Assembly: GCA_965221905.1 (NCBI GenBank)
Contig: OZ244922.1
Location: 512,001 to 576,000 of the forward strand
Reading direction: 5' to 3'
Origin: Chloroflexota bacterium
GTDB taxonomy: Bacteria > Chloroflexota > UBA11872 > VXOZ01
DNA: 64,000 bases
Shown here piece after piece: positions 1 to 64,000 of this stretch. The stretch's first letter is position 1; the number at the start of each line of letters is the position of its first letter. Both the position numbers and the translations under genes were made by a program. Below the pieces are notes generated by a model. It had not been told where the DNA came from, made no database searches, and saw only the letters and a list, made by a program, of their open reading frames with translations.

Positions 1-1
1 G

Positions 2-622
2 GTCCCAACGAAACCGGCGGCGTTGCCGGTATTGCCGGATGTAATAGGCCCTCAGCCATTGATCGAGAGGCTAAACGAAATCGTCAATGCTGGATACCGT
101 GTGCGGATGACCGACGACGAGTGTGCCGCCATGGCAGACGAGCTTTTGGCAGTGGTCTACGAGCTGCGCGACAAGGTGGCGGCATACTGTCAGCAACTGC
201 CCCAGCCTTGGCCCGCGCAGGCGGCGCGACAGCAGCGGTTGCGGAATGCGCTGCAGGCTCTTGCAGGAATACGCGGACGCTACGGCATTGCCGTGTTCTT
301 CCGTCACGCCTCGCCCGATCTCTTCGACGGCCAGTGGCTGCGCATGCACCTCGGCGAAGAAATAGAAGCGCTGAGTACGCAGTTCTTCAAGGCTCTGATG
401 GATGACAAGAGTGCCGATGATGGACCCATTATCGAGAAGCTCGGTAGCGTGCTGGATGCTTCTGCTGTGCGCACTGTCAGCGGCCTATACGACGCGATTA
501 CGCCTCATGACGACATGAGCGATGCTCGGCTCGATGCATTGATGGCGGTCTGGCCCGAGTACGCCGCGCTGGTGGAAGAGGAATACCAGGCAAAGATCGC
601 CCCGCTATGGCACGAGGCGTGA
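2..622 (+). CDS. Hypothetical protein, C-terminal part (5' end outside window)
   Basis: Frame is open from the window edge to TGA at 620-622, with host-like codon usage; no motif recognised. Confidence 0.6.
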   Translation, partial: VPTKPAALPVLPDVIGPQPLIERLNEIVNAGYRVRMTDDECAAMADELLAVVYELRDKVAAYCQQLPQPWPAQAARQQRLRNALQALAGIRGRYGIAVFFRHASPDLFDGQWLRMHLGEEIEALSTQFFKALMDDKSADDGPIIEKLGSVLDASAVRTVSGLYDAITPHDDMSDARLDALMAVWPEYAALVEEEYQAKIAPLWHEA

Positions 623-683
623 GCCAAGACAGCAGAAATCATCTCTTGCCCTTCCGCGAGGTCATGCCACCTGCCATTGTTGC

Positions 684-2957
684 TCAGGAAACTGGCGGGT
701 AAGAGGCTTTCTCACCGGTAGCGCAGGTTTGCAACCTGCGTCCGCCGCCGACATGCCCACGCACGGGAACCCACTTTGTCTGCGGCCCTAGACCCTCACT
801 TAGAAAAGAGCCGAATTGCCTATCCCGTCTATTAGGGAGCGAAGAAACGATAAATTCAAGCAGGCAGCTCAATTGCGAGATGATTGCATTGCCAAGAGGC
901 GGGGGACAAGCCCCCGCGCTACTTTTGGACAATCGGTGTGGGAGCGAGCTGGCGAGGACAAAAGCGGAGATAGCATTCTCCTTGGTAGCGCAGGTTTGCA
1001 ACCTGCGTCCGCCGCCGACATGCCCACGCACGGGAACCCACTTTCCCTGCATGTCTAGATTCCCGCTCCGTACCGAATACGGGACAGGCTTTGCGCGGAA
1101 GTGACGCTGCCCCTCCGGCTCCCAATTGAAGTCTGCCCGCCGGTTGGAGGCGAGCGAGAAGAACGGCAGTTCGGGTTCAGCACCTTTGTGCCACCAGAGA
1201 AAGCCATCCCACTTGTAGGTAGTCCAGCCGTGCTCGACCGGCCCCGGCACGAGGGTGGACAGGTGGTTGTTGCGGAGCACGAGACCGCAGAAGCGATAGA
1301 GGCCCAGGGGCAGCATCTCCTCAATCCAGTCCGGGCCGATCTTAACCTTGTCGGCGTTTGCTCCGGCAACGACTCTCAGGCAGTCAAGGGCGCCGTCTCG
1401 CCAGGCGTCGTGGATTTCCAGTACGCTTTGCGGCACGCCCGCGCGTGCGACGTGCGAATCGGTATCGGCATCCAGCATCACCCACTTTTCGTGCACAGTG
1501 CTCCAAATCTCCGCCACGAAGTGGCCGTTGTCGTGAAGAGTCGGCTCGGCGGACATCACCCAAAGGCGCGCCGGCCAGCCGAGGGCCAGAGCGCACTGCG
1601 CCATTACCACGGCGTAGTGCGTGCAATAGGCATCGGGTTGCGGCTGACCGTGGCCCCTATCGGCGCGCATCCACGCGAGAATTGTCAGCGCGTCCCACGG
1701 GCAACAGCGCCGAAATTCATGCGGCGCCCGGTGCACCCATTGCACCGCTACCCAGGCGCGCAGCGCCAGTATCTGCTCCCACTGCGTCTCTCCGCCCGCA
1801 ATGATCTCATCAAGCCGCTCCTGTTCGCGTAAAAGACCTAACTTCGGCTCTGCTGGGTCTTGGCGCGTAAAGACAAATGAAGGCGCTAGTCTATGCTGCG
1901 TTGCGGGGAGTCTGTGCACGTGTATTGGTCTTTTGTCACCTTTGTTATCGAAGATGGAAACGCTGCGGATCACTGGCGTCTCACCGCCGGTGACGGTAGT
2001 AAGTTCGGCTTGCCACTGCACATATGGGCCGACCGTAAGCGATGATTCCGCCACCGAGAGTCCGTCATTCCCGCGAAAGCGGGAATCCATGTCTTCACTT
2101 AGCGCCACAACGCTGGAGCTTAATGCACTCCAGGCAGTACCTTCGAGCTCCGGTGATTTGCTGCTACGGCAACGCAATACCACCCCGTTGCCTGGTGATG
2201 TTTCTGCATGCCACTGGATGCTGATTGGCAAAGTCGCAGGGCCGTCTTCAGCATCGCCTGCAAGGATGGCGGCACGAGGTTCGCTATAGGCGCTCGTAGC
2301 AGGGCGTGTGTTCGCATCATGCATCGCTTGCTCAAGATTGATAACCGGCCCGGTGAGCAAGCCCTGCGCCGGATGTTCCCGCACGCGCAGGCGTACCACA
2401 TACTCGCCGCACAACGCGCCTTCCAGGCCGAGGCCCGTTGCGCTCCATGACCGTCCACCGTCCGTGCTCTTGCGGCTGTGTTTGTTGGGGACGCTTGTGT
2501 CTACTGCGAGAATCCAGGCCTGGGCGGCAGGACTTTCACAGGCAAAGCGAATGCTGTTTTGCCCCGGAAGCAGCCACGCTGCCGGAATCCTCACGTGGTA
2601 CCAGGCAAATTCGCCGGCCAAAGGCGTGCCGGGTTCCACGGCTTGGGTATGACCGTTGACCGTGACCAGCAGCGGCCAGCGATTGTCCTGCTCCTCGCGG
2701 GCAAAGAAGTAGCAGTCAGCCCACTGGGGGAGAGTCTGTCCCAGCGCAAAGCACACTTGGGCTTGGACGTGTTGAAATAGCTCCTCACCGTGTTGCGTGG
2801 AGAACGCTCCCGGCTCATGAGTGATCAAGTGGCTGGCGGCGAGACGCACCGCGCCCATGTAATCGATTGCAATGCCGCCGTCTCGCGCGCACGTTTCCCA
2901 ATCAGCCGGTTCGGACCAAATCAGCATGAGAATCGACCTCTCGAATGCATTACTCAA
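684..2957 (-). CDS. Transglutaminase-like domain protein; last ~140 aa are read-through into repeat DNA
   Basis: Cys-His-Asp triad pattern (AYCTHYA...GHFVAEIW...WVMLDAD); C-terminus translates REP repeats (KWVPVRGHVGGGRRLQTCAT twice). Confidence 0.7.
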   Translation of the reverse strand: MSNAFERSILMLIWSEPADWETCARDGGIAIDYMGAVRLAASHLITHEPGAFSTQHGEELFQHVQAQVCFALGQTLPQWADCYFFAREEQDNRWPLLVTVNGHTQAVEPGTPLAGEFAWYHVRIPAAWLLPGQNSIRFACESPAAQAWILAVDTSVPNKHSRKSTDGGRSWSATGLGLEGALCGEYVVRLRVREHPAQGLLTGPVINLEQAMHDANTRPATSAYSEPRAAILAGDAEDGPATLPISIQWHAETSPGNGVVLRCRSSKSPELEGTAWSALSSSVVALSEDMDSRFRGNDGLSVAESSLTVGPYVQWQAELTTVTGGETPVIRSVSIFDNKGDKRPIHVHRLPATQHRLAPSFVFTRQDPAEPKLGLLREQERLDEIIAGGETQWEQILALRAWVAVQWVHRAPHEFRRCCPWDALTILAWMRADRGHGQPQPDAYCTHYAVVMAQCALALGWPARLWVMSAEPTLHDNGHFVAEIWSTVHEKWVMLDADTDSHVARAGVPQSVLEIHDAWRDGALDCLRVVAGANADKVKIGPDWIEEMLPLGLYRFCGLVLRNNHLSTLVPGPVEHGWTTYKWDGFLWWHKGAEPELPFFSLASNRRADFNWEPEGQRHFRAKPVPYSVRSGNLDMQGKWVPVRGHVGGGRRLQTCATKENAISAFVLASSLPHRLSKSSAGACPPPLGNAIISQLSCLLEFIVSSLPNRRDRQFGSFLSEGLGPQTKWVPVRGHVGGGRRLQTCATGEKASYPPVS
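717..1044. repeat. Two 61-bp direct copies (717-777, 984-1044) of a GTAG-type REP element
   Basis: GGTAGCGCAGGTTTGCAACCTGCGTCC... repeated exactly; the same core recurs at 22071, 22178, 23500-23640 and 49459. Confidence 0.9.
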
Positions 2958-3284
2958 CCTAGTCTAACTGGCACTAGCACTGTAGGCGAATTGAGTGAGG
3001 CCCTTCGGTGCGGCACCCCTAGGCACTACTAGCCCGTTAACGCTCTTAATTTGAGACTTTACTCGTCTCTGAAGTTAAGGCGCGCCTAGGCAGTGGGCAG
3101 AAACAGAGTGAAAAGAACATACCCATAGCGAACGTGTCTGCATTAGAAAGTGCAGCCGCCTCTGGCTTGCTCAATCATATAGTTTGTGCCCTCCATGAAG
3201 ATGGATTCCCGCTTGCGCAGGATTGTAAATGTTGAATAATTCGTTGACAGAATTCGCTTTCCACCAGGCAGCGTTGACCGGTTA

Positions 3285-3410
3285 TGTCATTCCGAGCGGG
3301 CAGCGGCCCCGTGCAAAACACGGGGAGGAACTGGACTCCATGTCGCACCAAGTCCAATAGGCTCAGCACTCTAGATTCCTCCCTGCGCTGCGCTCCGCTC
3401 GGAATGACAT
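3285..3410. repeat. Composite REP doublet (TGTCATTCCGAGCG...CGCTCGGAATGACA), inverted homologue of 8680-8785
   Basis: Inverted terminal palindromes plus an internal segment nearly identical to the reverse complement of 8710-8760. Confidence 0.8.
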
Positions 3411-3626
3411 TTGTACAAGGCATGCACAACGCTTCGCTAATCTTCTCTTTATTGAATATCTCTCAACGAATTACCTGACACCTACAGGAATGACGACAAA
3501 TCGCTCGCTCGGCAGGTACAATTCCTCGTTCGCAGGCGTACTTGATTTAGAGGCACTTTGCTTGTAATGCCAGTCAATGAACGAGTACAGTACAAGTGTG
3601 CAAATATGAACTGAGGAGCAATCACC

Positions 3627-4949
3627 ATGGCGGTAGCGGCAATTGCAGAAGTGGGAGAGGCCATTGCAACGCAGCCTGTCATCGATACGCACGAGCACAC
3701 GTTTTCCGAGGACAACCGGCGGCAACGGCCGCTCGATCTTCTTTCCTCTGAAATGCATCACTACGTAGGCAGCGACCTGGTTTCCGCCGGTTTGACACCG
3801 GCCGAACAGGCGCAGATGTACGACCAAGACCGGGATCTCGCCGACCGCTGGGAAATCTTCTTGCGCTACTGGCGCTATGCGCGGACGACGGGCTACGGCA
3901 AAGCATTGCATATTGCCTGTCGCGATCTCTTTGGAGTGGACGATCTCATGTCGGCGGGGCCGTCGCTTGACGGCTATCGGCGTGTTAATGAGCAATTGAC
4001 AGCTTCGAAACAGCATGAAGCATGGTACCGGCACATCCTACGCGAGCGCGGGAACATCGTGCTGGCAATCCCCGACGTGCAGTCCACGCAGGTGGACAAG
4101 ACGCTGTTTGCGCCGGCCATGCGCTTCGACTCTTTTATAACTGCGGGAAGCCGTGCCGGTGTTTCGGCGTTGGAGCGCCAGACCGGCCGAAGCATCTACG
4201 ATCTCGACGACCATGTGTCTGCCTTGGGCGTTGCCTTTGCCAAGGCCAAGGAAGAAGGCATGGTAACCGTGAAGAGCGGGCTGGCCTACCGGCGCATTTT
4301 GAGCTACGACAACGTGCCGCGCTCTGCCGCGGAGCAACTCTTCGCGCAAGTAGTCGCTGGCACCAGGGCGCAGGGCGGCGGCATGACCCAAGACGGTTTA
4401 TCCTTTACGGAATGCAAGCCGCTGCAGGACTACATGATGCACCAGGTGGTGCGACTCTGTATCGAGAACCGCATTCCTATGCAGATTCACACTGGCCTGC
4501 ATGCGGGCAACGGCAACATCATCACGAATAGCAACCCGACGCACTTGGTGAACCTCTTCATCCAGTATCCGCAGGCGCGTTTCGACATCTTCCACGCCGG
4601 CTACCCGTACCAGAGCGAACTCGCCACGCTCGCAAAGAATTTCCAGAACGTCTACGTCGACCTCTGCTGGGTGCACATCATCAGCCCGTACGTGGCGCGG
4701 GCGACGTTGCACGAATGGCTGGAGACCATACCCCACAACAAGATCTTTGGCTTTGGGGGCGACTACGGTCCTGTCGAACTGGCGTACGGACACAGTGTGA
4801 TGGCGCGGGAAAACGTCGCCCGGGTGCTGAGCGAAAAGGTGGAGGAAGGGCTCTATTCTGTAGACCAAGCCATAATCGTTGGCGCCCGGCTGCTCCACGA
4901 CAATGCCAATGAATTCTTCGGGCTTGGGAAAGAGAATCTCATCTCGTGA
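3627..4949 (+). CDS. Amidohydrolase-superfamily metal-dependent hydrolase
   Basis: DTHEH metal motif, QIHTG, FHAGYPY, FGGDY; GAGGAG RBS. Confidence 0.85.
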   Translation: MAVAAIAEVGEAIATQPVIDTHEHTFSEDNRRQRPLDLLSSEMHHYVGSDLVSAGLTPAEQAQMYDQDRDLADRWEIFLRYWRYARTTGYGKALHIACRDLFGVDDLMSAGPSLDGYRRVNEQLTASKQHEAWYRHILRERGNIVLAIPDVQSTQVDKTLFAPAMRFDSFITAGSRAGVSALERQTGRSIYDLDDHVSALGVAFAKAKEEGMVTVKSGLAYRRILSYDNVPRSAAEQLFAQVVAGTRAQGGGMTQDGLSFTECKPLQDYMMHQVVRLCIENRIPMQIHTGLHAGNGNIITNSNPTHLVNLFIQYPQARFDIFHAGYPYQSELATLAKNFQNVYVDLCWVHIISPYVARATLHEWLETIPHNKIFGFGGDYGPVELAYGHSVMARENVARVLSEKVEEGLYSVDQAIIVGARLLHDNANEFFGLGKENLIS

Positions 4950-5010
4950 ACAGGTACGGACGTGGCGGGGGAAAAGCCCCAGCGCTACTGAGGGGGTGTG
5001 TGAAAAGGGT

Positions 5011-5112
5011 GCCCGTTCATCCTTCGACAGGCTCAGGACGAACGGGGTAGAAGCAAAATTCGTCGGAAAAGCCACAATCCGTTCGTGGTGAGCTTGTCGA
5101 ACTATGAACGGA
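5011..5112. repeat. REP doublet (CCTTCGACAGGCTCAGGACGAACGG family)
   Basis: Inverted pair; the family recurs at ~12191 and ~26365. Confidence 0.75.
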
Positions 5113-5222
5113 CAGTGCGGCTGGGAGCTTCACACACCTTCTTAGGAAAAGCGCTTGCGCGTGTACCGGTCCGACTTTCACAAATATGAACATGGTTTTT
5201 GCTACAACGTGAGAGGTCATCT

Positions 5223-6764
5223 GTGAACGAACAAAGCACCAACGGCAATAGCGGCGACTCTAGCCAGAAGCAACCGAATGTGCTTTTCCTCATGGCCGAC
5301 CAGATGCGGTGGGACGTGCTCAGTTGCGCGGGCCATCCGATTTGTAAGACTCCCGTGCTCGACGGCATGGCGGCACGAGGCGTGCACTTTGCTAACTTCT
5401 ACACCGCGGCCCCGACTTGTACCCCCGCCCGCTACTCGATCTTCAGTGGGCGGCACGTCCACGTCCATAACGGCTGGAGCAACGGCTGGCCCACGCAGGA
5501 TGGTGAGGTTTTTCTCCCCTCCATTCTACAGCACTACGGCTACGCGACGGCTATCGCCGGAAAACTGCACTTCGCGCCAAAGGAATATTCATTCGGCTTT
5601 GACGATTTTCGTTCGTTTCGCGCCGAGGGTCCGACACCGGAAAGAGGCTACGACGCCTATATGACGGGGAAGTACGGCGAGTACACGCGCGATAGGATCG
5701 AAGAAGGCACGGGGGGTAGAGGGGTGGGGCGATTCGCCGATCCGCCGGAAGATTACGATACGAGTTGGATTACGACTCAGACCCTTGAGGCTCTGGACGT
5801 GCTCGAAGAGAGTGGAAAGCCGTGGTTTCTCTTTTCCAGCTACCATGATCCCCATTCCCCCTTCGTCGAGCCCGAGCCGTATTTCTCTATGTACGATCGG
5901 GAATCCATCCCGCTGCGTAAGATTCCGCCCGAAATACGCAGGCTGCGCAGGGACGCGCGCGGCACACAGGAACGTGCCCACGTGATCGATGATCCGGAAG
6001 TAGTGCAAGCGGTTACGGCGATGTACTATGCAGCCACCACGCACGTGGACCACGATATCGGCATCCTCATGGCTGCACTTGAGGAACGCGGCCTGGCAGA
6101 CAACACAATCGTGCTCTTCCTCTCCGACCATGGCGACATGATGGGTGATCGCGGTCGGATGAATAAACAGGTGATGTACGAAGGCGCGGCGCACGTGCCG
6201 CTCGTTGTGCAGGTCCCAAAGTCCATCCACCCGGCACTGAATCCGGGTCGTGTGGTTGACGAGATCACCGGCCACGTGGACATTGTGCCTACCGTGCTCG
6301 AGCTTTGCAGCCTTCCCATCCCACAGGGCGTGCAGGGCAAGAGCCTCGTGCCATTGTGTGCCGGCAACGCCGCAGGCTGGCCCAATGAGGCGTTCTCATC
6401 GGTGCGGGCTGCGCCGTTCGTGCGCCAGGAAGCGTATATGGTTGGCAAGAAGCGTATGTTGCGCACGCCTGAGTACAAATTGATAGACTACGGCGCGGAC
6501 TTCCGCACGCGGTGGGCGCTCTACGACATGGCTGAGGACCCTACAGAGATGCACAACCTGGCTGACGATCCTGCGCACAGCTCCGTTCTGAGTGCGCTGG
6601 CGGCGCGGCTTGATGAGTGGCAGGCCGAAACGCCCTCACCAGTAAAAGTGCCCGGCATGCCCACACCGAGCTACTCGTACATCCCCGCGGAACGCCGAGC
6701 GGAATTGGACGCGGCTAGGGAGGCGAACATGCGCCGTTCGGCGGCGCGGCGCTGGCCGCAGTAG
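5223..6764 (+). CDS. Sulfatase (Cys-type, choline-sulfatase-like)
   Basis: PNVLFLMADQ, CTPAR (CxPxR), GKLH, PHSPF, SDHGD motifs; GTG start after GAGAGG. Confidence 0.92.
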   Translation: MNEQSTNGNSGDSSQKQPNVLFLMADQMRWDVLSCAGHPICKTPVLDGMAARGVHFANFYTAAPTCTPARYSIFSGRHVHVHNGWSNGWPTQDGEVFLPSILQHYGYATAIAGKLHFAPKEYSFGFDDFRSFRAEGPTPERGYDAYMTGKYGEYTRDRIEEGTGGRGVGRFADPPEDYDTSWITTQTLEALDVLEESGKPWFLFSSYHDPHSPFVEPEPYFSMYDRESIPLRKIPPEIRRLRRDARGTQERAHVIDDPEVVQAVTAMYYAATTHVDHDIGILMAALEERGLADNTIVLFLSDHGDMMGDRGRMNKQVMYEGAAHVPLVVQVPKSIHPALNPGRVVDEITGHVDIVPTVLELCSLPIPQGVQGKSLVPLCAGNAAGWPNEAFSSVRAAPFVRQEAYMVGKKRMLRTPEYKLIDYGADFRTRWALYDMAEDPTEMHNLADDPAHSSVLSALAARLDEWQAETPSPVKVPGMPTPSYSYIPAERRAELDAAREANMRRSAARRWPQ

Positions 6765-6918
6765 GCCGTCGAAGTCGCAGTAATTGGGTAGGAAAACGAA
6801 ATTCGGGGCGTAGTTTGAACTTTGACCGTACCCATATACAAGGCGGCTTGAGGATGCGCTTAGCTGTTCTGCGGACCATTAGCACGTCCCCATATTCGCC
6901 CCAACGAGGAGTCACAAC

Positions 6919-8499
6919 GTGAACAAGCAGGCTGGCAACGGCAATGACGAGAGTGGCGCCGCTGAGCGGCCGAACGTGCTCATGATCATGACGGACCAGA
7001 TGCGCTGGGACCTGCTCAGTTGCGGGGGCCATCCGATTTGCAGGACCCCGGTGCTCGACGGCATGGCCGAACGCGGCGTGCGCTTTGCCAATTTCTACAG
7101 CGCGGCGCCGATTTGCACGCCGGCGCGCTACTCGATTTTCAACGGCCGCCACGTCGACGTCCATGACGGCTGGTGGAACGGCCTCCCTACGCGGGATGGC
7201 GAGGTTTTTCTGCCGTCAATCCTGAAGCACTACGGCTATGCGACCGCTATTGCGGGCAAGCTGCATTTCGATCCAGTGGAAGACTCGTTCGGCTTCGATG
7301 ACTTCCGCACGTTTCGCGCCGAGGGACCGACGCCGGAAAGAGGGTACGAAGCGTACATGAAGGGGAAGTACGGCGAACTGAAGCGCGATAGAATCGAGGA
7401 AGGCACCTGCCCGTGGCCGGGCGATCCGCACGGGGGAGGTGTGGGGCGCTTCGCCGACCCGCCGGAAGACAACGATACAAGCTGGACTACGCGGCAGACT
7501 CTCGAGGCGCTTGACGTGCTGGAGCAAAGCGGCAAGCCGTGGTTCCTCTTTTCCAGCTACCATGACCCCCACTCGCCATTCGTCGAGCCTGAGCCGTACT
7601 ACTCGATGTATGATCGGGAGTCCATTCAATTACCCGCAATTCCACCTGACATTGGCAGGCTGCGCAGGGATGCGCGCGGCACGCAGGAAGTGGCGCACTT
7701 GATCGACGATCCGGAGATGCTGCGCGAGATTACGGCGATCTACTACGCGGCGACGACGCACGTGGATGATGACATCGGCATTGTCTTAGCTGAGCTTGAC
7801 AAGCGCGGCCTGACAGAGAACACAATCATCCTCTTCCTTTCCGATCACGGCGACATGATGGGCGACCACGGCCGCATGTTTAAACAGGTGATGCACGAAG
7901 GCGCGACGCACGTGCCGCTGATTGTGCAGGCGCCTGAGTCCATCCTTCCATCGCTGACACCCGGACGTGTGGTGGATGAGGTGACCGGGCACGTAGACAT
8001 TGTGCCAACTGTACTCGACCTCTGCGGCCTGCCGGTCCCGCAGGGCGTGCAGGGCAAGAGTCTGGCGCCATTGTGCGCCGGCAACAGCGCGGGTTGGCCG
8101 AATGAAGCGTTTTCGTGGATGCTCGGCGTGCCGTATACGCGGCAAGAGGCGTACATGCTTGGCAGGAAGCGCATGCTGCGGACGCCGGAGTATAAACTGA
8201 TTGATTACGGAGCCAACTTCCGTACGCGGTGGGAGCTCTATGATATGGCCGCGGACCCCGCGGAGATGCACAATCTGGCTGACGATCCTGCGTACAGCTC
8301 CGTTCTCCGCGCGCTGGCGGCGAGACTCGACGAGTGGGAAGCCGAGACACCTCCACTAGTCCAAGTCCCCGGTATGCCCACGCCAAGCTATTCCTACCTG
8401 ACTGCGGAGCGGCGGGCAGAGTTTACGGCGGCCTGGGATGCCGGTTTGCGCCGTCAGGCCGCATGGCGGTGGCCGACGACTTCATCGAAGTCGCAGTAG
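6919..8499 (+). CDS. Sulfatase, tandem paralogue of 5223-6764
   Basis: Same motifs (CTPAR, SDHGD); high identity to the upstream gene. Confidence 0.92.
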   Translation: MNKQAGNGNDESGAAERPNVLMIMTDQMRWDLLSCGGHPICRTPVLDGMAERGVRFANFYSAAPICTPARYSIFNGRHVDVHDGWWNGLPTRDGEVFLPSILKHYGYATAIAGKLHFDPVEDSFGFDDFRTFRAEGPTPERGYEAYMKGKYGELKRDRIEEGTCPWPGDPHGGGVGRFADPPEDNDTSWTTRQTLEALDVLEQSGKPWFLFSSYHDPHSPFVEPEPYYSMYDRESIQLPAIPPDIGRLRRDARGTQEVAHLIDDPEMLREITAIYYAATTHVDDDIGIVLAELDKRGLTENTIILFLSDHGDMMGDHGRMFKQVMHEGATHVPLIVQAPESILPSLTPGRVVDEVTGHVDIVPTVLDLCGLPVPQGVQGKSLAPLCAGNSAGWPNEAFSWMLGVPYTRQEAYMLGRKRMLRTPEYKLIDYGANFRTRWELYDMAADPAEMHNLADDPAYSSVLRALAARLDEWEAETPPLVQVPGMPTPSYSYLTAERRAEFTAAWDAGLRRQAAWRWPTTSSKSQ

Positions 8500-8679
8500 G
8501 CCGACAGGGCAATGAAACTCAACCAGTGGGATTGGACGATAGCGGCGCCGAGAAAAGAGGGAATTTGCAAACTTGTGTGCATTGCCTTGGTCTGACCCTC
8601 CTACATGTGTGCGGTAGGCCGCTGACAGTCTTGATGGAAGAAGATCGAGATGGCTTACACCTGGCCTGCCTTGTACACA

Positions 8680-8785
8680 TGTCATTCCGAACGGAGCGCA
8701 GCGCAGAGAGGAATCTAGAGTGCTGAGCCTATTGGACTAGGTGCGACTTGGACTCTAGATTCCTCGCTACGCTCGGAATGACATA
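8680..8785. repeat. Composite REP doublet, inverted homologue of 3285-3410
   Basis: TGTCATTCCGAACG...GGAATCTAGAGTGCTGAGCCTATTGGAC...CGCTCGGAATGACA. Confidence 0.8.
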
Positions 8786-8933
8786 AAGGCTGCCCCTATG
8801 ACATAAAGGCTGTCCCGGAATAAAATAAAGTCTAATTTTGCTCAATCCGTAGTCTCATTCAATTTGGACATATATTAAGTACCATAGTCAAAACAACGGC
8901 CAAAGGGTGTCGTGTACCGTATGAGGAGACCAC

Positions 8934-9983
8934 ATGCGCGCACTGTATGCAAATAACCGGGGAGAAACCTACCTGAAAGAGGTGCCGGGCCCTGAGCTTG
9001 GAGAAACCGGAGTTCTGATTGAGACCGTTACCTCGGTGCTGGGCACCGGATCGGAAGTTGGTAACGTGAGCCGCGCCCGCCGGGCCGTGCAAGATGGTAG
9101 CGACCCAGGCGCGTTGAGTGAACGTCCCATGAGCTACCAGTCGGCAGGACGCGTGGTTGCCGTCACACCTGATCTGGAGTCCCACTACGCGCCGGGCGAC
9201 CGTGTGGTAGCGGTGGGCGGCGGCTTTGCGCCCCACGCCGAGCGCGCCTTTCTGACACGGCACAACTTCGCCAAGATCCCGGACGCGTTGGATACGGCGG
9301 AAGCCGCCACCGCGAACATCGGTCTCACCGCGCTGCACGCCATTCGCCGCGCGCAGTTGCTGCCGGGCGAGACTGCCGCCGTGATCGGCATGGGCCTGGT
9401 GGGCCAGATGATCGCCCAGATGGTGCGAATGATGGGCGGCCAAGCCATCGGCATCGACCTCATCCCTTTTCGTTTGGAGAAGGCGCGGGAGCTGGGCATA
9501 GACCTGGCATTGCAGGGCGTCGCGGACACGCTGGCCGCGGCGGTGGCGGACTACACCTGCGGTCTGGGCGTGGACGCATCATTCGTGGCTGCGGGCGGCG
9601 GGCCGGAGCCGGGCCGCTTGGGTATCCGCTTGGTGCGGCACAGCGGACGCGTCATGATGATTGGTGGTCTCGTACCGGACTTCACAGTGGCGCACCCGGA
9701 CGCCAACCCTCACACGAAAGAGATCGACATTCGCTGGGTATTCGGCCGCGGGCCGGGCAGCCGCGACCAGGAGTACCTGCACGCCCGTACCGACTACCCC
9801 AACCGCTTCGTGCAGTGGGACCAGGAGCGTAATCTCTTCGCGTTGCTGCAGATGCAGGCGAGCGGCGGCGTTCGTGTCGGCCCTCTCCTCACGCACCGCT
9901 TCCCGTTTGCCGATGCGCCCAAGGCCGTGGACATTCTCATCGAGCATCCCGATGAGGCGCTGGCCGTCGTGCTGGAGTATTGA
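8934..9983 (+). CDS. MDR-family (zinc-binding-type) dehydrogenase
   Basis: GroES-like N-terminus, GMGLVG Rossmann motif, THRFPF C-terminus. Confidence 0.85.
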   Translation: MRALYANNRGETYLKEVPGPELGETGVLIETVTSVLGTGSEVGNVSRARRAVQDGSDPGALSERPMSYQSAGRVVAVTPDLESHYAPGDRVVAVGGGFAPHAERAFLTRHNFAKIPDALDTAEAATANIGLTALHAIRRAQLLPGETAAVIGMGLVGQMIAQMVRMMGGQAIGIDLIPFRLEKARELGIDLALQGVADTLAAAVADYTCGLGVDASFVAAGGGPEPGRLGIRLVRHSGRVMMIGGLVPDFTVAHPDANPHTKEIDIRWVFGRGPGSRDQEYLHARTDYPNRFVQWDQERNLFALLQMQASGGVRVGPLLTHRFPFADAPKAVDILIEHPDEALAVVLEY

Positions 9984-10095
9984 GCTTGGGCCGGTTGCAA
10001 GTATTTCGTGAATTCTAGTGGAAGTGACTGCAGTCCAGCATGTCAGGCGCACGCTTTAAGCGGCTTCTCTCTTCCCTGAATCGACATGGCAGCGG

Positions 10096-10455
10096 TCAAT
10101 CGAGCAGAATGAGCAGCCATACAGTGGCTGCCGTAGCTAATGAGACCAGTACTGCCGCTGCGGCCATGTCCTTGGCCTTGCGGGAGAGTTCGTGGCGTTC
10201 GGCGCCGATGCGGTCGACGGTCATCTCGATCGCGGCGTTCATCAGCTCAGTCAGGAGTATGAGGAGGAGCGCGCCAATCATCAGCGCGCGCTCGACACCG
10301 TTTTCCCCCAGCCAGAGGGCAAGCGGAGTCATGACCAGGAGTATGAGCACTTCCTGACGGATGGATACCTGGCTGTGGAATGCGTCACGAAACCCTCTGA
10401 GGGCATGCTTGGTCGCTCGCAATAGCCGGAGGATGTCGAACTCGCTGCCTATCAC
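10096..10455 (-). CDS. dgkA: Diacylglycerol kinase
   Basis: ELMNAAIEMTVDRIG...HELSRKAKDMAAAAV signature; three TM helices. Confidence 0.9.
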   Translation of the reverse strand: MIGSEFDILRLLRATKHALRGFRDAFHSQVSIRQEVLILLVMTPLALWLGENGVERALMIGALLLILLTELMNAAIEMTVDRIGAERHELSRKAKDMAAAAVLVSLATAATVWLLILLD

Positions 10456-10732
10456 AACGATTGCCGTCTCCCCCCGCTGAGATGTAAGTGTGGGACAGTC
10501 CCGCAGATTGATCGTTTCTTCAATGCGACGGCTCCTATAAAGAGCCCTACATCAGCCGATTCGTTGCCCCAAGGGGCATAAAGTGGCGTGTCTTGGAAGG
10601 GCCTCGCCATGCATGTGGGCCTTGCCGATACTGCATGCTTTGGGTCGCTTGCAGCACAAGAGTATGTTCCGCAGACGGCTTCGCGCCAAAGCGCCCTCTG
10701 CTAGGGAGGATTCTCTCTGTTCTCACTCGTTG

Positions 10733-11650
10733 CTAACGCCGTACTCTGTCCGGTAGCGTGGATGGCTTCCCAAGCGCGTCCGCCATGGCGCGGATGTGGT
10801 AGGGGAGCATGCCGCAGCATGCGCCAATGAACTCGATTCCGATGCTCTCGGCTTCCTTGACGTATTCCGCCACCGCGAAGCGCGTCAGCACGCGCGGCTC
10901 GACGGTGGTCCAGAGGCCGGGCACGACGATCTCGCGATTATACACTGCACCCGGTTCCAGCTCGTAGGCCGTGGGCTGCACGCACATGGGCACGCCTACG
11001 GCTTTGCGCATGGCGCGCGCCAGCGGCAGTAGAGTCAGGGGCGGGCGATGACAGTTGATGCCCACCACGTCGGCGCCGTTATCTACAAGCCGTTTGGCTC
11101 CTTCCGCCGGTGAGAGGCCGTCGCGTGTGACGTCGCGTTCCTGGTAGGTGAGCGTGACGACGGCGGGGATGCCGGCTTGCTTTACGAAGGGAATCGCCAC
11201 ACTCGCCTCTGCCACAGTATGGAACGTCTCGACGATGAAGAGATCAACGCCCTCGGCCACCTGTTGCCCGACGCGCCGGTCAAAGAATGCCGCGACCTCC
11301 TGGCGGTCGGCGGCGCTAAGTTGCGGGCGGCGCTTGCCGAAATAGGGGCTGAGGGTGCCGGCCACGTAGCGGTCCGGCCCGGCGGCTTCACGCGCCAGCG
11401 CCACCGCCGTGCGGTGCAACTCCTCTTCTTGGTCTATCTTACCCACGCCCCAGGCCATGGCCTGCAAGACCTCAGCGCCCGCCCGGGCAAACTCCCGATG
11501 GAGTTCTAAGACGCCGTCGGGATTGTTGAGCACGGCGCGCGGGACGCCATCCTTGTAACTGCCAAGGCAGCGGCGCTCTAATTCCAGAAAGTAGCCGCCG
11601 TCGCCAAGCACCGGCCCCTGTCGCAAGCGTTCCAGAAAGTCTTGTGGCAA
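10733..11650 (-). CDS. Homocysteine S-methyltransferase family protein
   Basis: GDGG, LHREFARAGA, Zn ligands GINC and GACCG; GAAAGGAG RBS before TTG. Confidence 0.88.
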   Translation of the reverse strand: MPQDFLERLRQGPVLGDGGYFLELERRCLGSYKDGVPRAVLNNPDGVLELHREFARAGAEVLQAMAWGVGKIDQEEELHRTAVALAREAAGPDRYVAGTLSPYFGKRRPQLSAADRQEVAAFFDRRVGQQVAEGVDLFIVETFHTVAEASVAIPFVKQAGIPAVVTLTYQERDVTRDGLSPAEGAKRLVDNGADVVGINCHRPPLTLLPLARAMRKAVGVPMCVQPTAYELEPGAVYNREIVVPGLWTTVEPRVLTRFAVAEYVKEAESIGIEFIGACCGMLPYHIRAMADALGKPSTLPDRVRR

Positions 11651-11992
11651 TACGGTACTCCTTTCGATTGATTACGCCCTTGTATTGATCTGTTTGAACA
11701 CCAATCGCGCAGCAGTTTATTTAGGGGAATGGTATTTTCCTGAAAATCGAATTCTGCGCTAGAAGCGCAGCTACCCATCTATGAAAGGCCGCTGCCGTCG
11801 GCGGTCTGCAACTGAGTTGCGCATTCTTCGCGCACTCGCTATGCCATCCTTAGCCTACTCGTCTCTACACCAAATGGCTAGCCTACCGCGCCCCGCTCGC
11901 GCAGCGGTCATGCCGCTGTTTCTAAGACGGGTAATTGGCTCTTCGTTCCGATCAGCGGCTATCTCGAACTTAATCCACCCTGTATCCCGAAG

Positions 11993-12135
11993 GAGACCTT
12001 GGAGTGACTCCGTCATTCCGGCGAAGGCCGGAATCCAGAGGTGCGTGGGTAGTTCGTGGTTGCTAGTGGTCAAGCCATTCCTCACCCCATCCCGACCTTC
12101 CCCCGTCAAGGGGGAAGGGGTATTGCAAAGGTCTC
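11993..12135. mobile_element. MITE (~143 bp) with GAGACC...GGTCTC ends and CGAAG target duplication
   Basis: Terminal inverted repeats, 5-bp direct flanks at 11988-11992 and 12136-12140, homologues at 37057 and 60932. Confidence 0.8.
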
Positions 12136-12206
12136 CGAAGAGGGAAGCGTCGCATTGGCATAACGGGGGATATGGGCGCTCCACCGCACATGCTTCGACA
12201 GGCTCA

Positions 12207-12465
12207 GCACGAACGGTGGAGGGTTACTTGTGCACGAATGGGGAAGGGACACCTGTGCACGAACGGTGGAGGGTTACCTGTGCACGAATGGGGAAGGGAC
12301 ATCTGTGCACGAACGGTGGAGGGTTACTTGTGCATGTACGGGAAGGGACACCTGAGCATGTACGGGGAAGGGACACCTGTGCATGTACGGGGAAGGGACA
12401 CCTGAGCATGTACGGGGAAGGGACACCTGTGCATGTACGGGGAAGGGACACCTGAGCATGAACGG
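12207..12465. repeat. Tandem array of ~10 x 25-bp units (GCAYGWAYGGKGRAGGGWYAYYTGW)
   Basis: Directly visible; alternating unit variants, no unique spacers. Confidence 0.9.
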
Positions 12466-12763
12466 TCAATAGGCGCAGTGGGCGGCCGGGCCTGTGACCG
12501 TTGACGCCCTGCATGCAGTTCTCGGTCACAATTGGAAGGATCCTAGATTCTGCTCGAGCACGCATTGAATGCACGCCAATTGAGTGATAGGCTTAGGAGC
12601 AGCCGTAGCAGGAGCGTTGGATGCGCGGTTACGCTGCAAGATGCAAGTTACCGGGGAAAACGGTTGGTTGCTTGGCAGGGCACTTCCCGTGCAACGCGGT
12701 ACAGCCTGTTAGCGATCTGCACTCGCAATTCAGAAACTTTCTTTCGAGCCGAAAGCGCCTCGC

Positions 12764-14044
12764 ATGACTGAACCACTGTTGGCTGCGTTTGCTGAAGTTG
12801 ACATCACTCCCGCCGTAGAGACGACGCAAAACGGCAAGCGGAGGCGGCGCAGCTTCACCGTGCACGATCCGCTGATGGCGCGCCTGTGCGTACTGCGCCA
12901 AGGCGAGCAGACTGCGGTGTTGGCGGGCGTTGACGTATTCGAGCTGGGCGGCGGCTTCGAGGAGCGAGTAAGCGCCCACTTGGCGGGAACCGGCATCAGC
13001 AGCGAGTCACTGCTCTTTTCACCCTCCCACGTGGGCATGTCGCCGATCTCGCATTACGGCGCGTACATTATCGTCTTCGCCCAAGACCTGATCATCAACG
13101 ACTTTGAGGCGGAGTGTGCGGCGCGGATTGCCGGGGGCATCCGCGAAGCGCTGGACAGACTCACGCCGGTGCGCGTCGCCGTGGGGGTGGGGCACGCGCC
13201 GGAACTCACCCGCAATCGCCGGTGGCTCAAACCCAATGGCGCCGTGGAGATGGTGGGGTTGAAGTCGCCGATTCCCACCAACACCGATTGGCGCGAACAA
13301 GGCATCGACGATACGGTGCGTGTGGTTCGCTTTGATACCGTGGCAGGGGAGCAGCTTGGGGCGCTCGTGAATTTTGGCTGCCACGCACTCTGTTCGGATG
13401 ATCGCTATGGGCACATAACCGCCGACTATCCGCAGCATGTTGCCGCGGTGTTTCGCAAGGTGGCGGGCATACCGGTGGTCTTTACGCAAGGCAGCATCGG
13501 CGAACAGATACCGATTGAAGCGGAAGGCGCTCATTCCGCCCGCCGCATCGGCCACGCGCTCGGCGCCCGGGCGCTCTATGTCTTCGAACAGATCGCGCCC
13601 AGTGAGACACCGGTGCTGGGAGTTCACCGCGGGGAGGCAACCGTACCGGCGCGGCTGGTGGCAGAGGAACCGGAAGCAATGCGCTTAGACCTGCGCAACT
13701 CCCGCGCTCGCTACCGCCGGTACCTCTATGAACGCTTCCATGAGAACCCTTCCATTTCGTATCCGATCCGGGTGGTCACGCTCGGCGATGCGCTTGCGCT
13801 CGTAGCGCTGCCCGGCGAGATGTTCCATGAAACTGTGCTCGCCATTCAAGAGGCATCGCCATTTGCCCACACGATAGTGCTCAGCCGGGCTTCGCGCGAC
13901 GTGGGCTACGTGCCGGTGCCCAGCGCGTTTGCCCAGGGCGGCATGGAGCCGGCGCTCACATCGTTAACGCCGGAATCCGAGCCGGTGATTCGGCAAAGCG
14001 CACTTGAACAGCTTTACCGTTGCAGAGGGGCGGTGTTGGCGTAG
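12764..14044 (+). CDS. Neutral/alkaline ceramidase-like hydrolase
   Basis: DITP, HDPLMAR, NRR, NFGCHA, ADYP, LPGEMF, GYVP motifs. Confidence 0.75.
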   Translation: MTEPLLAAFAEVDITPAVETTQNGKRRRRSFTVHDPLMARLCVLRQGEQTAVLAGVDVFELGGGFEERVSAHLAGTGISSESLLFSPSHVGMSPISHYGAYIIVFAQDLIINDFEAECAARIAGGIREALDRLTPVRVAVGVGHAPELTRNRRWLKPNGAVEMVGLKSPIPTNTDWREQGIDDTVRVVRFDTVAGEQLGALVNFGCHALCSDDRYGHITADYPQHVAAVFRKVAGIPVVFTQGSIGEQIPIEAEGAHSARRIGHALGARALYVFEQIAPSETPVLGVHRGEATVPARLVAEEPEAMRLDLRNSRARYRRYLYERFHENPSISYPIRVVTLGDALALVALPGEMFHETVLAIQEASPFAHTIVLSRASRDVGYVPVPSAFAQGGMEPALTSLTPESEPVIRQSALEQLYRCRGAVLA

Positions 14045-14284
14045 CCTAGGGTCTGAGGCTGAGCCATGGCGCGGCCAATTCATTCGGGGAGCGGTCCGCT
14101 GGTTCTACGTGCCCACGGATGATGTTGGACAACAAACGTCAAGGCTGCGGGTCGTTAGACCCACAGCCTTTCGATTTCCCGTACCTTACATGTGGTAGAG
14201 GAATTCAATATCCATTCGCAAGGAACATTGAAATGCGAGTTAACGAGCCTTTAAGGGATCGTTAACTCGCTGAGTTGTCGCGTA

Positions 14285-14569
14285 CTACCAGGAACGCGGT
14301 CGACTGAATTCGCGGGGTTTCCGCTCGCCGCGTGGGCGTGCCTGGTTGACATTGAGCGCGCGACCGCCCATGTCCTTCTGGTTGAGGGCGCTAATCGCTG
14401 CTTCGGCTTCTGCCTGGGATGACATCTCGACAAAGCCAAAGCCTCGTGAGCGACCGGTGTCACGGTCCATAATGACGGAAGCCGAGGCTACGTCGCCAAA
14501 CTCGGCAAACAGCTCTCGTAGTTCATCATCAGTCGTCGTATAGGGAAGATTCCCTACATAGATATTCAC
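14285..14569 (-). CDS. RRM-domain RNA-binding protein
   Basis: RNP2 IYVGNL and RNP1 RGFGFVEM. Confidence 0.95.
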   Translation of the reverse strand: MNIYVGNLPYTTTDDELRELFAEFGDVASASVIMDRDTGRSRGFGFVEMSSQAEAEAAISALNQKDMGGRALNVNQARPRGERKPREFSRPRSW

Positions 14570-14935
14570 TGTCGGTTCCTTTTGTCAGACTGCCACCTGA
14601 CGCCGCCGGTCAGCAGACCCAATCTCGTATTACAAAAAAACATCGTAGTGCAATTAATGCACCTTTACCCTGCACGGCGCTGCCGGTGCGCTACACTTGG
14701 AGAGAATGACCGCCACACTTTTATGGGTAGCCATTCTACGCTCCCAGCCATGCGCTAAAATCCTTCTGCGGTATCAACACTCCTTTCCTACAACACGCCT
14801 GGAAAGGTAAACGGACACTAATCCTCAAACGAAAAATCGCAATCTGGCGACGCGGTAAGGCGAGACCGCAGACTCAACCTCTTCGCGTTCTATCTAGTAC
14901 CGACGCCATACCAGGCCTACATTTGTACTCCATCT

Positions 14936-14963
14936 ACTTTACCACATTCTGTGGGTTTTGCAA
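14936..14963 (-). promoter_or_regulatory. Putative sigma70 promoter for the RRM gene
   Basis: TTGCAA-16-TAAAGT with extended TGn. Confidence 0.45.
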
Positions 14964-15406
14964 GTACGTTTGTTTGGGAGTAATGTAATATTTGACGGAG
15001 AAAACCCTTAAGTACACGGAATCTTTGCGTCCTGGCAGTGGAGTGCCGTGCGTCTCTAATGGGAGCCAACCGCTGCTCCACAGCGTGCAGGGCGGTGTTG
15101 CGCCAGGCCGCGGGAAGGTCTGCTACCGGAGCAGTGGCGGAAACTAAATGAGAGACGTCTGACGGGAGCGAATAGCCTCGTCTGCGCGATGGACATTTCC
15201 AAACCAGCTTGTTTGCAGGCGGGACGCGGGAACCCCACTCTAGCCGATCGATCGTTCGTCTGCTGCAACACATGCTATTTCCCCCTGCAGTGAACGGCAT
15301 AGTTGCAGCCGTGGTTTTTCCTTGAACCTATGATATCGCCATGCTAGAGTGAAGCAGCGAAAACGCAGTAGTGTATGCCATGTCTTGTGCGAGGGAAAGC
15401 GTCCCC

Positions 15407-16447
15407 ATGACCGTAGAGCGCGCAGACGGCCTGTTTGGGGCTGTGCAGGAGGTCGATGGAATTGCGCGACGCGCTGTGCGCATTCTCCACGCGCGGTTTG
15501 GGCTGATTTCGAATAATCGAGCACTCATCAGTAACCCGGAGTTCTTCGATAGCCGCACGGTCATTCAATCGCTCGTGACGAACGTATTTGCGGTGCCGGA
15601 GATTCCTTTTACCGAGCCGCTGGACGCACACATGTACATTCTGGATCTGCCCCAGGCGACGCCGTCCGTCAGAATTGGCGAACAGGAAGTCTATGCCGTG
15701 GCGGACTTTAGCCGGCTGGAGGCGGCATGCTCGGATCGGCGCTGCTCGCTCTTCGGCAACTTAGGCTTGTTCTTCCGCTTTGCATTGGCGCTGCTGGAGC
15801 GCCGCCATGGGATATTCAGCTTCCATGCCTCGGCCATGTACATTGCCGAGCGAAACGAGTTGATGCTGGTGGTGGGCGGCGCCGGCGCCGGCAAGACGGT
15901 GTTCTTGCTGGAGGGGTTGCGGCGCGGCTACCGGGTCTTTAGCACGGAGATGACCCATCTGGAATTTCGCGGGGGTGATGTGGTCTTTCACAAGGGTTCG
16001 CTGGTGGACAACATCCGCCAGGGCAACTTCGTCTATGATTTCCCGGACGCTGCGGAGCGGCTCGGCCTAGACCTGCCCGCAGTGGAGAACGTTTGGGCGC
16101 ATAAGTTGGCAGTGGACCTGGCGCCGGTTGCAACGGAGGCTGACGAGTTGGTCAATCCCAGACTCTCGCTGCTCTTCCCCAAGATCGAATCGGGAAGTGA
16201 GACTGCCGTAGTCTCAGACGTGAAGCCCGGTCCCAAGATGGTCAAGCTTCTGTTTGACAACGCATCCGAGAAGATAGGGGGCACGGCGTTGCTCTATGAT
16301 TGCATCCCTATCGCGGGCGCCGACGCGCCGGACATAGCGGCAAAGCGGTTAGAAGGCATGAACCGCTTGGTGCACGATCATTCCGGTTTGATCATCCGCG
16401 CCAAGGACATTCTGGCCGGCACACACAATTGTATGGAAGGACTCTAG
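15407..16447 (+). CDS. HprK/PEPCK-like P-loop kinase of unknown substrate
   Basis: FHASAM...LVVGGAGAGKT, resembling the HprK-related LHAS..G.SG.GKS pattern. Confidence 0.65.
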   Translation: MTVERADGLFGAVQEVDGIARRAVRILHARFGLISNNRALISNPEFFDSRTVIQSLVTNVFAVPEIPFTEPLDAHMYILDLPQATPSVRIGEQEVYAVADFSRLEAACSDRRCSLFGNLGLFFRFALALLERRHGIFSFHASAMYIAERNELMLVVGGAGAGKTVFLLEGLRRGYRVFSTEMTHLEFRGGDVVFHKGSLVDNIRQGNFVYDFPDAAERLGLDLPAVENVWAHKLAVDLAPVATEADELVNPRLSLLFPKIESGSETAVVSDVKPGPKMVKLLFDNASEKIGGTALLYDCIPIAGADAPDIAAKRLEGMNRLVHDHSGLIIRAKDILAGTHNCMEGL

Positions 16448-16564
16448 GCGAAGCTGAGTGAGTTTAGCGCATTGACAGCCATTGTCATTCCGAGCGAAGC
16501 GAGGAATCTAGAGTGGTCGACCTGGTAGAATATCTGACTTAAGAAAATAAGGAGAGAATAGCAT

Positions 16565-17368
16565 ATGCCGCAAGCTTGGGAAGGAATTGTCGATCCGCCG
16601 GTACGGACACGTGTCAACGAAAAACCGCGCAGTACCGGGTATACGATGGTGCTCGATAAGGGGCTTGGATTGCACGGCACCACCGATCTCATGCAGATGG
16701 CGCATCATGTCATCGATTCCCTAAAACTGACGTTTGGCACGTCGGCATTCTACGAGGAAGACGTGCTGCGGGAGAAGATTGCGCTGGTCCAAGCGGCCGG
16801 CGTGGACATCTATCCTGGAGGTACGTTCCTGGAGGCGGCGGTGGCCCAAGGCAAACTGCCGGAATATGTAGTGCGTGCCAAGGCCCTGGGATTTAACACC
16901 ATCGAGGTCTCCGACGGCACGATCGAAATGGATGCTGCCACCCGCAGCGACATAGTCAAGCGCGCCTTAGACGCCGGCTTCAAAGTGCTCACTGAGGTGG
17001 GGAAGAAGGACCCTAAAGACGCCATTGCCACCTCCACCATGCATGAACAGATAGCCGCCGATCTTGCACAAGGCGCTGCTAAGGTGATTGTCGAGGCACG
17101 GGAATCCGGTCATGGGGTCGGAATCTTCGATGCCGGCGGTGACGTGCAGACCGAAATGGTGCAGGAGATTCTGGGTGGCATCAACAACGTAGAAGACCTT
17201 ATCTGGGAAGCGCCGATCAAGAATCAGCAGCAGTGGCTCATCCTGGAATTCGGTCCAAACGTCAACTTGGGCAACATACCGCCGGAAGATATCCTGGCGC
17301 TGGAGGCGCTGCGCTGCGGCATGCGGGGCGATACGCTGAAGCGCGCCCTCGCCGGCACGTGGCCGTAG
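16565..17368 (+). CDS. comA: Phosphosulfolactate synthase
   Basis: TMVLDKG, KLTFGTS, YPGGT, IEVSDG, EVGKK, VEARESG, WEAP, FGPNVNLGNI, LEALRCG.RGDT. Confidence 0.93.
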   Translation: MPQAWEGIVDPPVRTRVNEKPRSTGYTMVLDKGLGLHGTTDLMQMAHHVIDSLKLTFGTSAFYEEDVLREKIALVQAAGVDIYPGGTFLEAAVAQGKLPEYVVRAKALGFNTIEVSDGTIEMDAATRSDIVKRALDAGFKVLTEVGKKDPKDAIATSTMHEQIAADLAQGAAKVIVEARESGHGVGIFDAGGDVQTEMVQEILGGINNVEDLIWEAPIKNQQQWLILEFGPNVNLGNIPPEDILALEALRCGMRGDTLKRALAGTWP

Positions 17369-17696
17369 AGATTGCTTTCTCATATGTGGGCACCAATCGA
17401 CCGCAGTGGGAGATCTTTATTCTAAGTTTGTGATATGTCTTGCACGTTTCTACCGAGTCGGTAGGATGATACTAGCTAATGGGCATTTGCCCTCACCCTA
17501 ACCCTCTCCCACGGGAGAGGGGACAGTTGCCCCCTGGCGGACAGTAGACACCAGATCCTAGAGAAAGGAAACTCGTTTTCGTAGTTCACTCGCAAAGCAA
17601 TAGGGGCTGCATCATGTGGGGGCGCCCTCGGACAGGGTTTTGGCGAGTCTCCGGAGTGCAAGTAGGCCTGGTAGGAACTATGAGGTTCTGCCTAAC

Positions 17697-18971
17697 GTGG
17701 CTACAGCAGAAAATGCAGTCAAATACGGCGTAGAGACCGTCACCTTCGCCCTGCCAGATGCTGCGGACGTGACGGTGATCGAGCCGCGCTCGGTTAAGGG
17801 CGTATCTGACCCGGTGGCAGAAGTGGAGCAGGCACTCGGCGAGGCGCTGGCGCAAGGGTTGCTGGAGCAGCCGGGTACGACCGCCATCGCCATTAGCGAT
17901 GCGACGCGTCCAGTGCCAAACGACACTCTGCTGCCGCCGCTACTTGCTCAACTGCACGGAAAAGGCATTAGGGAAGAAGAAATATCTATCATCGTTGGCA
18001 CCGGCAACCACCGCGCGGCAACGGCGGAGGAACTCCCGCAACTCGTTGGCGCCGACATTGCCCGACGCTACCGCGTTTTTTCCCACGTCTACGACGACCC
18101 GGCGCAGCTTGTCCGCCTGGGTGAGACGAGCCGCGGCACGCCGGTGGTCATCAATCGGACGTTTGCTGAGGCGAATACGCGCATCATCGTCGGCATGATT
18201 GACCCCCATCAATTTGTCGGCTACACCGGCGGCTGCAAGGGCGCGTTCATCGGCCTCGCGGGCGGTGAGACCATTGCCGCAAACCACTCGATGCTTAGCG
18301 ATCCGGCGGCAAAGCTGGGCGTCTGCAATGGCAATCCGGTTCGTGAGGATATTGATGAACTCACTGACTTTCTCTCGATTGACCTTGTCATCAACGTCGT
18401 GCTCAACACTGCGAACGAGATAGTGCGCGTCTTTGCGGGCGGTCCGCATGACGTGCTCGCGGCGGCGGTGCCGCTGGTGCAGGATGTGTGCGAAACGGCA
18501 GTGCCTCACGCCATGGATGTGGTCATTGCGTCTCCCGGCGGCTATCCCAAAGACATCAACCTCTATCAGGCGCAGAAGGCGCTAGCCCATGCCAGCGAAT
18601 TGGTGCGCCCAGGCGGCAGTGTAATTCTGGTGGCAGAATGCCGCGAAGGCGCAGGCGATGATCTATACGAGGCCTGGATGGCTGCCGCCAGAACGCCGCA
18701 AGAGGTGGTAACCCGGTTCGAGCAGGAGGGCTTTCGCATGGGCGCGCACAAAGCGTTCCTCTTTGCCCGCAGCATGCTCAAGGCGCATACTTACCTTGTT
18801 TCCCGCGGGATTGGACCCGACCAAGCACAAAAACTCCACCTAGTTTCCGCACCAACGATTGAGCACGCGCTGGCGGCGGCGCTGCGCGACATCGAAGGCC
18901 GACCGCGCATCGGTATTATGCCGCGCGCCTCGTCCACCATTCCGCGCATCATGGCGCCGGCACGTATATAA
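17697..18971 (+). CDS. larA: LarA-family nickel-pincer 2-hydroxyacid racemase/epimerase
   Basis: SDATRP, GTGNHR, PHQFVGYTGG.K, NHS, GGYPKDINLYQAQK, AECREG, GAHKA. Confidence 0.9.
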   Translation: MATAENAVKYGVETVTFALPDAADVTVIEPRSVKGVSDPVAEVEQALGEALAQGLLEQPGTTAIAISDATRPVPNDTLLPPLLAQLHGKGIREEEISIIVGTGNHRAATAEELPQLVGADIARRYRVFSHVYDDPAQLVRLGETSRGTPVVINRTFAEANTRIIVGMIDPHQFVGYTGGCKGAFIGLAGGETIAANHSMLSDPAAKLGVCNGNPVREDIDELTDFLSIDLVINVVLNTANEIVRVFAGGPHDVLAAAVPLVQDVCETAVPHAMDVVIASPGGYPKDINLYQAQKALAHASELVRPGGSVILVAECREGAGDDLYEAWMAAARTPQEVVTRFEQEGFRMGAHKAFLFARSMLKAHTYLVSRGIGPDQAQKLHLVSAPTIEHALAAALRDIEGRPRIGIMPRASSTIPRIMAPARI

Positions 18972-19185
18972 TTGCGGAAAGCCTAGAGCTTACTGACTTT
19001 CAAGAAAGTACGCGCTCTTGAGACTCGTCATTCCCACGAAAGCGGGAATCCATCCGCTCCGAGTAACCAGGCATTTGGCGTGCGCCGGAGCGACGGAGAG
19101 TATCAGATTAGCTTCTGGGGTGTGTACGTCAGAAGCAAGTGGCAAACTTCCATGTAATTCCTGTGACTTTCCGAGGAGAAGATAA

Positions 19186-20532
19186 ATGGCTACAGCAAAT
19201 GGCACATCCCCAGCGCAACTCAAGCAGATGTTGGATGAGACGATAGACGCGCAGTTCGATGCGATCACCGGCATTGCCGACCGTATCTTGCGGCACCCGG
19301 AGACGGGGTACAAGGAATTCGAGACCGCCGGAGTGGTTGACGAGTGGCTGACGCAGCTCGCTATTCCCCACCATACGGATATCGCCGTTACGGGTGTGAA
19401 GGCCGTGCTCGATACGGGACGACCGGGGCCGAGTGTGGCGATTATGGGCGAGTTGGACGCGCTGCCGGTACCGGATCACCCGTATGCGCATCCTGAGACC
19501 GGCGCCGCACACGCGTGCGGTCATAATAACCAGATTGCGACTATGCTTGGCGCCGCGGTTGGGTTTGCGCAGTCCGGCGTGCTCGACCACCTGTGCGGCA
19601 AGCTGGTCTTCATGGCGGTGCCGGCGGAAGAGTATGTGGAGGTGGGCTTTCGGCAATCCTTGCGCGACCAGGGAACAATCGAGTTCCTGGGCGGCAAGCC
19701 GGAGTTCATTCGTCTGGGCGCGTTCGATGACGTGGATTTCGCCATGCTGGTGCACACGAGCAGCCGCGCTGAAGACGGCATTGTCTGCATGACGGAGACG
19801 AGCAACGGCACGGTCGCGAAGCACGTCACGTACCATGGCCGCGCGGCGCATGCCGCCGGTGCGCCCCATAGGGGCATCAACGCCCTGAATGCCGCGACAC
19901 TGGCATTCACGGCAATCCAGTTTCAGCGCGAAACCTTCCGTGACGAGGACACCGTGCGCGCGCACTTCATCATCACGCGCGGCGGCGAGGTGAACAACGT
20001 AATCCCGGCCCTTGTGCAAATGGAGGGCAAGGTGCGCGGCAAGACCATGGATGTCATGCTGGAAGCAAGCCAGAAAGTGGAACGCGCGCTCAAAGCCGGA
20101 GCGCTGGCTACGGGAGCGACCGTGCACATCGAGACGTTTCCCGGCTACTTCCCCATGATTCCCCATCCGCCGCTGGCTGACCTCTATCGTGATAATGCCG
20201 CCGCCCTAGTGGGAGAAGAGCACATCTCAACGCGAGCCCATAGTACCGGCTCTACAGACATGGGCGACGTGATGAACGTCGTGCGCGCAATCCAGCCGGC
20301 TGCGGGTGGCGCGACGGGAACCGGCCACGGGAACGACTTCTTACTCCATGACGCCGATCATGCCATTATCATGCCGGCGAAGCTCATGGCGCAGACGGCG
20401 ATTGACCTGCTGGCGAACGGCGCGGAAACGGCGCATAGGGTAATGGAAGAAACCAAACCGCCCTTTACGAAGGATGAATACCTCACCCAACTCCGCAGCC
20501 TGGCGCAGACGGTGGAATATGACGGCACGTAA
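19186..20532 (+). CDS. M20/M40 family amidohydrolase
   Basis: HPETGYKE, ELDAL, HACGHN, PAEE, GSTDMGD. Confidence 0.9.
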   Translation: MATANGTSPAQLKQMLDETIDAQFDAITGIADRILRHPETGYKEFETAGVVDEWLTQLAIPHHTDIAVTGVKAVLDTGRPGPSVAIMGELDALPVPDHPYAHPETGAAHACGHNNQIATMLGAAVGFAQSGVLDHLCGKLVFMAVPAEEYVEVGFRQSLRDQGTIEFLGGKPEFIRLGAFDDVDFAMLVHTSSRAEDGIVCMTETSNGTVAKHVTYHGRAAHAAGAPHRGINALNAATLAFTAIQFQRETFRDEDTVRAHFIITRGGEVNNVIPALVQMEGKVRGKTMDVMLEASQKVERALKAGALATGATVHIETFPGYFPMIPHPPLADLYRDNAAALVGEEHISTRAHSTGSTDMGDVMNVVRAIQPAAGGATGTGHGNDFLLHDADHAIIMPAKLMAQTAIDLLANGAETAHRVMEETKPPFTKDEYLTQLRSLAQTVEYDGT

Positions 20533-20768
20533 TCTCATGTTGCTCGGTGCTGCCCGACCCGATCGCCAACCATAGACATTGGAACAACTGGGTGAGGGAT
20601 CGACAGCCTGACTGCCCGTCGCTTGGTTTCTACAAGAACCGAGAGAGTTTGCCTAAAGTTACAGGCATTCATTGAACTGTCAGATGATAGCTGTACAATG
20701 ACTAGGAAAGAGGTTTCTTGCGCTAGCGTCTTTAGAATGTAGTTGCAGTGTACAATGAGTAGGGAGGA

Positions 20769-21038
20769 ATGGGGTCAGCAAGTTCTGTGCCCATAGTTGT
20801 GATGAATAAGCTACCAGTAGTTCGAAGTTTGTTTAGAGCACTTCGCCCACGCAAGGCTAGGATGCATATCTCCACATATCCAATTCGATACCAAGTGCGC
20901 TACTTGGATGGATTGGTGGAGATTGGAATCTCAGATAATTCGGATGCCGATCAGGCTGCAATCCGAGGTGATTGGATCGCAATCGGAAACGATATGCGTA
21001 AAGCAATAGAGGGCTTTAGGATACATCAAGGAGCCTGA
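20769..21038 (+). CDS. Small hypothetical protein, partner of the downstream gene
   Basis: GGAGG RBS; C-terminal DxxAIxxDWxxIGxDM motif; AT-richer than flanks. Confidence 0.55.
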   Translation: MGSASSVPIVVMNKLPVVRSLFRALRPRKARMHISTYPIRYQVRYLDGLVEIGISDNSDADQAAIRGDWIAIGNDMRKAIEGFRIHQGA

Positions 21039-21041
21039 TGC

Positions 21042-21494
21042 GTGAATGAGGAAGAGGATAACCAGCTACCTAGCAAGGAAGATAGCGAGGTTCTTCCTAG
21101 AGAAGAGGATGAAGAGGCGGAGATCGTTACAAGAGCCTCTTCTTGGAGCGGCCCTCTACCTTCACCAAGTTCACTAAGAGAGTTCGAAGAAATCGTCCCT
21201 GGCTCTGCTGACCGATTGATCACAATGGTCGAAAAGCAGGGCAATCACCGCATGGAGATTGAAAAGAGGGTGGTCGATGGCGAGTCAAAACGAGCTTGGG
21301 TCGACCTTGTTGCACGCCACTCAATCACCCTCGTAGGAATCCTCGCGAGCATACTTCTTGTCGTGTTTGGTTACACTCCCGCAGGCGTGATATTGACGGG
21401 TTTAACCACTTTGTTCGCAGTTATTACATTCCTGATAGGCAAGATACTCGATAGCCTGCTTAACCAGTCACGCTCCGAACCGCCCTCTGGATAA
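21042..21494 (+). CDS. DUF2335-like membrane protein
   Basis: WSGPLPSP...EFEEIVPGSADRLITMVEKQGNHR followed by two TM helices. Confidence 0.8.
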   Translation: MNEEEDNQLPSKEDSEVLPREEDEEAEIVTRASSWSGPLPSPSSLREFEEIVPGSADRLITMVEKQGNHRMEIEKRVVDGESKRAWVDLVARHSITLVGILASILLVVFGYTPAGVILTGLTTLFAVITFLIGKILDSLLNQSRSEPPSG

Positions 21495-21516
21495 GTGCCC
21501 GCATCTAGAATCCTCC

Positions 21517-21858
21517 CTAGTCTTTCAGCACGAAGTAGACCAACACCGTGCATGATTGGCCGAGCGGGAGTTCGCCCGCAAGCCGCAGCCAGTTGCCGAA
21601 GTGCGTTACGCGTACTGAGGTGAGGCCGTCAGGTTGCTCCGGGAGGGGAATCAGCGTGCCTTCGTCGAGCCAATGGATGCCGTCCGGCGAGATTTGCACT
21701 GCTGCGCTTTGCTGAGAGACGCCATCCTTGAGGACGCGAATGAATATGAGCGCCTCGGCTGCCCAGCCGGCCTCGTAGGGCTCGGTGGCAAAGGCGCCTT
21801 CCCACGTGACGTTGCGTTCTACAACCGCTGTATAGACCTGGCGCGGCATTTTTCTCAT
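21517..21858 (-). CDS. Conserved hypothetical protein (DUF6385-like)
   Basis: TEPYEAGWA.EA..F, QISPDGIHW.DEG, HFGNWLRL pattern; family recalled, not searched. Confidence 0.65.
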   Translation of the reverse strand: MRKMPRQVYTAVVERNVTWEGAFATEPYEAGWAAEALIFIRVLKDGVSQQSAAVQISPDGIHWLDEGTLIPLPEQPDGLTSVRVTHFGNWLRLAGELPLGQSCTVLVYFVLKD

Positions 21859-22315
21859 AACCCTTTACTTTGGGACCAACTTCGTAGGGGCACGACATGT
21901 CGTGCCCCTACTCCGCGCAAACAAGCGGCGGCTGATTCCGTCATTTCTGCGCAAGCGGTAATCCATCTTCGCGACGAGAGCGAAACTACAGGCCATTCTC
22001 AATTTCCCGTGTGGCTCGGCAAGGATGGCTGCGATACCTGTGAGAGTAAACTATAAACGGTCTTGCTCCGGTAGCGCAGGTTTGCAACCTGCGTCCCCTC
22101 CCATTCAGGCTTCAGTCGCGGCCCCACCCTGACACACAGCCTGTGCCGGGTGCTTCTCTTGTTCGCATGCCGCTCTTGGTAGCGCAGGTTTGCAACCTGC
22201 GTCCTCTTTACGTCAGTTCCCCATTCGCGGCACATGAGCGCTATAGACTGTGTTCACGCCTCTTCACGTTCCAATCCTACAAACGGCGTGCATCGCCCGC
22301 CCTATGAAATAATAT

Positions 22316-23164
22316 CTACTCCTCCAACGAGAGCACGACTGAATCCAGGTAGAGGAACGCTCGCCTGTCGGTGGCGGTCTCAACGAAGAAGGCGGTGTTG
22401 AGCATGCACCACAGATCGGCATCGTTCGGGGCGCGAATCGGCGACAGGTCGGTCAAGGTGAAGACATGATCGTTGCACTGCAATTCGGCGTAATTCATGG
22501 TATGCAGGTCGCATGCAAACCGCAGGTAGTGCCAATTGATCTTGGTCGGCAGCTCATTGTAGCAGAGGCGCTGCTGGGCCTGTGGTATGTCTTTCCATCC
22601 CCGTGGATCGAGGTGGTAGAAAGAGCGTATCTCGCCGCTCTCGCCCACGACGTGCCGCTGCGGCAACTCGTCACGGTATTGCCACTGGTAGCGCGGCGTG
22701 CCGTCTGCCGTGTTGCAGTAGCGCAAGTGGGGCATGGCGCGCTGTTCGTTGTCCTGCAGATCGAAGAGCACGCCAAAGCCGCCTACGTCGTGATCGCCCA
22801 GGGTAAGGGTGCTCGGTTCCGGCTTGAGCGCAAAGTAGCACTCCATCTGGATGCGACCGCGTTTGCGCCAGGTAGCGCGCTTGATTGCTACCGCCATATG
22901 CCCGGCGCGGGCGCGAGTGGCGAGCTTTAACGAGTACGTGCCGGAGAGAGCACCGGCAGTACCCGTGTCCCACATCGTTGCGCTGCTCAGCATGGGCGGG
23001 CGGTGGTCGCGAAAGGGCGGGAGGATGGTATCCAAGCTGCCTTCGTAGTTGCCGATCAACTCGCTCCAGCCGCACATGCCGTTGTCGAAGTTGTCGGCAA
23101 ACAGAATACGACCCAGCGGGTCGAATTTGCTCAGAAACGGGTCCGTGTACACGCCTGCCATCAC
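22316..23164 (-). CDS. Conserved hypothetical protein (DUF6772-like)
   Basis: Long ORF with host codon usage; DNFD.G.CGW and NWHYLRF motifs; family recalled, not searched. Confidence 0.65.
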   Translation of the reverse strand: MMAGVYTDPFLSKFDPLGRILFADNFDNGMCGWSELIGNYEGSLDTILPPFRDHRPPMLSSATMWDTGTAGALSGTYSLKLATRARAGHMAVAIKRATWRKRGRIQMECYFALKPEPSTLTLGDHDVGGFGVLFDLQDNEQRAMPHLRYCNTADGTPRYQWQYRDELPQRHVVGESGEIRSFYHLDPRGWKDIPQAQQRLCYNELPTKINWHYLRFACDLHTMNYAELQCNDHVFTLTDLSPIRAPNDADLWCMLNTAFFVETATDRRAFLYLDSVVLSLEE

Positions 23165-23499
23165 CTACCGTGCTTTCGCAAGACTTTGTAACGCTGCCCT
23201 AACGCGCCAATAGTCCAATGAGGATGCCGGCCTTGTCCGCTCACCACAATTGCGTGGACGTTGAACCGGCGCACGTGCCCCCTTTAACCTTTGTGGTGCG
23301 TATTGCACGTGCAAGAGGCAACACAGCTTCACTCCAGTCCCGCCCACGGATACGCAGAGTATAGCATAGCGTGCCCCGATGCCCGGGATTCGGTATCGGC
23401 GAAAGAAGCAAGTCGCAGGATTTTGTGAATATAGCGCTGTGCCGTCCGCGGTCATACCTTAGTAAGAGCGGCAGCGGCTTGGTTTGGCGCGTGGAGAAG

Positions 23500-23641
23500 A
23501 GGCGCAGGTTGCAGCCCTACCCTACCGTGCAAGATGCAGGCGCAGGTTGCAAACCTACGCTACCGGGGAGGACATGGGCGCAGGTTGCGAACCTACGCTA
23601 CCGGGGAAGATGTGGGCGCAGGTTGCAGACCTACGCTAGCG
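23500..23641. repeat. Four degenerate tandem copies (~38 bp period) of the GTAG-type REP
   Basis: GGCGCAGGTTGCNRVCCTACSCTA x4. Confidence 0.85.
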
Positions 23642-23865
23642 AATGGGACAGCGGCTAGTTTACTGCCGCTTCGGTCAGCTCGGCCAAAGGGACTCTTGCG
23701 GGCGGCGGCTCTGCGATCACTCATGTGTTGAACTCTTGTGCTCATTGCTATACTGAACACGACAGCAATGCGCGTCGAGAAGGAATCTATCCATAGGCAA
23801 GAGGCCGAACGGACCGCAGAGCGTCGCTGCCGCGTAGAAACCGCCCACAGCAAAAGGAGCAAGAC

Positions 23866-24969
23866 ATGATCACCTATGATGACCTGAAAGTCGGCACGTT
23901 TATCAATGCGAGCGGAACTGTCACGACGTTGGGGGGCAGTCTCATGCCGGCGCCTGTAGTGGAGGCGATGGAACGGGCTGCCCAATCGTTTGTCGACCTC
24001 AACGAGCTTCACGAACAGGCGGGCGCGTGGCTGGCGGAATTTATCGGCGTGCCGGCGGCTTTCATTTCGTGCGGAGCCGCCAGTGGCATGCAACTTGCAG
24101 CCGCCGCCTGCATGACGGGGACAGACACGGACCGTGTCCGGGCGCTGCCGCAGGTTGCCGGCGGCAAGAATGAGTTCGTCATCAGCTTCGTGGACGAGCA
24201 CACGTACATTCATCAGGGAATTGAGATCGTTGGCGGCAAGCTGGCGCCCGCGGGAAGCAGAGAGAGAGTTACGACGGAGGACCTCGTAGGCGGCATCACG
24301 GAACGCACGGCGGCCGTGGTGCACTTCCTTGGCAAGCAGACCAAAGCGCAGCTTATAGAAGTGGTAGCGGGTGCGCATGCGCGAGGCGTGCCTGTGATGG
24401 TTGATGCGGCGGCACAACTCCCGCCGCGCGCAAACCTAAGAGAAATTGTGGAGTTGGGCGCCGATCTCGTCATCTTTAGCGGCGGCAAGGGCATGCGCGG
24501 TCCGCAGGCCACGGGTCTGGTATTGGGAAAACCGGAGCTTGTGGCAGCGGCACGTCTCAACGGCAGTCCGCAGAGTGCGGTGGGCAGAGGCATGAAGGTG
24601 GGTAAGGAAGAAATCATGGGTCTGCTGGCGGCGGTTGAACTTTACCTGGCCCAAGACGAGGCGGCAGAACTCGCGGGCTGGGAGCAGCAGATGCGCACGG
24701 TGGCAGCGGGTGTGGACGGCATTGACGGTGTTACCGGAGAGGTGCTGCGCAAGGATGAAGGCGCCAGTTGGGATATTGTGCCGCATACGCAGATTAGCTT
24801 CGCGGACTCAAGCCCCATGCAGGCCGCGGACGTTGCGCACGCCCTCCGCCAGGGCGAACCTGCCATCGAGGTGCGGCTCAACGAGGCTGGAATCTTGATC
24901 AGCCCCATGACCCTGGAGCCCGGCGAAGATAGCATAGTCGCTGAGCGGCTCCGCGAGGTCTTGCAGTAG
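23866..24969 (+). CDS. SelA-related PLP-dependent enzyme (DgaE-like ammonia-lyase family)
   Basis: INASGTVTTLGGS, DAAAQLPP, FSGGK (PLP Lys), GRGMKVGKEE. Confidence 0.85.
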   Translation: MITYDDLKVGTFINASGTVTTLGGSLMPAPVVEAMERAAQSFVDLNELHEQAGAWLAEFIGVPAAFISCGAASGMQLAAAACMTGTDTDRVRALPQVAGGKNEFVISFVDEHTYIHQGIEIVGGKLAPAGSRERVTTEDLVGGITERTAAVVHFLGKQTKAQLIEVVAGAHARGVPVMVDAAAQLPPRANLREIVELGADLVIFSGGKGMRGPQATGLVLGKPELVAAARLNGSPQSAVGRGMKVGKEEIMGLLAAVELYLAQDEAAELAGWEQQMRTVAAGVDGIDGVTGEVLRKDEGASWDIVPHTQISFADSSPMQAADVAHALRQGEPAIEVRLNEAGILISPMTLEPGEDSIVAERLREVLQ

Positions 24970-25278
24970 GAATCGGCTTCGGTGGGCCACACAGGAATGC
25001 ACCGGCGTCAAGACGTGTCGCTCGATTGACTCGCAGAGGCGATTTAATGTATCCACCGGGTTCGGCGGGCGACTGTCGGGCACCGCAACAAACCTGACAT
25101 GCTAGAATAGCCGCATAGATCCGAAGGATAGCTGCGGGATGGCGCGAATCATGCCGCAGCTTGGTGCGTTTCTCATAGGATGTTGCGGCGGTAGAGCGGC
25201 ACTTGCCTTGACCGCGAGTCGTTGGTCTAAGTGCCGCAGTTGGCTTCATCTCCAACCTCAATACGGTGAGGCAAGGCA

Positions 25279-26340
25279 ATGAGCAAGGCGAAAATTGGCG
25301 TGATCGGCGCTGGCTGGTGGGCGACACAACACCACATCCCCAGCCTGAAGACGTACGAGAAGGCGGACCTCATCGGCATTGCCGACATTAAACCGGAGAA
25401 GGCCGCGGCCGCCGCCAACTACTACGACATTCGCAATACCTATGACAACCACCGGGACTTGCTTGCCGCAGGAGTCGAGGGTGTTGTCATTGCCGTCCAG
25501 CACGCCTATCACTACGAGGCTGCCCGCGACGCGCTGGACGCCGGCGTCCACGTGCTGGTTGAGAAGCCGATGACCCTGACCGCAGCCGACGCCTGGGACC
25601 TCGTGGCTCGTGCGAAGCGCAACGGGTTGCACCTGATGGTCGGTTACACCTGCCAGTTCACCCGGCATGCGCAGGCAGCCCGCGAAATCGTCCAAGCGGG
25701 CAAGATCGGCGAACTGCAGCTCGTTTCCGGCATATTCACTTCCTGGGTGGAGTCCTTCCTGCGCGGCAGACCCCAGGACTATGCCGAGGCCTTTGGTTTT
25801 CCTGTGACCGGTCCCGAGCCCGACAGCTACTCGGACCCAAAGATGGCCGGTGGCGGCCAGGGCCATCTTCAGGTGACACACCCGATGGGCATGGCGCTCT
25901 GGGTGACCGACCGGCGGGCGGTGGAGGTCTTTGCCTACATGGAGAACTACGACCTGGCAGTGGACCTGGTAAATTCGTTCAGCTACCGGCTGGACAACGG
26001 AGCGATGGGCACGATGGCGTCCACCGGCGCCATGCGACCGCACCAACGGCTTGACCAGGGCTTTGTGTACACCGGCAGCAAAGGCGTCTTACGCCAGGAC
26101 ATGGCCGGGGGCCGCTTGGAGGCCCAGTACAACGACGGAACGTCGGAGGAGTTCCCGGACCTTTCCGAGGAGGAGCGCAATCCATCGCATTTGCCGTCGC
26201 GTGGACTGACAGACGTTATCTTGGGCGAGGGCGAGAATCGCGCTCCGGGCGAGGTGGGCGCGCGGGTCGTCGAATTCCTGGAGGCAGGATACTGGTCCGC
26301 GGCATCGGGACAGGTCGTCAAAGTCGATTCTCTGCTCTAA
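25279..26340 (+). CDS. Gfo/Idh/MocA family oxidoreductase
   Basis: GVIGAGWW, HVLVEKPM. Confidence 0.9.
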   Translation: MSKAKIGVIGAGWWATQHHIPSLKTYEKADLIGIADIKPEKAAAAANYYDIRNTYDNHRDLLAAGVEGVVIAVQHAYHYEAARDALDAGVHVLVEKPMTLTAADAWDLVARAKRNGLHLMVGYTCQFTRHAQAAREIVQAGKIGELQLVSGIFTSWVESFLRGRPQDYAEAFGFPVTGPEPDSYSDPKMAGGGQGHLQVTHPMGMALWVTDRRAVEVFAYMENYDLAVDLVNSFSYRLDNGAMGTMASTGAMRPHQRLDQGFVYTGSKGVLRQDMAGGRLEAQYNDGTSEEFPDLSEEERNPSHLPSRGLTDVILGEGENRAPGEVGARVVEFLEAGYWSAASGQVVKVDSLL

Positions 26341-26522
26341 GCGGGTGGTCCTAAAGTCTGCGGCAACCGTTCGTGCTGAGCCTGTCGAAGCATGAAGCGT
26401 CCTTAGACACGCCCAGGGCGAACGGATGAGAGTGCATGACAGCACCTTTAGAACCACCCCCTAAAGCGCTGTGGCCCGCTGCGGACGACGCCGAGAGGCC
26501 CTGGGACTGAGGAGACTTGCTC

Positions 26523-27395
26523 ATGGAGAAGCTGGAATTCGTTGATACGCATGTCCATTTCTACGATATGCAGCACCCGGAGCTGGTCTACGGCCACTGG
26601 CAGCCCGGCGTACCGCATGAGACCCTGGGGGAGCAGATACAACGGCTCGCCGAGCGGAACTATCTTGCCGAAGACTATATCGCCGAGACCCGCAACGCGA
26701 ATGTCACTAAGGCAGTGCACGTGCAAGCTGCCATCGGCAGCCCGGACCCGGTCACCGAGACCGAGTGGCTCCAGGCAGCGGCCGACCGCACGGGGTTTCC
26801 CCATGGCATTGTGGCGCACGCCGACCTGCGCGATCCCGGCGTGGAGGGCGTCCTAGAGCGGCACTGCCGGTTTCCTAATATGCGCGGCATACGGGACTTT
26901 TCCTACGGGGATTACCTCATCGAGCCGGACTTTCACCGGGGCTTTGCGCTCCTGGAGAAGTACAATCTGGTCTCCAGCATAGCCGCCGGTTGGCAGGACA
27001 TGGCAAAGCTCCGGGAACTGGCGGATACGTATCCCAGCATCATGATCGTCGTCGATCACACGGGACTGCCCGCGGAACGCACGGACGAGTACTTCGAGCG
27101 GTGGAAGGGCGGCATGGCTGTAGCGGCTACGTGCGACAACATCCGCTGGAAGATCTCCGGCCTCGGTATGAGCGACAACAACTGGACGGTCGACAGCATT
27201 AGGCGGTGGGTGCTCACGTCCATCGAGACGTTCGGAGTAGACCGCTGCATCTTCGCTACCAACTGGCCGGTGGACTGGCTCTGGAGCACCTACGACGAGC
27301 TGATAGACGCCTACACGGAGATTATCTCCGACTTCAGCCGGGCCGAGCAGGTGGCGCTCTTCTCAAAGAACGCTGAGAATCTGTACCGCATCTAA
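26523..27395 (+). CDS. Amidohydrolase_2 family protein (sugar-lactonase-like)
   Basis: DTHVH, VHVQA, DHTG, KISG, FATNWP. Confidence 0.85.
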   Translation: MEKLEFVDTHVHFYDMQHPELVYGHWQPGVPHETLGEQIQRLAERNYLAEDYIAETRNANVTKAVHVQAAIGSPDPVTETEWLQAAADRTGFPHGIVAHADLRDPGVEGVLERHCRFPNMRGIRDFSYGDYLIEPDFHRGFALLEKYNLVSSIAAGWQDMAKLRELADTYPSIMIVVDHTGLPAERTDEYFERWKGGMAVAATCDNIRWKISGLGMSDNNWTVDSIRRWVLTSIETFGVDRCIFATNWPVDWLWSTYDELIDAYTEIISDFSRAEQVALFSKNAENLYRI

Positions 27396-27522
27396 CGGCG
27401 GCCCCGTCAAGGGTTGCGAGAATTCGGTGTCCGGGACTATAGACTGCATTTCTCAACCGTGCCCAGGCTGGATGCGGCAGCACAACTCCCATTGCCGCCT
27501 ACCTCACGCGGGTTCTCGTACC

Positions 27523-28551
27523 TTAGAAGTTGCCGGTTCTGCTTTCGTACTTCGTCGGTTTGCCCAGCGTCGCGCCCTCGTGTTTCGCCCACCAGGCGAC
27601 CCACTCGATGATCTGTGCCGACGGCACGCGGGGTGCGCCGAACGTTTCCACGTAGCGCGTCGCGTCGCCGAGCAGCGCCGTCTCTTCCGGTTCTCCGGTG
27701 AATACCGGCGCCACACCCATGCGCTCGCCCAGAGATTCGGCGACTGCGCGGACGGAAAGCGTATCCGTGCCGGTCAAATTGATCACGTCGGCCGGGCTGG
27801 CGCAGAGCGGGAACGAACGCGCAAGCATGTCGCAGGCGTCGCCCTGCCAGATTTGATTGGCGTAGCCCATTGACAGGTCTATCGGCGTCTGCTCCTTCAC
27901 CTTGGTAGCAATGTCCAGGATAATGCCGTAGCGGAGTTCCGTGGCGTAGAAGAGGCGCACGATGAGCGTGGGCGTACCGTTCTTGGCGGCGTAGTATTCC
28001 ACCAGGCGCTCCCCGCCCAATCGTGATTCCGCGTATTCGCCCACCGGCCCGAGCGGTGCGTCTTCCGCTGCCCCGCTGCCATCAACCGGCATGAACCGGT
28101 ACACGTTGCCGGATGAAACGTAGACCATGCGGGAGGTGGGAAACCGCTCCATGAGTTTGGCCGGAACGAGCGTATTCATCGCCCAGTTGAGGGAGGGCGC
28201 GCCGCTGGAACCGAACTTGAAGCCCGCGAGCAGATAGAGATAGGGCGCATCCGGCAGCTTGGCGACACTCTCGTCATCCAGTAGGTCGCAAGCCACCGTT
28301 TCCACGCCGACTCCATCCAGGTAGCGGCGCGACTCCGGCGAGGAGAAGCGCGACACGCCGATCACGCGTTTGGCGCCGGCGCGCACGAGCAGCTCGGCGA
28401 GCGTGGGCCCCATCTTGCCCGCCACGCCCAGCACCATAATGTCGCCATCCAGCGCTTGGACCGCTTCACACACGGCGGGCGTGGGCTCAGTCATCTGCGC
28501 CATGAGTTCTGCTTCAGTCCGCAACGGCGGCAGCAACGTTTGCTTGCTCAC
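27523..28551 (-). CDS. NAD-dependent epimerase/dehydratase
   Basis: GVAGKMG, SSGNVY, GEYAESR. Confidence 0.85.
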   Translation of the reverse strand: MSKQTLLPPLRTEAELMAQMTEPTPAVCEAVQALDGDIMVLGVAGKMGPTLAELLVRAGAKRVIGVSRFSSPESRRYLDGVGVETVACDLLDDESVAKLPDAPYLYLLAGFKFGSSGAPSLNWAMNTLVPAKLMERFPTSRMVYVSSGNVYRFMPVDGSGAAEDAPLGPVGEYAESRLGGERLVEYYAAKNGTPTLIVRLFYATELRYGIILDIATKVKEQTPIDLSMGYANQIWQGDACDMLARSFPLCASPADVINLTGTDTLSVRAVAESLGERMGVAPVFTGEPEETALLGDATRYVETFGAPRVPSAQIIEWVAWWAKHEGATLGKPTKYESRTGNF

Positions 28552-28713
28552 GACATGCTCCTATTAGGCGAAGGAAAGTTTTTCTACAGTATAACGCGGG
28601 CAGCCTAGTCACTACAGTCAGGCGCGATTGTGCAGACGTGCGGTATTGGGGGTGCGGATCAGGCAATGCTACTGAGGCGCCGCAGAGCTTGGGAGTGGAA
28701 AGAAGGGCGCGCC

Positions 28714-29199
28714 TTACTCCTGCTTCAGCGCGTCAACGACCGCCTGCCGATTGGGAAATCCGCCACTGAACCGCAGCCGCACCTCACCCATCCCATCGTA
28801 GACGACAAGGGCGGGCACAAAGCGTAAGTCCAGACGGTCGGCGAATGCGCTCCCGACGGGCGTATGCTGGCTGAGCCGCACGACACGCGCAGCCTCGCCA
28901 AATTCGCGCTCGATCCCATCGACCATGGGGCGGGCCGAAAGGCTGCCCCCTCAGTAGTTGGAGAACACGACTACCAGGACCGGCCGACCCTTGCCGATGA
29001 GCCGATCCAGTGCCGTGATGTTGTCGATGTTCGATTCCCGATAGCGCAGGACCGCCCCTACCGCGACCATAGCAACACTAACGAGCGCCACTAGCGCCAA
29101 GCCGGCGGGCATCGGCAGCCAAAAATAGGCCGCCGCCGCGCTGACAAGGACGGCGAATAGTGCGAGTATGATGTAGGAGTACTGGGTGACGTAATGCAT
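28714..29199 (-). CDS. Putative selenoprotein: N-terminal TM anchor plus thioredoxin fold with UxxS (in-frame TGA at 28951-28953)
   Basis: ORFs 28951-29199 and 28714-28926 are in one frame: PVLVVVFSNY-U-GGSLSARPMVDGIEREF...FVPALVVYD. Confidence 0.8.
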
Positions 29200-29444
29200 T
29201 GGACTATTCTCTTCAAGAGTTCTTCACAAAATTGTACAAGAAATTATAGCACACTCTTGCAGTGTCCAATGGGCGGTGACTATTGAGGGAATAATGTACT
29301 TAGCTTGAAACCAAGACAACGGTTTGATGTTGTTTAGCTTTGTGCTCGGCCTCTGTTTGCAACAGCAAGTCCTGATTGTGTTGCTCGCGAGACTTTGAGA
29401 TCGGCGCGGCTCTGGGGCGCGTCAATCCGCTATATGCGTCGGGG

Positions 29445-29768
29445 CTATGAAATTCGTATCGGTGGGTTCTTGCGAAGATAGCACTGTGTGCATAGGGTTG
29501 CCAGGTCTGTTCCAGGCCACTGCTGGGCCAACTCTGTTTGTGTCAAGTGCGCGCCCTCACGCACGGGTCGCCCGCAGTTTGGGGTTGCGCAAATGCGTAG
29601 CTCGATGGAGGTTCTCACGGGCTTGTGGTGCTTAGGGGATATGGGCTTTCGGGTTGTTCTGGTAGCAGGGGGTGTTTGTTGGTGTCCAGAACGGCGTGAA
29701 GCTGCAATTAGAAGCAGAAGCAGTGTTAGGAATAATACAAGAACGACTAGCACTAATAACTCTGACAA
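29445..29768 (-). CDS. Small membrane protein with a possible Zn-ribbon (CATPNC...CTQC)
   Basis: AAGGAG RBS, hydrophobic N-terminus, two Cys pairs. Confidence 0.5.
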   Translation of the reverse strand: MSELLVLVVLVLFLTLLLLLIAASRRSGHQQTPPATRTTRKPISPKHHKPVRTSIELRICATPNCGRPVREGAHLTQTELAQQWPGTDLATLCTQCYLRKNPPIRIS

Positions 29769-29802
29769 GTGGCACTCCTTCTCTATTGATGGTCAATCCG
29801 CG

Positions 29803-29940
29803 CTAGATGCTACTTAGGATATTCGCCTTGAGCGTTTCGTATTCGGCCTCAGAGATGAGTTCCTCGTCGAACATGGCTTTTGCCTTAGCCAATCTCTCTA
29901 CAGGATCGCTGGCGGTAGATTCCGCCCCGTTGGCGGGCAT
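29803..29940 (-). CDS. SHOCT-domain mini-protein or gene fragment (45 aa)
   Basis: MPANGAESTASDPVERLAKAKAMFDEELISEAEYETLKANILSSI matches the SHOCT pattern. Confidence 0.55.
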   Translation of the reverse strand: MPANGAESTASDPVERLAKAKAMFDEELISEAEYETLKANILSSI

Positions 29941-30065
29941 GGTGATTTCAGTGCTGCCGCGCCAAGGTCGCGTTCGATCCCATCGACGATGGGACGGGCC
30001 ACAAGGCAGCCCGCTCAGAAGTTGGAGTACACAGCTAACAGCACGGGCAGTCCCTTGCCGATCAT
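29898..30065 (-). pseudogene. Remnant paralogue of the thioredoxin-like selenoprotein (UxxC)
   Basis: MIGKGLPVLLAVYSNF-TGA(30015-30017)-AGCLVARPIVDGIERDLG aligns with 28890-29000. Confidence 0.7.
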
Positions 30066-30207
30066 CGTATCCGGCACCGTGCCGCTAAGTACGAGTACTG
30101 GTTCAAAATCTGCATTGCGATTTCCCTGGCACACGTGTTACATGGCTCAATATTGCATGCTGCGGCTAGTCTCGGTGGCCGAGAGACGCTGCGGTGGGCA
30201 GTCTCTT

Positions 30208-31230
30208 CTACGCCTTGTAGCAGGCCACAACCTGGACTTGGCCCTTTTGTTCGAGAGGCGGGTGGTCATTGGTCTCGCAGAATTCATCGGCTTGGGGGCA
30301 GCGCTCGTAAAAGCGGCACTGGGCCGGGGGGTTTACCACCGTAGAAATGCCGCCTTTGATCAAGACCGGCGGGCGCGTAACCGTGGGATCGGGGACCGGC
30401 ACTGCCGAGAGCAGCGCTTTGGTATAGGGGTGCTGCGGGTGCCGCAGTATCGCTTCCGTTTCGCCGATCTCGACTATTTTGCCGAGATACATCACGGCGA
30501 TGCGGCTGCACATGTAGCGTGCCACCGCTAAGTCGTGGGTAATGTAGAGGTAGCTGATACCCAACCGGTCGGCCAACTCTGCCATGAGACGCATAACGCC
30601 GGTTCTCACCGAGACGTCCAGCATCGAGGTCGGCTCGTCAGCAACGACGAAAGAAGGCTCTACCACCAGCGCCCTGGCGATAGCTACCCGCTGCCGTTGA
30701 CCCCCGGAGAGTTCATGGGGGAAACGGAAGAGAAAGGTACGCGGCGGCGTCAGGCCGACGAGTGCGAGCATCTCGGTTACGCGGTCGAGGCGGTCCACCA
30801 GGCTGCCAATCTCTTGCACCTGCAGCGGCTCGGCTATGGTATCGAAAATCGTGCGCCGGGGGTTCATGGATTCGTACGGGTCCTGAAAAATAATCTGCGC
30901 GTGCCTTCTAAAGGCCTTTAGCGGTTTGCCGTGCAGCGTGGCAATGTCCGTGGGCTCGCCCGTGCCGTCGTCAAAGATGACGTGACCGCCGGTGGGGTCC
31001 ACCAGGCGCACCAGCAGTTTGCCGGTGGTGGTCTTGCCGCACCCGGATTCGCCGACCAACCCCAAGCTCTCACCTCTTGCCAGGGTGAAGTTGATGTCGT
31101 CCACCGCATGAATGAAGCGCCGATTGCGCCGAAAGCGGGACGTGGCGGCGGGGAAGTGCTTGCGCAGACCTTCTACCCGAAGCAAGGGGCGGGCATCACT
31201 GGAGGGCGTCGGTTGAGCCGTCTCGCGCAT
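30208..31230 (-). CDS. oppF: Oligopeptide/dipeptide ABC transporter ATP-binding protein
   Basis: GESGCGKT, LSGGQRQR, DEPT, HPQHPYT. Confidence 0.9.
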   Translation of the reverse strand: MRETAQPTPSSDARPLLRVEGLRKHFPAATSRFRRNRRFIHAVDDINFTLARGESLGLVGESGCGKTTTGKLLVRLVDPTGGHVIFDDGTGEPTDIATLHGKPLKAFRRHAQIIFQDPYESMNPRRTIFDTIAEPLQVQEIGSLVDRLDRVTEMLALVGLTPPRTFLFRFPHELSGGQRQRVAIARALVVEPSFVVADEPTSMLDVSVRTGVMRLMAELADRLGISYLYITHDLAVARYMCSRIAVMYLGKIVEIGETEAILRHPQHPYTKALLSAVPVPDPTVTRPPVLIKGGISTVVNPPAQCRFYERCPQADEFCETNDHPPLEQKGQVQVVACYKA

Positions 31231-31234
31231 CGTC

Positions 31235-32200
31235 CTAATCTCCCGGTGGATTCCAGCAGTCGGCCCATTGCTCGCCGTGGCGCACAGTGGGCGGCTCTTG
31301 CTCGGCGCACACGTCCGTGGCGTAGGGGCAGCGCGGATGGAAGCGGCAGCCCGTTGGCAACGCCAGCGGATTGGGCAGATCTCCGGCCAGCGTCGCCAGT
31401 TCGTGTTTCTCACCGGTCACGCTGGGGAATGCCGACATGAGCGCGCGCGTATAGGGGTGGATGGGGCGCTTGAAAACAGTCTCGGCGTCGCCGTATTCCA
31501 CGATCTTGCCCGCGTACATCACGGCCACGACATCGCTCACCTCGGCAATCACGGCCATATCGTGCGAAATGTAGAGCATGCTCATGTCCAGCTCTTGCCG
31601 GATTTTCCGCAGTTCGCGCAATATATGGTCTTGGACGATGACGTCCAAGGCGGTAGTGGGCTCGTCAGCGATGATGAGATCGGGATCGCACGCAAGCGCC
31701 ATGGCGATGATCGCGCGCTGTTTCATGCCGCCGCTGTACTCATGCGGATAGCGCTGGATGTACCCAGGGTCGAGATTCACAAGTTCATATAATTCGTGAA
31801 CGCGCTTGATCAAATCCTTGCGAGCGGACTTAACGTGTTGTTCCAGCGCCTCGATGATCTGGTCGCCGACTCGGTACACGGGGTCCAGGGCGTTCATCGC
31901 GGACTGAAAGACCATGGCAATGCGATTCCAGCGGTAGGCACGCATCTCTTCTGCGGAGAGCGTCATGATGTCGGTGCCGTCTAGCACAACCCTGCCGCCA
32001 AGAATCTGGGCGTTTTCCGGTAGAAGCCTCAGGAGGGCCAGGGCCAGTGACGACTTTCCGCAACCAGACTCTCCCACTAGTCCCAGTACCTGTCCTCTCT
32101 CCACAATGAGAGAAACGCCGTCAACGGCGCGCACGACACCGGCGCGCGTGTTGTAGTGTACGGTTAGGTCTTCGACGGCAAGCAAAGGGGAGCCGTTCAT
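31235..32200 (-). CDS. oppD: Oligopeptide/dipeptide ABC transporter ATP-binding protein
   Basis: GESGCGKS, YSGGMKQR, DEPTTALD, GCRFHPRC. Confidence 0.9.
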   Translation of the reverse strand: MNGSPLLAVEDLTVHYNTRAGVVRAVDGVSLIVERGQVLGLVGESGCGKSSLALALLRLLPENAQILGGRVVLDGTDIMTLSAEEMRAYRWNRIAMVFQSAMNALDPVYRVGDQIIEALEQHVKSARKDLIKRVHELYELVNLDPGYIQRYPHEYSGGMKQRAIIAMALACDPDLIIADEPTTALDVIVQDHILRELRKIRQELDMSMLYISHDMAVIAEVSDVVAVMYAGKIVEYGDAETVFKRPIHPYTRALMSAFPSVTGEKHELATLAGDLPNPLALPTGCRFHPRCPYATDVCAEQEPPTVRHGEQWADCWNPPGD

Positions 32201-33147
32201 TGACGCCGCAACCTCGGATTGATAACTTCATCCATTGCTCGCCCTACCAAATAGAACGACGAGCAGAGCAGCGTGATGGAGAGGCTAGCTGGAAATATCA
32301 GCCACCAGTACTTGCCGACTTGCAGCAGGTAGCCAGCCGCTTCGGTGGTGTGGATCATGAGGCCCCAACTCATGCGTATGTCCAGCAGCCCCAAGAAACT
32401 CAAGACTGCTTCCGCAAAAATGGCGCCGGTTACGGTAAACATCATGTAGAGAAACGAGAGCGGCAGAAGGTTGGGGACAATGTGGATGAAGATAATGTGC
32501 GCCGGGCCCCCGCCGGCGGCGCGCGCGGCTTCGATATACGGCTTGACAACCACGGCAAGCGCCTGGGACTTCAAGAGAATGCTGGCGCCGCCAAATCCCG
32601 ACAGGATGCCGATGATGAGCGCCAACTCGAAGTGCTCCACCCCGATCAGTGCGCTCAAGACGATGAGGATACTGATTCCCGGCATCATAACCATGAGGTC
32701 GGCAAAGCGCATCAGTATGGTATCAACCACGCCGCCATAGTACGCCGCGACTGCGCCGACCGTCGTGCCAATGGTGACGGTGACCACGGCGGCAAGCAGA
32801 CCCAGCAAGAACTCGGACCGGGCGCTATGCATAAGCTGACTCAGGACATCCCGCCCTAGGGGATCAGTGCCGAGCAGATGGCTCAGGCTGGGGGGCGCAG
32901 GCTGGCGGGTCTCATCAAACGCGTATCCGACAACAGGATCATAGACTCTCTCCTCCCAAACGGTGTTCATAAGAATCGGATGGGCAAGGGCGAGCCCCAG
33001 ATAAAAAACGATGATCACGAGGCCGATTACGCCGATTCGCGTGCCGAGAAAGAGCGACCAGTTCTCGCGCAGGCTTCGCATGGCCAAGGCGAGCCGCACT
33101 CTCCTGAGCGAAGGCGCAGCGCTTTGGGGGGCAACGTCCACAGCCAC
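32197..33147 (-). CDS. oppC: Oligopeptide/dipeptide ABC transporter permease
   Basis: HLLGTD.LGRD, EAA loop, NPRLR end. Confidence 0.9.
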   Translation of the reverse strand: MAVDVAPQSAAPSLRRVRLALAMRSLRENWSLFLGTRIGVIGLVIIVFYLGLALAHPILMNTVWEERVYDPVVGYAFDETRQPAPPSLSHLLGTDPLGRDVLSQLMHSARSEFLLGLLAAVVTVTIGTTVGAVAAYYGGVVDTILMRFADLMVMMPGISILIVLSALIGVEHFELALIIGILSGFGGASILLKSQALAVVVKPYIEAARAAGGGPAHIIFIHIVPNLLPLSFLYMMFTVTGAIFAEAVLSFLGLLDIRMSWGLMIHTTEAAGYLLQVGKYWWLIFPASLSITLLCSSFYLVGRAMDEVINPRLRRQ

Positions 33148-34295
33148 TAGTACCTAATCCTTGGGTCCAAAAAGACGTAAATCACGTCCACAGCCAAGTG
33201 GGCGAGCAGTACGAAAATGCCTACGAAGACGAACGCGCCGACCGCCAGGGGCAGGTCTTCCGCTACTGCCGCCGACACCAGCGTCTGCCCCATGCCGGGC
33301 CACGAAAAGACCGACTCGATGATGACGCCGCCATCGACGGCAAACGCCAGGCTGAATACCAGGCTGGTCACCACCGGCAGCAGGGCGTTGCGCGCAACGT
33401 GCTTATCGCGCACTGCCTTTTCCGGTAGACCTTTGGCACGGGCCGCCAGCACGAAGTCCTCGCGCATGGTCTCCAACATGCTGTTGCGCGTGAGCAGCAT
33501 GGTGCCGGCAAAGCTAATCAAAGTCAGTGTAAACACCGGCAGGATCATGTGCTTGATGATGTCCCAGGCCAGCTCACCGAATCCGGTCGCCCGCCAAACG
33601 CCGATCATCACGCCGACGGCTACCACCAAGCTGCCAAGTTGGATGAGCCGCGCTCCCGCCACTCGCAGCCGCGTCGTGACGACGAAGACGGCAAACACGA
33701 TGATGGAAAGCGCCAACGCCGTGAGCATCATGCGACCGAATAGGGTGTTCGCGTCGATAGGGGCCTCCAGCCACAGAATTGGGTCCAGGAACTTGCCGAT
33801 GGGAAACCACCCCGCCTTGAAGGCAAAGAGCCAGATCATCATGAGGGCGAACCAGGGCGTGAAGACCGTGTATAGGGTGACGCCACCGAGGGTGGTTGCG
33901 TATTCGGTCCAGCCGCCGCGCTTCCAGGCTATGATCTTGCCCAGCATGAAACCCAAATAGAAGGAAAACACGGTGGCGGTGAAGAAGAGCGCCACGGTGC
34001 GCGGCAGGCGCTCGGCAATGACGTCGGCCACGCTGCGGGGGTAGTGGCTAAAGGAAACGCCAAAGCTGCCGGTGAAGACATTCTTGACATAGACGAGGAA
34101 CTGCTGCCACAGCGGCTGGTTGAGCCCGAATTGGGCTTGCAGCCGCTCCCGGGCATCCGGCGGCAATTCTGGATTCATCGCATATACGTTGCTAATGTCG
34201 CCCGGCTGGGCGTTTACCAAGAAGAAGACGATGCAGATGAATGCGAACAGAGTCAGCAGTATCTGAATCGTCCTGCTAAGAAGATAGGAAGCCAT
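33147..34295 (-). CDS. oppB: Oligopeptide/dipeptide ABC transporter permease
   Basis: ARAKGL, ESVFSWPGMG, LDPRIRY end. Confidence 0.9.
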   Translation of the reverse strand: MASYLLSRTIQILLTLFAFICIVFFLVNAQPGDISNVYAMNPELPPDARERLQAQFGLNQPLWQQFLVYVKNVFTGSFGVSFSHYPRSVADVIAERLPRTVALFFTATVFSFYLGFMLGKIIAWKRGGWTEYATTLGGVTLYTVFTPWFALMMIWLFAFKAGWFPIGKFLDPILWLEAPIDANTLFGRMMLTALALSIIVFAVFVVTTRLRVAGARLIQLGSLVVAVGVMIGVWRATGFGELAWDIIKHMILPVFTLTLISFAGTMLLTRNSMLETMREDFVLAARAKGLPEKAVRDKHVARNALLPVVTSLVFSLAFAVDGGVIIESVFSWPGMGQTLVSAAVAEDLPLAVGAFVFVGIFVLLAHLAVDVIYVFLDPRIRY

Positions 34296-34594
34296 CCCCG
34301 GTCACCACCCATTGCGATTGACTATTGCGCTTCATTATTCACACTCGCGGCTTTGGCGTCAAACTGCTCAGCGGAATAGGGAGAAGAAGGAAACCAAATC
34401 CATCCCTACTACCAATGGGATAGGTAGAGTTCCCGGTGCGGGAAAGTCTATGACTTTTCAGAGGCAGCCAGTTTCGGTTGTAGCTCCAGCAAAGAGAGTG
34501 CTTCTGTCCACGCCGTTTCATGACTTCCATCGATGGAGTGCACGTTGTGACGATACCGGACACTTCCGCCTGCGGCGACGGAATTGCAATAAGA

Positions 34595-34627
34595 GAGGCG
34601 CTGGACGCTATGAACGTCCAGCGCCTC
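34595..34627 (-). terminator. Hairpin terminator/attenuator between oppA and oppB
   Basis: 13-bp stem GAGGCGCTGGACG/CGTCCAGCGCCTC followed by TCTTATT on the minus strand. Confidence 0.6.
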
Positions 34628-34656
34628 CCAATTAGACGCGGGTTAGCGCCTGTTTC

Positions 34657-36648
34657 TTACTTGATGACTACTGACGTCTGCATGCCGCTCACGCCTTCCA
34701 GTCCGCCGAGAACCTCCGTATACGGAAACTCGACACTGGAGGGCCGATACGAGTCCAGCTTGGGAATGGTGAAGAGCGTCACGTAAGGCAGGTCTTCGGC
34801 AAGGAAATTCTGTAACTGGAAGACCTTATCACGAGCGCCCTCGATGGTCGTCTCGGAGAGCAGACTGAATGAAATTGAGTCGAACTCCGGATTGGCATAG
34901 CCACCCCAGTTGTAGCCGCCGTCATTCTCCGGCGCGTGGCGACCGTTGAAGAAGACCTCCAGGTAGTCTGGGAAGAGGCTCAAGCTCCAGCCCAGGATCC
35001 ACATGTCCAAGTCTTCGCCCACGGTGTCGCTGAACAGCACGCCCACAATGACGTTGAAACCGGTGAGGTTTGCCCGCACCGGGATGCCGACGTCATTCAA
35101 CCAACGCTCGATCCAAATTGCGAACGTAGCGCGCAGCGGATCGTATCCCGCGCTGGGAGCAATGATTGTCAGCGCTGGCACGTCCGAGCCGTCGGGCAGC
35201 TTGAGGCCCTTGCCCGCCTTGGCGACGAAATTGCCGTCTTCGCTGATTTCCGGCTCTTCCTCATAAGTGAAGCCTGCGCTCTTGAGCAGTTCCACGGCCT
35301 TCTGCAGCCTTTCGCCTCTGCTCAGGCCTGCGCCGAGGCTTGGCGTATCGGCGTTGTACCACGCCGCATTGCCGGACGGCACCATAGAATACGCGGGGAT
35401 GGCCGCACCTTGCAGCACGGTCTGAGTGACAAACTCCTTGTCGATCATGATCGCCACCGCTTGCCGGAACTCGCGGATGCTCATGGGCTCCTTGCGCACG
35501 TTAAACCCAAGGTAGAACATGCCGTTATCCAGATTGGTGACGATATTAAGGTCGCCCGCCGCTTGGATGCGCTCGCGGAAACCTTTCTCCAGCCCCAGGG
35601 GGTTGAAGACGTAGTCAATGTCGCCCTTGGTCAGGGCCAGAATGGCGGCATCCTGGTTGCCGTAGATGCTGAACAGGGTGGACTCCACGTGCGGGCCGAC
35701 CGTATACTCCAGCTCTTTGTCACCGCCGGCCTCACCGAAATACGTGGCGGTGTAGCCGAGCCGCTCGTTCGCCTCCACCAAGGTGCCGCTGGCGTACCGC
35801 GTTATAACGGAGCCGGTGGCGTAGTAGTTCTCGGCCCTACGGTTCTCAAAGAACGCGCCCGGTTCCCACTTGCCGAACATAAAGCCGCCCAGCGTGGGAT
35901 CGTTATCAGGCACGTGCGCCATGAGCGCTTCGATCTGAGCCTCAGCTTCGCCGGCCGTCTTGGCTTCGGCGACCACGGGGGCCCAGTAGTGCTCCGGCAG
36001 AATTGGCATGAAGGCCAGCCCAAACTGCCAGACGCTTAGGCCGGGTGTCTGCGGATTGCCTTCTGCGTCTGTAGACTTGAAGAAAATCTTGATCCGATGG
36101 CTGTCAATGGCTTCAATGCGATCGATGAAGGCGGGGTCCACGACTGAGCCAAAGTTGCCGCTAATGCCCATCTCGAGCACAGTGTGCGCCGTAAAGATAA
36201 CGTCGTCCGCCGTCAGTTCCTCGCCGTCACTCCACAGGATGCCCGCTCTAATGGGCACCTCGGTGGTCCAGTATTCCGTGCCGTCGACGGTCTCTTTCGT
36301 CAGATCCGTCGGGAAGTCAGCCGCTAGACTTGGGACCCACTCGAAATTCTGGTCCGAGTAGCCAAAGAGCGCTCCGGTCCATCCGCTCAGGACGTACTGC
36401 GTCCAGACCGAGCCGCCGGGACCGCCGAAATAGTTCCAGAAGTTACGCGTGATCGGCTCCTCGAAGATGCCCATGCTGTAAATCTGCGGGCCGGCTTCTT
36501 CCACAGGCGCTTCAACTGCTTCCTCTACGGTCGCGGCCTCCGGCGCGGCCGACGGCTGCTGCGCGCACGCCGCGAGCGCCACCGCCACAAAGGCGGCGAG
36601 CACAAAAATGGCCGCTCTCATCCAAAGCGATCTAATCATCGGAACCAC
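34657..36648 (-). CDS. oppA: ABC transporter family-5 substrate-binding lipoprotein
   Basis: Lipobox LAAC, WSDGEELTADDV.FT, operon context. Confidence 0.9.
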   Translation of the reverse strand: MVPMIRSLWMRAAIFVLAAFVAVALAACAQQPSAAPEAATVEEAVEAPVEEAGPQIYSMGIFEEPITRNFWNYFGGPGGSVWTQYVLSGWTGALFGYSDQNFEWVPSLAADFPTDLTKETVDGTEYWTTEVPIRAGILWSDGEELTADDVIFTAHTVLEMGISGNFGSVVDPAFIDRIEAIDSHRIKIFFKSTDAEGNPQTPGLSVWQFGLAFMPILPEHYWAPVVAEAKTAGEAEAQIEALMAHVPDNDPTLGGFMFGKWEPGAFFENRRAENYYATGSVITRYASGTLVEANERLGYTATYFGEAGGDKELEYTVGPHVESTLFSIYGNQDAAILALTKGDIDYVFNPLGLEKGFRERIQAAGDLNIVTNLDNGMFYLGFNVRKEPMSIREFRQAVAIMIDKEFVTQTVLQGAAIPAYSMVPSGNAAWYNADTPSLGAGLSRGERLQKAVELLKSAGFTYEEEPEISEDGNFVAKAGKGLKLPDGSDVPALTIIAPSAGYDPLRATFAIWIERWLNDVGIPVRANLTGFNVIVGVLFSDTVGEDLDMWILGWSLSLFPDYLEVFFNGRHAPENDGGYNWGGYANPEFDSISFSLLSETTIEGARDKVFQLQNFLAEDLPYVTLFTIPKLDSYRPSSVEFPYTEVLGGLEGVSGMQTSVVIK

Positions 36649-37056
36649 TCCTTTGCATTACAATCACGCTAGCAGCACTCCTCGTCACCAAAGCCCGCGC
36701 GGCCTTCTCGATCCGTCATTCCCCGCGAAAGCGGGAACCCATCTCCCCAACTGATCCCCGACAGGGCCGTACCCCTACGAAGAACTGCTGCACCTTTACG
36801 TACTACGCCCTAAGTGTACACGTTGCATCGCGCCCGTCAAGTTTCTGATGGATCAGAACAACAGAGTTGGCCGCATAGATGAAGCGGTCGCCACAATGCC
36901 GCTGACACACGGTTAACCCGAGCAAATGAGGACTCTTTAGTTGCTAAGGCTCGAAGGTCTTGGAACATGAAGTGCGTTAGCAAAAGGAGATCCCTGCAAA
37001 GCCTTTGTCGGTAGCAAGAACCCTCTTACCTCGCGCCTTAGTTTCCTAATCCTGGG

Positions 37057-37200
37057 GAGACCTTTGGATAACGCCGTCATTCCGGCGAAAGCCGGAATCC
37101 AGAGGTGCAAGAGTGTTCGCCGCTACTAGCCCATCAACTCACTTTTCGCCCCCATCCCGGCCTTCCTCCGTCAAAAGGGAAGGGGTTCCACAAAGGTCTG
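37057..37200. mobile_element. MITE copy with CTGGG target duplication
   Basis: GAGACCTTTG...CAAAGGTCTG ends; CTGGG at 37052-37056 and 37201-37205. Confidence 0.8.
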
Positions 37201-37405
37201 CTGGGGAGAGAACCAGGGCCTGTCCGTACTTGAAACGGGGGTGAGGCGAATTCTAGTCAGCTTAGCCCCTAAGCCAAGTAGCTTGAATACTCGAGCGCGT
37301 CGTGTTGCTTGTGCTATAGTTCCCTCTCCTGGGGGCGAGGGCGAGATCCGGTTCCCCGACCGGTCGGCAATCTAACGCCAAAGCGCCAAAATGTGGTGCC
37401 CCTTA

Positions 37406-37440
37406 TTGCAAGCATGCTTATAGCATGCTATTGTCATGCT
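37406..37440 (+). promoter_or_regulatory. vapBC promoter with AGCATGCT operator palindromes; leaderless
   Basis: TTGCAA-17-TATTGT-6-ATG; AGCATGCT at 37411 and 37422. Confidence 0.7.
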
Positions 37441-37674
37441 ATGGCGAACCTGCAAGTAAAGAACATACCGGACGAACTGCACGAGCGTCTGCGCCGCCAC
37501 GCGCGTGAGCAAAATTGCACCATGAGCGCGGTGGTGCTGATTGCCGTGGAACGTGAGTTGTCCCGCTCGGAGTGGCGCGAGCGCCTGGCCCAACGCCCTC
37601 GGACCGACCTCGGAGTGGCGGCGGCAGACTTGCTGCAGGCAGAGCGCGCGCACCGCGAGCGGGAGATCGAGTGA
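37441..37674 (+). CDS. vapB: Ribbon-helix-helix antitoxin (FitA/VapB-like)
   Basis: MANLQVKNIPDELHERLRRHA; GTGA overlap with the toxin gene. Confidence 0.85.
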   Translation: MANLQVKNIPDELHERLRRHAREQNCTMSAVVLIAVERELSRSEWRERLAQRPRTDLGVAAADLLQAERAHREREIE

Positions 37675-38072
37675 CCCGCTACGTTGTCGACGCCTCAGTG
37701 GCGGTGGAGTATCTCCTGCGGACTCCCGTGGGCGAATCGGTGGCGGAATTGCTCGAGAGCGCCGTGTTGCTCGCGCCAGAACTGATGGACGCTGAAGTGC
37801 TGTCGGTCTTACGCCGCGCCGTGCTGCACGGACATCTGGAGGAAACGCGTGCGCAGCAGGCCGTGGACGACTTGGTCCACTGGCCCGTCGAGCGCATCTC
37901 CCACCGCGCCCTCGCCCCCCTCGCCTGGCAGTACCGCCACAATCTCAGTGCCTACGACGCCTTCTACGTCGCCACCGCCCGCGTCCACGACCTCCCCCTC
38001 CTCACCACCGACGCTAGGCTCTCCCGCGCACCCAGCCTGGACATCGCTGTACAATATGTTCGAATGGGTTGA
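37671..38072 (+). CDS. vapC: PIN-domain toxin
   Basis: VVDASV, E, SAYDA.YV, LLTTDARL. Confidence 0.9.
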   Translation: MTRYVVDASVAVEYLLRTPVGESVAELLESAVLLAPELMDAEVLSVLRRAVLHGHLEETRAQQAVDDLVHWPVERISHRALAPLAWQYRHNLSAYDAFYVATARVHDLPLLTTDARLSRAPSLDIAVQYVRMG

Positions 38073-38112
38073 CTGCACAGAAAGGCCTTCTTGAGAGGTC
38101 TGATCTACGCCT

Positions 38113-41100
38113 ATGAACTCCAAGAAGCTAGTCGCCGCAGTTGAATCGTACTTTGCTGCTTTGCGAGAGATACGCGCTACCGGCGGGGCGACCGACGAAC
38201 GCTCACTCTATCCGCCGCTGTCTGCGCTACTAAATGCCGTCGGTGACACGCTCAAGCCCAAGGTTCACTGTGTTAGCGACATGGCCGACCAAGGCGCGGG
38301 GCATCCCGATTTCGGCCTCTATGTTAAGCGCAAGTCATCCGGCTCGTCCTCGAAAGCGGGTATGAAACCGAGCGACGGTGACTTGCCGGAGCGCGGCGTT
38401 GTGGAGGTCAAGTCTCTCGGTGACGACGCGTGGGTGACTGCCGAGAGCGCGCAAGTAAGCCGCTATTGGAACCGTTACCGGCTTGTACTGGTGACGAATT
38501 ACCGCGACTTCGTGCTGTTGGGCGAGGATGCGCAGGGTCATCCCGCTCCACTAGAGACCTTCCGGCTGGCGGACAGCGCGGACGATTTCGAGCAGCGGCT
38601 GCAGAAGCCGCGCGCTTTTGCACGCGATGTTGGGCCCGGTTTGCGTGAATACCTCTGCCGGGCGCTCGCACACCGCGCGGTGCTCGCTGAGCCGCGGGAC
38701 TTGGCCTGGCTGCTCGCCTCCTACGCCCGCGACGGTCTGGCCCGCGTGGAGGCGGCGGGCGACTCTCCATCCTTAAACACGTTGCGTACGGCGCTGGAGG
38801 ACTCCCTCGGCGTTCGTTTCGAGGGCGAGCGCGGCGCGGCCTTCTTCCGTTCTACGCTCGTGCAGACGCTCTTCTACGGCGTCTTTTCTGCTTGGGTGTT
38901 GTGGTCGCGTCAGTTGCCGCCGCCGGTGGGCGGCTTCAACTGGCATGAAGCGGTCTGGCACCTGCGCGCGCCGGTGCTGCGGGCGCTCTTTCAGCAGCTC
39001 TCCGACCCAGGCCGCCTGCAGCCGCTGGGATTGGTCGAGGTGCTCGATTGGACCGCCGCAGCGCTGGACCGCGTGGACCGGGAAGCCTTTTTTGCCCGCT
39101 TCAGCGAAGGCGAGGCGGTGCCCTACTTCTACGAGCCGTTCCTGGAAGCCTTCGATCCCGCCCTGCGTAAGCAACTGGGCGTCTGGTACACGCCCACGGA
39201 AGTCGTGCGCTACATGGTGGCGCGGGTAGACAAGGCGCTCAAGGACGATCTCGGGATTGAGGACGGACTGGCGGCAGAGAATGTCTACGTGCTCGATCCC
39301 TGCTGCGGCACCGGCGCGTTCCTGGCGGAGACGCTGCGCCGCATAGCGGAGAATCTACAAAGTCGGGGACTGGGCGCGCTCACCGGCGCACGGGTGAAGC
39401 AGGCCGCCACGTCGCGAGTCTTCGGCTTCGAGATCATGCCCGCGCCATTCGTTGTTGCGCATCTCCAAGTCGGCCTCACCATGCAAGACCTCGACGCGCC
39501 GCTTGCGGATTCAGGGGACGAACGCGCCGGCATCTTTCTCACCAATGCCCTCACCGGCTGGGAGCCAAAGACGCAGAAGCCGCTGCCCTTTCCTGAACTG
39601 GAGCAAGAGCGCGAGCGCGCCGATCGGGTAAAGCAGGATGCGCCTATTCTAGTCGTGCTCGGCAATCCGCCTTACAACGGTTACGCGGGCATGGCGGTGG
39701 ATGAGGAACGGGTGCTTTCGGAGGCCTACCGCACCACCAAGCGGGTGCGCCGACCCGAAGGCCAGGGGCTGAACGATCTCTACGTCCGCTTCTTCCGCAT
39801 GGCCGAACGCCGCATCGCCGAGAAGACCGGCCAAGGCATCGTCTGCTTCATCTCCAACTACTCCTGGCTCGACGGCCTCTCGTTCACCGGCATGCGAGAG
39901 CGCTACTTAGAAGCGTTCGACGCCATCCGCATAGACAATCTACACGGTGACCGTATTATTTCCGAATATGCGCCTGACGGTCGGACAAGTGAAACAGTCT
40001 TTTCGATTCGTGGAAAGTCACCAGGCATCAAGATAGGCACAAGTATCACGATGCTATCAAAGACGTCTGCCAGTTCAACTGAAGGGAAACACGTCCTGTA
40101 CCGCGACTTTCACCAAGCACGGGCGGACGAAAGACGACAAGCGTTGATGGAAAGTCTCAACGCTGCCACAATCGATTCAGGATACGCGAGGACTGACCCC
40201 GACATTCGTCTTGGATTGCCTTTTAAGCCAATCGTAGTCAGCGACGAGTGGTTCGACTGGCCCGCACTGCCATGTCTCTTCCCGGCCCACTTTCCCGGTG
40301 TCACCACTAACCGTGACTCGTTTCTTGTCGATACTGATCTCGATCGGCTCCAGGCGCGGATAGCTGATTACTTCAATGCTGGATTGAGCCATGAGGAAAT
40401 TGCGCGCCGCTATCCAGTGGCAATGAAGGATACAACATCCGTTCACCTTGACGCACGATCGGTGCGCGAAGTCAGAATCAAAAATAGCGGTCTTGACGAC
40501 ACTGGGTTCCTTCGCTACGCTCATCGACCATTTGATAACCGGTGGCTCTACTGGGAATCGGACTCTGGTCTGTTGGCTCGCCCCAGCCCTGAATATAAGC
40601 CGCATGTATTTAAGGGGAACATTTTTATTGAGGCTCGCCAAAGAGAAGCCAGGGAATTTTTCTCGCGGGGAACTCCGGTTCGTCATCTTGCTGGCGATTT
40701 TGGAAACGGGCGGTCACACTATTTCCCTGCCTGGCTTCGCGACACCGGCCTCGGTACTGACGAGACCGATGTGCAGCGCATTCCCAACCTCTCGCCTGCC
40801 GCGCAACGCTACCTCGACCGTCTCGGCATGGGCGTAGAAGACCTTTTCTACCACGTGCTTGCCGTGCTCCACGATCCGGCATACCGTGAGGCCAACGCCG
40901 GTGCCCTGCGCATGGAGTGGCCGCGCATCCCGCTGCCCGGATGGACCGTGTTTTCCGCACCGGCCTTGCGTAGGGGCGGTTCGCGAACCGCCCCTACGGT
41001 CGCAGTAAATGGGAACGCACCCTCTGCAGACCAATCCGTCATTCCGGCGCAAGCCGGAATCCAGTCTCCTACCGAAACAGCAGACTCCTCCGTCATTCCC

Positions 41101-41768
41101 GTGAAATCTCGCCCCGTGCCGGGGCGCGGAATCCATCCGCCTTCCGACACGGCCCAAGCCCTAGCCGCTTCCGCCGCTCGCGGCCGGCAACTAGCCCACC
41201 TGCTCGACTCCGATACCCCGTGCCCGGCGTCACCACCGGCCCGTTGCGGACTGAGATCGCCGCCATCGCCGTCCCCGCCACCAGCGACGACCGCAACATG
41301 AGCGGCAACGACTTTGCCCTCACGGCCGGCTGGGGGCACTTTGGCGCCGGTGAAGCAGTGATGCCCGGCCAGGGAAAGGTGATCGAGCGCGCCTACACCA
41401 CTGCCGAACGCGAAGCCCTCCCTTCCCGTCATTCCGGCGCAAGCCGGAATCCAGAACTCCCCAGCCAGCCCAGACCACTCGGACAGGGAGAGACCGCTAA
41501 CCGCGCCCCGGAATCCATCTCAGCCGCGTCCATCCTCGGCGAAACCACCTTCGACATCTACCTCAACAACCGTGCCTACTGGCGCAACGTCCCCGCCAAC
41601 GTATGGCACTACAAACTCGGCGGCTACCAAGTCCTCAAGAAATGGCTCTCCTACCGCGAACACACCATCCTCAAACGCCCCCTCAAGCCCGAAGAGGTGC
41701 AGCACTTCACCGACACCGCCAGACGCATAGGGGCGATACTGCTGCTGACGACTGAGCCCGATCACTAA
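38113..41768 (+). pseudogene. Single-chain type IIG/ISP-like restriction-modification enzyme, frameshifted at ~41216-41220
   Basis: PD...EVK nuclease motif, LDPCCGTGAF (motif I), GNPPY (motif IV); C-terminal domain (VWHYKLGGYQVLKKWLSYR) continues in another frame at 41220-41768. Confidence 0.82.
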
Positions 41769-41804
41769 GAGACTGGATCGATTCTGACCCTGAAAGTTCA
41801 GACT

Positions 41805-43283
41805 CTACTCTCGCCGCCATGATCCCGAAGGGCTTTGCTCAGGGACACTATGGGGGTGATGGAGTCTGCCTTCGGCAGCATCGGCAAACCGGCCAATCCA
41901 CCGCTCAATAAATCCTTCCTCATCTCCTTGATCGACGGGCGTAAACGGCCAAGCAACCTGGAAATCAGTGATGACATTCGAAAGTGCGCGGTAGGCCTCT
42001 TGCCCCGGCTCTAGGGTGAATGGATTGACGTATGGACGTCTGGACATAGACGGGTTGAACATAAAGGCTGTTTCGAACCATCGAAAAACGCCTCTATCTC
42101 GAGCGTCACAATACCACAAGGAATGAGATCTGCCCTCGTACTCGTACATATCACGCGGAATGCGAAGGGTGATGCTTGCAAAAGCAACCACTTCGAATGG
42201 CGGCAAATAATGGGCCCCTTCGGCCGGCAGTTCTGCGCTCTTAGCAAGGTCCATTCTAAAATCAGCTCCGTTGAGGGCACATGACCACACTAGCGGCCCG
42301 AATCTTGGACTGCTCATTGGTGCATTCGCCACCACCTGCTCGTGAAGCAATTTCACTACATGCTCCAACGATGTGTCTGCCGCTTGGCGCAGCTCCTCCC
42401 GGCGTTCCCCTTCAGAACGGGCGACAGACACTATCCGATCTGCTTCAGCTTGTTGCTCTACCACTCTTTGATTGGCCTGCTGTAGTCGAGACGCAGCCTT
42501 TGAGGCAATCTCTAAGCTGCCATTTAATCGAGCAAGCATATTCTTAGGCTTTGGGCGCGCCCCGGGCGCCTTGAGGAGGCACTCAGCGATGAGGGATTGT
42601 AACCTAGGCGGAATGTCCGGTATGGTTCCCGGTTCTTCCTCAATGTGCTGGTGCCGATAGTCGGGACCTGAAAAGGGCAATCCTCCTGCAAGCAACTCAA
42701 AGGCGAGTACGCCTGTAGCATATACATCAGTCGCGCTGGTGGCACGCTGCCACATCCATTGCTCGGGAGCCGCGTATGGAGGGGTCATCGCATACTTGCG
42801 AGTATCCTGGGCAGTCGTGGCCTCAGCGTATCGGGAAATTCCAAAGTCAGCGAGACACCAGTGTCCGTTTAGCAGAAGGATGTTTGACGGCTTAATGTCC
42901 CGGTGAACTATGCGACCTTCAATCGACACCAAAGCATTTGCGACATCAATGAGCACCTCTACGGCTTTGTGTACAGGAAGTGGAACATCCTCACCGTCAA
43001 GATAGTCTCTTAGTGACTTCTCCGCCTTGGGCATCACCAGAACCCAATAGTTGTCCCATTCTCCACTATCTAGCACCGGTACAACGTTAGGCACTCCGCT
43101 CAAGTCTTCAAAGAGAAGCTCTCGCTCAGCACCAGAGTCCTTCGGGATGAACTTGACAACAGCCGGTGCTCCATCCCCTGACCACGCCAGGTAGACGCTT
43201 CCAAAGCCGCCCCTATCTAACTGATCGCCGATGCGCCAATCTTTGTTGAGCCTTATGACTTCAGGCATCTGCTTGTCGCTCAA
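41805..43283 (-). CDS. Hanks-type Ser/Thr protein kinase with unknown C-terminal domain
   Basis: GGFGSVY, VVK, HRDIKPSN, DFG, YAAPE, DVYATG. Confidence 0.92.
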   Translation of the reverse strand: MSDKQMPEVIRLNKDWRIGDQLDRGGFGSVYLAWSGDGAPAVVKFIPKDSGAERELLFEDLSGVPNVVPVLDSGEWDNYWVLVMPKAEKSLRDYLDGEDVPLPVHKAVEVLIDVANALVSIEGRIVHRDIKPSNILLLNGHWCLADFGISRYAEATTAQDTRKYAMTPPYAAPEQWMWQRATSATDVYATGVLAFELLAGGLPFSGPDYRHQHIEEEPGTIPDIPPRLQSLIAECLLKAPGARPKPKNMLARLNGSLEIASKAASRLQQANQRVVEQQAEADRIVSVARSEGERREELRQAADTSLEHVVKLLHEQVVANAPMSSPRFGPLVWSCALNGADFRMDLAKSAELPAEGAHYLPPFEVVAFASITLRIPRDMYEYEGRSHSLWYCDARDRGVFRWFETAFMFNPSMSRRPYVNPFTLEPGQEAYRALSNVITDFQVAWPFTPVDQGDEEGFIERWIGRFADAAEGRLHHPHSVPEQSPSGSWRRE

Positions 43284-43674
43284 GATTCCTTCCTTTCATA
43301 TCATCTTGCCCGGCTCAGGAGGCCGGGCCGCTGAAGTACGGTGAAAATTACAGTCCCTGGACTCCATTAGGTGCAATCGTGTCTCAGATCACCTCGCAAC
43401 AAGGCAAAATGCTGCCACACGACTCTGAGGGAGCCTCACTAACTATTTTAACCTGAATCAGCACTTGCTCCCAAAACTTGGCGATTGTCTATTGACAGCA
43501 ACTAGCATGGGTTTCCGCTGGCGCGCTGCCGCCAGCGATACGAGACTCACGTGGTTCTAACACATGCTCGCGTATGCAGAGCGCTATAGTGCGTTCATGC
43601 TATATTAAGCTTGTGCAGGAAACAGCGAGCGCAATAATAGCATACGTGTTAGCAGCATCCACGTCGAGGGTTTG

Positions 43675-43989
43675 ATGGAAACCTACGAGTTTGTGGGCAT
43701 AATCGTGACCGTGATCATTTCCGTGCTTGGTCTGGTATGGCGCTTTGAAACCCGTATGTCAGGCGTTGAAAACCGGCTTGAGAACCGTATCTCGGATGTC
43801 GAAAACCGATTGGGTGAGCGCTTGTCGGACGTTGAGAATCGGTTGGGCGAGCGGTTGTCGGATGTCGAGAGCCGGTTGGGCGAGCGCTTGTCGGATGTCG
43901 AGAGCCGGTTGGGCGAGCGCATATCCCACACAGAGGGCTTGCTTGAGGGCTACTTCTTGCAGGCAAGCAGCACAAAGGAACCCCGCTAA
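43675..43989 (+). CDS. Small membrane-anchored coiled-coil protein with 11-aa repeats
   Basis: N-terminal TM helix; SDVE(N/S)RLGERL repeats encoded by 33-bp tandem units. Confidence 0.7.
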   Translation: METYEFVGIIVTVIISVLGLVWRFETRMSGVENRLENRISDVENRLGERLSDVENRLGERLSDVESRLGERLSDVESRLGERISHTEGLLEGYFLQASSTKEPR

Positions 43990-44135
43990 GACGGGTGCCG
44001 GAAGACGTCGGCCCTAAGCTGGAAAACGTCGGCCCGAAAACACACTTTCCCTTTGGCGATTGCCAGCATTTCACTGACACTGCCCAGCGGTGTTGAATCA
44101 TTCCGCAGCGGTCAGGATGCGATCCTTGAGCGACG

Positions 44136-44303
44136 TTACTTTTTCTTCGGAGGAGGGGGTGGAGGCGGGGGAGGCTTTACTGCGGTTTGGGGTTTGGCGG
44201 CATTAACTGCGTCAGTTAGCATGGTTCCAGAATTCGCAGACTTACGGGACTCTCCTTTGGGTATTCCACGTCTACTTGGCGCCAGATTCGGTTCTTTAGC
44301 CAT
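44136..44303 (-). CDS. 55-aa basic, polyproline-tailed hypothetical protein
   Basis: MAKEPNLAP...AVKPPPPPPPPPKKK; GGAG upstream. Confidence 0.45.
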   Translation of the reverse strand: MAKEPNLAPSRRGIPKGESRKSANSGTMLTDAVNAAKPQTAVKPPPPPPPPPKKK

Positions 44304-44489
44304 GATCTACTCCGTAGCGATCTCAGAATGTCCCATTTCTAGAAACTCTACCATTTCCACTTCTTCACCAGGCACAATGATGACGGAAACTCCCGTTAAG
44401 GGTAGGCGCTTCCCTTCATTCAATCATTCCGCTTCAGCGCTTTGTAGTTCAGCGTTACTAGCCCTCGACGCCCCGACTAGGGGAAATAG

Positions 44490-45617
44490 TTACTCCAAGT
44501 ATACGGCGTAGACGCGGCTGATTACGTGGCAGCCTTCTTGGATGACGACGATGTTGTTGTGGAGCCAGGCGTGGGGCTCGATGAAGTTGGAGAGTTGGCG
44601 GATCGTTGCGGTTTTCAGGTTGTAGGCGAAGGCGCCGGTGCGGACGCGGCCCCTTTCGGGGCCGAACACGTCGCAGGCCTGTCTGACGGTCCAAACCACA
44701 TAGTCATCAGAAACCACTGGCATGGCTTCGTTGCGCCCCGCTTCTGCGAGCGCGCGCTGTTGTCCGGTGCCGCGGTCCAACAGGTGTATGCGCGACTTGC
44801 CTTCTTCGTAGAACTCCTGCCATACAATGTATTGGCCGTGGATGGTCGGGGCCGCGTTGTAATACCCCGAGGCGAAAAGCAGTGTCTCTGCCCCGGTGGT
44901 GATGTCGTAGGCATAGATGTCGAAGGGATTGTCGGCGCAGTTGGAGCAGCCCGACTTGCCGGTTCCCCGCACCGGGCTATTGCGGTTGTCTGCCCAGACA
45001 ACCGTATCGCCCTGGATCGCCGGCCTTTGGTGGCCGTCCGTCGCCATGGCAATTGGAAGTTCCTTGCCGCTCGCTATATCGAAGGCATAAATGTCATACT
45101 CCCATTGGCCGTCTCCGCCTTCCTTGCGGCCACTCTGCCACACCAGGCGCGAACCTGAGATTCGCAAACCGGACCGACTTGCCGGTGCGTCGGTGATGCG
45201 GCGCTGCTCTCCCGTACGCCGGTCAAACAGGAAGACATCGTCGGCGTAAAGGGGCGTCCTACTGGTGCTGTCGGGGAGTGCGAGCTGCCGTCGTTGGTCC
45301 AGCCAAGCCACGAAATCGGCAGCGACCACGGCATTCCACTTATGGTGTCCATCAGAGGTGAGTTGGCGTTTTTCTCCGGTTGCGACGGTCACCAGATAGA
45401 TCTCGCCATCCTCGCCAGTGCCAACGGCTTCGCCATTGGAAATGTCCGAGATCAGGACATCCGTGCCCAACTCCACCACGCGCAGATCGGTTATGGGCAG
45501 CGGCGTCAGATTCGGCGGCGCACTTGGCGAAAGACCGCCGCAGGCCAGGCTGAAGACTGTCACCAGGGTCGCGAAAAGGAAGAATGCCGCTCTTGTCCCT
45601 CGACCGGATGGTTTCAT
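44490..45617 (-). CDS. Beta-propeller repeat lipoprotein
   Basis: Lipobox FSLAC; repeated DIYAYD..TG.E...P.I.G..VVW.D units. Confidence 0.75.
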   Translation of the reverse strand: MKPSGRGTRAAFFLFATLVTVFSLACGGLSPSAPPNLTPLPITDLRVVELGTDVLISDISNGEAVGTGEDGEIYLVTVATGEKRQLTSDGHHKWNAVVAADFVAWLDQRRQLALPDSTSRTPLYADDVFLFDRRTGEQRRITDAPASRSGLRISGSRLVWQSGRKEGGDGQWEYDIYAFDIASGKELPIAMATDGHQRPAIQGDTVVWADNRNSPVRGTGKSGCSNCADNPFDIYAYDITTGAETLLFASGYYNAAPTIHGQYIVWQEFYEEGKSRIHLLDRGTGQQRALAEAGRNEAMPVVSDDYVVWTVRQACDVFGPERGRVRTGAFAYNLKTATIRQLSNFIEPHAWLHNNIVVIQEGCHVISRVYAVYLE

Positions 45618-45790
45618 GCAACTGCCCTCCACCGCGGAGAATCCGGGTAAGTTTGCTATCGTCGTCCGTACGGCCTGCATTACGTCCATTGTGGACAACA
45701 ATCCATTGCTTTGCAGCGTTACAATACACGCGCTACTCGGAAGGCCTGGCATATCGCAAGATCAGGCCCGCGTTCTCCCTACCTATATAA

Positions 45791-45820
45791 ACGCAAAAGC
45801 ACGCTGGGGTGCAGCGTGTT
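45791..45820 (-). terminator. Intrinsic terminator after the tRNA pair
   Basis: CACGCTG-CACCC-CAGCGTG hairpin followed by CTTTT on the minus strand. Confidence 0.55.
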
Positions 45821-45842
45821 GGTCATATGCTTTTGCGTTGTG

Positions 45843-45917
45843 TGGTGGCGGGGGTGAGACTCGAACTCACAACCTAGGGCTTATGAGTCCCCCGCTCTGC
45901 CTTTGAGCTACCCCGCC
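45843..45917 (-). tRNA. tRNA-Met(CAT), elongator type, CCA encoded
   Basis: GGCGGGGTAGCTCA...CTCATAA...GTTCGAGTC...CCCCGCCACCA cloverleaf. Confidence 0.93.
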
Positions 45918-45978
45918 GATCATGTATGCGCCATTTCAGTCTGCCTGTGGGGACACGCACAGGTAAAGCGCAAACAAG

Positions 45979-46051
45979 TGGGCCCACCTGGGATCGAACC
46001 AGGGACCTTCTCCTTATGAGGGAGCAGCTCTAACCGCTGAGCTATGGGCCC
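45979..46051 (-). tRNA. tRNA with CAT anticodon, probably tRNA-Ile2 (lysidine); CCA not encoded
   Basis: GGGCCCATAGCTCAG...CTCATAA...GGTTCGATCC...GGGCCCA; acceptor stem typical of Ile2. Confidence 0.88.
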
Positions 46052-46089
46052 TAGCCACGCCGCTGTACGCAAACGCGTGACTCACTTGC

Positions 46090-46119
46090 ATTATACGGAG
46101 CCGTTCCCACGAGCGTCAA
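46090..46119 (-). promoter_or_regulatory. sigma70 promoter of the tRNA pair
   Basis: TTGACG-18-TATAAT. Confidence 0.7.
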
Positions 46120-46230
46120 TTGCTGCGTATGGCGGGCAGGCTAGTCGCGCCTAGCTTCTAAACGTGGAACAATTGTGGCAGCGCGAGCGTGGTACCATGC
46201 TGCCGAGGACGCCGGCAAGCTGCTGAGAGC

Positions 46231-46280
46231 ACTGGCATGTTGCCGAAGTCGCTGGCATGTTGCCGAAGTCGCCGGCATGG
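46231..46280. repeat. 20-bp tandem repeat (2.5 copies)
   Basis: CTGGCATGTTGCCGAAGTCG repeated. Confidence 0.8.
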
Positions 46281-46360
46281 GCGCCTTCGCTGCTTAGCCG
46301 AATTGCCTGCCTTACTATTCACATCAGACCGCTAGCACCACGTTAAGGGGAGACTTCTCA

Positions 46361-47314
46361 ATGGCTCGGTTTCTGACGGAAGAGAACGTGCGACAGCTCC
46401 TTCCCATGGAGGAGGCGCTGGAGCAGGTGGAGGCCTGTCTTCATGCCTTGGGCACAGGGCAAGCGCGCAATCAACCGCGCCGCCGCATCCGCATGCCCGG
46501 CGGCATGATGCACGTGTTGTCCGCCGGTGACGCGGCGCTTGGCGTCTTCGGGCACAAGGTGTACACCACCACCCGACGCGGCGCGCGTTTCCTGGTCACG
46601 CTTTACAGCACGGAAGACGGCAGACCGCTCGCCGTGCTCGAAGCCGGGCTGCTCGGCGCAATTCGCACTGGTGCCGCGAGCGGTATTGCCACTAAGTACT
46701 TGGCCAACGCCGATGCGGCGGTGCTGGGCGTGCTTGGCACGGGCCGCCAGTCGCCGACGCAGATCCAGGCCGTGTGTGCCGTGCGGCCGATTACGCAGGT
46801 GCTCGTGTACAGCCGGAACGCGGAGCGGCGCGAGGCGTTTGCGCAAGAGATGACGGAATCCCTGGGTATTCCGGTTAGGGCGGTGGGCAGCGCACAAGAG
46901 GCGGTCCAGGCTGCAGAAGTAGTGTCCGCGATCACGAATAGCAAGCAGCCGGTGCTGGCCGGGGCATGGCTCAAGCCCGGTGTCCACGTGAACGCCGCCG
47001 GCAACAACATGCTGGTGGAGCAAGAGGTGGATACCGACGTCTTCCGGCGCGCCTGGCTCATCGCCACGGATTCCCTGGAAGGCGCAAAGCTCGAGTGCGG
47101 CGACCTGCTGGCCGCGGTGGAACCGGGCATCGTGCAATGGGAGGACGTGATCGAGATCGGCCGGGTGGTAGCGGGTCGGTATCCCATCGCCCGCCCGCCC
47201 GAGGCGATTACGGTCTACGAATCACAGGGCATTGCCGCTGAAGACCTCTACGCTGCCGTGCACGTGCTCCGCAAAGCCGAGGCACAGGGGATTGGAGAAG
47301 AGTTGCCGTTCTAG
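46361..47314 (+). CDS. Ornithine cyclodeaminase/mu-crystallin family protein
   Basis: RTGAASG, GTGRQS, PGVHVNAAG, S.G.A.ED. Confidence 0.9.
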   Translation: MARFLTEENVRQLLPMEEALEQVEACLHALGTGQARNQPRRRIRMPGGMMHVLSAGDAALGVFGHKVYTTTRRGARFLVTLYSTEDGRPLAVLEAGLLGAIRTGAASGIATKYLANADAAVLGVLGTGRQSPTQIQAVCAVRPITQVLVYSRNAERREAFAQEMTESLGIPVRAVGSAQEAVQAAEVVSAITNSKQPVLAGAWLKPGVHVNAAGNNMLVEQEVDTDVFRRAWLIATDSLEGAKLECGDLLAAVEPGIVQWEDVIEIGRVVAGRYPIARPPEAITVYESQGIAAEDLYAAVHVLRKAEAQGIGEELPF

Positions 47315-47454
47315 CGCGGCTAAGCATGGGCGATGATGGCTTGATGCCAAGCTGGAGTGTGGCCGCTTCGTGCGCTCCAGCTAGGGCTAACCAAAGTTTG
47401 CGCTAGCCGCAGAGTGTTGACATAAAGCGCGGCTCACCTTCCGCGCACACTTCG

Positions 47455-48006
47455 TCACAGGCCCAGTTCTTCGGAGATGCCCTGGAGCGCCGTTAAGTTT
47501 ATGGCGGCGAATTCCGGCAGCGTGAAGCCGATGCCGCTGCAGGTCTCGATCTCCTCGCGCTTGGCGGTGGCGGCGAACGCTTTTTCCTTGTACTTGCGCA
47601 TGACGAATTTCGGCGTTACCGAAGCGAGCTTCTTGTCAGGCCGCACGAGCGCGCAGGCGATGATCAAGCCGGAGAGGTTGTCGCAGGCGTAGAGCGCTTT
47701 GTCCATCAGGCTCTCGCGGGGCACCCCGTGCTCGTCGCTGTGGGCACGAACGGCGTGGATCACACGGGGATCGCAATTGCGTTCTTCCAGTAGCTTCGCC
47801 ATCAGTAGCGTATGCTGGGCCGGGTCCTTTTCGGTGGCTTCGTAATCGGCGTCGTGCATTAATCCCGCCAGGCCCCATAGGTCTTCGTCCTCGCCAAAGT
47901 GCCGCGCCAACTCCCGCATACACGCTTCCACCGCGAGACAGTGCTTCACGAGGTTCTTGCTTTTCAGCAACTCATTGACGAGTTCCATGCCTTCATCTCG
48001 GGTCAT
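47455..48006 (-). CDS. HD-domain (HDIG-type) protein
   Basis: KHCLAVEA, GLMHDADY, D.LSGLI.A.ALVRP. Confidence 0.88.
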   Translation of the reverse strand: MTRDEGMELVNELLKSKNLVKHCLAVEACMRELARHFGEDEDLWGLAGLMHDADYEATEKDPAQHTLLMAKLLEERNCDPRVIHAVRAHSDEHGVPRESLMDKALYACDNLSGLIIACALVRPDKKLASVTPKFVMRKYKEKAFAATAKREEIETCSGIGFTLPEFAAINLTALQGISEELGL

Positions 48007-48214
48007 CGCACTCTTTCTCCTCGTTGCGTTGCGTTCGTAGCTTTTGTGCCGTTCAGGTTAGGCGTTGTCAGGCGTAGACGCCAGTGATTTACGTATAGTC
48101 AAACGAGAGTCCGGTTTGCATTCGTGCGTTGCCATTAGCACTGCGCCACTATGTATAGTACCGTATACGGAGACGACCAGACCGAGAAAACTTCCTAACT
48201 GCGGAGGTGCGCCG

Positions 48215-49246
48215 GTGTCTTCAAAAGTGCGTTTTGGTATCGCGGGTATGGACCATTGGTACGCCGGATTTGGGGCGTTGCGGGGCATTGCCGAGCATGA
48301 GAGTGCGGTGGTTACGGCGGCGGCGCACCGCAAGACGGCGTATCTGGAAGCAGCAGCCGAGGAATTCGGGATCCCGTATACGACCGACGACTACCACGAG
48401 ATTGTACGCCGCGACGACGTAGACGTGGTCGTGGCGGCGTGCACCACGGTTGAAGCTCCCGCGCTCTGCCAAGAGGCGGCGCGCCTCGGCAAGCACGTCA
48501 TCTGCGTGAAGCCCATGGCGCTCACTTTGGACGATGCCGATGCGGTGGTGGCGGCGGTGAATCACGCAGGAGTGGGCTTCTTCCCGCTGGAGGCAATTCA
48601 AGCGAGCGGCGGCGCGGCGCGGCAGTACGGCCAATGGTTGCAAGAGGGACGCATCGGCGATCCCATCAGCGCCACCGTGATCCGGCGCGGTGGGTCGCCC
48701 ACGCAGGAGTGGCCCGGCGTGCACGTGGCGCGCACCTGGTGGCTGGATGCGACGAAAGCCCCGGGCGGCGGCTGGATCGACCACTCCATCTACGACGTCC
48801 ACATGCTGCGTAGGCTGCTGCAGGCAGAAGTCGTGCGCGTGACCGGCGCAACCGCGAACCTGATCCACAAGGATATACCGCTGGAAGATTTCGGCGTGGC
48901 GACGCTCACGTTTGATAACGGCGTGGTGGCAACGTTGGAAGTCACCTGGTCAAGCGGTCCGCAGTCGGGCATGCACGCGTTTCAGCTTGTGGGTACCGAA
49001 GGGCAGATCGCTACCGACGGCATCTCCGGCAAGCTGGCGGTGCGGGGCAACTTTGCGCCCTGGCAGGGCTGGGTGCTCTCCGATAATGTGCAGAGTCAGA
49101 GCGATAGCAGCATTGGTCTTATGGTGGACTACGTGCAACACGGCACGCCGCTGCCCGCCACAGTCGAGGACGGGCGGCAAAACCTGGCAGTGTGCCTCGC
49201 CTTTTACGAGGGCGCTCGCCATGACCGCGTCGTGTTGCTGCCGTAG
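48215..49246 (+). CDS. Gfo/Idh/MocA family oxidoreductase
   Basis: KHVICVKP, GGGWIDHSIY; GGAGG RBS before GTG. Confidence 0.85.
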   Translation: MSSKVRFGIAGMDHWYAGFGALRGIAEHESAVVTAAAHRKTAYLEAAAEEFGIPYTTDDYHEIVRRDDVDVVVAACTTVEAPALCQEAARLGKHVICVKPMALTLDDADAVVAAVNHAGVGFFPLEAIQASGGAARQYGQWLQEGRIGDPISATVIRRGGSPTQEWPGVHVARTWWLDATKAPGGGWIDHSIYDVHMLRRLLQAEVVRVTGATANLIHKDIPLEDFGVATLTFDNGVVATLEVTWSSGPQSGMHAFQLVGTEGQIATDGISGKLAVRGNFAPWQGWVLSDNVQSQSDSSIGLMVDYVQHGTPLPATVEDGRQNLAVCLAFYEGARHDRVVLLP

Positions 49247-49636
49247 TGTGCGAAAGCTACTTCAATGGTGTCGCATTGAAGTCAGAGGAGGAAGCTTGGC
49301 AGCGCCCACGCGCTACGCGAAGGCGTATTTCCTCTCCTCCAGAGGCGCGAATCGCTCCCTCTCCTTGGGCAGAGGGCTGGGGCGAGGGGGAATTGCAGCG
49401 TCGCGGCAATGAATAGAGACATTCAACCACTAGGATTGTGTTCAAGCAGAAGGGCGCAGACGCAGGTTGCAAACCTGCGCTACCGGGCAGGCTACCGAGA
49501 ATACCATGTTCTTCATCCCGGCGGCTAATACGGCGACAGTAAGCGGCCTCTCCCACTGCCCCGATTCCGTTGCGTCGTCATACGTCCGGCCAAGTCCGAG
49601 ACGCGCCAAGCCGTTAGTCTCACACACGGTACACCC

Positions 49637-50395
49637 ATGAGCACGGTTATCGCGATTGCGAACCAAAAGGGCGGCGTCGGCAAGACCACTACCGCGGTCA
49701 ATCTGGGTGCGTACCTCGCGCTTTACAAGCACGCCGTGCTCTTGGTGGACTTGGACCCGCAGGCAAACACGACCGGCGGCTTGGGCATCCCAAAGCGCGA
49801 TCCCAGCATTTACCACGTGCTGCGCGGTATGGCGCAGGCGCAAGACCTCACCGTAACTGTCGAAAACGCGCCCAATCTCTGGACTCTGCCCTCCAGCCCC
49901 GCGTTGGCGGGCCTGGAAACGGAGGCGGTGGAACTGCCGGAGCGCGAGTATCTCTTGCGCGCCGTGCTCGCGCCGTTGCGCAGCACGTATGCGTATGTGC
50001 TGATAGACTGCCCCCCGTCACTCGGCATGCTCACGGTGAACGGCCTCTGCGCTGCCGATGAGGTGATCATTCCGGTACAGTGTGAGTATCTGGCGCTGGA
50101 GGGGCTGGCGCAATTGCTGGATACGGTCAGGCGAGTGCGCAGCGGCCTGCACCCGACCCTGGGCCGCGTGCAGATACTGTTAACGATGTACGATACACGC
50201 ACGCGATTGGCGCAGCAGGTGCGCGACGAGGTCCGCTCGCACTTTCCGGGTCAGGTGTTCGAGACGGTGATCACGCGCAACGTGCGTTTGGCGGAAGCGC
50301 CAAGCCATGGACGCACGATACTGGCGTACGATCCCTTCTCGAAAGGGGCCGAAGGATATCGTCACCTGGCAGAGGAAGTATTGGCCGGTAATTGA
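49637..50395 (+). CDS. parA: Chromosome partitioning ATPase ParA/Soj
   Basis: NQKGGVGKTT, DLDPQAN, DCPPSLG, PVQCEY, RLAEAPSHG. Confidence 0.95.
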   Translation: MSTVIAIANQKGGVGKTTTAVNLGAYLALYKHAVLLVDLDPQANTTGGLGIPKRDPSIYHVLRGMAQAQDLTVTVENAPNLWTLPSSPALAGLETEAVELPEREYLLRAVLAPLRSTYAYVLIDCPPSLGMLTVNGLCAADEVIIPVQCEYLALEGLAQLLDTVRRVRSGLHPTLGRVQILLTMYDTRTRLAQQVRDEVRSHFPGQVFETVITRNVRLAEAPSHGRTILAYDPFSKGAEGYRHLAEEVLAGN

Positions 50396-50562
50396 AATCT
50401 CACGTCATTCCGAGCGCCAGCGAGGAATCTAGAGTCGCAATAGGAGTGTTCTCCCCTGCTTGGCAAGACAACAACTCATACAATGAAGATGGATTCCGGC
50501 CCCGTATCGTGGTACGGGGCGGGCTTTTCGCCGGAATGACGGTTGAGAGGAGATAGGCAAGA

Positions 50563-51396
50563 GTGTCTCGCAGAGGTGGCTTAGGACGGGGACTAGAGGC
50601 GTTACTGCCGGAATCGAGTCTCCAGGACATACCGGTAGAGCGCATTCGCCCTAATCCGCTGCAGCCGCGCCGCACTTTCGCCGAGGATGACTTGGAGGAA
50701 TTAGCCCAGTCAATCCGCGAGCACGGTATCCTGCAGCCGGTTGTGGTCAGCCGCCAACCGGAAGAGGGTATGTATCAACTGATCGTCGGCGAGCGTCGCT
50801 GGCGCGCAGCTAAGCAAGTGGGACTGGCCGCGATTCCCGCCCTCATTAGACCTACCGGCAGCCGTGAAGCATTGGAAATAGCGCTGGTCGAAAACCTCCA
50901 ACGCGCCAGCCTTTCTCCGCTGGAGACGGCTGAAGCCTACGCCGTGCTCATCAGCGAATTCGGCACTACCCAGGAGCAGGTGGCGGCGCGGGTCGGCAAG
51001 AGCCGTTCCGCAGTGGCGAATACTCTCCGTCTGCTCAACTTAGCTACGGCTGTAAAAGACGCTCTCGCCACGGATGCCATCAGCGAAGGCCACGCGCGCG
51101 CCCTGCTGCGGCTGACGACCGAAAGACAGGTCAACGCTCTCGCTGAGGTTGTTCGTCGTGGTCTCAACGTGCGCCAAACCGAACAGTTTGTGCAGCGGCT
51201 GCTTGGGTCGCCGCGTTCCTCCCGCGCCAAGCCGCCCGATGCGCGCAGCGGCGAATGGGAGGACCAGCTCCGGCGCTCGCTCGCGACAAAAGTGGAAATC
51301 CAGCGCCGCGGCAAGCAGGGCACAATTCGCATCCACTTCTTCTCTGATGAGGAACTAGAAGGTCTGGTCGATCGGCTGCTGACGGACGAAGCGTAG
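50563..51396 (+). CDS. parB: Chromosome partitioning protein ParB/Spo0J
   Basis: GLGRGL, QPR, GERRWRA, ENLQR, HTH, GHARALL. Confidence 0.95.
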   Translation: MSRRGGLGRGLEALLPESSLQDIPVERIRPNPLQPRRTFAEDDLEELAQSIREHGILQPVVVSRQPEEGMYQLIVGERRWRAAKQVGLAAIPALIRPTGSREALEIALVENLQRASLSPLETAEAYAVLISEFGTTQEQVAARVGKSRSAVANTLRLLNLATAVKDALATDAISEGHARALLRLTTERQVNALAEVVRRGLNVRQTEQFVQRLLGSPRSSRAKPPDARSGEWEDQLRRSLATKVEIQRRGKQGTIRIHFFSDEELEGLVDRLLTDEA

Positions 51397-51446
51397 CGCG
51401 GCGGGTATTGTACTCTTCCCGATTGACGCGGATCTGGCGCATTGCA

Positions 51447-52754
51447 TTAGCCATCGCCGCTGCTGCTTGCCGCTGCCTCATGCCGCGCGGGGGGAATCAG
51501 CACGCGCCATGCCAGGAACACCGCCAGGGCTATGACCGGTAGAAACGTCCATTGGAAGACGAGCAGTCCGGTGGCGAGATTATAGTTGTCTGCAACGGCA
51601 CCCAGTGCAGGCCCCATCAGCAGGCCGAGCGTGTAGTTGGAGGCTTGTACCAACGAGAGGCAGGAGGCACGCTGGGCCGATACAAGGCGTCGGTTGAGGC
51701 TTTCCAGCATGAGGGGATGGAGCAGGCCTATCATCACGTAGATGCCCAGCATACCTAAAATGACGATGGACATCAGCGACGCATTCACGAACACCACAAG
51801 CGCAGATGCTCCGATTACACCCAGAGAGAGGATCGCGGCGCGTTCGCTGCCCCAGAGCCACGCTCGAATACGGGCTGAGCCAAGCATGAAGACCGACATT
51901 ACACAGTAGTAGAACATGAAGAGAAACCCAAGTTGGGAGTAGGAGAAGCCGAGTGAGGTGAGGTAGGGTCCCGCAAAAGGACGCTCCATCAAGAAGTGGA
52001 CGCGCATCATCACGACGTAAACAATGAGCAGCCCTACGAGTTCGGGGTTGCGCGTAATGGTCTGGATGGTCTCTTTGAGGCGCCCGAAGTAATCACGGGA
52101 CTTTTCCCGGAAGGTGGTCGTCTGTGACGGTGAGGGCAGATTGCGGGCTACGGTTGGCTCGACGAATGTGAACGCGATGCCCGCTGCGGTCAATAGCGAG
52201 GCGGCGCTCCCCCAGAACGATCCGACGAGCCCGGTCTTGGACACGATGAGGCCGGTCAGGAGCATGCCGCTCACCATGCCGACGTTCTCTATCGCCAAGG
52301 CGCGCGCTAACAGTGGTTGGGCTCTCCCTTCCCAGCCTGCTGCCTTGATTGAGTCGTAGAAGAGCGCCATGTCTGCCCCGGAAGCAAATGCCGCCCCGAT
52401 GCCGACCACGATGAATCCCAGCATAAATATGAAGTAGTTAGCGGCGAATATGAGCACGAGCACACCCCCGCAGCCAAGCAGCGCCCCCAAGAAGATGCTC
52501 CACTTGCGGCTGAAGCGGTCGGCAAAGAGGCCTGTCGGCAATTCCGCCGCCACGCTGAAGAGGTTGAGGGAGGCCATCAGGATCATAAACCCCGTGAGCG
52601 AGATGCCGCGATCCTGGAAGTAGAGAGCGAAGATCGGTAAAAGAGTCCCCCAGCGCATTCCCCACGCGTACTTCAGCAGGTAGAATTTCCACACGTTGCG
52701 CCCCAGGCTGCGCGTGTGTTCGAAAGTAGCGCTGCTGTCTGCAGAGTCGAGCAT
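51447..52754 (-). CDS. MFS transporter
   Basis: ELPTGLFADRFSRK motif; ~12 TM segments. Confidence 0.88.
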   Translation of the reverse strand: MLDSADSSATFEHTRSLGRNVWKFYLLKYAWGMRWGTLLPIFALYFQDRGISLTGFMILMASLNLFSVAAELPTGLFADRFSRKWSIFLGALLGCGGVLVLIFAANYFIFMLGFIVVGIGAAFASGADMALFYDSIKAAGWEGRAQPLLARALAIENVGMVSGMLLTGLIVSKTGLVGSFWGSAASLLTAAGIAFTFVEPTVARNLPSPSQTTTFREKSRDYFGRLKETIQTITRNPELVGLLIVYVVMMRVHFLMERPFAGPYLTSLGFSYSQLGFLFMFYYCVMSVFMLGSARIRAWLWGSERAAILSLGVIGASALVVFVNASLMSIVILGMLGIYVMIGLLHPLMLESLNRRLVSAQRASCLSLVQASNYTLGLLMGPALGAVADNYNLATGLLVFQWTFLPVIALAVFLAWRVLIPPARHEAAASSSGDG

Positions 52755-52894
52755 GCGTTAACGGCCCAAAATCGTTGACTCAAAAGCAGCTAGGTACTCG
52801 AATGCGAGCAATGCCGGCACGATTGGCTCAGAGCGAACCCTTGCACGGGGTTCCGATTGCCCTGCTCATCTTAGGCGGGAAGTGGCTCGGCGGT

Positions 52895-53767
52895 CTAGAG
52901 CGGTGGTTGGTAGTTGCCTCGCGGTGAGGCAACTGCTGCCGCTGACTGTCGAGCCGTAGGCGTGGGTGGGGCCGTCTCCTCCTGCTGCGCCCAGCGGAAG
53001 AAGATAATTGCCAAGGGCAGCAGCATGTAGAGACCGCCGCCTATCCACATAATCAAGCCACCGATACGCTGGTCGTCGAGCGCGGCGAAGGCCGTGCCCT
53101 CACGCGGGATGAGGTACGCCGTGTAGAGCACCTGGCCGGAGACCGTGATGAGGACCCCCACGATTTTGAGCCCTGCCGTAGCGAAGAAGATGTAGAGCAG
53201 GCGGCGCGGCGCGGAAAGGCGCGCCCGGAAGGGCCAAGAGTCGACCACGTTCCACCAGAAGAAGATAGCCGGCCAGAAGAACGTGGTGTGTTCGAGCACG
53301 TGTACGATTTCGTCATCCACCGCCGCCGTGTAGAGCAGCGGCGTGTGCCAGAGCCAGAGCGTGGCCAGAAATAGGCCAAGCGCCACGTGGGAGTGGAGCA
53401 GCGTGTGCGTGATGCGGCGCATGACGCGATTGCGCGCCACCGTCACAAAGACCGGGCGTTGCAGGAAGGCCGGCAGGCCCCGCAGCACCATCACGACCGG
53501 CGCGCCAAGCAGCAACAGCGGCGGCACGATGAGCACCAGCAGCAGGTGCTGGATCATGTGCATGGTGAAATACTGCCCGGAGAGCGTATCCACCGGCCCG
53601 ATGAGGGAAATGAGCAGCAGGGCGATGCCCGTGCTGAAAGAGATTCTGCGCCACAACGATGGAGTGGCGCGGCCCCGCCGTTTGGCCTGCGTTACGCCGA
53701 TGGCATAGAAGAGGCTAACAAGGCCGCAGCTTGCCCCAACCGCGAGAGTCGTCAGCGTGCCGACCAT
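52895..53767 (-). CDS. ctaG: caa3 oxidase assembly factor
   Basis: HMIQHLLL, WH.P.LY, DDQRIGGLIMW. Confidence 0.9.
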   Translation of the reverse strand: MVGTLTTLAVGASCGLVSLFYAIGVTQAKRRGRATPSLWRRISFSTGIALLLISLIGPVDTLSGQYFTMHMIQHLLLVLIVPPLLLLGAPVVMVLRGLPAFLQRPVFVTVARNRVMRRITHTLLHSHVALGLFLATLWLWHTPLLYTAAVDDEIVHVLEHTTFFWPAIFFWWNVVDSWPFRARLSAPRRLLYIFFATAGLKIVGVLITVSGQVLYTAYLIPREGTAFAALDDQRIGGLIMWIGGGLYMLLPLAIIFFRWAQQEETAPPTPTARQSAAAVASPRGNYQPPL

Positions 53768-54072
53768 TAAACTGAGCGGAGGCCGAAGAGGACGAGGAGC
53801 GTAATCAGCAAGAGTATCTCAACGGTGAACCCAAAGAAGAAGAAGCCCGCGAACAGCTTGCTATCGTAGCGCAGGTGCATGTAGTACAAAACTACCAAGG
53901 CAAACTTTGTACCGGCCATGATCAGCAGCAACGTTACCAACGGCGCAAAGGGGATGTCCACGTAGTACGTGGCGACTTCAAGGATGGTGAGGATAGTAAG
54001 GATGACGGCAATGCGGACGTAATGTCCGGTGGTGGCGTGTGCCTCATTGCTATGTGTTGCGTCTGTGCCCAC
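53767..54072 (-). CDS. ctaF: Cytochrome c oxidase subunit IV
   Basis: LTILEV, KFALVVLYYMHLRYD. Confidence 0.88.
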   Translation of the reverse strand: MGTDATHSNEAHATTGHYVRIAVILTILTILEVATYYVDIPFAPLVTLLLIMAGTKFALVVLYYMHLRYDSKLFAGFFFFGFTVEILLLITLLVLFGLRSV

Positions 54073-54107
54073 TTTCTCCTCCTCACAGGTGCCTGCAGCA
54101 CCGTAGC

Positions 54108-54740
54108 TTATGACGGGATTAGGTAGATTAGCGTAAAGATGATAATCCAGACAATATCGACAAAGTGCCAGTAGAGGCCGCCCAACTCCACGTCAAGCGA
54201 CTTGACCTTGCCGAAGAAACTCAGCACCACGAGTGAGACGAGCCAGAGGACGCCCACACCGACGTGCGTACCGTGAAAACCGGTGAGTACGAAGAATGTG
54301 GTGCCAAAGAGGTTGGTTGTCAACCCGAGGCCCTCGTGCACGAACGTATAGAATTCTACAACTTGATAGCCCAGGAATATGGTGCCCAGCACCGCCGTCA
54401 GCGAGAGCCAAATCCGCCCTTTGCGGAGCGCGCTGCGACTTTCATCGGAGCCTTTGCGCGCACTGTCGGCCCTTACAAAACCTGCGAGCGCGAGCACCAT
54501 CGCCAAACTGCTCATCAGCAGCACGAACGTACTCTGCGACGTAACCGGCACATTGAGAATCTCATTGGGGTAAGGACCGACAACACTCTTGCCCCGGTAA
54601 ACGAGGTAGGTGGTGATTAGGGAACCAAAGAAGATGCACTCTGAGCCGAGAAAGGCCCACATCAGGATCTTGCGGTGGTTCAAGCCCGTAGTCGTTGGAT
54701 GCTCTTCCGGCGCCTCGCGGGCAAGTGCTGCATCGCTCAT
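54108..54740 (-). CDS. ctaE: Cytochrome c oxidase subunit III
   Basis: FLGSE, TGFHG.HV, YWHFVD. Confidence 0.93.
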   Translation of the reverse strand: MSDAALAREAPEEHPTTTGLNHRKILMWAFLGSECIFFGSLITTYLVYRGKSVVGPYPNEILNVPVTSQSTFVLLMSSLAMVLALAGFVRADSARKGSDESRSALRKGRIWLSLTAVLGTIFLGYQVVEFYTFVHEGLGLTTNLFGTTFFVLTGFHGTHVGVGVLWLVSLVVLSFFGKVKSLDVELGGLYWHFVDIVWIIIFTLIYLIPS

Positions 54741-54881
54741 TCAGAGATTCTCCTCATGCTAGCCCTCAATCAGCTTAATTGTGTTCTGGCATTTCATCCT
54801 CGCCCTCACCCTAGCCCTCTCCCTCGGGGAGAGGGGACAGGATTGGAGCGTAGTTTTCAGCTAATTTCACATGGACAGGTG

Positions 54882-56756
54882 CTAATGTTCGTCGGGCGGA
54901 GTGGACGCGGGCTCCAGCGACCACGCATAGACTGCAACAATCGTCCACGCTACGCCGAGTATCGACACGGCAATGTGGATCATCAGGCCCGCTGCCGCGA
55001 TGGTAAGTCCAGCGCCGACCAAGAGCGGCCAGTACGATGGATTTGGCATGTGAACTTCATGCACTTCGTCAGACTCGTCCGCATGTTCGGCTACGGCCGC
55101 GTTGGCCTTGCTGAGCTGCGCTGCATCGCCGTGTCCGTCACCATACTTGTCGAACCACATCTGATCGCGGTGGGTTACTTGCGGGATTTCATCGAAGTTA
55201 TGTTCTGGCGGCGGGCTGGGTATTGCCCACTCCAAGGTGCGTGCGTCCCACGGGTCGTTGCCGGCGGGCACGCCCTTGATGTAACTAGCTACAAAATTCC
55301 AGAGGAACACCAGGATCGAGACACCAATGAGAAAGGCGCTAATGGTGATGAACATGTTCCAGAAGTCCCAGCCCATGCCGGCGGCATACGTGCCGACGCG
55401 GCGCGGCATGCCGTCGACGCCCACGAAATGCATCGGGAAGAAGGTGAAGTTCATGCCCGCGAACATGAGCCAGAAGTGCCACTTGCCGATTCTTTCGCTC
55501 ATCATGCGTCCGGTGATCTTGGGGTACCAGTAGTAGACCCCGCCCATCAAGGCCAGAATGAGACCGCCGAAGAGCACGTAGTGGAAGTGACCGACGACGA
55601 AGTAGGTGTCCTGGAAGTGCAGGTCCAACGGCACGGCTGCCAGCATTGGGCCGGTTAGCCCGCCGATGAGAAACGTCGTGAGAAAACCAAGTGCAAACAG
55701 CATCGGCGTCGTCAGGCGGATGCGGCCGCCAAAGCAGGTGGCAACCCAGTTGAACATCTTGATGCCGGTTGGAATTGCAATGAGCATGGTGGAGCCGGCG
55801 AAGGCCGCATCGGCAATGGTGCCCATGCCGGTGGTGAACATGTGATGCGCCCACACGCTGAAGCCCAGGAAGCCGATCGACACGGCTGCGAAGACCATGG
55901 CGCTGTAGCCGAAGATCGGCTTGCGCGAAAATGTTGGCAGAATCTCAGAGGCAATGCCGAAACCCGGTAAGACTAAGATGTAGACCTCCGGGTGTCCGAA
56001 AACCCAGAAGAGATGTTGCCAGAGCATCGGGTCGCCGCCCTCGGCCACTTCGTAGAAGTTCGTCCCAAACATGCGGTCGAATTCCAGGAAGATCAGAGCG
56101 GCCGTAATCGCGGGAAAAGCGAAGATAATCAGGAAAGACGTAACGAAGGTCATCCAGACGAAAATGGGCATGCGCATGAGCGTCATACCCGGCGCCCGCA
56201 GGTTGATGATCGTGATGATGAAGTTAAGGGCCGCGGCTACCGACGCGACACCAAGCACCAGCAGACCGAGCCCCCAGAAGTCGATGCTCAGGCCGGGGGA
56301 GTACTCCTTGGTCGTCAGGTTCGCGTAGCCAAACCAACCGCCGTCCGGCGCCTGGCCGAAGAGAAAGCTGCTATGCATGAGAAGGCTGCCGCCAAGGAAC
56401 GTCCAGTAGCTGAAGGCGTTCAGGCGCGGAAAAGCCACGTCACGCGCGCCGATCATTAGCGGAATGAGGAAATTGAAGAACGACGCCGCCATCGGCATGG
56501 CGACCATGAAGACCATAGCAGTGCCGTGCATGGTGAAGAGCTGATTGTACGTATCGGAATCGAGGAGCTTGCCCTCGGGTGTTGCAAGCTGAATCCGAAT
56601 GAGCAGTGCTTCGAGTCCGGCAATAAGAAAGTACATAAGGGACGTGACAAAATAAAGCACGCCGATGCGCTTGTGGTCTATGGTGGTGATCCAACTCCAG
56701 ATCGCCGCCCCAGTGGAGACGCGTTCCTGCGTGCGGACGCCTGCTACTGTTGCCAT
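54882..56756 (-). CDS. ctaD: Cytochrome c oxidase subunit I (A1 type)
   Basis: DHKRIG, GHPEVY, WAHH, HFH. Confidence 0.96.
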   Translation of the reverse strand: MATVAGVRTQERVSTGAAIWSWITTIDHKRIGVLYFVTSLMYFLIAGLEALLIRIQLATPEGKLLDSDTYNQLFTMHGTAMVFMVAMPMAASFFNFLIPLMIGARDVAFPRLNAFSYWTFLGGSLLMHSSFLFGQAPDGGWFGYANLTTKEYSPGLSIDFWGLGLLVLGVASVAAALNFIITIINLRAPGMTLMRMPIFVWMTFVTSFLIIFAFPAITAALIFLEFDRMFGTNFYEVAEGGDPMLWQHLFWVFGHPEVYILVLPGFGIASEILPTFSRKPIFGYSAMVFAAVSIGFLGFSVWAHHMFTTGMGTIADAAFAGSTMLIAIPTGIKMFNWVATCFGGRIRLTTPMLFALGFLTTFLIGGLTGPMLAAVPLDLHFQDTYFVVGHFHYVLFGGLILALMGGVYYWYPKITGRMMSERIGKWHFWLMFAGMNFTFFPMHFVGVDGMPRRVGTYAAGMGWDFWNMFITISAFLIGVSILVFLWNFVASYIKGVPAGNDPWDARTLEWAIPSPPPEHNFDEIPQVTHRDQMWFDKYGDGHGDAAQLSKANAAVAEHADESDEVHEVHMPNPSYWPLLVGAGLTIAAAGLMIHIAVSILGVAWTIVAVYAWSLEPASTPPDEH

Positions 56757-56842
56757 GCCGACACTCCTCGCTGCACAGACGGGGCCGTAACCAAATCAGC
56801 CGATCGAATACGCGGTACCAGCCATCCTATTATTACATGGTT

Positions 56843-56858
56843 TGTGAGCATTTTCACA
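56843..56858. promoter_or_regulatory. Rex/CRP-like operator between ctaC and ctaD
   Basis: TGTGA-GCATTT-TCACA. Confidence 0.5.
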
Positions 56859-56870
56859 TACTATTCCTAG

Positions 56871-57899
56871 CTATTTGAGGGCGGTAATGTACGCCGTGAG
56901 CAAGCGGATATCCTCTTGGCTCAACGCAATCGGGAGAATCATCTCATTGCCCGGCTTCAGGCCTTGTGGATCGCTGAGCCAGCGCGTAACTTCTGCCGGA
57001 GTGTTATCTAGAATGCCACTGGCGATATACGAACGACTGCCGACGTGGGTGAGGTCCGGTCCAATGGTGCCTATGGCATCGGTGCCGCGAATTGTGTGAC
57101 ACGTCACGCAGGCACGACTAACGAAGAGCTCCGCGCCTGCGGCAGCATCGCCGGTCACCTCCACAGCGGGCCGCCCTTGCCGCTCCAGCCAGTCGTTAAA
57201 TGCCATCTCGGACTCGACGACCACGTGATAACGCATTTGCGCGTGCGCCGTACCGCAGTACTCGGCGCATTGCCCCAGGAATAAGCCCTCTTCCTGTGGC
57301 GTAAACCAGATACTGTTTGTGGATCCCGGCATCAAGTCACGCTTACCCATGAGACGCGGTACCCAAAAGGAGTGAATTACGTCGTCAGACTGAAGCTCGA
57401 AATACACCGCACGGTCAATTGGAATGTGAATCTCATTGGCAGTAACCACGTCATGATCGAGATAGTGAACTTCCCACCACCATTGGTGACCGATAACGCG
57501 CACCCGGAGGGCGTCCGCCGGTGGCTCCGCCTCAATTTTAGCCATTGCCTGGTAGGTCAAGATCAGCATTAGTACGACGACAATTGAAGGCGCGAGCGTC
57601 CAGGCAATCTCCAGACGCGTGTTGCCGTGGATTTGCGGGGGGATGCTGTTGTCGCCTTTGCGCGCGCGAAAGCGGAAAACTGAGTAGAGGAGCAAGCCTT
57701 GTACAATCAAGAAAATGACGATCGCCAGCCAGGTCAGGGGGGCATAGAGATCGTTGATGACCTGATTATTGTCAGATCGTGGGAAGAGCGTGGTCTGCGG
57801 GTAGTCCACCGCTCCACAGCCGACAAGGATGGCGATGGCGATCACGCCAATGACTAGCCGCAAAAGCCACCAACCTAGAGCATGTCTTGGAGAGTGCAT
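56871..57899 (-). CDS. ctaC: Cytochrome c oxidase subunit II with fused cytochrome c
   Basis: Lipobox LVGC, DVIHSFW, CuA motif CAEYCG.AH..M, heme motif CVTCH; AAGGAGG RBS. Confidence 0.95.
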   Translation of the reverse strand: MHSPRHALGWWLLRLVIGVIAIAILVGCGAVDYPQTTLFPRSDNNQVINDLYAPLTWLAIVIFLIVQGLLLYSVFRFRARKGDNSIPPQIHGNTRLEIAWTLAPSIVVVLMLILTYQAMAKIEAEPPADALRVRVIGHQWWWEVHYLDHDVVTANEIHIPIDRAVYFELQSDDVIHSFWVPRLMGKRDLMPGSTNSIWFTPQEEGLFLGQCAEYCGTAHAQMRYHVVVESEMAFNDWLERQGRPAVEVTGDAAAGAELFVSRACVTCHTIRGTDAIGTIGPDLTHVGSRSYIASGILDNTPAEVTRWLSDPQGLKPGNEMILPIALSQEDIRLLTAYITALK

Positions 57900-58158
57900 G
57901 CTATGCTGCCTCCTTGCGGTAAGACGCATCCCTCGTCGCGTCTGCCCGTGTGCCGGAGGTCGCACTCTTGCGGAATTTGGAAAGTCCCTGATTAAAGAAG
58001 CACCGGACTCCAATCCAGTGCCGGCATGCCTCAGCCATTTCTATCGCTCACTCCCATGTAGACGATGTCTTCTGTAAAGAGGGCTAGGACGTAGAGTCCG
58101 CTCAACTGCCACAGTATCCCAATCAGCAACAAGCTCTCTTACCCTCATCTTATCTGCG

Positions 58159-58195
58159 TGTGAAAGTAGACACAAAGTCTACCCACACTATTCTA
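58159..58195 (-). promoter_or_regulatory. Putative cta promoter -10 (TAGAAT) with a downstream Rex/CRP-like site
   Basis: TGTGA-AAGTAG-ACACA at 58159-58174; TAGAAT at 58190-58195 on the minus strand. Confidence 0.4.
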
Positions 58196-58270
58196 GCCAC
58201 TCGGTTCTCACGCTACAAGTCGATACAGTACCGCATTGGGAGAAATTTTGGTAGGCTCCATTTCAGTAGC

Positions 58271-58969
58271 TTAAGGCTCACTTTTCACCGTACCCGCGAG
58301 CTGCTGTTTCGCGGCGCGCCAGGCATGCTGCGCTCGTATCCACAGGTGCAGCCACAGGATGCCGATACTATACGCTCCCACCACGTCGCTTGGCCAATGC
58401 ACGCCCAGGTACACGCGGGATATGCCGACCAGGACAATCATCGTGAGCATGCCGGCTACACCAAGCCAACGCAGCCAAGGCCGGCAGGCGTGCTGCCAAA
58501 TGAAGTAGGCGAGGAATCCATAGAAGATCGAAAATGATTGCACGTGTCCGCTGGGAAACGCATAGGAGTCCACACCCAGCGCGGCCAATTGCTCTGCCGC
58601 CAATTCCGGTCGCGGGCGCTCTATGAGAGCTTTTAGCATTTGGTTTAGGAGATGTCCGGTAATTGCCGCGGCTGCGAGAACGACAGCCTGCTGCCGCCAG
58701 CCAAAGATTGCGAGTAGAAGAATAACAGCTATCGTCGTTGGCCCCGCCACGCGGAACCACCCTATGGCGCTGATCGCCCGCAGTAGGGCGTCCAAGAACG
58801 GGAAGTGCCAGGATTGGATCATCTCGCCTAGCGGCACGTCGAGGGGCAGCGGCTCTCCCTGGCGTGCAGCCACGCCCAAGCCAAGCGCAATCACAAGCAG
58901 AGCGAGTTCCGGGAGCCAGGAACGTACGCTCAGGAAGCAGCGCAGATAGACCTTCAAAGCCTCAGCCAT
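58271..58969 (-). CDS. PAP2 family phosphatase
   Basis: K....RPRP, FPSGH, SRVYLGVHWPSD. Confidence 0.92.
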   Translation of the reverse strand: MAEALKVYLRCFLSVRSWLPELALLVIALGLGVAARQGEPLPLDVPLGEMIQSWHFPFLDALLRAISAIGWFRVAGPTTIAVILLLAIFGWRQQAVVLAAAAITGHLLNQMLKALIERPRPELAAEQLAALGVDSYAFPSGHVQSFSIFYGFLAYFIWQHACRPWLRWLGVAGMLTMIVLVGISRVYLGVHWPSDVVGAYSIGILWLHLWIRAQHAWRAAKQQLAGTVKSEP

Positions 58970-59639
58970 CGGGAGACCCCCGTGGCGGAACATGCTCGGC
59001 ACGCTTGGCGGCCTCGGCTTCCAGCTCCGCAGCTTTCTCTTGCTGGCCGGTCTTGAGGTAGTAAGCGATCTTCTTCTGGTCGATGAGATTCTGGTTGTAT
59101 GCGATCCAGTCCCGGTGGTAGGTCTCGTTCACCATGCGGTCCATGATTGCTTGCCAATCTGCGTCGCTCAGTAGCGCCACACAGGGGACGAGGAGCGCGG
59201 CCCAGGCGGTGGTCAGCAGGAGTCCGCCGATGAGCGTGGGAAAGAACGCTTGCAGCAAATTCGCTAGGGTGAAGGCATCGCGAAAACTGGCGATGAGTCC
59301 GGTCTCAGCGCCGCTGGATAGGCTCTGCGCGAAGAGCAAGCCAAGGGGCACGCAGAGTAACAGGAGCACTGCCGCCCCGGCAACGAGGCCCAAATCATTG
59401 CGCCGGCTAACGCGCTGATTGGCCAGCGCCGCTATTGCGCCGGCCAGGCTCAGATAGATCGCGCCGCCGCCGACGATCCAGAGGAGACCTGGCGTGAGCA
59501 GAGTTACCCAACGACTGAGGATGAGAGCCGCAACCCACACGCCAGCCGGCAAGGCTATGCCCGCCAGCAAGCCGCTCAGGGCAACGCGCCACGCCGCCGC
59601 GTATTCAAGCTGAATGCGATGACGAAGGTAATCGTACAT
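58962..59639 (-). CDS. Hypothetical membrane protein
   Basis: About four TM segments; overlaps the start of the PAP2 gene. Confidence 0.65.
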   Translation of the reverse strand: MYDYLRHRIQLEYAAAWRVALSGLLAGIALPAGVWVAALILSRWVTLLTPGLLWIVGGGAIYLSLAGAIAALANQRVSRRNDLGLVAGAAVLLLLCVPLGLLFAQSLSSGAETGLIASFRDAFTLANLLQAFFPTLIGGLLLTTAWAALLVPCVALLSDADWQAIMDRMVNETYHRDWIAYNQNLIDQKKIAYYLKTGQQEKAAELEAEAAKRAEHVPPRGSPDG

Positions 59640-60022
59640 GCCGGGTTGCTCCCAGGCCCGCGCCCTCTATCGCTTCCGGACGCGAACGACGCAGGCAGAG
59701 CGGTCGGGCTCTGCCGCTATAATGCATGCCGCTCGCGGCCGCCGGATTTTCTTCTAGCACGAGCATACGCCATAGCCGGGCCGGAGAAAAGGGGAAGGCA
59801 CGGCCGGGGATGATTGACCGAGAGTTGCCGGCGCGGCGATGGGTCCCTCCGCGGGAGACCTTTACGTAGCTCTGCCAAGCAAGCGGATTTGGGTTGGATT
59901 GACGAGGATTCACCCTCACTCCAGCCTTCCTCCTGTTGCATAGACCGGGGAGATGGGATTTTATCGCTTTGGCGAGGGTTGGGCAAGGGTCATTGTGCAG
60001 TGGCCTGAGGTGGTTCCGGGCC

Positions 60023-60778
60023 CTATACCAGGCCCGCGTTGTGCAGGAAAGCTGTCAGCAGGTTGCGCATTTGCTTCCGGTAGTGGGATTCGTAGCGGGC
60101 AAACTCCCGCAGGTTGCGGGCGGCTTCCTCATTGGCGTCGAACCGGTCTCCCATCAGTGTGTAGTCGCCGGACAGTTCCCGGTTCCACACCTGCAATTCC
60201 TCCAGAGTGAGTTGCGGCTCGAACTGGAACGCGTAGGAGTTGCCGTAGCGGAAGGCCATGTTGATTTTGCGGTAGCTCCCATCGCGGCAGAGCATGAACC
60301 CTTCCGCCAGACGGGTGGCACCCTGGGGGATGGAGAAACATTCCCCGTGAAGGGTTGGCGCCAGGGGAATAGTCAGTTTGCCGAAGACCGGGTCAGCGTC
60401 GCCGGCGGCAGTCACGTATAACTTGCGCAATCCGAATTGATAGCCGCCCGTCGGCTCCACCGTGCCACCCAGGGCCGCGGCCATGATCTGAGCCCCCAGG
60501 CAGATGCCCAGCACGGGCTTGCCCAGGTCCATAGCCCGGCGCAGGTATGCGCGCTCATGGTGAATGGCGGGATAGTCGTCGTTGGCCGACATTGGGCCGC
60601 CGAGTGCCACCACGAGGTCAACCTGCTCCGGCGGTGGAGGCGCAAAGCGGTCGAAGGCGGGAGATGACTCGAAGACGTTTAGGGGTTCGAGTTGAAAGCC
60701 GTGTTGCTCCAGAACACCGGTAAAGTTGGCGGCCAGGGTCTCCGGCTCGGCATGGCGAATGACCAACGCTCGCTTCAT
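60023..60778 (-). CDS. Class I glutamine amidotransferase-like protein
   Basis: LGGPMSAND, LGICLGAQ; the usual FHPE motif reads FEPQ. Confidence 0.85.
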   Translation of the reverse strand: MKRALVIRHAEPETLAANFTGVLEQHGFQLEPLNVFESSPAFDRFAPPPPEQVDLVVALGGPMSANDDYPAIHHERAYLRRAMDLGKPVLGICLGAQIMAAALGGTVEPTGGYQFGLRKLYVTAAGDADPVFGKLTIPLAPTLHGECFSIPQGATRLAEGFMLCRDGSYRKINMAFRYGNSYAFQFEPQLTLEELQVWNRELSGDYTLMGDRFDANEEAARNLREFARYESHYRKQMRNLLTAFLHNAGLV

Positions 60779-60877
60779 GGGTTGTCCTGGGTTCAGACCT
60801 TTGCGTAACTCTGCCTAACAGTTGGAACTGCATCTGGCTGGCGCCAATTTCCCCTCATCCCCGGCCCTCTCCCGGCG

Positions 60878-61127
60878 GAGACCTTTGCGTAACTTCGGCT
60901 GACGGCGCAAGAATTACCCCCTCTCCCGGCGGAGACTTTTGCATTACTCCGTCATTCCGGCGAAAGCCGGAATCCAGAGGGGGGTGTGGGTAGACAGGGA
61001 TCGCTTGTCGTGAGGCCGTTATTCACCCCCATCCCGACCTTCCCTCATCAGGGGGGAATGGGTTTCGCAATGGTTTCCGCCGGGAGAGGGGACTTTCTCG
61101 CCTCAGCAAGGGTTATGCAAAATTCTC
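60878..61127. mobile_element. Nested MITEs (inner copy 60932-61077)
   Basis: Outer ends GAGACCTTTGCGTAAC / GTTATGCAAAATTCTC; inner ends GAGACTTTTGC / GCAATGGTTTC. Confidence 0.7.
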
Positions 61128-61218
61128 CCAAGGAGAGGGAGTATTCTCGCCTGCAGGTCCGGGTTATGCCTCGGACTGGAAGTCCGTGCCTGCCTTGCAC
61201 GTGATGCGACGGGTCTCC

Positions 61219-62745
61219 TTAGAGTTGCGAGCGCGGGGATGGGTCTCTGCGATTGGGCGGCGGCGTGCTGCGGCCGAGAATGACGTTGGCGGCGTATTGC
61301 CTGCCCGCGTAGGGGTCTTCCAGTTGCAGCATCCAGTCCCACAAGCGGTCCTGCAACCGCTCGCGCACGTCGGTGCAATGCGGATTCTCCGCAAGATTGT
61401 GCATCTCGTGGGGATCTTCCTGCAGGTCGTAGAGTTCGTCGTAGTCAAAACCGTTAAAGACGAATTTGTAGCGGCCGTCGCAGATCGTGCGATTCATGAA
61501 GTAGAAGATGTTGCCGTGGTCCTGCATGAAAAGCTCGCGGTGTTCAGGGCGGTCTTCGGCATCGGGTTGGCCCGTCAGCAGTGGCACGAGCGAGATGCCG
61601 TGAGCGCCCTGGAGCGGCTCGGCGCCGGCGAGATCGAGGAAGGTCGGCCCCAAGTCGAGGGTGCGCACGTAGTCATCGCACACCTGTCCGGCTTCAAATC
61701 CCTTCGGCCAGCGCATGATATAGGGCATGCGATGCGTCTCTTCGTACGGCCAAATGTCCTTGAACCACAGGCCGTGGGCGCCCATCATGTCGCCGTGGTC
61801 GGACGTATAGACCACCACCGTATTCTCGGCTTGGCCGGATTCGTCCAGGAAGTCCAATACCGATCCGACGTAGTTATCGATGAGGGCGCTATAGGCCCGG
61901 TAGTGCGCGATGGACTTGCGGGTATGCTCTTCATCGATCTCCCTGAACCACGTTTCCCGCGCCCGGCGCACGTAGGCGGGCTTGGGGGCTGACTGCGTCG
62001 AAGCCGTGGCATCGGTGTAAAAGCTTGGCGGCACCGGCACGTCGCGCCAATCGAATCGCTCCGCATACTCTCTGGGCACGATGTAGGGATTGTGCGGGCC
62101 GGTGAAGTTCATCCAGAGGCACCACGGTTGGTCGCTGGATTCGTCGGCAAGGGCGCGCAACTGCTGCAATCCCGCTTCCGCCTGCATTGCCGTGGTCGTG
62201 GCCTCCGGGGGCGCATCCTCCACGCCGTAATGGAGCCAGTAGACACCCGCCGCGTCGTGGAATCCCCACATACCCGGCCTTGGCCCGCTCCCGGCGCTCG
62301 GCTTTGGCACGCCGCCCTGCTGCTCGGTGCGGATGCGATGGTCTCGCAGATACGCGGCCTTGTCGAACTCCCGCTCTTCGCTATCGAAACCGTATTCCAC
62401 CGCGCCGCGTTCCCAACCCAAGTGGGCCTTGCCGGCATAACGCATGCGGTACCCCGCCGCGCTCATTAGCGGTCCCCAGGTCGGCACGCCGTCGCGAATT
62501 TCGCGACTGACGGCATACGGCACGTGGCAATTGTTGAGCACGTGGTGGGCGTGCGGGTAGACCGCCGTGGCGATTGAGGCCCGCGCCGGAGCGCACGGCG
62601 TGGTAACGGTGTACCCACGGCGAAACCAAATGCCCTCCCGCGCCAGCCGCTCTAGGTTCGGCGACCAGCCGCCCGCCGCCGGCCCCGCCGTGGCATATTG
62701 CTGCTGATCGGACATGATAAAGAGGATGTTCGGTTGCTTTGGCAT
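61219..62745 (-). CDS. Sulfatase (Cys-type)
   Basis: PNILFIMSDQ, CAPAR, GKAH, PHNPY, SDHGD, ELYDLQEDP. Confidence 0.92.
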   Translation of the reverse strand: MPKQPNILFIMSDQQQYATAGPAAGGWSPNLERLAREGIWFRRGYTVTTPCAPARASIATAVYPHAHHVLNNCHVPYAVSREIRDGVPTWGPLMSAAGYRMRYAGKAHLGWERGAVEYGFDSEEREFDKAAYLRDHRIRTEQQGGVPKPSAGSGPRPGMWGFHDAAGVYWLHYGVEDAPPEATTTAMQAEAGLQQLRALADESSDQPWCLWMNFTGPHNPYIVPREYAERFDWRDVPVPPSFYTDATASTQSAPKPAYVRRARETWFREIDEEHTRKSIAHYRAYSALIDNYVGSVLDFLDESGQAENTVVVYTSDHGDMMGAHGLWFKDIWPYEETHRMPYIMRWPKGFEAGQVCDDYVRTLDLGPTFLDLAGAEPLQGAHGISLVPLLTGQPDAEDRPEHRELFMQDHGNIFYFMNRTICDGRYKFVFNGFDYDELYDLQEDPHEMHNLAENPHCTDVRERLQDRLWDWMLQLEDPYAGRQYAANVILGRSTPPPNRRDPSPRSQL

Positions 62746-62867
62746 TTCGCTTACCTTCCCTTAGAACGTGTGCACCAAGGCTATGCGGCGCTAAGAAGCT
62801 ACTGTTGGAGGACTTTCAACTACCACGGCGCCGTATTTGGCGCCGGCTCAGCAACGTGCTTACCGGG

Positions 62868-63293
62868 TTATCGCCTTACCCGCGGCCAGGTGGTGAGCAG
62901 TCCCACGGTGATGCCTGCGGTTATGACGTGCATGACCATGAGGCTGATGACGGCGGGGAGGGTTGCGCCGGGGGCGTTTGACGTCAGCATCAAGATGTTC
63001 GGCACAAATGAGACAATGAGGAGGAAACCCGCCAACCAGCGGAAAAGCTTGATGGCGTGCTTGGTCAGGCGGGCCAGGATGGCAAAGACGACGGTCGCGC
63101 CGAAGACGCCGACCAAGGTGAAGATGATGATGGTGTTCCATTCCGCCAACGCGAGGAAGAGCGGCGAGATAGAGAATATGACCGCCATAACGGTGCGCAC
63201 GATGGCATTGGCGAGCAACGAGATCACGAGCGCGGCCCCGCCGGCCAGCCACACCCGTCTGATTGCGATCCGCTCCGCCCCTGGCGTGCTCAT
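62868..63293 (-). CDS. Four-TM membrane protein (DUF6069-like)
   Basis: GAGGAG RBS; SFVP and L.VMHV motifs. Confidence 0.65.
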   Translation of the reverse strand: MSTPGAERIAIRRVWLAGGAALVISLLANAIVRTVMAVIFSISPLFLALAEWNTIIIFTLVGVFGATVVFAILARLTKHAIKLFRWLAGFLLIVSFVPNILMLTSNAPGATLPAVISLMVMHVITAGITVGLLTTWPRVRR

Positions 63294-63658
63294 GTTGGGC
63301 TACTCCTCGTGAGGGCGGCAAGACTGAGGACAATTGTGAATGCAACCAATATGGAAACACGCATGCAGTTATTCCGCATATAGGTACAGGTTGGTTCTTG
63401 TACCTTCCGCCAAACCTGCCGGTCTTGCTTGGCCGGAGTGAATTCGCCTACATCCCAGCCCTGACCCTCTCCCTCGGGGAGAGGGAATAATCGGCTCTAC
63501 GGCAAGGAAATCCCGCTTTGCTCTCTTCCCAGAGAGAGGGAAGAATTGCCCTTAGAGCAACGGACTCTTGCTTTCGGCCTCGGCCATGCAAAGGCCGGTT
63601 TTCAGGGCATTGACGCGGGCTTTCTTAGCGAATGGATGTAGTGCGCGCGGTTCCTACT

Positions 63659-64000
63659 CTACGGGTTCACGTTCATGTCGTATTTGCCCGGTGAGATCAG
63701 GGATTCGGTCGTCATGGCCATGATGCCGCCGCTGACACCTTTGGTCAGCGCCGAGCGCACGACCTTGATCGGGTCCACAATGCCCTCCGTGATCATGTTG
63801 ACGAACTTGCCGTCTTGCGCATCGAAGCCCGTCGGATAGCGCTTGCGGTAGATGTCGGCAATGATGGCCTCGGGCTCGTAGCCGCCATTTAGGAGAATCT
63901 GGCGCAAGGGCGCCTCTGCCGCTTCGGCCATAATCCTAATGCCGTACGCTTCTTCTTCATCGGATGTCTTGATTTTTCGCAGCACTTTGGCGGCGTGGAT
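63659..64000 (-). CDS. groL: Chaperonin GroEL-family protein, C-terminal part
   Basis: APLRQI..N.G, GFDA..G.FVNM...GIVDP.KVVRSAL, TTE. Confidence 0.85.
   Translation of the reverse strand: MHAAKVLRKIKTSDEEEAYGIRIMAEAAEAPLRQILLNGGYEPEAIIADIYRKRYPTGFDAQDGKFVNMITEGIVDPIKVVRSALTKGVSGGIMAMTTESLISPGKYDMNVNP

Follow-up and report, generated by a model that had tools for sequence, protein, structure and literature searches.

A conserved kinase–ComA gene module in Chloroflexota and other bacteria suggests a possible ATP-primed route of sulfolactate desulfonation

The genome of a Chloroflexota bacterium encodes a P-loop kinase of an unnamed family followed by the phosphosulfolactate synthase ComA and a LarA-type racemase, and the first two of these genes form a conserved module that recurs in several phyla. 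We propose, at about an even chance, that the kinase and ComA together interconvert sulfolactate plus ATP and phosphoenolpyruvate (PEP) plus sulfite plus ADP, and that in vivo the pair most likely runs towards breakdown. The stretch of DNA analysed (the window) comprises 64,000 nucleotides (GCA_965221905.1, OZ244922.1:512001-576000) of a complete genome (3.52 Mb, one contig, 99.6% complete). Four co-oriented genes were identified among its ORFs, all on the plus strand (Table 1); the same-strand order of kinase, comA, larA and M20 amidohydrolase given in the original prediction is borne out, with coordinates at or near those claimed.

Table 1. Genes and repeat elements of the kinase–comA–larA locus, in window coordinates
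Feature	Position	Strand	Remark
P-loop kinase, PEPCK/HprK-like fold, family without a name	15407..16447	+	346 aa; proposed sulfolactate 2-kinase
REP-like palindromic repeat, kinase–comA gap	16483..16513	.	36 matches genome-wide (blastn-short)
ComA-family phosphosulfolactate synthase	16565..17368	+	proposed PEP-forming phosphosulfolactate sulfite-lyase
REP-like repeat, comA–larA gap	17489..17524	.	28 matches genome-wide (blastn-short)
LarAH5-family nickel-pincer 2-hydroxyacid racemase	17697..18971	+	proposed sulfolactate racemase
REP-like repeat, larA–M20 gap	19027..19056	.	31 matches genome-wide (blastn-short)
M20/M25/M40 amidohydrolase	19186..20532	+	PF01546 (Peptidase_M20) and PF07687 (M20_dimer)

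The conservation of the module was assessed in 79 related loci, 15 from the genus of the window and 64 others, with the window itself counted separately. In 77 of the 79, which come from Chloroflexota, Thermodesulfobacteriota, Methylomirabilota and other phyla, comA is the next gene 3′ of the kinase gene and shares its strand; of the remaining two, one (L086) is cut off by a contig end and the other (L093) is only a partial match. The gap between the two genes is 6–142 nt in 62 loci outside the genus. Among 401 Chloroflexota genomes, the kinase is present in 16, each of which also carries ComA, and a further 46 have ComA without the kinase. A LarA gene is found near the module in 22 of the 79 loci, plus the window, and is absent from the fetched flanks (at most 8 kb, many cut short by contig ends) of the other 57. 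The M20 gene follows LarA in 10 of the 15 loci of the genus and is absent from all 64 loci outside it. Its product belongs to the family described by TIGR01891 (210 bits, cut-off 154); its tie to LarA is confined to this genus, and we assign it no part in the route. Of the three-gene cluster originally predicted, the kinase–comA pair is thus the conserved part, with LarA restricted to a subset and M20 to one genus.

All three intergenic gaps are filled by palindromic REP-like elements, as had been predicted, and each segment recurs 28–36 times in the genome. Contigs of other loci break at the kinase–comA repeat, leaving loose ends at 16483 and 16514–16515; loose contig ends are also found at the comA–larA repeat (17490 and 17521–17524) and at the larA–M20 repeat (19026 and 19053–19057). 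RNA-library contigs from two studies connect the kinase and comA genes, which is no proof of a transcript.

The kinase reading frame is open from 15371 to 16447, and the ATG at 15407 gives a protein of the same length as its database homologues. The Walker A motif is GGAGAGKT. This P-loop (Gly169–Thr176) is kept in all 13 aligned homologues, Lys175 and Thr176 are invariant, and the family alignment contains an invariant histidine 17 residues N-terminal and an invariant glutamate 17 residues C-terminal of the P-loop. Such a His/P-loop/Glu layout is common to PEP carboxykinase (PEPCK) and HprK/P. No Pfam family was matched at E ≤ 0.01, neither the PEPCK and HprK models nor that of the pyruvate phosphate dikinase (PPDK) regulator. 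The sole NCBIfam match, FomB-kinase, is sub-threshold at 12.9 bits, and profile-based searching of the PDB sequences yielded nothing beyond chance P-loop matches (E ≥ 0.56). Relatives of the kinase form 190 representative clusters among 1.84 billion proteins, and every one of 664 homologues is called “hypothetical” or has no name.

The fold was modeled with AlphaFold2 (pLDDT 85.6, pTM 0.83). The predicted structure can be superposed onto ATP-PEPCK with a Z-score of 12.2 for 269 aligned residues (residues 26–358), and onto the HprK/P catalytic domain with a Z-score of 8.4–9.3 and an rmsd of 2.5–3.4 Å (residues 147–358). Foldseek also matched it to the PEPCK of T. thermophilus (E 7.5e-9), and beyond PEPCK and HprK/P the best match of the structure comparison (VIA) reached only Z 4.9. 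Since the PEPCK match is full-length and the HprK/P match covers only the C-terminal domain, the protein as a whole appears closer to PEPCK; the earlier label of an HprK-like P-loop kinase is fair for its C-terminal domain. PEPCK structures with bound β-sulfopyruvate are among the matches, and the predicted fold would suit phosphoryl transfer onto O2 of a C3 acid bearing a β-anionic group.

The C-terminal match (rmsd down to ∼2.5 Å) also raises the alternative of a protein kinase/phosphorylase with a regulatory role, comparable to HprK/P or the PPDK regulatory protein. It would turn ComA or PPDK on and off and have no metabolite as substrate; PPDK is encoded directly upstream in 14 loci. We consider this role very improbable: the PEPCK match is stronger and includes the N-terminal domain, neither Pfam model of such regulators was matched, and linkage to ComA extends to 77 of 79 loci, compared to only 14 for PPDK.

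The main rival to the proposed route starts from the same fold. The kinase would be a small PEPCK analogue (oxaloacetate + ATP → PEP + CO2), ComA would work forward, fixing sulfite onto PEP, and the malate racemase, fumarase, dehydrogenases and TTT transporters encoded nearby would bring in C4 acids. Canonical ATP- or GTP-PEPCK is missing from the host genome and from 11 of 11 genomes of the genus, a role that the kinase, with its whole-length match, could fill. LarA scores as a malate racemase (see below), TTT transporters are classically carboxylate carriers, and PPDK is able to make PEP. A two-subunit class I fumarase, encoded 5′ of the kinase in ∼7 loci, fits C4-dicarboxylate metabolism better than sulfolactate breakdown. 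However, the kinase has 346 residues, compared to more than 500 in PEPCKs, and is only ∼10–12% identical to them. It is also rare (16 of 401 genomes) and always accompanied by ComA there, unlike a general gluconeogenic enzyme. As PEP is a central metabolite, a supplier reserved for ComA and linked to it in 77 of 79 loci would not be needed; a pyruvate kinase between the kinase and ComA, as seen in one locus, would drain PEP; and no enzyme for phosphosulfolactate follows, with neither ComB nor ComD found in the host genome. We therefore regard a PEPCK analogue as an unlikely explanation.

ComA of the window is, by profile score, a member of the phosphosulfolactate synthase family at equivalog level (TIGR03849, 337 bits, cut-off 280; PF02679, 308 bits, cut-off 25). 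It matches the solved ComA 1QWG, the methanogen enzyme, with 180 bits over residues 24–259, compared to 143 bits for B. subtilis 1U83. In a quick tree, the kinase-linked ComAs, including that of the window, form one group (83 rows, SH-aLRT 90), apart from a ComB-linked and a PrpD-linked clade (support 100 each). Searches of the complete genome for ComB (PF04029) and ComD (TIGR03845) gave no matches. ComB is also absent from all 11 sampled genomes of the genus and from 13 of the 16 Chloroflexota genomes with the kinase, the other three carrying it elsewhere, and none was identified among the annotated neighbor gene clusters of the module loci. Seven ComC-family (Ldh_2) genes are present in the genome, all outside the window and none beside either comA copy. 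The prediction of a comA without comB, and of neither comB nor comC in the window, is thus upheld, and the CoM-type ComA-ComB-ComC-ComDE pathway is incomplete, with ComB and the ComDE decarboxylase missing. Every computational test that had been put forward as able to refute the original prediction came out in its favor. The kinase and ComA lack UxaA/SuyB-family domains and are not SuyAB; a split, putative UxaA/SuyAB-like pair, to which we assign no specificity, lies elsewhere in the genome. This pair speaks against the proposed route, as do the ComB of three kinase genomes and the lack of a sulfonate transporter adjoining the cluster in the window. The genome, described earlier as sulfatase-rich, is moderately so, with 21 sulfatase-like places per 3.52 Mb, three of them inside the window.

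The substrate might instead be another 3-substituted 2-hydroxy acid, such as glycerate. An enolase-like ComA homologue would then cleave its 2-phosphate ester to PEP and a leaving group other than sulfite. The kinase family is uncharacterized, the ComA family includes clades in unrelated contexts (PrpD-linked, sugar cluster, ComB-linked), LarA homologues racemise many 2-hydroxy acids, glycerate among them, and the dehydrogenase encoded near many modules is nearest to phosphoglycerate dehydrogenase, below its cut-off. Against this, the kinase-linked ComA passes the synthase equivalog cut-off and resembles the methanogen enzyme more than the Bacillus homologue, a TauE gene directly follows comA in 11 loci, and glycerate is already served in cells by enolase-type routes. 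A different acid, in our estimate, is improbable.

The LarA reading frame extends from 17616 to 18971, with a likely start at 17697, and encodes Lar_N and LarA_C domains; its homologues have 424 residues. The protein exceeds the cut-off of NF052595, “LarAH5 malate racemase” (520 bits, cut-off 462), as do all five tested kinase-neighbor LarAs from other phyla (504–558 bits); that of locus G235:C25 falls below it (357 bits). A histidine or glutamine followed by lysine at the positions of Trp358 and Thr359 of LarA1 marks malate racemases, the lysine serving the distal anionic group (PMC11770544). The window LarA and eight of nine other kinase-linked LarAs carry His-Lys, and the ninth (L118) carries Asn-Lys, such that the lysine is present in all. 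The window LarA is the only LarAH5-type copy of the genome; its paralogue there, with Trp-Glu at these positions, is a genuine lactate racemase. Genes for the nickel-pincer cofactor were found as well, confirming the expectation of larB, larC and larE elsewhere: LarC (453 bits), an adjoining LarB (289 bits) and a LarE-type protein (TIGR00268, 321 bits). The term sulfolactate was not found in the papers on LarAH5/MAR1 (PMC11770544, PMC7583248). By its sequence, the window LarA thus scores as a malate racemase, and it may also racemise sulfolactate, the sulfonate isostere of malate. The original idea of a module running backwards is partly supported: the kinase–comA linkage, the absence of comB and the presence of larBCE favor it, but LarA occurs only in a subset of loci and bears a malate-type signature.

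The neighbors of the module bear on its direction. The PPDK encoded directly upstream in 14 loci is bona fide (TIGR01828, 1355 bits, cut-off 843). One locus (G235:C25) has the order TctC, HpcH aldolase, 2-hydroxyacid dehydrogenase, LarA, kinase, pyruvate kinase, ComA, and its pyruvate kinase is also bona fide (TIGR01064, 409 bits, cut-off 306); a pyruvate kinase or a similar gene lies 5′ of ComA in G235:C84 and G106 as well, although such neighbors total only three loci in two genomes. Pyruvate kinase runs from PEP to pyruvate, and the PPDK and pyruvate kinase neighbors point to PEP as the product; as PPDK is reversible, it could also supply PEP. A PGDH-like D-2-hydroxyacid dehydrogenase is encoded near the module in 20 loci, and TTT transporter genes (TctC/TctA) adjoin it in nine; TTT is the family of the sulfolactate importer SlcHFG. 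The 11 loci with TauE 3′ of comA all belong to one lineage, and the TauE family is broad. In the breakdown reading, the TTT genes would serve uptake and TauE the handling of sulfite. Further neighbors are Mo/FeS oxidoreductases of PhsA/TtrB type (10–12 loci), pyruvate:ferredoxin oxidoreductase and CoA-transferase. These recurrent neighbors fit the breakdown direction.

The same chemistry could run towards synthesis, with ComA fixing sulfite onto PEP and the kinase replacing ComB to yield sulfolactate. The phosphate would pass to ADP, or to pyrophosphate by an HprK-like phosphorolysis, and sulfolactate would be made to detoxify sulfite or to act as a solute, and might be exported by TauE. ComA is similar to the biosynthetic enzyme at equivalog level, and with ComB missing some enzyme must take off the phosphate. 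HprK/P has phosphorylase activity, a rough estimate from textbook free energies puts the overall reaction close to equilibrium, TauE-family proteins have also been proposed as sulfonate exporters, and the PhsA/TtrB-type oxidoreductases could produce sulfite. However, a racemase suits mixed environmental enantiomers and is, like an uptake-type TTT binding protein, ill-suited to stereospecific synthesis; the pyruvate kinase, PPDK, pyruvate:ferredoxin oxidoreductase and CoA-transferase neighbors resemble breakdown genes; and no known use of sulfolactate is seen in these genomes, ComD not being found. We judge net synthesis to be unlikely.

In the favored breakdown route, the PEPCK-fold kinase would phosphorylate the 2-hydroxyl of (R)-sulfolactate with ATP to give (2R)-phospho-3-sulfolactate, from which ComA, acting in reverse, would eliminate sulfite to form PEP. 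The favorable direction is reportedly the addition of sulfite to PEP, and elimination would need low sulfite. The PEP would then be used by pyruvate kinase, PPDK or gluconeogenesis, and the sulfite exported, oxidised or reduced. Where encoded, the LarAH5-type racemase would convert (S)- to (R)-sulfolactate, making both enantiomers usable, and the PGDH-like dehydrogenase may take part at some loci.

Several known systems share parts of this scheme. The logic resembles that of glycerate 2-kinase and enolase, in which the 2-hydroxyl of a 3-substituted 2-hydroxy acid is phosphorylated and the 3-substituent is then β-eliminated to yield PEP; here the leaving group would be sulfite instead of water, and neither enzyme is related to glycerate kinases or enolase. 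The kinase shares fold and P-loop with PEPCK and HprK/P, but belongs to neither sequence family and also differs from HprK (∼310 residues) in its N-domain. The ComA family and the phosphosulfolactate intermediate are common to coenzyme M biosynthesis (ComA/ComB of methanogens, YitD/YitC of Bacillus), where the partner is the ComB phosphatase, the ComAs form a separate clade and the proposed direction is opposite. The SuyAB route comprises the SlcC/ComC two-dehydrogenase “racemase” and the TTT importer SlcHFG. Unlike that route, the module lacks SuyAB homology, spends ATP, traps the enol as PEP and has a nickel-pincer LarA in place of two dehydrogenases. The SuyAB sulfo-lyase route of Chromohalobacter and Paracoccus starts from the same proposed substrate, yields pyruvate and sulfite, as the module would once PEP is converted to pyruvate, and must also funnel both enantiomers, with TTT-type genes a further parallel (PMC12421959). 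In the bacterial CoM pathway (XcbB/XcbC), phosphosulfolactate made by a ComA homologue is likewise handled by a non-ComB enzyme, but XcbC eliminates phosphate to form sulfoacrylate in biosynthesis, whereas here sulfite would leave to form PEP (PMC9457059). For a SAR11 TTT-transporter island between two ComA genes, the authors too propose conversion of phosphosulfolactate to PEP by ComA in a breakdown context; they have phosphosulfolactate itself imported, and the passage on this proposal includes no kinase or racemase (PMC11796062). The window LarA shares profile and His-Lys signature with LarAH5/MAR1 malate racemase (PMC11770544, PMC7583248), and is set apart by its ComA and kinase context.

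Our literature search found no paper describing a kinase/ComA route for sulfolactate. Tentatively, and with slightly less than an even chance, we suggest a fourth sulfolactate desulfonation route of distinct mechanism, ATP-primed and PEP-yielding with ComA as a sulfite-lyase, which would give the kinase family its first function and LarA its first sulfonate substrate. To our knowledge, ComA has so far been known only as a sulfonate-forming enzyme, and sulfolactate is degraded by one of three routes, through SuyAB, through sulfopyruvate decarboxylase with Xsc, or through cysteate lyase. The flux through C3 sulfonates (sulfolactate, DHPS, cysteate and the breakdown products of sulfoquinovose) is large in the sulfur cycle of seas and soils, and the kinase/ComA pair, if the proposal is correct, would add another exit from sulfolactate. 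The hosts of the route would be sponge- or coral-associated Chloroflexota, Syntrophales and other Thermodesulfobacteriota, and Methylomirabilota. PEP would be delivered directly, sparing these bacteria the cost of its synthesis from pyruvate. The route would also explain the orphan comA genes that carry the label “coenzyme M biosynthesis” in bacteria not producing this cofactor, and would put a name to a kinase family that lacks annotation and occurs in several phyla whose members are mostly uncultivated.

The original prediction described four co-oriented genes, for an HprK-like P-loop kinase, the phosphosulfolactate synthase ComA, a LarA-family racemase and an M20 amidohydrolase. This observation is confirmed, with all four genes on the forward strand. 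The window ComA scores 180 bits against the solved M. jannaschii enzyme (1QWG), and the LarA homologue passes the NCBIfam model 'nickel-dependent malate racemase, LarAH5 family' (520 bits vs 462). The palindromic repeats (REPs) reported between the genes are likewise real, with one short element in each of the three gaps, present in 28-36 genomic copies. A scan of the + strand between the cluster genes detected neither promoter-like nor terminator-like sites. The flanks in the window contain two sulfatases, amidohydrolases, dehydrogenases and an oligopeptide-type ABC ATPase, and no obvious sulfonate transporter was found there in the window annotation.

Coordinates of the cluster and of related features (window positions unless a fetched locus, L, or a sampled genome and contig, G:C, is named; G000 is the window's own genome)
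Feature	Location	Strand	Remarks
Kinase ORF	15371-16447, ATG at 15407	+	346 aa, the typical length of database homologues; GGAGAGKT P-loop
ComA	16565-17368	+	PF02679 308 bits; TIGR03849 337 bits (cut-off 280)
LarA homologue	ORF open from 17616, probable start 17697	+	NCBIfam equivalog match
M20 amidohydrolase	19186-20532	+	profile matches
Palindromic repeats	16483-16513, 17489-17524, 19027-19056		three different families, each ~30 genomic copies
224-aa ORF	11781-12455		Arg-rich, without family; probably not a gene
426-aa ORF upstream of cluster	12764-14044		no Pfam or NCBIfam match; conserved in 4/15 fetched genus loci
Three Ldh_2 genes in tandem	G000:C1:397886-401523	-	ComC / malate-sulfolactate dehydrogenase family
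Second ComA	G000:C1:1909587-1910303 (L101:8537-9370)		
ComA beside MmgE/PrpD	L103:6432-8801, L106:6663-8925, L107:602-2966		
Split LarA match	L024:10312-13250		genus genome; pieces ~1.5 kb apart; looks like a disruptive insertion
G235 cluster, contig C25	L118, 11500-24500		
G235 cluster, contig C84	L117, 57000-76388		
G106 pyruvate kinase-like protein and ComA	L108:4284-6334 (G106:C3)		

Each of eight metatranscriptomic runs, drawn from two studies, contains 22-28% of the words in 15300-20600. In four runs, contigs with 95-97% identity extend over the kinase and comA and span the gap separating the two (contig records 25 of run X4, 11 of X2 and 3 of X1); larA is covered in part, and the M20 gene mostly, by contig pieces. 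Within these four runs, comA and larA are not bridged by any contig, and 17601-17954 and 18840-19016 have no contig cover, which does not equate to absence of transcript. A contig is not in itself a transcript, and these may stem from DNA carry-over. RNA-library contigs also pile up on the window repeats and join them to many other contexts, with word depth reaching ~10,500 at 19017-19193.

The kinase, which is proposed to act as a sulfolactate 2-kinase, matches no Pfam family at E<=0.01, and a PDB sequence profile search returned chance P-loop matches only. Its sole NCBIfam match, to the phosphonate kinase FomB, is sub-threshold at 12.9 bits. The ESM Atlas yielded 'hypothetical' clusters only, and a weak search for longer fused forms found none at E<=1e-10. 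An AlphaFold2 model was built from a 13-sequence alignment (pLDDT 85.6, pTM 0.83). The top Foldseek ranks for this model are ATP- and GTP-dependent PEP carboxykinases (PEPCKs; E 7.5e-9, ~370 aligned columns, query-normalised TM ~0.47), and the matches include PEPCK entries with bound beta-sulfopyruvate. An independent all-against-representatives structure alignment gave a Z of 12.2 over 269 residues for PEPCK (model 26-358) and 8.4-9.3 over ~120 residues for the HprK/P catalytic domain (rmsd 2.5-3.4 Å, model 147-358); PPi-PEPCK follows at Z 6.1 and the next matches drop to Z 4.9. The model predicts that the kinase is compact, has two domains and adopts the PEPCK-like P-loop fold. The initial description of the kinase as HprK-like is therefore apt for the fold of its C-terminal half, but does not extend to sequence-family membership, as Pfam and PDB profile searches place it in neither the HprK/P nor the PEPCK family. 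Its own family is small and unnamed, with 664 matches in a 90%-clustered collection, all unnamed or 'hypothetical'; a search of 1.84 billion proteins yielded 190 representative clusters at E<=1e-3.

A scan of one genome per species identified 79 loci encoding kinase relatives. A comA gene lies directly 3' of the kinase on the same strand in 77 of them, and this pair, kinase plus ComA, is here called the module; the exceptions are L086, whose contig ends 325 nt past the kinase, and L093, a partial match. By label, the hosts belong to Chloroflexota (including Dehalococcoidales), Thermodesulfobacteriota/Syntrophales and Methylomirabilota/Rokubacteria, with a few from elsewhere, so that the co-localisation seen in the window recurs in several phyla. 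The ComA of L029, a locus labelled as a Sphingomonadaceae MAG, has an identical counterpart in one of the sampled Chloroflexota genomes (L119, G086:C13), and the L029 bin label is probably wrong. The 62 loci from beyond the window's genus have 6-142 nt between the kinase and comA, and the 15 genus loci, which contain inserted REPs, have 119-748 nt. The locus survey retained tblastn matches of at least 120 aa, one ORF-alignment step ORFs of at least 180 aa and alignments of at least 150 aa, the neighbour search matches of at least 100 aa, and another genome search matches of at least 200 aa.

Among 401 evenly sampled Chloroflexota genomes, the kinase is present in 16, including 11/11 of the window's genus, and all 16 encode ComA. 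ComA without the kinase was found in 46 further genomes, and a ComB-family gene in 144 of the 401; the totals 62/401 (ComA) and 144/401 (ComB) alone rest partly on genomes flagged as unpublished (G227, G272, G145, G038 and G344). ComB is missing from 13 of the 16 kinase genomes, and the other three carry it on a different contig. Since its gene is tied so tightly to comA, the kinase most simply makes or uses phosphosulfolactate. We consider it highly improbable that it is a regulatory protein kinase.

The kinase-linked ComAs form one group of 83 rows (SH-aLRT 90) in a quick IQ-TREE phylogeny of 97 sequences, built without methanogen or Bacillus sequences; this group includes three pyruvate kinase-linked rows from genomes G235 and G106. 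ComB-adjacent (7 rows) and PrpD-adjacent ComAs form separate clades in the same tree, with support of 100 each. The PrpD-linked clade is from other Chloroflexota, where comA lies directly downstream of an MmgE/PrpD-family gene in 3/5 kinase-less ComA loci inspected. The window's own genome encodes a second, divergent ComA, which was rejected as part of the module as its context, a sugar-modification cluster, is unrelated. Its neighbours are Amidohydro_2, a xylose-isomerase-like TIM barrel, an NAD epimerase/dehydratase, a DegT aminotransferase and a methyltransferase, with a sulfatase nearby, and its role may be in a pathway for sulfonated sugars or glycans.

The window's genome is a single contig of 3.52 Mb, 99.6% complete, in which neither ComB nor ComD was found. 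Seven Ldh_2 (ComC-family) genes are present, none beside either comA. The cofactor synthesis genes expected for a nickel-pincer LarA racemase are also there, with larC and larB adjoining each other and larE in addition. The genome's other LarA gene encodes a true lactate racemase (524 bits vs 460), which leaves the window gene as the only one of the LarAH5 (malate racemase) type. The genome further encodes PPDK, a housekeeping pyruvate kinase, a split UxaA-type dehydratase pair that is a possible SuyAB, and TauE-family and sulfite-oxidase-family proteins.

Neighbours of the module were counted over the 79 loci, many of them incomplete, and ORFs were clustered without an overlap filter, because longer antisense ORFs shadow real genes in G+C-rich DNA. 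The proposed kinase-comA-larA trio holds in part: LarA is near the module in 22 loci (10/15 in the genus and 12/64 elsewhere), but none was counted in the rest. LarAs from other phyla exceed the LarAH5 cut-off in 5/5 cases tested. A PGDH-like D-2-hydroxyacid dehydrogenase is found near the module in 20 loci, a bona fide PPDK directly upstream and co-oriented in 14, CoA-transferase A/B in 11, pyruvate:ferredoxin oxidoreductase subunits in 9-12, and TctC/TctA of the TTT transporter family in 9. TauE lies directly 3' of comA in 11 loci by Pfam (11/17 candidate ORFs) and 10 by tblastn, all Methylomirabilota-type. A PhsA/TtrB-like Mo/FeS-NrfD pair is near the module in 10-12 loci; near the Methylomirabilota modules, these genes match PhsA and TtrB best, at scores far below the cut-offs, and we claim no Soe-type sulfite dehydrogenase here.

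A typical Thermodesulfobacteriota arrangement, taken from gene positions in L037 and L039, is CoA-transferase A, CoA-transferase B, 2-hydroxyacid dehydrogenase, PPDK, kinase, ComA, TctC, TctA. The most telling case is the Chloroflexota genome G235, with three kinase paralogues and six ComA-family matches. The order on its contig C25 is TctC, HpcH-type aldolase, 2-hydroxyacid dehydrogenase, LarA, kinase, pyruvate kinase, ComA, and this pyruvate kinase passes TIGR01064 (409 bits vs 306). On contig C84, comA has a pyruvate kinase gene directly 5' and a class II ketose-bisphosphate aldolase gene 3' of it; the kinase is 9 kb away, beside PPi-PFK and a Zn-dehydrogenase. Both sets may be sulfosugar breakdown clusters feeding sulfolactate. 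In G106, the start of comA is overlapped by the gene for a 402-aa protein that matches the pyruvate kinase barrel only, below pyruvate kinase cut-offs; this ComA is sister to the kinase-linked group, and the opposite strand carries a weak homologue of the kinase at a distance of 5 kb.

These neighbourhoods could also reflect a pathway from C4 acids to oxaloacetate, with the kinase as a small PEPCK analogue making PEP and ComA running forwards. The window LarA is a malate racemase by every sequence test run, a class I fumarase alpha gene stands in front of the kinase in ~7 loci, and the genus is without canonical PEPCK (ATP-PEPCK was not found in the window's genome, nor GTP-PEPCK there or in 11/11 genus genomes). 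However, PEP does not call for a supplier of its own, every kinase genome in the 401-genome sample also has ComA, and no phosphosulfolactate consumer follows; we therefore regard this pathway as unlikely. Instead, we favour breakdown, in which the kinase would convert sulfolactate and ATP to phosphosulfolactate and ComA, in reverse, would release PEP and sulfite; we give this an even chance of being correct. Biosynthetic exits appear to be missing, given the lack of a ComB, ComD or XcbC-type partner. The pyruvate kinase between the genes, the upstream PPDK (a reversible enzyme), and the oxidoreductase and CoA-transferase genes point to PEP as the ComA product, oxidised further. An uptake-type binding protein of the TTT family, to which the sulfolactate importer SlcHFG belongs, suggests an imported substrate, and the racemase suggests that it arrives as mixed enantiomers. 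TauE would serve sulfite disposal. By textbook free energies, the overall reaction of sulfolactate and ATP to PEP, sulfite and ADP is expected to be roughly balanced, and it would be pulled forward at low sulfite and PEP, as one molecule becomes two.

The reversal of ComA put forward in the original prediction is supported in part, and comparative genomics strengthens it. Few markers bear specifically on direction: pyruvate kinase is seen in 3 loci of 2 genomes and TauE in 11 loci of one lineage. The same chemistry toward sulfolactate, as sulfite detoxification with the kinase replacing ComB, seems to us improbable. As for the substrate, sulfolactate is isosteric with malate and 3-phosphoglycerate, which would account for the recruitment of a LarA of the malate racemase type, a dehydrogenase resembling PGDH and a kinase with the PEPCK fold. 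PEPCK has been crystallised with beta-sulfopyruvate as an oxaloacetate mimic, as in the Foldseek matches. The window LarA carries a Lys at the position assigned to the distal anionic group of the substrate (PMC11770544). That the module acts on a different 2-hydroxy acid is, in our judgement, not likely.

ComA is known for catalysing the opening step of CoM biosynthesis, with ComB or, in bacteria, XcbC as its partner (PMC9457059), whereas the module pairs it with a kinase; sulfolactate breakdown is described as proceeding through SuyAB, with the SlcC/ComC dehydrogenase pair as racemase (PMC12421959). Reversal of ComA is not wholly new, since a 2025 SAR11 paper proposes in passing that ComA, encoded by genes flanking a TTT transporter, turns imported phosphosulfolactate into PEP (PMC11796062). 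No literature linking ComA to a kinase or LarA was found, mostly among titles and opening lines of abstracts, and the main text of the LarA superfamily paper makes no mention of sulfolactate. Supplements on LarAH genomic contexts and on SAR11 Tct-1 island genes may bear on novelty, which we accordingly claim with respect to main texts. Within that scope, the module is best filed as a proposed new C3-sulfonate desulfonation route built on a new kinase family.

Follow-up and report, generated by a model that had tools for sequence, protein, structure and literature searches.

A predicted membrane-anchored thioredoxin-fold selenoprotein with a UxxS site and no cysteine in a Chloroflexota genome

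The locus and its reading frame

The window, by which we mean the whole 64,000-nucleotide stretch that was analysed, carries on its minus strand a gene that the ORF list made with translation table 11 divides into an 82-aa ORF and a 70-aa ORF. The gene starts with the ATG at 29199 and ends with the TAA at 28714-28716, and a lone in-frame TGA is located at 28951-28953. Reading through this TGA gives a product of 161 aa, in which U83 lies within V-V-F-S-N-Y-U-G-G-S and in which the number of Cys residues is zero. The sequence-only reading had described two minus-strand ORFs in one frame with a single TGA between them, and its coordinates were exact. It had also proposed a 161-aa product with two N-terminal helices that standard gene callers would miss; hydrophobic stretches are indeed present at residues 10-26 and 34-50, and the standard ORF list gives only the two halves. 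The features of the locus are collected in Table 1.

Table 1. Positions of the selenoprotein gene, its functional sites and the adjacent paralogue remnant in the window
Feature	Position	Strand	Remarks
Selenoprotein gene, 161 aa	28714..29199	-	Two N-terminal membrane helices (predicted) and thioredoxin domain; U83-G-G-S86; no Cys
Putative extended -10 promoter	29243..29251	-	TG-n-TATAAT; found by eye; stretch conserved in G005 and G015
Predicted membrane helix 1	29122..29172	-	Residues 10-26; after conserved N/T-Q-Y-S N-terminal motif
Predicted membrane helix 2	29050..29100	-	Residues 34-50; followed by L-R-Y-R
Val77	28969..28971	-	Site of thioredoxin buried acid (E. coli Asp26); Glu/Asp in most family members
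In-frame TGA, read as Sec83	28951..28953	-	Aligns with nucleophilic Cys of thioredoxin WCGPC
Ser86 codon	28942..28944	-	AGC; replaces resolving Cys; one base off TGC
SECIS upper stem-loop	28915..28929	-	5-bp stem, 5-nt loop starting GG, 26 nt past UGA; overlaps P-M-V-D-G codons
Pro129	28813..28815	-	Invariant; matches I-P-T proline of thioredoxins in alignment (E. coli Trx Pro76)
Upstream UxxC paralogue remnant	29952..30115	-	148-nt internal deletion relative to G015; 3' third missing

A promoter scan upstream of the gene did not find a two-hexamer site. An inverted repeat with 5-base arms at 29251-29265 (minus strand) overlaps the putative extended -10 element; it is conserved in G005 and almost unchanged in G015, and could be an operator. 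Word-indexed protein searches with the read-through protein gave almost no matches (one in one search and three in another), as expected because the gene is stored as halves. Contigs from the RNA libraries of one study (runs X18 and X19) cross the TGA; these contigs show neither strand nor level, are possibly derived from DNA and count as weak evidence, and the uncovered parts say nothing either way.

The upstream paralogue and the neighbouring genes

In the genus the gene usually occurs as a tandem pair. Among 17 genomes, the UxxC and UxxS copies were both intact in eight, only UxxC was intact in five and only UxxS in four, where frameshifted copies, which may be assembly errors, were scored as broken. 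The UxxS form is not essential, since only UxxC is intact in five of these genomes. In the host genome the UxxC paralogue is a remnant, and therefore the Cys-free UxxS protein stands alone there. The remnant retains its TGA (30015-30017) and SECIS (29979-29993), and its deletion is common to G005.

Two further minus-strand ORFs lie between the remnant and the gene, a 107-aa ORF at 29445-29768 with one membrane helix, two Cys pairs and no family match, and a 45-aa SHOCT-domain ORF at 29803-29940 (PF09851 at cut-off). Contigs of runs X18 and X4 connect 29286 directly to 30155, so that related strains appear to lack the intervening stretch. The next gene in the genus encodes an NAD-dependent epimerase (15 of 15 loci), and at many other Chloroflexota loci the neighbours are EF-G, a methyltransferase and a metalloenzyme. 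Neighbour genes of the two-helix form include no conserved redox gene and give no clue to the substrate.

A conserved stem-loop downstream of the TGA

The sequence-only reading had placed two hairpins directly after the TGA. Both exist, but instead of following one another they overlap by three C bases (28927-28929) and are mutually exclusive. Its accompanying proposal of a SECIS downstream of the UGA holds for the second hairpin, which is conserved and covaries, and fails for the first, which is not conserved. The bSECIS model, as given in the accessible part of PMC13188914, has a small loop with G at its two initial positions, 16-37 nt past the UGA. Hairpin 2 (28929-28915) fits this model at 26 nt, and the 33-nt segment was calculated at -10.4 kcal/mol. 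In the genomic set described below, at least four of the five pairs of its stem are present in 52 of 53 TGA genes versus one of 16 Cys genes, and the Pro codon within the SECIS is CCC in 50 of the 53 versus three of the 16.

When 45 of the 53 TGA rows were compared, 89% of the cells of hairpin 2 were paired and four of its six pairs changed on both sides, including a compensatory change from A-U to G-C in 12 rows. Its covariation was higher than in 500 of 500 shuffles and in every slid control, although the rows are related and the comparison therefore yields no probability. For hairpin 1, 58% of the cells were paired, and its covariation was matched by 17 of 500 shuffles and surpassed by one slid control. 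Hairpin 1 was rejected as the SECIS, since it is not conserved, overlaps hairpin 2 and has a loop devoid of G at a distance of about 10 nt from the UGA. The folding energy of the single sequence was no better than that of shuffles in three folding windows (z of -0.15, -0.16 and -0.82), and RNAalifold gave no consensus structure on the 54-nt alignment. The sequence of the conserved peptide P-[IMTV]-V-D-G is for the most part a reflection of the SECIS RNA, a case that illustrates how recoding shapes protein sequence.

Selenocysteine machinery in the host genome

The host genome is a single contig of 3.52 Mb and is 99.6% complete. A look for selA, selB, selC and selD in it had been suggested as a check, and all four are present. 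Against the NCBIfam cut-offs, selB scored 360.7 bits (cut-off 242), selA 565.6 (cut-off 268) and selD 380.4 (cut-off 125), and tRNA-SeC was detected by ARAGORN, with tRNA-Sec(TCA) distinct from tRNA-Trp(CCA). The selD gene itself has one internal TGA, and a 6-bp stem with a GTT loop, similar to the stem of the selenoprotein gene, is found 33 nt past it. Of 26 genomes with the TGA form, 25 have selB above the cut-off, and the remaining one is 86% complete. Of 16 genomes with the Cys form, 13 have it above the cut-off, so that the three well-assembled genomes without selB all have the Cys form.

The SelA-like gene that lies 4 kb off at 23866-24969 (plus strand) encodes a PLP lyase of the DgaE family and is not selA; it scored 214.5 bits with TIGR01437 versus 49.4 bits with TIGR00474, and the true selA is elsewhere in the genome. 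A strict genome-wide scan for the same geometry of TGA and hairpin returned 22 sites, mostly apparent chance occurrences, and was not used as a selenoproteome. The sites G000:C1:88023 and G000:C1:818035 (both plus strand) have an in-frame TGA with this hairpin geometry in a protein-like context (after ...GGYGTG and ...DVVVEL, respectively), and could be more selenoproteins or ordinary stops.

Sec, Cys and apparent Trp homologues

A homologue with TGA at the codon 83 position was found in all 16 same-genus genomes, down to 45% protein identity, and in one of 24 other genomes of the class, likewise with TGA. Copies with 91-94% identical protein occur in Chloroflexota records. A profile search was made over 400 genomes of the phylum and the best loci were fetched, by which both TGA and Cys forms were recovered. 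After removal of canonical WCGPC thioredoxins and duplicate rows, 69 motif-independent genomic rows were obtained, with TGA in 53 (taking in two deletion remnants and two frameshifted copies), TGY in 16 and TGG in none. The sequence-only reading had made selenocysteine depend on homologues being free of Trp or other non-Cys residues at this position, and the genomic rows have only TGA or TGY; the Cys-containing homologues that it had proposed to seek by HMM were found as the 16 genomic rows and in 60 of 73 database representatives. Another set of 54 rows, picked by a peptide pattern that overlaps the SECIS and hence biased and kept out of the hairpin counts, had TGA in 54 of 54, all UxxC, and includes records titled Acidobacteriota and Planctomycetaceae.

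At the level of protein sequences, the 73 database representatives with the N-terminal motif comprised, besides the Cys forms, 10 with Trp and three with Ser, and nine further database proteins stop exactly before the Sec position. For the Trp form P0042, the DNA had TGA in six of six fetched loci, three of which are 98% identical to P0042, and cluster mates of P0031, P0034, P0042, P0077 and P0082 terminate just ahead of the Trp. The Trp forms of the family look like mistranslated TGA, with P0042 as the basis at the DNA level. Public gene calls on short contigs (L157-L162; P0031, P0034 and P0042) have the Sec TGA as Trp and also read through the true TGA stop, and translation of both produces false WxxC proteins.

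Judged from these genomes, the family is widespread in Chloroflexota, mostly as UxxC. Almost certainly, SelB and tRNA-Sec insert selenocysteine at the UGA of the present gene, with the stem-loop that lies 26 nt downstream as the signal. One locus, L097, in a record titled Methanosarcinales archaeon, has the same gene, a bacterial-type SECIS and the EF-G/methyltransferase neighbourhood of Anaerolineales records, and for this reason its contig is probably mis-binned.

Fold and relation to known families

An AlphaFold model built with 24 sequences (mean pLDDT 77) has two long helices and next to them a thioredoxin fold. The top PDB matches of the model in Foldseek were classical thioredoxins (E ~2e-7, TM 0.7-0.8 of target), and no GPx or Prx models were among the top structural matches. 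The family profile aligns its Cys pair with WCGPC, its proline with the I-P-T proline, a cis proline in E. coli Trx, and position 77 with the buried Asp. The earlier placement of the TGA at the position of the nucleophilic Cys thus agrees with the profile. Comparative evidence makes the product a protein of thioredoxin fold with a two-helix hairpin as its predicted membrane tether.

The 161-aa protein scored below the cut-offs of the curated families, the values being 18.6 bits for PF13098 (cut-off 27) and 18.5 for TIGR01068 (cut-off 96.8), and PF00085 gave no match at E up to 0.1. Among 63 family members, 56 matched PF00085 at E up to 0.001. The family has no dedicated NCBIfam model. The protein resembles Sec-containing Trx (PF00085, UxxC) and the GOS 'Trx-like 1' (COG0526, UxxC) in the thioredoxin fold, the Sec at the nucleophilic position and the downstream bSECIS, but it adds a two-helix anchor with an NQYS-like N-terminus, has Ser where the resolving Cys would be, and is without the Trp before the active site and the buried acid. 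It is not a thioredoxin proper, as it has Y-U-G-G-S instead of W-(C/U)-x-x-C and Val77 instead of Asp26.

A membrane-tethered thioredoxin-fold redox domain is shared with TlpA/ResA/DsbE (CcmG) and with the UGC TlpA selenoproteins, whereas the anchor of the present protein is a two-helix hairpin and its model fits the small classical Trx fold best. The TlpA/ResA/DsbE family models did not match the 161-aa protein at E up to 0.1, and DsbE and ResA matched three and one of the 63 members, respectively, weakly. SaoT (NF040730), VPGUxxT (NF041383), HUIPC (NF047660), TsoA/B/C/X/Y and TIGR02187 are also thioredoxin-like bacterial selenoproteins truncated by gene callers. These models did not match the 161-aa protein, and among the 63 members there were weak matches to TsoB (14, best E 2e-7) and TIGR02187 (two). 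The same lone Sec with Ser at +3 is found in the UxxS arsenate reductase (TIGR00014), rhodanese form 1 (PF00581) and the AhpC/TSA peroxiredoxin-like protein (cd02970), and this arrangement points to monoselenol chemistry. The 161-aa protein belongs to a different family from these; ArsC and rhodanese models matched none of the 63 members, and AhpC-TSA matched one, weakly.

In the accessible part of the 2026 catalogue (PMC13188914), 119 prokaryotic selenoprotein families are described with Trx UxxC among them, and the words 'Chloroflex' and 'transmembrane' were not found there. The GOS survey, in its Table 2 (PMC2398784), gives Trx-like 1-3, all UxxC. Among the papers listed by full-text searches outside the subscription journals, none dealt with this family. 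Family members may already be entered in BSepDB (PMC13326102) under generic thioredoxin.

The UxxS variant and loss of the buried acid

The 53 TGA rows consist of 36 UxxC, 16 UxxS and one UxxR, the last being a remnant. Ser at +3 thus occurs in 16 UxxS rows versus none of the 16 genomic Cys rows, all of which are CxxC, and CxxS is seen in two of the 73 database representatives. Twelve UxxS rows are from the same genus and four from family f49, in which four genomes have single-copy UxxS genes. No other Cys is present in 15 of the 16 UxxS rows, the exception being a frameshifted copy read out of frame. The UxxS site had been called unusual in the sequence-only reading. It is so for a thioredoxin, but UxxS is already on record in three other bacterial selenoprotein families (PMC13188914, in the portion comprising Table 1).

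A tree was made of 83 rows, from which the remnants had been omitted, as had 36 rows of the biased set of 54. On this tree UxxS requires at least three changes, possibly one gain and two losses. The Ser codons AGC, TCC and TCG are found in different branches, which favours separate origins of UxxS. The clade that unites both UxxS groups has a support of 94/78 and is unstarred. Taken together, the comparison of sequences favours more than one origin of UxxS, all within a single clade of loose support.

The acid six residues before the Sec is absent in all 16 UxxS rows. More broadly, the position-77 acid is absent in 32 of 32 rows of the UxxS-bearing clade and present in 81 of 87 rows outside it. 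Of the 73 representatives, 35 also lack it, the majority of them with the second Cys retained, and one CxxS representative has it. The buried acid is described as activating the resolving Cys (PMC9601870), and this role is contested (PMC2714181), in the parts of the two papers that are accessible.

UxxS copies keep the TGA, SECIS and frame at ~50-60% identity to one another. The dN/dS after the TGA was 0.16-0.25 in four divergent genus pairs. It was 0.5-1.2, from few changes, in pairs with the subclade of the host genome, and these values leave room for relaxed selection on the host UxxS copy.

Membrane side and thiol partners

K/R residues are enriched in the inter-helix loop (positive bias) in 36 of 54 genomic rows and in 49 of 65 representatives. 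By the positive-inside rule, such an excess between the helices places the thioredoxin domain on the outer side. In the UxxS-bearing clade 29 of 30 rows show the opposite bias, by a crude count within one clade, and this suggests that the domain is cytoplasmic there. The charge pattern in most of the family is the one expected of a domain that faces outward, and a CcdA/DsbD carrier might serve such a domain. The host genome has two CcdA/DsbD transmembrane carriers, and such carriers serve proteins of the TlpA/ResA/DsbE type. Searches of the host genome gave no match for gshB and bshC and none over the cut-off for mshA. A general tie between acid loss and the reversed charge bias was considered and rejected, because the representatives are alike, with a positive bias in 27 of 34 that have the acid and in 22 of 31 that do not.

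Proposed mechanism and alternative readings

We infer, with moderate confidence, that the protein works as a monoselenol thiol-disulfide oxidoreductase whose substrates are proteins in or next to the membrane. The selenolate of Sec83 would attack a disulfide or an oxidised thiol and form an Se-S bond with the substrate. Because Ser replaces the resolving Cys and there is no other Cys in the chain, this bond would be freed by an outside thiol, either a second thiol of the substrate, as in isomerase-like shuffling, or a partner redoxin. For the UxxS-bearing clade we lean slightly towards a domain that faces the cytoplasm and is recharged by TrxA/TrxR.

Several other readings were weighed against this oxidoreductase. 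One is a membrane peroxidase or sulfenic-acid reductase, in which a (lipid) hydroperoxide would oxidise Sec83 directly, thioredoxin would reduce it again and Ser86 would assist through hydrogen bonds. The predicted membrane tether and the absent resolving Cys suit such an enzyme, and UxxS, UxxT and TxxU are known in Prx-like and GPx-like selenoproteins (PMC13188914, the portion with Table 1). We consider it unlikely, because the fold and the profile match canonical thioredoxins, with the single AhpC-TSA match and the absence of GPx and Prx from the top structures noted above, and because most of the family keeps the Cys at +3. The lone Sec might also be a ligand or carrier, possibly in a dimer, for a metal, a metalloid, an Fe-S cluster or an Se/S atom. 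Monothiol glutaredoxins, which use CxxS, offer an analogy; the resolving Cys was apparently lost more than once, and some short-form relatives adjoin a CsoR/RicR-type repressor gene (a cluster in six loci). However, conserved Fe-S or metal-handling genes were not found beside the two-helix form, nor was glutathione synthetase found in the host genome, nor a glutaredoxin family among the Pfam matches of the 63 members, and we rate a ligand or carrier as rather improbable.

Equally low, in our estimate, is the chance that Sec is inserted into a UxxS copy that is merely a redundant, weakly active duplicate of the UxxC form and drifts under relaxed selection. Either paralogue is dispensable by the tally of 17 genomes, and the dN/dS after the TGA is high in the host subclade, but the UxxS copies retain TGA, SECIS and frame with low dN/dS in the divergent pairs, family f49 has single-copy UxxS genes in four genomes, and the copy that decayed in the host genome is the UxxC one. 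We regard it as highly improbable that the TGA is a true stop, whether in a pseudogene or between two small genes of which the second restarts at ATG 28926, or that it is translated as Trp. An ATG does lie 25 nt past the TGA, standard callers yield two ORFs and 10 of the 73 database proteins show Trp. The restart codon, however, is ATG in just five of the 53 TGA genes, throughout the phylum the catalytic position retains the TGA, together with a covarying SECIS that Cys genes are without, the Trp form that was checked in DNA is TGA, and tRNA-Sec(TCA) and tRNA-Trp(CCA) are separate.

Beyond the oxidoreductase itself, a wider scenario may be offered tentatively, although we regard it as doubtful. 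The family would represent uncatalogued, phylum-wide hairpin-anchored seleno-thioredoxins, of which one clade flipped to the cytoplasm, lost the acid and then repeatedly swapped the resolving Cys for Ser only in Sec members. If true, this would be a natural experiment in which Sec allows a thioredoxin to function with a single redox atom, in a host in which pathways for glutathione, bacillithiol and mycothiol were looked for and not found.

Significance and a related one-helix subfamily

A recoded, membrane thioredoxin-like protein belongs to a familiar class, and the unusual point is the loss of the second active-site Cys, which leaves none in the chain. None of the findings amounts to a new kind of system. 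Since gene callers split or mistranslate a gene that is common in Chloroflexota, the selenoprotein counts for this phylum are probably too low; an HMM for the family would be easy to build. The natural UxxC, CxxC and UxxS versions, some of them adjacent within one genome, make it possible to test cleanly whether a resolving Cys becomes dispensable once Sec is present.

A one-helix subfamily of ~135-145 aa with UxxC was also observed (loci L053-L059, L061, L064, L069, L076, L080, L084, L093, L148 and L150). Its genes often adjoin canonical trxA or genes for thioredoxin reductase (trxB), a protein disulfide oxidoreductase or a CsoR/RicR-type repressor.
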